DNA of 10,048 nucleotides, taken from contig JBHLPR010000069.1 in NCBI GenBank assembly GCA_048939245.1, positions 1,653-11,700 on the forward strand, written 5' to 3'. This stretch comes from Promethearchaeota archaeon. GTDB lineage: Archaea > Asgardarchaeota > Hermodarchaeia > Hermodarchaeales > Hermodarchaeaceae. Shown one piece after another: positions 1 through 10,048 of this stretch; within the stretch, counting starts at the first letter, position 1, and every line of letters begins with the position of its first letter. Made by a program: the position numbers and the translations under genes. The notes beneath the pieces are model-generated. The model did not search any database and was not told the origin of the DNA. It was given only the letters and a program-made list of their open reading frames with translations.

Positions 1-31
1 AGAGGAGAACATTCGACCAGAGGTAATTAAC

Positions 32-1129
32 ATGGTTCGGGTAATTGGTATTGATCCTGGAACGCGTTCTTTCGATTTTTGTGGATTAGAAGATGGTGAA
101 GTTTTTCTTCAGACCTCAATTACTAGCGTGGAAGTGGCGGATAATCCCCAAAGTATACTTGATGTGATCACCAAGGCACGAAATATCGATTTAGTAGCAG
201 GGCCTTCAGGATACGGTCTTCCCCTGCTTCCCGCCTCGAAGGTTACTGAAAAAGAATTTTTCCAACTTGTGCTAGTCCGCCACGATGATGATAAAATTCC
301 TGTTTTAGAAGCCATCAAAGATATGGTGCGATTAGTTCAGCAAACCGATATCAACATGCTGTTTATCCCGGGAATAATTCATCTGCATTCGGTACCTGCC
401 TGGCGAAAACACAACCGTATAGATCTCGGAACTGCGGATAAACTCTGTTGTGCGATTCTGGGCGTATATGACCAAGCAGGTCGATTGAAAATTCCTTACC
501 AGGAAACAGCATTTGTACTAGTTGAATTGGGCTATGGATATCCAGCAGCCGTCGCTGTTGAGAATGGATTAATCGTGGATGGAGTAGGTGGGACCATTGG
601 TGGTCCAGGGTTTCTCACCCTTGGAGGAATGGATGGAGAACTAGCGTATCTTCTTCGGGGTTTCTCGAAAGGCACCCTATTCCAAGGAGGCGTTTTATCA
701 GCCCTTGATGATCCAAACCTAAGTCCTGAAGCTTTTGCAGAAATTGTCAAGGAAGGTGATAAAAAAGCTCAGGAAGCATGGAATGCCGTTGCGGAAGGAC
801 TCACCAAATCTGTCGCCGCACTAACAATCTCTGTAAAAGAACCACGAGAGATTCTTCTTTCTGGTCGATTAACACGAGTTCCCTTTCTGGTACAAGATCT
901 GACTCACCGAATGGAGCAATTTGGTATTCCCGTGACACGGGTACAACGGTTGGGGCAGCAGTCAAAAGAAGCAGCTCAGGGAGCCGCACTCTTTGCAGAG
1001 GGCTTAGCTGGCGGTCCCGCAGAAACGCTGGTTAAAACAATGCGACTCAAAGAATGCAGTGGAACAGTCCTTGATTGGATAAGTCTCCCTCAAGCGCAAC
1101 AAATCCGGAATATGTACAAAGAAGCCTAA
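32..1129 (+). CDS. DUF1464 family protein (predicted butyrate/acetate kinase-like, ASKHA fold)
   Basis: 365 aa. N-terminal ASKHA phosphate-1-like motif VIGIDPGT, plus GPSGYG, NRIDLGTADK, IVDGVGG, GMDGELAY, LSGR and KEAAQGAA..A.GLAGG, which I recognise as typical of archaeal DUF1464. SD-like GAGGT at 20-24, 7 nt before the ATG. Confidence 0.85.
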   Translation: MVRVIGIDPGTRSFDFCGLEDGEVFLQTSITSVEVADNPQSILDVITKARNIDLVAGPSGYGLPLLPASKVTEKEFFQLVLVRHDDDKIPVLEAIKDMVRLVQQTDINMLFIPGIIHLHSVPAWRKHNRIDLGTADKLCCAILGVYDQAGRLKIPYQETAFVLVELGYGYPAAVAVENGLIVDGVGGTIGGPGFLTLGGMDGELAYLLRGFSKGTLFQGGVLSALDDPNLSPEAFAEIVKEGDKKAQEAWNAVAEGLTKSVAALTISVKEPREILLSGRLTRVPFLVQDLTHRMEQFGIPVTRVQRLGQQSKEAAQGAALFAEGLAGGPAETLVKTMRLKECSGTVLDWISLPQAQQIRNMYKEA

Positions 1130-2121
1130 TCCATAGTAATTCTTGCACCAGAATTATTCACTGCAGAAACGAATACAAGCCCACCAATACCTGCATCTAA
1201 TACTTCCAAGGCTGCTTGTTTCACTTCTGCAGCCTCCTTTGCCCCACGAACAAGTCCGTAACAGGTTGGTCCCCAAGAACTTTGACCTGCTCCTTTTGCA
1301 CCTGCATCAAGCATTGCTTTCACACAGTCATTGACCTCGGGAAAAGCAAATCTACCTCCCTGTGCTGAAGTAAAGGCGTCTCCAACCAGAATTTGAATTT
1401 GCGTTAAAGCCTCTCCAAATCGATCAATTTCATCATTGACCAGAGCCGGAACAAGTTTCATCAACACTAACCGACTTACCATTCCAGCTGATTCAGGACT
1501 AGCGGATGGGAGTTCAAGAAATGCCCGCGCTTCACGAACCCCACTTAGACCCTGAGCCACATTTGGGATAGCTACTACAAAGTTCCAGTCCGTTGGGACA
1601 TCATGGCGGATGATAAGTGGTGGAACTCGTTCAGGTTGCTTATACAATTGGGTAGATATCTTTCCACCGTCTACTACAAACCCACCTGAAGTAAATGTTG
1701 CAGTTCCCACTCCGGAAATAACTCCACGTTCCAGAATTTCTGCGAGAGTACGTGGATTAGTTTCTTTACCGATCAATTTTGTAATGCCTGTACCTATCGC
1801 AAGTCCCAATTGAGTACCCGAACCTAACCCAACATGTTCAGGGATAATTTCCCAGACCGTAACCAGTACTCCATGCGAAACCTCAAAATGTGAAAGGAAG
1901 CGTTTAGCTATTGGATAAACACGTTCTTTGTGTTCTCCGGAAACCGTGATTTCCGAGTTTTGGTGGGTCACTTCAACAACGCAAAGTGGTTGTTCTAATG
2001 AAACACCTAGCGATCCATATTTGCGCCCTAGCCCGCCGTGTAAGTCAATGAACCCCAGATGAAGTCTTGCACTGGCGCGAACCATGACTTTAGCAACAGT
2101 AGGGGATGACATAATGTTCAC
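1126..2121 (-). CDS. mptG: beta-ribofuranosylaminobenzene 5'-phosphate (RFAP/RFHP) synthase, GHMP kinase superfamily
   Basis: Family motifs ARLHLGFIDLHGGLGRKYGSLG, IPEHVGLGSGTQL (GHMP P-loop-like), SGVGTATF..GGFVVDGG and GQSSWGPT. GTG start at 2121 overlaps the upstream stop (GTGA). Alternative ATG at 2112. Confidence 0.93.
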   Translation of the reverse strand: MNIMSSPTVAKVMVRASARLHLGFIDLHGGLGRKYGSLGVSLEQPLCVVEVTHQNSEITVSGEHKERVYPIAKRFLSHFEVSHGVLVTVWEIIPEHVGLGSGTQLGLAIGTGITKLIGKETNPRTLAEILERGVISGVGTATFTSGGFVVDGGKISTQLYKQPERVPPLIIRHDVPTDWNFVVAIPNVAQGLSGVREARAFLELPSASPESAGMVSRLVLMKLVPALVNDEIDRFGEALTQIQILVGDAFTSAQGGRFAFPEVNDCVKAMLDAGAKGAGQSSWGPTCYGLVRGAKEAAEVKQAALEVLDAGIGGLVFVSAVNNSGARITMD

Positions 2122-2792
2122 TTAATCCATTTAGGGAGCAATGATCGTATTCGACGAATAACCTCAGCAGATGGAGATTTTGGAGCGATTCTTTCGACAA
2201 GCTCATGAAGCTGATCAATCTGAAGAGCTAAGCCTTTGGCTCTATTCTGGTCGTTTTTATATAATGCCCGGATTTTTGTGGCATGAATTACAGATTCAAT
2301 AGCAGCACTCCGGCTCCGAGAATACACTAAAGGTGTCTGTGTTAGGAAATCTATGTACTTAACCTCACATAGGAATTCTTTGAACAGATGCATTGATTCA
2401 CCTTTTTTTTCCAGAGTCACTGTTACTTCAAGAACTCCATCCACCCCACGGATTCTTGGTGCGTTAACCACTTTCGATGGTTCAAAGACAACCGCCTCTA
2501 CATCGGAAAGCTCCTGCTTGAATGCCATGGCCAAGAATAACTCGGGATTTTGCGTCAGATTGATCACTGCGTCTGGATTATTTTCGAGATTAAGCGCGGT
2601 TTGAGTTTCTTGGTAAGGTCTGATGAATAGACGGGATCCTTTACCCACCCATACACCCATTGGTGCTGCGTTTGGTTGTTCCTGTTTTGAGAGGGTGCTC
2701 AAAATGGTTTCAACAATCTCGCCTTCAACAAACCCTATTTGGGAAAGCGTCATAGCAAAATCAGAGATGCGAACACCACCACGAAGTTGCAC
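2118..2792 (-). CDS. DUF447 family protein (flavin-binding split-barrel-like, associated with methanopterin clusters)
   Basis: Motifs ETILST..PNAAPMGV, RPYQETQTALNL, AVINLT and a helical C-terminal part SRSAAIESVIHATK. Start uncertain: GTG 2792 or ATG 2753 (MTLSQIGF). Its stop overlaps the mptG start. Confidence 0.85.
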   Translation of the reverse strand: MQLRGGVRISDFAMTLSQIGFVEGEIVETILSTLSKQEQPNAAPMGVWVGKGSRLFIRPYQETQTALNLENNPDAVINLTQNPELFLAMAFKQELSDVEAVVFEPSKVVNAPRIRGVDGVLEVTVTLEKKGESMHLFKEFLCEVKYIDFLTQTPLVYSRSRSAAIESVIHATKIRALYKNDQNRAKGLALQIDQLHELVERIAPKSPSAEVIRRIRSLLPKWIK

Positions 2793-2815
2793 CTATACAC
2801 AAACCTGTAATTCTA

Positions 2816-2832
2816 ACCTTAATGTCTTTTCT
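2816..2832 (-). promoter_or_regulatory. putative BRE/TATA for the DUF447-mptG operon
   Basis: Minus-strand AGAAAAGACATTAAGG about 25-40 nt upstream of GTG 2792. Weak match. Confidence 0.35.
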
Positions 2833-2855
2833 AAACAAGAACACAGTATGTTACC

Positions 2856-2861
2856 AAAAAA
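2856..2861 (-). terminator. possible archaeal oligo-T terminator after the orphan gene
   Basis: T6 on the minus strand, 11 nt after the stop at 2873. Confidence 0.4.
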
Positions 2862-2872
2862 GTCGAGACTGA

Positions 2873-3244
2873 TTAACTTCGAGAAAGCATGGGATTTTCG
2901 ATTGGCCAACCAATTGCATTCAACGCATGTCGCGCTATGTCACGAATGGTTTCCCAAGTAGCATCGGTTTTTAATGTCTCTTCCATCCAATACCGAGTAT
3001 TTTCCGGACCACTGATTTCATCAAGCTTGTGGTTCAAATCTTCTAACAGTTTACGAGCTTTTTGAGGAAAAAAGGCACGCCGTTGCTTCATGACTTGGTA
3101 CCACTGATCAAATTCTATTGCCAATTCATCAACCTTCCAATCAAATCCTGGAAAGAGTTGAAGCTGCACTTCAGCTGGTGCAGCTAAAGCTTGAAGAGAC
3201 CACCGAAAGCGTATCATCGTATAATCCACGAGACCTGCCTCCAC
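2873..3244 (-). CDS. small all-helical hypothetical protein
   Basis: 123 aa (114 aa from ATG 3217) with amphipathic helical pattern (WSLQALAAPAEVQLQLFP, DELAIEFDQW, WETIRDIARHALNAIGWP). It fills the gap between real genes and is followed by a T6 tract on the minus strand. No function recognised. Confidence 0.7.
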   Translation of the reverse strand: MEAGLVDYTMIRFRWSLQALAAPAEVQLQLFPGFDWKVDELAIEFDQWYQVMKQRRAFFPQKARKLLEDLNHKLDEISGPENTRYWMEETLKTDATWETIRDIARHALNAIGWPIENPMLSRS

Positions 3245-3454
3245 CGTCGCATGAATATTAGATTCGGAACTTTATCTAGCCCAATGAATCGTCCGTCGCG
3301 AACAAAGTATTGAGGCAAATCTTCCTTATTACCATAGTGGTAACGAATCTGTCGATTCTTTATTTGACTGTGTGCAAAAACGTACACTATAGCGTATTGA
3401 TACTTCAAAAACTGCTAAGCGTTTTTAACCTCAACTTCAAGTGCATTTTTTTCA

Positions 3455-3479
3455 GAAACTATTAATGAAATCTTTAATT
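3455..3479 (+). promoter_or_regulatory. putative tandem BRE/TATA elements for the mptA-mptE-DHPS-like operon
   Basis: GAAACTATTAAT directly followed by GAAATCTTTAAT: purine-rich BRE-like segment plus AT-rich box, 50-75 nt upstream of ATG 3531. Confidence 0.5.
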
Positions 3480-3530
3480 CAGTAAAAGCTATAGGGTCAC
3501 ATAGACCCCAGTGTGTGGAGCCAATCACTT

Positions 3531-4484
3531 ATGCCCGCTCGAGATGTGCACAAAGACAAACCAGATGTTCAAGTTTCTGTTCGCCGCGTTGGTGTTACAG
3601 GTATCAGGGTTCCAATCCAATTCATCTTTTTTGAAGAACAGCCGGCCATAGTCGTTCCTACCTTTGATGTCTATGTAGATTTACCCGCCTATCAAAAAGG
3701 CATCCACCCTTCCCGAAGTTACGAAGCCACCGTCGAAATCGTTAGCAAACACGCCGAAAAACTCCACCGCCTTGAAGACCTTTGTGTCGACATTGCTCAG
3801 GAACAATTGCTACGTCATGATTACGCTACCGAAGCCGAAGTCCATGCCGCAGCGGATGTAGTATATGCCCGAACCACCCCTAAAACGGCTATACGGACCT
3901 ATGAGTCGTGCACAATGAAGGCCAAAGCCATCGCGATTAGAACTGCCAAAGGGCAAATTCAATTTCGTAAATGGATTGGTGTCACAGTGTCTGGCATCAC
4001 AGCATGTCCTTGTGCTCAAGAAATGCTCCGAGATGGTGTTGAGTCAGAACTTGCAAAGGAACACAGACTCGATTCAATACAGGCTAAACAAATTGTAAAG
4101 AACCTACCGATTGGCAGTCATATGCAACGGAGCTTTGGATCCATCATGGTAGAGATTCCACCAAAATTCCAGGTTGATGCTCTACAGCTGGTGGGTATTG
4201 TAGAAAATGCAATGAGTGCAAGTTCCTTTGAATTATTGAAACGCCTAGATGAAGTTAGTGTGGTTCAAACCGCTTTGGAAAATCCAAAATTTGTAGAAGA
4301 TGCAATCCGCCAATTAGTGAAAAATGTGGTGGAAGCATTTCCCACCCTCCCCGATGAAATGGAACTTGCCTTTGAACAACGAAATGAAGAATGTATTCAT
4401 CGTCATGACTTGGTTGCACAACAGGTCATTACAATGGGAGAAGCCCGACAGCAAATCAATGAAAATGGCAACAATTCTTCTTAG
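3531..4484 (+). CDS. mptA: GTP cyclohydrolase IV MptA (FolE2 / GCH-IB family)
   Basis: Motifs RVGVTGIRVP, VDLP..QKGIHPSR, G.TACPCAQ, SHMQRS, LLKR.DE, NPKFVED and NEECIHRHD. ATG 3531 preferred over GTG 3513 because SD-like GTGGAG lies at 3515-3520. Confidence 0.93.
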   Translation: MPARDVHKDKPDVQVSVRRVGVTGIRVPIQFIFFEEQPAIVVPTFDVYVDLPAYQKGIHPSRSYEATVEIVSKHAEKLHRLEDLCVDIAQEQLLRHDYATEAEVHAAADVVYARTTPKTAIRTYESCTMKAKAIAIRTAKGQIQFRKWIGVTVSGITACPCAQEMLRDGVESELAKEHRLDSIQAKQIVKNLPIGSHMQRSFGSIMVEIPPKFQVDALQLVGIVENAMSASSFELLKRLDEVSVVQTALENPKFVEDAIRQLVKNVVEAFPTLPDEMELAFEQRNEECIHRHDLVAQQVITMGEARQQINENGNNSS

Positions 4485-4522
4485 GGAACAAACTTTTGGG
4501 ATACTCCTCTATAGGAGTTGTG

Positions 4523-5326
4523 GTGTTCGTTTTGAGCCCCATCAATTTGAAAGAATGGTGGCCACGTTATAGTGCCATCGTCGACCAATTCGGGTATAAC
4601 ATGAAAACTGATCAGGAAGCAACTGACCTGCTTAGTGGGTACATCAAAAACGTAGCTATGCCCCTTAGTGAGGCGCAAGATCGAATCGAGGGAAAAAATG
4701 TTCTAGTATGTGGAGCTGGACCATCCATTCTTGATAATTTGGTTGATATCAAAGATTATGGATTGTTAGATGACACGGCAGTCTTTGCAGCTGATGGAGC
4801 GACAACCGCCTGCATGGAGAAAGATATTGTACCGGATTTCGTAATCACAGATCTTGATGGGCGCATGAAAGATATTGTTGCAGCCCAGAAACAAGGGGCA
4901 ATCGTGGTAGTCCATGCTCATGGGGATAATATTCCCAGCTTGAATAACTGGATTCCCCGATTATTGGAAGGCCGAGCCTTGATTGGTTCAACTCAAATAC
5001 GACCCCGACCCGATGTCCATAACTTGGGCGGATTCACCGATGGTGATCGATGTGTATTCTGGGCAGAAGGGCTTCGAGCTGCAACAATCGCGATGGCGGG
5101 AATGGATTTGGGGAATATAATTGGACGTTATTCGAAACCCGAATTAACTCAAGATGTGTTAGCGAGCCCGGAGAAACGGCAAAAGCTTTTGGTTGCCAAG
5201 GAATTATTAGCATGGCTGGCTACTTGGAGCATTAGTACATTATTCAACTTGACCGGCATCTATGCGACCATCCCCGGTATTCCTAATAGAGAAATCTCCA
5301 AGTTTATCTGGGGTAAGGGTAAATAA
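4523..5326 (+). CDS. mptE: 6-hydroxymethyl-7,8-dihydropterin pyrophosphokinase MptE (DUF115 family)
   Basis: Motifs W.P.Y..I...FGY, VCGAGPS, AADGA, PDFVITDLDG, VVHAHGDN, GSTQ, NLGGFTDGDR, AGMD and K..KL..A. The ORF track starts at TTG 4496, but GTG 4523 (SD AGGAG 4513-4517) or TTG 4532 is more likely. Confidence 0.93.
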   Translation: MFVLSPINLKEWWPRYSAIVDQFGYNMKTDQEATDLLSGYIKNVAMPLSEAQDRIEGKNVLVCGAGPSILDNLVDIKDYGLLDDTAVFAADGATTACMEKDIVPDFVITDLDGRMKDIVAAQKQGAIVVVHAHGDNIPSLNNWIPRLLEGRALIGSTQIRPRPDVHNLGGFTDGDRCVFWAEGLRAATIAMAGMDLGNIIGRYSKPELTQDVLASPEKRQKLLVAKELLAWLATWSISTLFNLTGIYATIPGIPNREISKFIWGKGK

Positions 5327-5355
5327 CCCCAATCCAGTTAAGAGGTTCATTTGTA

Positions 5356-6954
5356 ATGAAGATTTTACTTGTAACAGGCAGTTTAGAAGCACCTCATCTG
5401 CGCAAGGTTATTGAAGAGAATCCTTCGTCCTATTCCTTTGATATCCTTGAGTTACCATTGGCCGTTGCGGCGTTTCTCCATCCGAAATATGTGGCTTCTC
5501 AGATCAGACTCCGTGGACCTTTAGAGAAATATGATCTGATTATTCTCCCCGGTATGGTATCCGGCGATGCCAGCATCGTAAGTGACAGTTTAGGTGTTCC
5601 AACATTCAAAGGAACTCGTCATGCAGCAGATTTACCGATTCTTTTTGACATTCTAGCTGATGCGGAGAATCACCTTTCGACAACTCAGCCTGCAGATTTG
5701 GTTTTAGATGAACAACTCAGGAAAAAAGCACAACGTGATTTGGCTAGGTCAAAAAAATTACTGAAAGGAAAATTGCCCAAGGGTTACTTGAAACTGAGAA
5801 GAGGAAGAGAGAGCCTGATTATTGGGCCAAGGTTACCCATGCGGATTATTGCTGAAATCACAGATGCACCAACGCGTACAGAGCAGGAGCTTCTTCGAAT
5901 CGGTCGTCACTTTCTCGCTAGCGGTGCGGACATCATTGATGTTGGCATGGTAGCTGGAGCACCAGAACCAAAGGCAGCAAAAGAAATTGTTAGATTGATG
6001 CGAAAGGAGTTGTCAGCTTTCATTAGCATCGATTCTCTCAACGCTGAAGAGATTGAAGCAGGACTTGAGGGAGGTGCACAGCTAGTGTTGAGTCTGGATC
6101 AGGATAACATGATAGACATTGAGAAGAAATATCGTAAACAGGCGATTTTCACCGTTATTCCAGCTACCAAACAGGGTGCTGAACTGCCTAAGACTGTTGA
6201 AGAGCGTGTTGAGCTTCTCGTTGATAATCTTTCCAATGCCCGAAGCTTGGGCTACAAGAAACTTATTGCTGACCCCCTTTGTGATCCCCTAATTAATCCA
6301 GGACTAACAAAGGCCATTCAAGCGTATGCAAAATTTAGTCATCAACAACCAGATGTTCTACTGCTAATGGGAATTGGAAATATCACTGAATTATTAGATG
6401 CGGACAGTCCAGGAGTCAATGCCCTACTTGCGGGTCTAGCAACAGAACTCAAAGTATCTTTACTCCTTACAACCGAGGTTAGCCCCAAGACGAAAGGATC
6501 CGTTTGGGAGGTCCACAAAGCTGCCCAAATGATGCATCTTGCCCGTCGACGACGAGCAACTCCGAAAGATTTGGGAGTTGACCTCCTCCTTTTAAAACCT
6601 AAACGATTTCCCGAACAACCCTATCAGCCAATCCAAAGCGCTGAGCATCCCCACATCAAAGCGTCTCAGGAACCCAGTACGCATCGTTTGGACAGAGCCG
6701 GATTTTTTACTTTTCATGTTGACAGAGAGCGCTATTTACTAATCGCACGTCATTTCACAGCAGAAAACCGAGACACCCCTTCACTCGAAATTGAGGGTTC
6801 AACGGCACAGCAACTTATTGACACTATAGTGAAACAAGAGCTGGTTAACGAATTAGATCATGCTGCATATATTGGACGAGAATTAACCAGAGCTGAACTC
6901 GCTTTAATTACTGGTCGACCCTATATCCAGGAAGGACCACTCTTTGGGAGATAA
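5356..6954 (+). CDS. archaeal dihydropteroate synthase-like protein (MJ0107/Orf20 type: N-terminal domain + pterin-binding TIM barrel + C-terminal DUF4346)
   Basis: MKILLVTG..., PGMVSGD, KGTRHAADLP; barrel motifs AEITDAP, GADIIDVG, SIDSL, ADP, GNITELLDADSPGVNALL, TTEVS.K..GSV.E, PKDLGVDLL; C-terminal LDRAGFF...DHAAYIGRELTRAELAL..GRPYIQE. SD GAGGT at 5342-5346. Confidence 0.9.
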   Translation: MKILLVTGSLEAPHLRKVIEENPSSYSFDILELPLAVAAFLHPKYVASQIRLRGPLEKYDLIILPGMVSGDASIVSDSLGVPTFKGTRHAADLPILFDILADAENHLSTTQPADLVLDEQLRKKAQRDLARSKKLLKGKLPKGYLKLRRGRESLIIGPRLPMRIIAEITDAPTRTEQELLRIGRHFLASGADIIDVGMVAGAPEPKAAKEIVRLMRKELSAFISIDSLNAEEIEAGLEGGAQLVLSLDQDNMIDIEKKYRKQAIFTVIPATKQGAELPKTVEERVELLVDNLSNARSLGYKKLIADPLCDPLINPGLTKAIQAYAKFSHQQPDVLLLMGIGNITELLDADSPGVNALLAGLATELKVSLLLTTEVSPKTKGSVWEVHKAAQMMHLARRRRATPKDLGVDLLLLKPKRFPEQPYQPIQSAEHPHIKASQEPSTHRLDRAGFFTFHVDRERYLLIARHFTAENRDTPSLEIEGSTAQQLIDTIVKQELVNELDHAAYIGRELTRAELALITGRPYIQEGPLFGR

Positions 6955-6977
6955 AGGTGATTACAAGCAGTTATGGG

Positions 6978-7010
6978 AAAAAAAGATGAGTGGAGGAGAA
7001 CGCCTCCTCC
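6978..7010 (-). terminator. hairpin + oligo-T terminator of the 774-aa gene, between convergent genes
   Basis: Minus strand after the stop: 7 nt, GGAGGAG-gcgtt-CTCCTCC (6992-7010), 7 nt, then T7 (6978-6984). Confidence 0.75.
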
Positions 7011-7017
7011 GTTATGG

Positions 7018-7119
7018 TTATTTTGCTGTTCCGCGACGTTTCATTAGCAAGTATATGACAATGATGACCACAATGATGATGACGCCAGCGACTACAGCGA
7101 TCCACCACCACCATGGAAG
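7018..7119 (-). repeat. conserved C-terminal anchor-coding segment, copy 1 (paired with 9555-9656)
   Basis: Encodes LPWWWWIAVVAGVIIIVVIIVIYLLMKRRGTAK*; 27/33 aa identical to copy 2. Confidence 0.9.
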
Positions 7120-9342
7120 CAAGATTGGAGGGAGTAATGGTGGATTATCAAAGGTGAAAACTCCATCTGATTCATCTTCTACAATGAAGATTCCGTCATA
7201 GGCCGTGATGCGGATGCGGTAATTGGATCCATTGGGCCAAGCTATTGTATCCAGAAGATAGCTTGCACTTGTTAGACCTGTTGCTAGTGTGTTCCAATTG
7301 CTGCCGTCCCAAATGTCTACATCAAAGGTTAAGGTGTCATCGTTTGGATCGGAAGCAGCCCATGTGACCGTAATTGTACCGTTGAGTGTTTCTCCACCAT
7401 TTGGAGATATCACTGTGATCGTGGGTGGTTGTCGAATAAGGTTCGTAGCAACGGTGTTAACCTCATAGTTAGGATTTACAAAGTATAAGAGAACTCCTGT
7501 TTCTTTTTCGAAGTAGCTATAAGTTGGCGTCGAACCATCGAGCCAAGTCACATTCCAGCAGTCATAGGAATAACCATTAACCCAGGTATGCATCACTTCA
7601 CCAACGACAATTCCATACTCACTCCACATAGGGACTGCTGATCCGATTGTAAGTCCAGAATCAGGGATCATGATTATGAAATGGTTTAGAACCCACCAGC
7701 TTGTTCCTGACTGCAAGTAGCGTGTGTTGGTTAGAAGACTAAACCAGTATAAATCGTCGTCGTAGAGTGTATCATTTGAATAAAACCGTTGGACGCTATT
7801 AGTAATGTTGATTCTCCAATCATCCAAATAAGATTCACAAGTGAAGTTGAACTCGTAGTAATTTCCAACCGTAGTTTCCCAATGGGTATCGATATAATCA
7901 TTGGGTTGCAAGTGTACTTGTTGATGTGGAATATAGCGAATGAGATTTTCAAGGAACATACTAGTATTATGGGTTCGCCACCAAGCCCATTCTACGGTTT
8001 GAGCAGTTGCTAGGATAAATCCGTTACCACTAGCATTTTCATAAAAGACTGGTTCGGTACCATCATCTAAGATAATTCGTCCGCCAGTAGTTTGATTGAA
8101 ATAGCCATGGCTTGACCAGCCCCAATATTCGAATTCCGGTTCCTGAACCAGATAAGGATGGTATAGGGTGGGATGGAACGCATCAATTATGTCAATGCTA
8201 TCTGCGAGATTGTAGTTGAAACCAGCGCCAAAAGGAAGAATCCAATCATGGCTTTGTGTTGCTGCATGAATCTCTAAGATTCCTCCACCATTCACATAGG
8301 CTTCTAGCAAAGCTCGATGAGTAGTTAGCGCGGTGTAGAAGGCTACTGGTTGCGAAGAGGAGATGATTACTTTTTGGTAGGGAGAGAGATCTGCGGTTCC
8401 AAGGTCTGTCGAATTGATGATATCAAAAGGGATGCCCAGATCTATGAGGATTTGCTGAGTCGCATTGTAGCCCCAAGGATTGATATTTTCTAGAATCGCC
8501 ACCGGACCCGTTAGGGCTTCATCTGGAGGGCTTTCATGTGTTGGTACATACCAGACTAGATTCTCAAGGAAGTCGCTATAACCATTCGCAGAGATAAATT
8601 CAACGGTCTGGGTTGTGATGATGAAATAGCCCAACCCATAACGGGCTTCAATCAAGACTGGTTCGCCAGCACCATCAGTAATGATAACCGAAGCCTCCGC
8701 TGTTTTGTTGAGGTATCCGTGGGCTGAATAGGTCCAGCCATCAAGTTCGGTCTCATTAGCCTCAAAGGGATTGTGGAGAAGATAATGCCCAAGATCTGCA
8801 AACTCAATGTTCTTTGTTAAATTCACAGTGTAGCCAAAACCACCTGGAAGGAAGTAACTCCCTTGTGAAGAGGATCTGGCCGCATGGATTTCTAAGACGC
8901 CACCACCTTTGACATAATTTTCAAGCCAGCTTCTGTATGATTCAACAGCTGTATAGAAAGAAGCACTCTGTTGCGATGAGATAATGACTTTCTGGTACTT
9001 GCCAAGGGCAATGCCAAAGGACGCAGACGGGATAGTATCTACAACCATATGAGAATATGTAAGGAGAATAGTTTCCGCATCATTATATCCCCAAGGATCG
9101 GCGTCTTCGAGGATAGCCACTTCACCCGTAGCTTTGAGCCCACGTGATGATAGTGGCATAGTAGGCGTTGGAGTGGATTCTGGTATCATGGGAGGTTTAT
9201 TGTCAACAACTAATGTATCCATTGGGGTACTATATCCAGCTGTGTTTAATCCAACCATTGAACCGAGGATAGGAAAAAGTAGGATAATCAACAAAAATGA
9301 AGATAGCACCCTGGTTCGAATAGGAAATTTGGTAGTAAACAT
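7018..9342 (-). CDS. secreted, C-terminally membrane-anchored surface glycoprotein with two tandem class I glutamine amidotransferase-like (ThuA-like) domains and an Ig-like domain
   Basis: 774 aa. N-terminal signal peptide (basic KFPIRTR, then FLLIILLFPILG), two ~195-aa repeats, an Ig-like segment (PTITVISPNGGE..VTW.ASDP..YRIRITAYDG), 14 N-x-S/T sequons counted by eye, and a C-terminal TM helix followed by KRR. Confidence 0.8.
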   Translation of the reverse strand: MFTTKFPIRTRVLSSFLLIILLFPILGSMVGLNTAGYSTPMDTLVVDNKPPMIPESTPTPTMPLSSRGLKATGEVAILEDADPWGYNDAETILLTYSHMVVDTIPSASFGIALGKYQKVIISSQQSASFYTAVESYRSWLENYVKGGGVLEIHAARSSSQGSYFLPGGFGYTVNLTKNIEFADLGHYLLHNPFEANETELDGWTYSAHGYLNKTAEASVIITDGAGEPVLIEARYGLGYFIITTQTVEFISANGYSDFLENLVWYVPTHESPPDEALTGPVAILENINPWGYNATQQILIDLGIPFDIINSTDLGTADLSPYQKVIISSSQPVAFYTALTTHRALLEAYVNGGGILEIHAATQSHDWILPFGAGFNYNLADSIDIIDAFHPTLYHPYLVQEPEFEYWGWSSHGYFNQTTGGRIILDDGTEPVFYENASGNGFILATAQTVEWAWWRTHNTSMFLENLIRYIPHQQVHLQPNDYIDTHWETTVGNYYEFNFTCESYLDDWRINITNSVQRFYSNDTLYDDDLYWFSLLTNTRYLQSGTSWWVLNHFIIMIPDSGLTIGSAVPMWSEYGIVVGEVMHTWVNGYSYDCWNVTWLDGSTPTYSYFEKETGVLLYFVNPNYEVNTVATNLIRQPPTITVISPNGGETLNGTITVTWAASDPNDDTLTFDVDIWDGSNWNTLATGLTSASYLLDTIAWPNGSNYRIRITAYDGIFIVEDESDGVFTFDNPPLLPPILLPWWWWIAVVAGVIIIVVIIVIYLLMKRRGTAK
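7927..9129 (-). repeat. intragenic tandem domain duplication (8542-9129 and 7927-8511)
   Basis: The two copies (196 and 195 aa) share TG.VAILE...PWGYN, YQKVIISS.Q, YV.GGG.LEIHAA, S.HGY.N.T, QTVE and FLENL..Y.P. Confidence 0.92.
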
Positions 9343-9373
9343 CGATATTCCCTACCGATAGTAGGCACTAAGC

Positions 9374-9385
9374 GTTTAAAAATCT
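9374..9385 (-). promoter_or_regulatory. putative TATA box of the 774-aa surface protein gene
   Basis: Minus-strand TTTTTAAA (9375-9382), 33-40 nt upstream of ATG 9342. Confidence 0.5.
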
Positions 9386-9512
9386 ACATGGATTCAATAT
9401 CATCATATAATGTGAACCTATATTGGTTACGAACTTACGAAAGGGGAAATAGCCCTCGGTACCTGACGCTCCTATTTCCAAGAGATGCCACTCTTTCACT
9501 GTAAGGGATACC

Positions 9513-9547
9513 AAAAAAATGAGAGGTGTGGAGGAAACCCCTCCACA
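9513..9547 (-). terminator. hairpin + oligo-T terminator of the truncated surface-protein gene
   Basis: Minus strand after the stop: 7 nt, TGTGGAGG-ggttt-CCTCCACA (9527-9547), 7 nt, then T7 (9513-9519). Confidence 0.75.
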
Positions 9548-9554
9548 TTGTGTT

Positions 9555-9656
9555 CTATTTGTTTGCTCCACGTCGTTTCATTACCAAGTAGATGATAATA
9601 ATTACGACAATAATGATGACCACGGCTAATACTGCGATCCACCACCACCAGGGTAG
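9555..9656 (-). repeat. conserved C-terminal anchor-coding segment, copy 2 (paired with 7018-7119)
   Basis: Encodes LPWWWWIAVLAVVIIIVVIIIIYLVMKRRGANK*. Confidence 0.9.
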
Positions 9657-10048
9657 CCCTGGAATGGGTGGAGGTGTGAATGGTGAAGGTATGCCTTCGA
9701 TGTCAGCGGTTGCAGTTGGAGTCGAGTACATGGTTCCGGGTAATCCATAGTAGTCGGCATCAAAGGAGAGCGTGAAATTACCGACACCCTCAACCAAGAC
9801 TTGCCAGTTGATGACCTCTGTATGCCCAGGAAGAACAAAGAATGGTTGAGTTGCCGGTCCGGTTAGACTACCAAATCCAGGAGGAACGGTAACAGTAATT
9901 TGCCCTTCAACCGCGGCGGTTAATCCGAGGTTATCGATTTCCACAGCAAAGTTCACTGGAAACCCTAAGGTTCCATTCATAGGAACGATGGGCAGAAGGT
10001 TACAGCGTGGGGCCATTATGAAAGCAATTTCGTTAATCCAGAGTTCAA
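9555..10048 (-). CDS. C-terminal part of a membrane-anchored surface protein (CARDB/NEW3-like Ig domain + LPWWWW anchor); 5'-truncated by the window edge
   Basis: The frame stays open past ATG 10016 to the window edge (..ELWINEIAFIMAPR). Beta-sandwich pattern V.IDNLG..A....ITVTVPPG...V.PG....INW.V...G.FT. Same C-terminal tail as 7018-9342. Confidence 0.8.
   Translation of the reverse strand, partial: ELWINEIAFIMAPRCNLLPIVPMNGTLGFPVNFAVEIDNLGLTAAVEGQITVTVPPGFGSLTGPATQPFFVLPGHTEVINWQVLVEGVGNFTLSFDADYYGLPGTMYSTPTATADIEGIPSPFTPPPIPGLPWWWWIAVLAVVIIIVVIIIIYLVMKRRGANK

Follow-up and report, generated by a model that had tools for sequence, protein, structure and literature searches.

A conserved LPWWWW tail at the C-termini of surface proteins in one Hermodarchaeal genus: retained anchor or sorting signal?

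Two neighbouring surface proteins of an Asgard archaeon end in nearly the same peptide, which raises the question of whether this tail is a signal for enzymatic processing or an anchor that stays in the membrane. The window analysed here is a stretch of 10,048 nucleotides from a Promethearchaeota archaeon, in which the initial annotation had described two adjacent open reading frames (ORFs) sharing a Pro-rich linker, LPWWWW, an Ile/Val-rich helix and MKRRGxxK. Both ORFs were confirmed on the minus strand, and in each the helix is followed by Tyr-Leu and KRRGxxK. Protein A (7018-9342, minus strand, 774 aa; orthologues P0001 and P0002) begins with a hydrophobic segment that appeared signal-like by eye, as does protein C, a third carrier encoded on contig C41. 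Within protein A, we found a pair of internal repeats that weakly resembled GATase1 (a weak anthranilate-synthase-II match) and an Ig-like domain (7156-7434), which is common to A and the C-type protein and weakly matched Pfam Big_7. The AlphaFold2 model of the A ectodomain, based on a 4-row alignment, had a mean pLDDT of 33. The Pro-rich stalk DNPPLLPPIL (7120-7155) lies between the Ig-like domain and the 33-codon tail (7021-7119), which consists of LPWWWW, a 20-residue Ile/Val helix ending in Tyr-Leu-Leu-Met, and KRRGTAK, followed by the stop codon (7018-7020).

Protein B is represented in the window by its C-terminal 163 aa (9555-10046, minus strand), with an open 5' end where the ORF runs off the contig. 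The gene is split between the end of contig C87, which holds the window part, and contig C28, which holds the N-terminal two thirds; the full-length orthologues have 863-928 aa. A beta-sandwich domain (9795-9965), weakly NEW3/CARDB-like (Pfam NPCBM_assoc, E 0.049, below cut-off), precedes the stalk and is kept among the B orthologues, one of which matched Pfam DUF4350 at 22 bits, below the cut-off of 30.4. The Pro-rich stalk (9657-9689) ends in PPPIPG, which equals the start of the Loki-CTERM motif with Leu replacing Phe. It is followed by the 33-codon tail (9558-9656), with LPWWWW, a 20-residue Ile/Val helix and KRRGANK, and by the stop codon (9555-9557). The boundary before WWWW reads ILLP in A, PPLP in C and IPGLP in B.

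The C-terminal 33 residues of A and B were identical at 27 of 33 positions without gaps, exactly as claimed. The Nei-Gojobori comparison of the 33 codons yielded 13.0 synonymous and 8.0 non-synonymous changes, with a pS of 0.56, a dS of about 1.0, a dN of 0.11 and an omega of about 0.11. With synonymous sites saturated, these results demonstrated that purifying selection acts on the tail peptide and that neither tail is a fresh duplicate of the other, in agreement with the earlier statement. In the helix, A and B matched at 16 of 20 positions, compared with 5.1 ± 1.8 (maximum 13) in 20,000 composition-preserving shuffles, and the remaining Ile/Val-rich tails of the genome showed a mean likeness of just 22%; thus composition does not explain the match. 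Across the canonical copies, the most invariant stretch was LPWWWWI, and the constraint covered the entire helix beyond the motif. As a control for plain anchors, tail and ectodomain identities were compared in 81 homologous pairs of the same genome. Most of these pairs had tails that were 9-39% identical and ectodomains that were 21-52% identical, the exceptions being one close pair (64%), the Loki-CTERM pairs and the PWWWW pair. The PWWWW copies shared 61-82% tail identity, as opposed to 9-39% for the ordinary C-terminal anchors of paralogues. Such conservation had been described as rare for plain transmembrane (TM) anchors, and the control within this genome bore that out, which argues that the tail is under special constraint relative to plain anchors.

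When the genome was scanned with a profile of the tail, three copies were recovered at 69-86 bits, and the next match scored 18 bits. This gap marks the tail as a distinct homology class. WWWW occurred 3 times among the six-frame ORFs of at least 40 aa, each time in a tail. The tail was thus found beyond the two window genes, in protein C and in other genomes of the genus. Within one Hermodarchaeal genus, 9 of 15 genomes carried canonical tails, which were absent from all 84 other Asgard genera examined and detected in just 21 of 1.84 billion cluster representatives, with P0010 and P0012 among the metagenomic carriers. All canonical copies formed the very end of long ORFs. Many matches on signal-peptide proteins had been named as the outcome that would support a sorting system, but the scan yielded 2-3 carriers per genome, partly distant paralogues, in this single genus.

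The tail also lies outside the existing CTERM models, as had been proposed. Scanned against Pfam and NCBIfam at E <= 10, the tails returned only noise far below cut-off (RIFIN, FtsX and DUF4381, together with GG_III-CTERM at E 1.1 and PACE-CTERM at E 2.2). The Loki-CTERM model NF033507 (curated cut-off 19.9 bits) placed 11 other tails of the genome above its cut-off, and a relative's tail used as a control scored 29.9 bits; the PWWWW tails were absent from its matches at E <= 10 (hmmscan) and at E <= 1 (genome scan). The I-P-G-F/Y-P motif with a short Gly/Ala helix was not found in the PWWWW tails, and only B has IPGLP. This IPGLP resembles the IPGFP of the lineage, which is NCBIfam Loki-CTERM, so the suggested echo of archaeal IPG[FY] tails in PPPIPG of B was substantiated. 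Furthermore, some Loki-CTERM tails read IPGFPW, in the hhalign alignment the tail's LP fell on the FP of IPGFP, and the stalk/motif boundary of A matched the PPPIPGFP part. The C-terminal anchor of homologues with an LVIVD propeller differs among organisms, being Loki-CTERM in some, an Ile/Val helix in others and PWWWW in others still. Judging from B's IPGLP, the IPGFPW tails, the hhalign result and these anchor swaps, the tail most likely descends from Loki-CTERM. The literature searched on Loki-CTERM, heimdallarchaeosortase and Asgard archaeosortases contained no description of tails of this kind.

The physical character of the helix was then compared with that of the other tails in the genome. 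The uncharged span of the PWWWW tails was 23-24 residues, with 7% small residues and 58% Ile/Val, whereas the 12 IPG[FY]P (Loki-CTERM) tails of the genome were Gly/Ala-rich, with a span of 16-18 residues, 39% small residues and 35% Ile/Val. The 82 other anchors had a mean of 21 residues, and 17 of them contained at least 55% Ile/Val. The helix therefore physically resembles the plain anchors of the genome and not its genuine signals, contrary to the sorting-signal character first assigned to it. The span of 23-24 residues, the subsequent KRR/RRR and the 7-8-residue end, together with the N-terminal segments judged by eye, are features of type I (stop-transfer) anchors. The tripartite layout of motif, helix and basic cluster at the extreme C-terminus was present as well, as in exosortase/archaeosortase signals. 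The four-Trp motif, which had been regarded as an interface motif, proved to decay among close orthologues: an A orthologue at 92% identity has GWW instead of WWWW, and further orthologues have WLW, SPWLW, WWW or FPWLL, with the helix retained throughout. LPWWWW with a helix and RRR also occurred inside unrelated proteins; it is no C-terminal signal there, because 20-130 residues come after it.

The two window proteins had been described as dissimilar, and this description was upheld in part. The kinds of ectodomain differ, and hhalign found nothing significant between A and the B family. On the other hand, with the tails removed, the B- and C-type ectodomains proved to be distant paralogues (E 1e-5 to 1e-12), and the Ig-like domain of A matched C at 43% identity (blastp, E 8e-17) and at an hhalign probability of 99% (E 9e-19). 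Because B is cut at the end of contig C87, the claim that A and B share no similarity elsewhere is narrowed to the 130 residues of truncated B outside the tail. More than one type of ectodomain bears the tail, including a metagenomic LVIVD-propeller homologue. In tandem paralogues of two genomes (G012 and G011), the tails were 97% identical and the ectodomains 53-58%, and patches of 89-97% DNA identity lay close to the 3' end in those of G012. Among A-type orthologues, identity was 39-69% in the tail and 63-71% in the ectodomain, so the tail did not surpass the ectodomain in conservation. Across species, the tails clustered mostly by orthologue type, which implies long vertical retention.

Pfam and NCBIfam scans agreed that the window is without a processing enzyme. 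In the whole genome, Pfam Exosortase_EpsH had no match, and the broader TIGR04178 signature identified two archaeosortase-family genes (G000:C46:39474-40106 and G000:C85:2708-3406), set against one obvious signal class. Both genes were apparently intact, with visible Cys/Arg/His positions, and neither exceeded the cut-off of a named subtype (ArtA at 36 bits with a cut-off of 75, or no match). One of them, the divergent paralogue Art2 (G000:C85:2708-3406), lies in a pyrimidine gene cluster, was restricted to the carriers' family among 41 relatives searched, and, on contigs long enough to show it, is separated from the A/B island by 10-19 kb. Five members of the genus that lack canonical tails (G002, G005, G006, G011 and G013) encode Art2 as well. 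Both paralogues occurred in every tail-bearing genome and in tail-less relatives, a pattern that equals the phylogeny. Co-evolution of Art2 with the tail was not supported, since its identity classes (67-72% versus 46-56%) coincide with two clades of a dihydropteroate-synthase-like marker (73-76% versus 61-65%), and the divergence thus reflects phylogeny. Between Art2 and the island-flanking dihydropteroate-synthase-like gene lie 10-14 kb of housekeeping pterin/pyrimidine genes, and this spacing was unchanged in genomes without island proteins. A rhomboid link was rejected as weak: the one ordinary rhomboid (C41:3552-4253), 6 kb from copy C, is not of the rhombosortase type (33 bits against a cut-off of 84), and the 11-kb C-type locus of G011 contained no ORF of rhomboid size. 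Three conserved genes beside B, with products of 195-261 aa, 443 aa and 406 aa, had no family matches. The 443-aa membrane protein was dismissed as tail-specific because all 19 genomes of the family share it as a core gene. No archaeosortase paralogue or neighbour gene followed the tail beyond phylogeny.

On balance, we consider it moderately probable that the tail serves as a type I anchor cassette of this lineage that is retained on the mature protein, that probably goes back to Loki-CTERM and that a specific helix interaction preserves. The N-terminal signal segment would take the glycoprotein-like ectodomain through the membrane, the 23-24-residue Trp/Ile/Val span would halt transfer, and the KRRG cluster would hold the C-terminus on the cytoplasmic side, inside the cell. 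The four consecutive Trp residues may act as an aromatic collar where the helix meets the outer face of the membrane, beneath the rigid Pro-rich stalk. Since the entire helix, and not the motif alone, is under purifying selection, the helix probably makes a sequence-specific membrane contact, by self-association or with a shared partner. The cassette would most likely have originated from the Loki-CTERM design (PPP-IPGFP, short Gly/Ala helix, RRR), after which the Gly-Phe motif may have been lost and the helix may have become longer and harder; later, duplication and module shuffling could have carried it to a small number of surface proteins encoded in a variable gene island. Several observations weigh against a retained anchor. 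Conservation across otherwise unalignable proteins is typical of real sorting signals, Loki-CTERM is the only other tail class of the genome that is so conserved, LPWWWWI is the most invariant stretch, and two archaeosortase-family genes face a single obvious signal class.

The same features would suit a new sorting signal, in which LPWWWW is recognised, the tail is cut off and a covalent anchor takes its place through a dedicated enzyme, most plausibly Art2. The tripartite layout at the extreme C-terminus of every canonical copy, purifying selection and conservation far above plain anchors, and the IPGLP kept in B are consistent with it, as are the varied ectodomains; one carrier is an LVIVD-propeller homologue, in whose relatives Loki-CTERM occupies the corresponding position. 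The two archaeosortase-family genes with Cys/Arg/His, neither above a named-subtype cut-off, and the family restriction and proximity of Art2 also point this way. However, there are only 2-3 carriers per genome, the motif is altered between 92%-identical orthologues, and the helix is 6 residues longer and far more hydrophobic than the real signals of the genome. The case for Art2 is further weakened by its presence in genus members without canonical tails, by a divergence that tracks the species split, and by an interval to the island that consists of housekeeping genes with the same spacing where island proteins are missing. We regard processing of the tail as possible but doubtful, and it is rather improbable that PWWWW is specifically the substrate signal of an orphan Art2, forming a second private archaeosortase/signal pair of Hermod-type Asgard archaea derived from Loki-CTERM. 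An ordinary anchor without a special role, in which the likeness results from paralogue descent and gene conversion between neighbours, would fit the paralogy of the B and C ectodomains, the Ig-like domain common to A and C, the tandem paralogues with their 3' patches, and the A-type orthologue tails that are kept no better than their ectodomains. This explanation is very unlikely: the 13 synonymous differences between the A and B tails (dS about 1) rule out recent gene conversion, the plain anchors of same-genome paralogues diverge far faster than their ectodomains, and the tails are mostly sorted by orthologue type across species.

Asgard archaea have unusually many single-pass surface proteins, and their mode of anchoring bears on the origins of eukaryote-like cell surfaces. 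The PWWWW tail is a clean C-terminal homology domain without a name; because current CTERM models miss it, a small profile could enter annotation resources. A single genome contrasts the presumed cleaved Loki-CTERM with a probably retained anchor that seemingly descended from it, and this contrast is useful for learning archaeosortase recognition. If the tail were processed, the orphan archaeosortase paralogue would gain a substrate. For now, the tail is a feature of narrow scope, limited to one genus of uncultured organisms.

Among known systems, Loki-CTERM of Asgard archaea, the presumed target of archaeosortase H-type enzymes, belongs to the same lineage and occupies the same position in surface proteins. 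In both kinds of tail, a stalk rich in Pro leads into a boundary motif that contains Pro, and a single helix is followed by an Arg/Lys cluster lying 5-8 residues before the C-terminus; B even has PPPIPG-L-P. In contrast, the A and C types lack Gly-Phe, the span is 23-24 instead of 16-18 residues, small residues amount to 7% instead of 39%, and in PWWWW the entire helix is conserved and not the motif alone. The PGF-CTERM/archaeosortase A system of Haloferax volcanii (TIGR04126, TIGR04125) has a similar tripartite C-terminus and secreted glycoprotein-like cargo, and archaeosortase-family genes are likewise found in the present genome; the tail, however, has no PGF motif, and TIGR04126 matched neither the tails nor anything in the whole genome. 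For LPXTG, TIGR01167 was not among the tail matches and Pfam Sortase reached at most 13 bits in the genome (cut-off 26.6); for GlyGly-CTERM, the tails contained no GG motif. Choice-of-anchor families (TIGR04312, choice-of-anchor B) resemble the carriers in that LVIVD-propeller homologues match weakly (31 bits, cut-off 100) and have varied C-terminal anchors, whereas A, B and C themselves fall outside the family. Trp-rich membrane-proximal regions precede the TM helices of ordinary single-pass proteins as interfacial aromatic belts. The tail is like them in its Trp cluster at the outer end of the helix and the positive charges inside, but it is a homologous, selected cassette across the proteins of one genus and not a sporadic convergence.

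Proteins A (7018-9342, minus strand, a 774-aa ORF) and B (9555-10046, minus strand, a 163-aa C-terminal fragment) were identical at 27 of their final 33 residues, ungapped. In the PWWWW tail, a Pro-rich stalk led into LPWWWW, followed by an Ile/Val helix of 20 residues with Tyr-Leu at its end, and then KRRGxxK. Between the two tails, the DNA showed 13 synonymous and 8 non-synonymous changes (dS about 1.0, dN 0.11, omega about 0.11), indicating that the peptide was selected and that no recent copying had occurred, as the initial annotation had read from the many synonymous differences. The helices matched at 16 of 20 positions, compared with 5.1 +/- 1.8 in shuffles; the other Ile/Val-rich tails of the source genome (G000) had a mean identity of 22%. 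In the six-frame ORF set of G000, WWWW occurred only three times, always in a PWWWW tail. Against Pfam and NCBIfam, including all CTERM models, the tails came nowhere near a cut-off, which agreed with the initial annotation, where the motif was not recognised as a named family.

G000 is a 2.5-Mb, 122-contig, 88%-complete MAG. A pterin/methanopterin-type biosynthesis cluster occupied positions 1-6954 of the window, comprising DUF1464, GHMP-kinase-like, DUF447, GCHY-1/MptA-type and MptE-like genes and a DHPS-like gene (DUF6513 + pterin-binding + DUF4346); a 123-aa ORF within it (2873-3244, minus strand) was without a family match. The ORFs of A and B, both on the minus strand, were convergent to this cluster. 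B was only a fragment because its contig, C87, of which the window covers 1653-11700, ends at 11700. Its N-terminal part was located on contig C28 (67007-68923), where it matched a full-length orthologue at residues 34-680 with 60% identity; an assembly break splits B, and the two contigs abut inside the gene. The surface-protein island holding A and B adjoined the DHPS-like gene, and species differed in which genes it contained and in what order (A-B; LVIVD-B-A; B alone; two B copies). The island was usually flanked by a pair of paralogues, multi-pass membrane proteins of about 443 and 406 aa (L018:7399-8727 and 8715-9932; G000:C28:63798-66139), which had no Pfam or NCBIfam match and were kept in 19/19 family genomes.

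The third tail copy in G000 belonged to protein C (C41:10174-12816, minus strand, 881 aa). With the tails removed, the strong matches all sorted into three orthologue groups, of A, B and C type. The B-type (863-928 aa) and C-type (876-942 aa) proteins were distant paralogues, with E values of 1e-5 to 1e-12 and 22-28% identity over 190-500 residues, and a stalk-adjacent Ig-like domain was common to A and C. For A and B, nothing in common was found apart from the tail, consistent with the dissimilarity originally described. B orthologues were present only in the nine genomes with canonical tails, plus one fragment in the sister genus, and a 1924-aa G000 protein contained a B-type paralogue with a different anchor. 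Pfam DUF4350 exceeded its cut-off in C and fell below it in the B orthologue scanned. C also matched ABC_transp_aux, and its score against the IFT52 GIFT domain (24.8 bits) was just under the 27.2-bit cut-off; an Asgard surface protein with GIFT-type domains may be worth examining structurally.

A three-tail profile recovered only A, B and C from G000, at 69-86 bits, the next match scoring 18 bits. Using a ten-tail profile and at least 55 bits as the definition of a canonical copy, we found such copies in 9/15 genus genomes (1-3 per genome as assembled), and none in the sister genus or, in a set of 400 Asgard genomes, in any of 84 other genera. The DHPS-like marker split the genus into two clades; canonical tails occurred in all of clade I and in G012 of clade II, and two further genomes (G011 and G013) carried decayed forms. 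Among 1.84 billion cluster representatives, only 21 matched at E <= 1e-3: about ten were related to A, B or C, one was the LVIVD-propeller protein P0010, and the remainder were unrelated proteins in which (G)LPWWWW, a helix and RRR were followed by 20-100 further residues. An exact scan for LPWWWWI in genomes of 185,579 species confirmed five loci, two in Hermod-type records and three in bacterial proteins, of which one lay within 30 residues of the C-terminus and two were internal.

The initial annotation had argued that plain anchors are rarely conserved this well. About 97 G000 ORFs of at least 150 aa terminated in a helix and a basic cluster. The last 33 residues were compared in 81 pairs of such anchored proteins whose ectodomains were homologous, at 21-68% identity. 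Tail identity between plain anchors was 9-39%, except for one 68%-identical pair at 64%; they diverged much faster than their own ectodomains, a useful baseline for any conserved-tail claim in this genome. Unrelated pairs had a mean of 17% and a 99th percentile of 36%. Only two classes stood out, Loki-CTERM (30-55%, one pair 94%) and PWWWW (61-82%), and the argument was therefore upheld for this genome. We regard an anchor with no special function as the least likely explanation, and an improbable one. A retained type I anchoring cassette, in which the helix has a sequence-specific role, is the explanation that we favour as most likely, with restrained confidence. The original observation was confirmed, and its interpretation as a sorting system was partly supported.

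A processed signal, possibly a substrate of the orphan archaeosortase-family protein Art2, is a more doubtful explanation. G000 encoded two such proteins, Art1 (C46:39474-40106, minus strand, 211 aa) and Art2 (C85:2708-3406, minus strand, 233 aa), with visible catalytic Cys/Arg/His positions; both fell short of the cut-offs of all named subtypes, with heimdallarchaeosortase as the best match (56 bits versus 130). No sortase or rhombosortase-type rhomboid was found in G000. Among 41 relatives, Art2, flanked by pyrK-like and pyrF/pyrE-like genes, turned up in this family alone, and Art1 occurred in 13/15 genus and 4/4 sister-genus genomes. However, no enzyme tracked the tail: Art2 was present in at least 13 genus members, five of them without canonical tails, and its divergence mirrored the clade split. 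Housekeeping genes occupied the 10-14 kb that separated Art2 from the DHPS-like gene, also in genomes without island proteins. Processing is further disfavoured by the carriers, which were few and partly related to one another, and by a labile motif beside a persistent helix; the motif is GWW in an orthologue 92% identical to A, and WWW, WLW, SPWLW or FPWLL in others. Sequence conservation was another argument against processing. Tails of A orthologues (39-69%) were no better kept than their ectodomains (63-71%), and those of B orthologues were moderately better kept (53-81% versus 43-65%). In tandem paralogues of G012 (L019:1571-7114) and G011 (L020:4070-9830), tails were 97% and ectodomains 53-58% identical, and towards the 3' end the G012 pair had DNA patches of 89-97% identity. 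These values suggest that gene conversion has homogenised the 3' ends.

The physical character of the tail also differed from that of Loki-CTERM, the known sorting tail of the lineage (NF033507), which counts against processing. PWWWW tails had an uncharged span of 23-24 residues, 7% small and 58% Ile/Val, compared with 16-18 residues, 39% and 35% in Loki-CTERM. The 82 remaining anchors of G000 averaged 21 residues, and 17/82 were equally Ile/Val-rich. The IPGFP tails of the genus matched the Loki-CTERM model at 29.9 bits (cut-off 19.9); G000 had 11 by model and 12 by motif, none of them a PWWWW tail. These surface proteins (for example C105:13479-13613, C82:16619-16753 and C104:4983-5117; L052-L064) ended in a Gly/Ala-rich helix of 16-18 residues between an invariant IPG[FY]P motif and RRR. 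The LVIVD-propeller homologues form a natural 'choice-of-anchor' series, with a weak TIGR04312 match: their anchors were Loki-CTERM in G000 (C105:10818-13613) and G010 (L021:712-3525), a generic Ile/Val helix in G005 and G013 (L033 and L046), and PWWWW in P0010. The suggested resemblance of B to IPG[FY]-type tails held, as Loki-CTERM has PPPIPG-F-P where B has PPPIPG-L-P, and Trp follows in some Loki-CTERM tails (IPGFPW). In hhalign, the LP of LPWWWW was placed on the FP of IPGFP with a probability of 93%, but over only 11 Pro-rich columns. We infer that the cassette probably descended from a Loki-CTERM tail by losing Gly-Phe and gaining a longer and harder helix.
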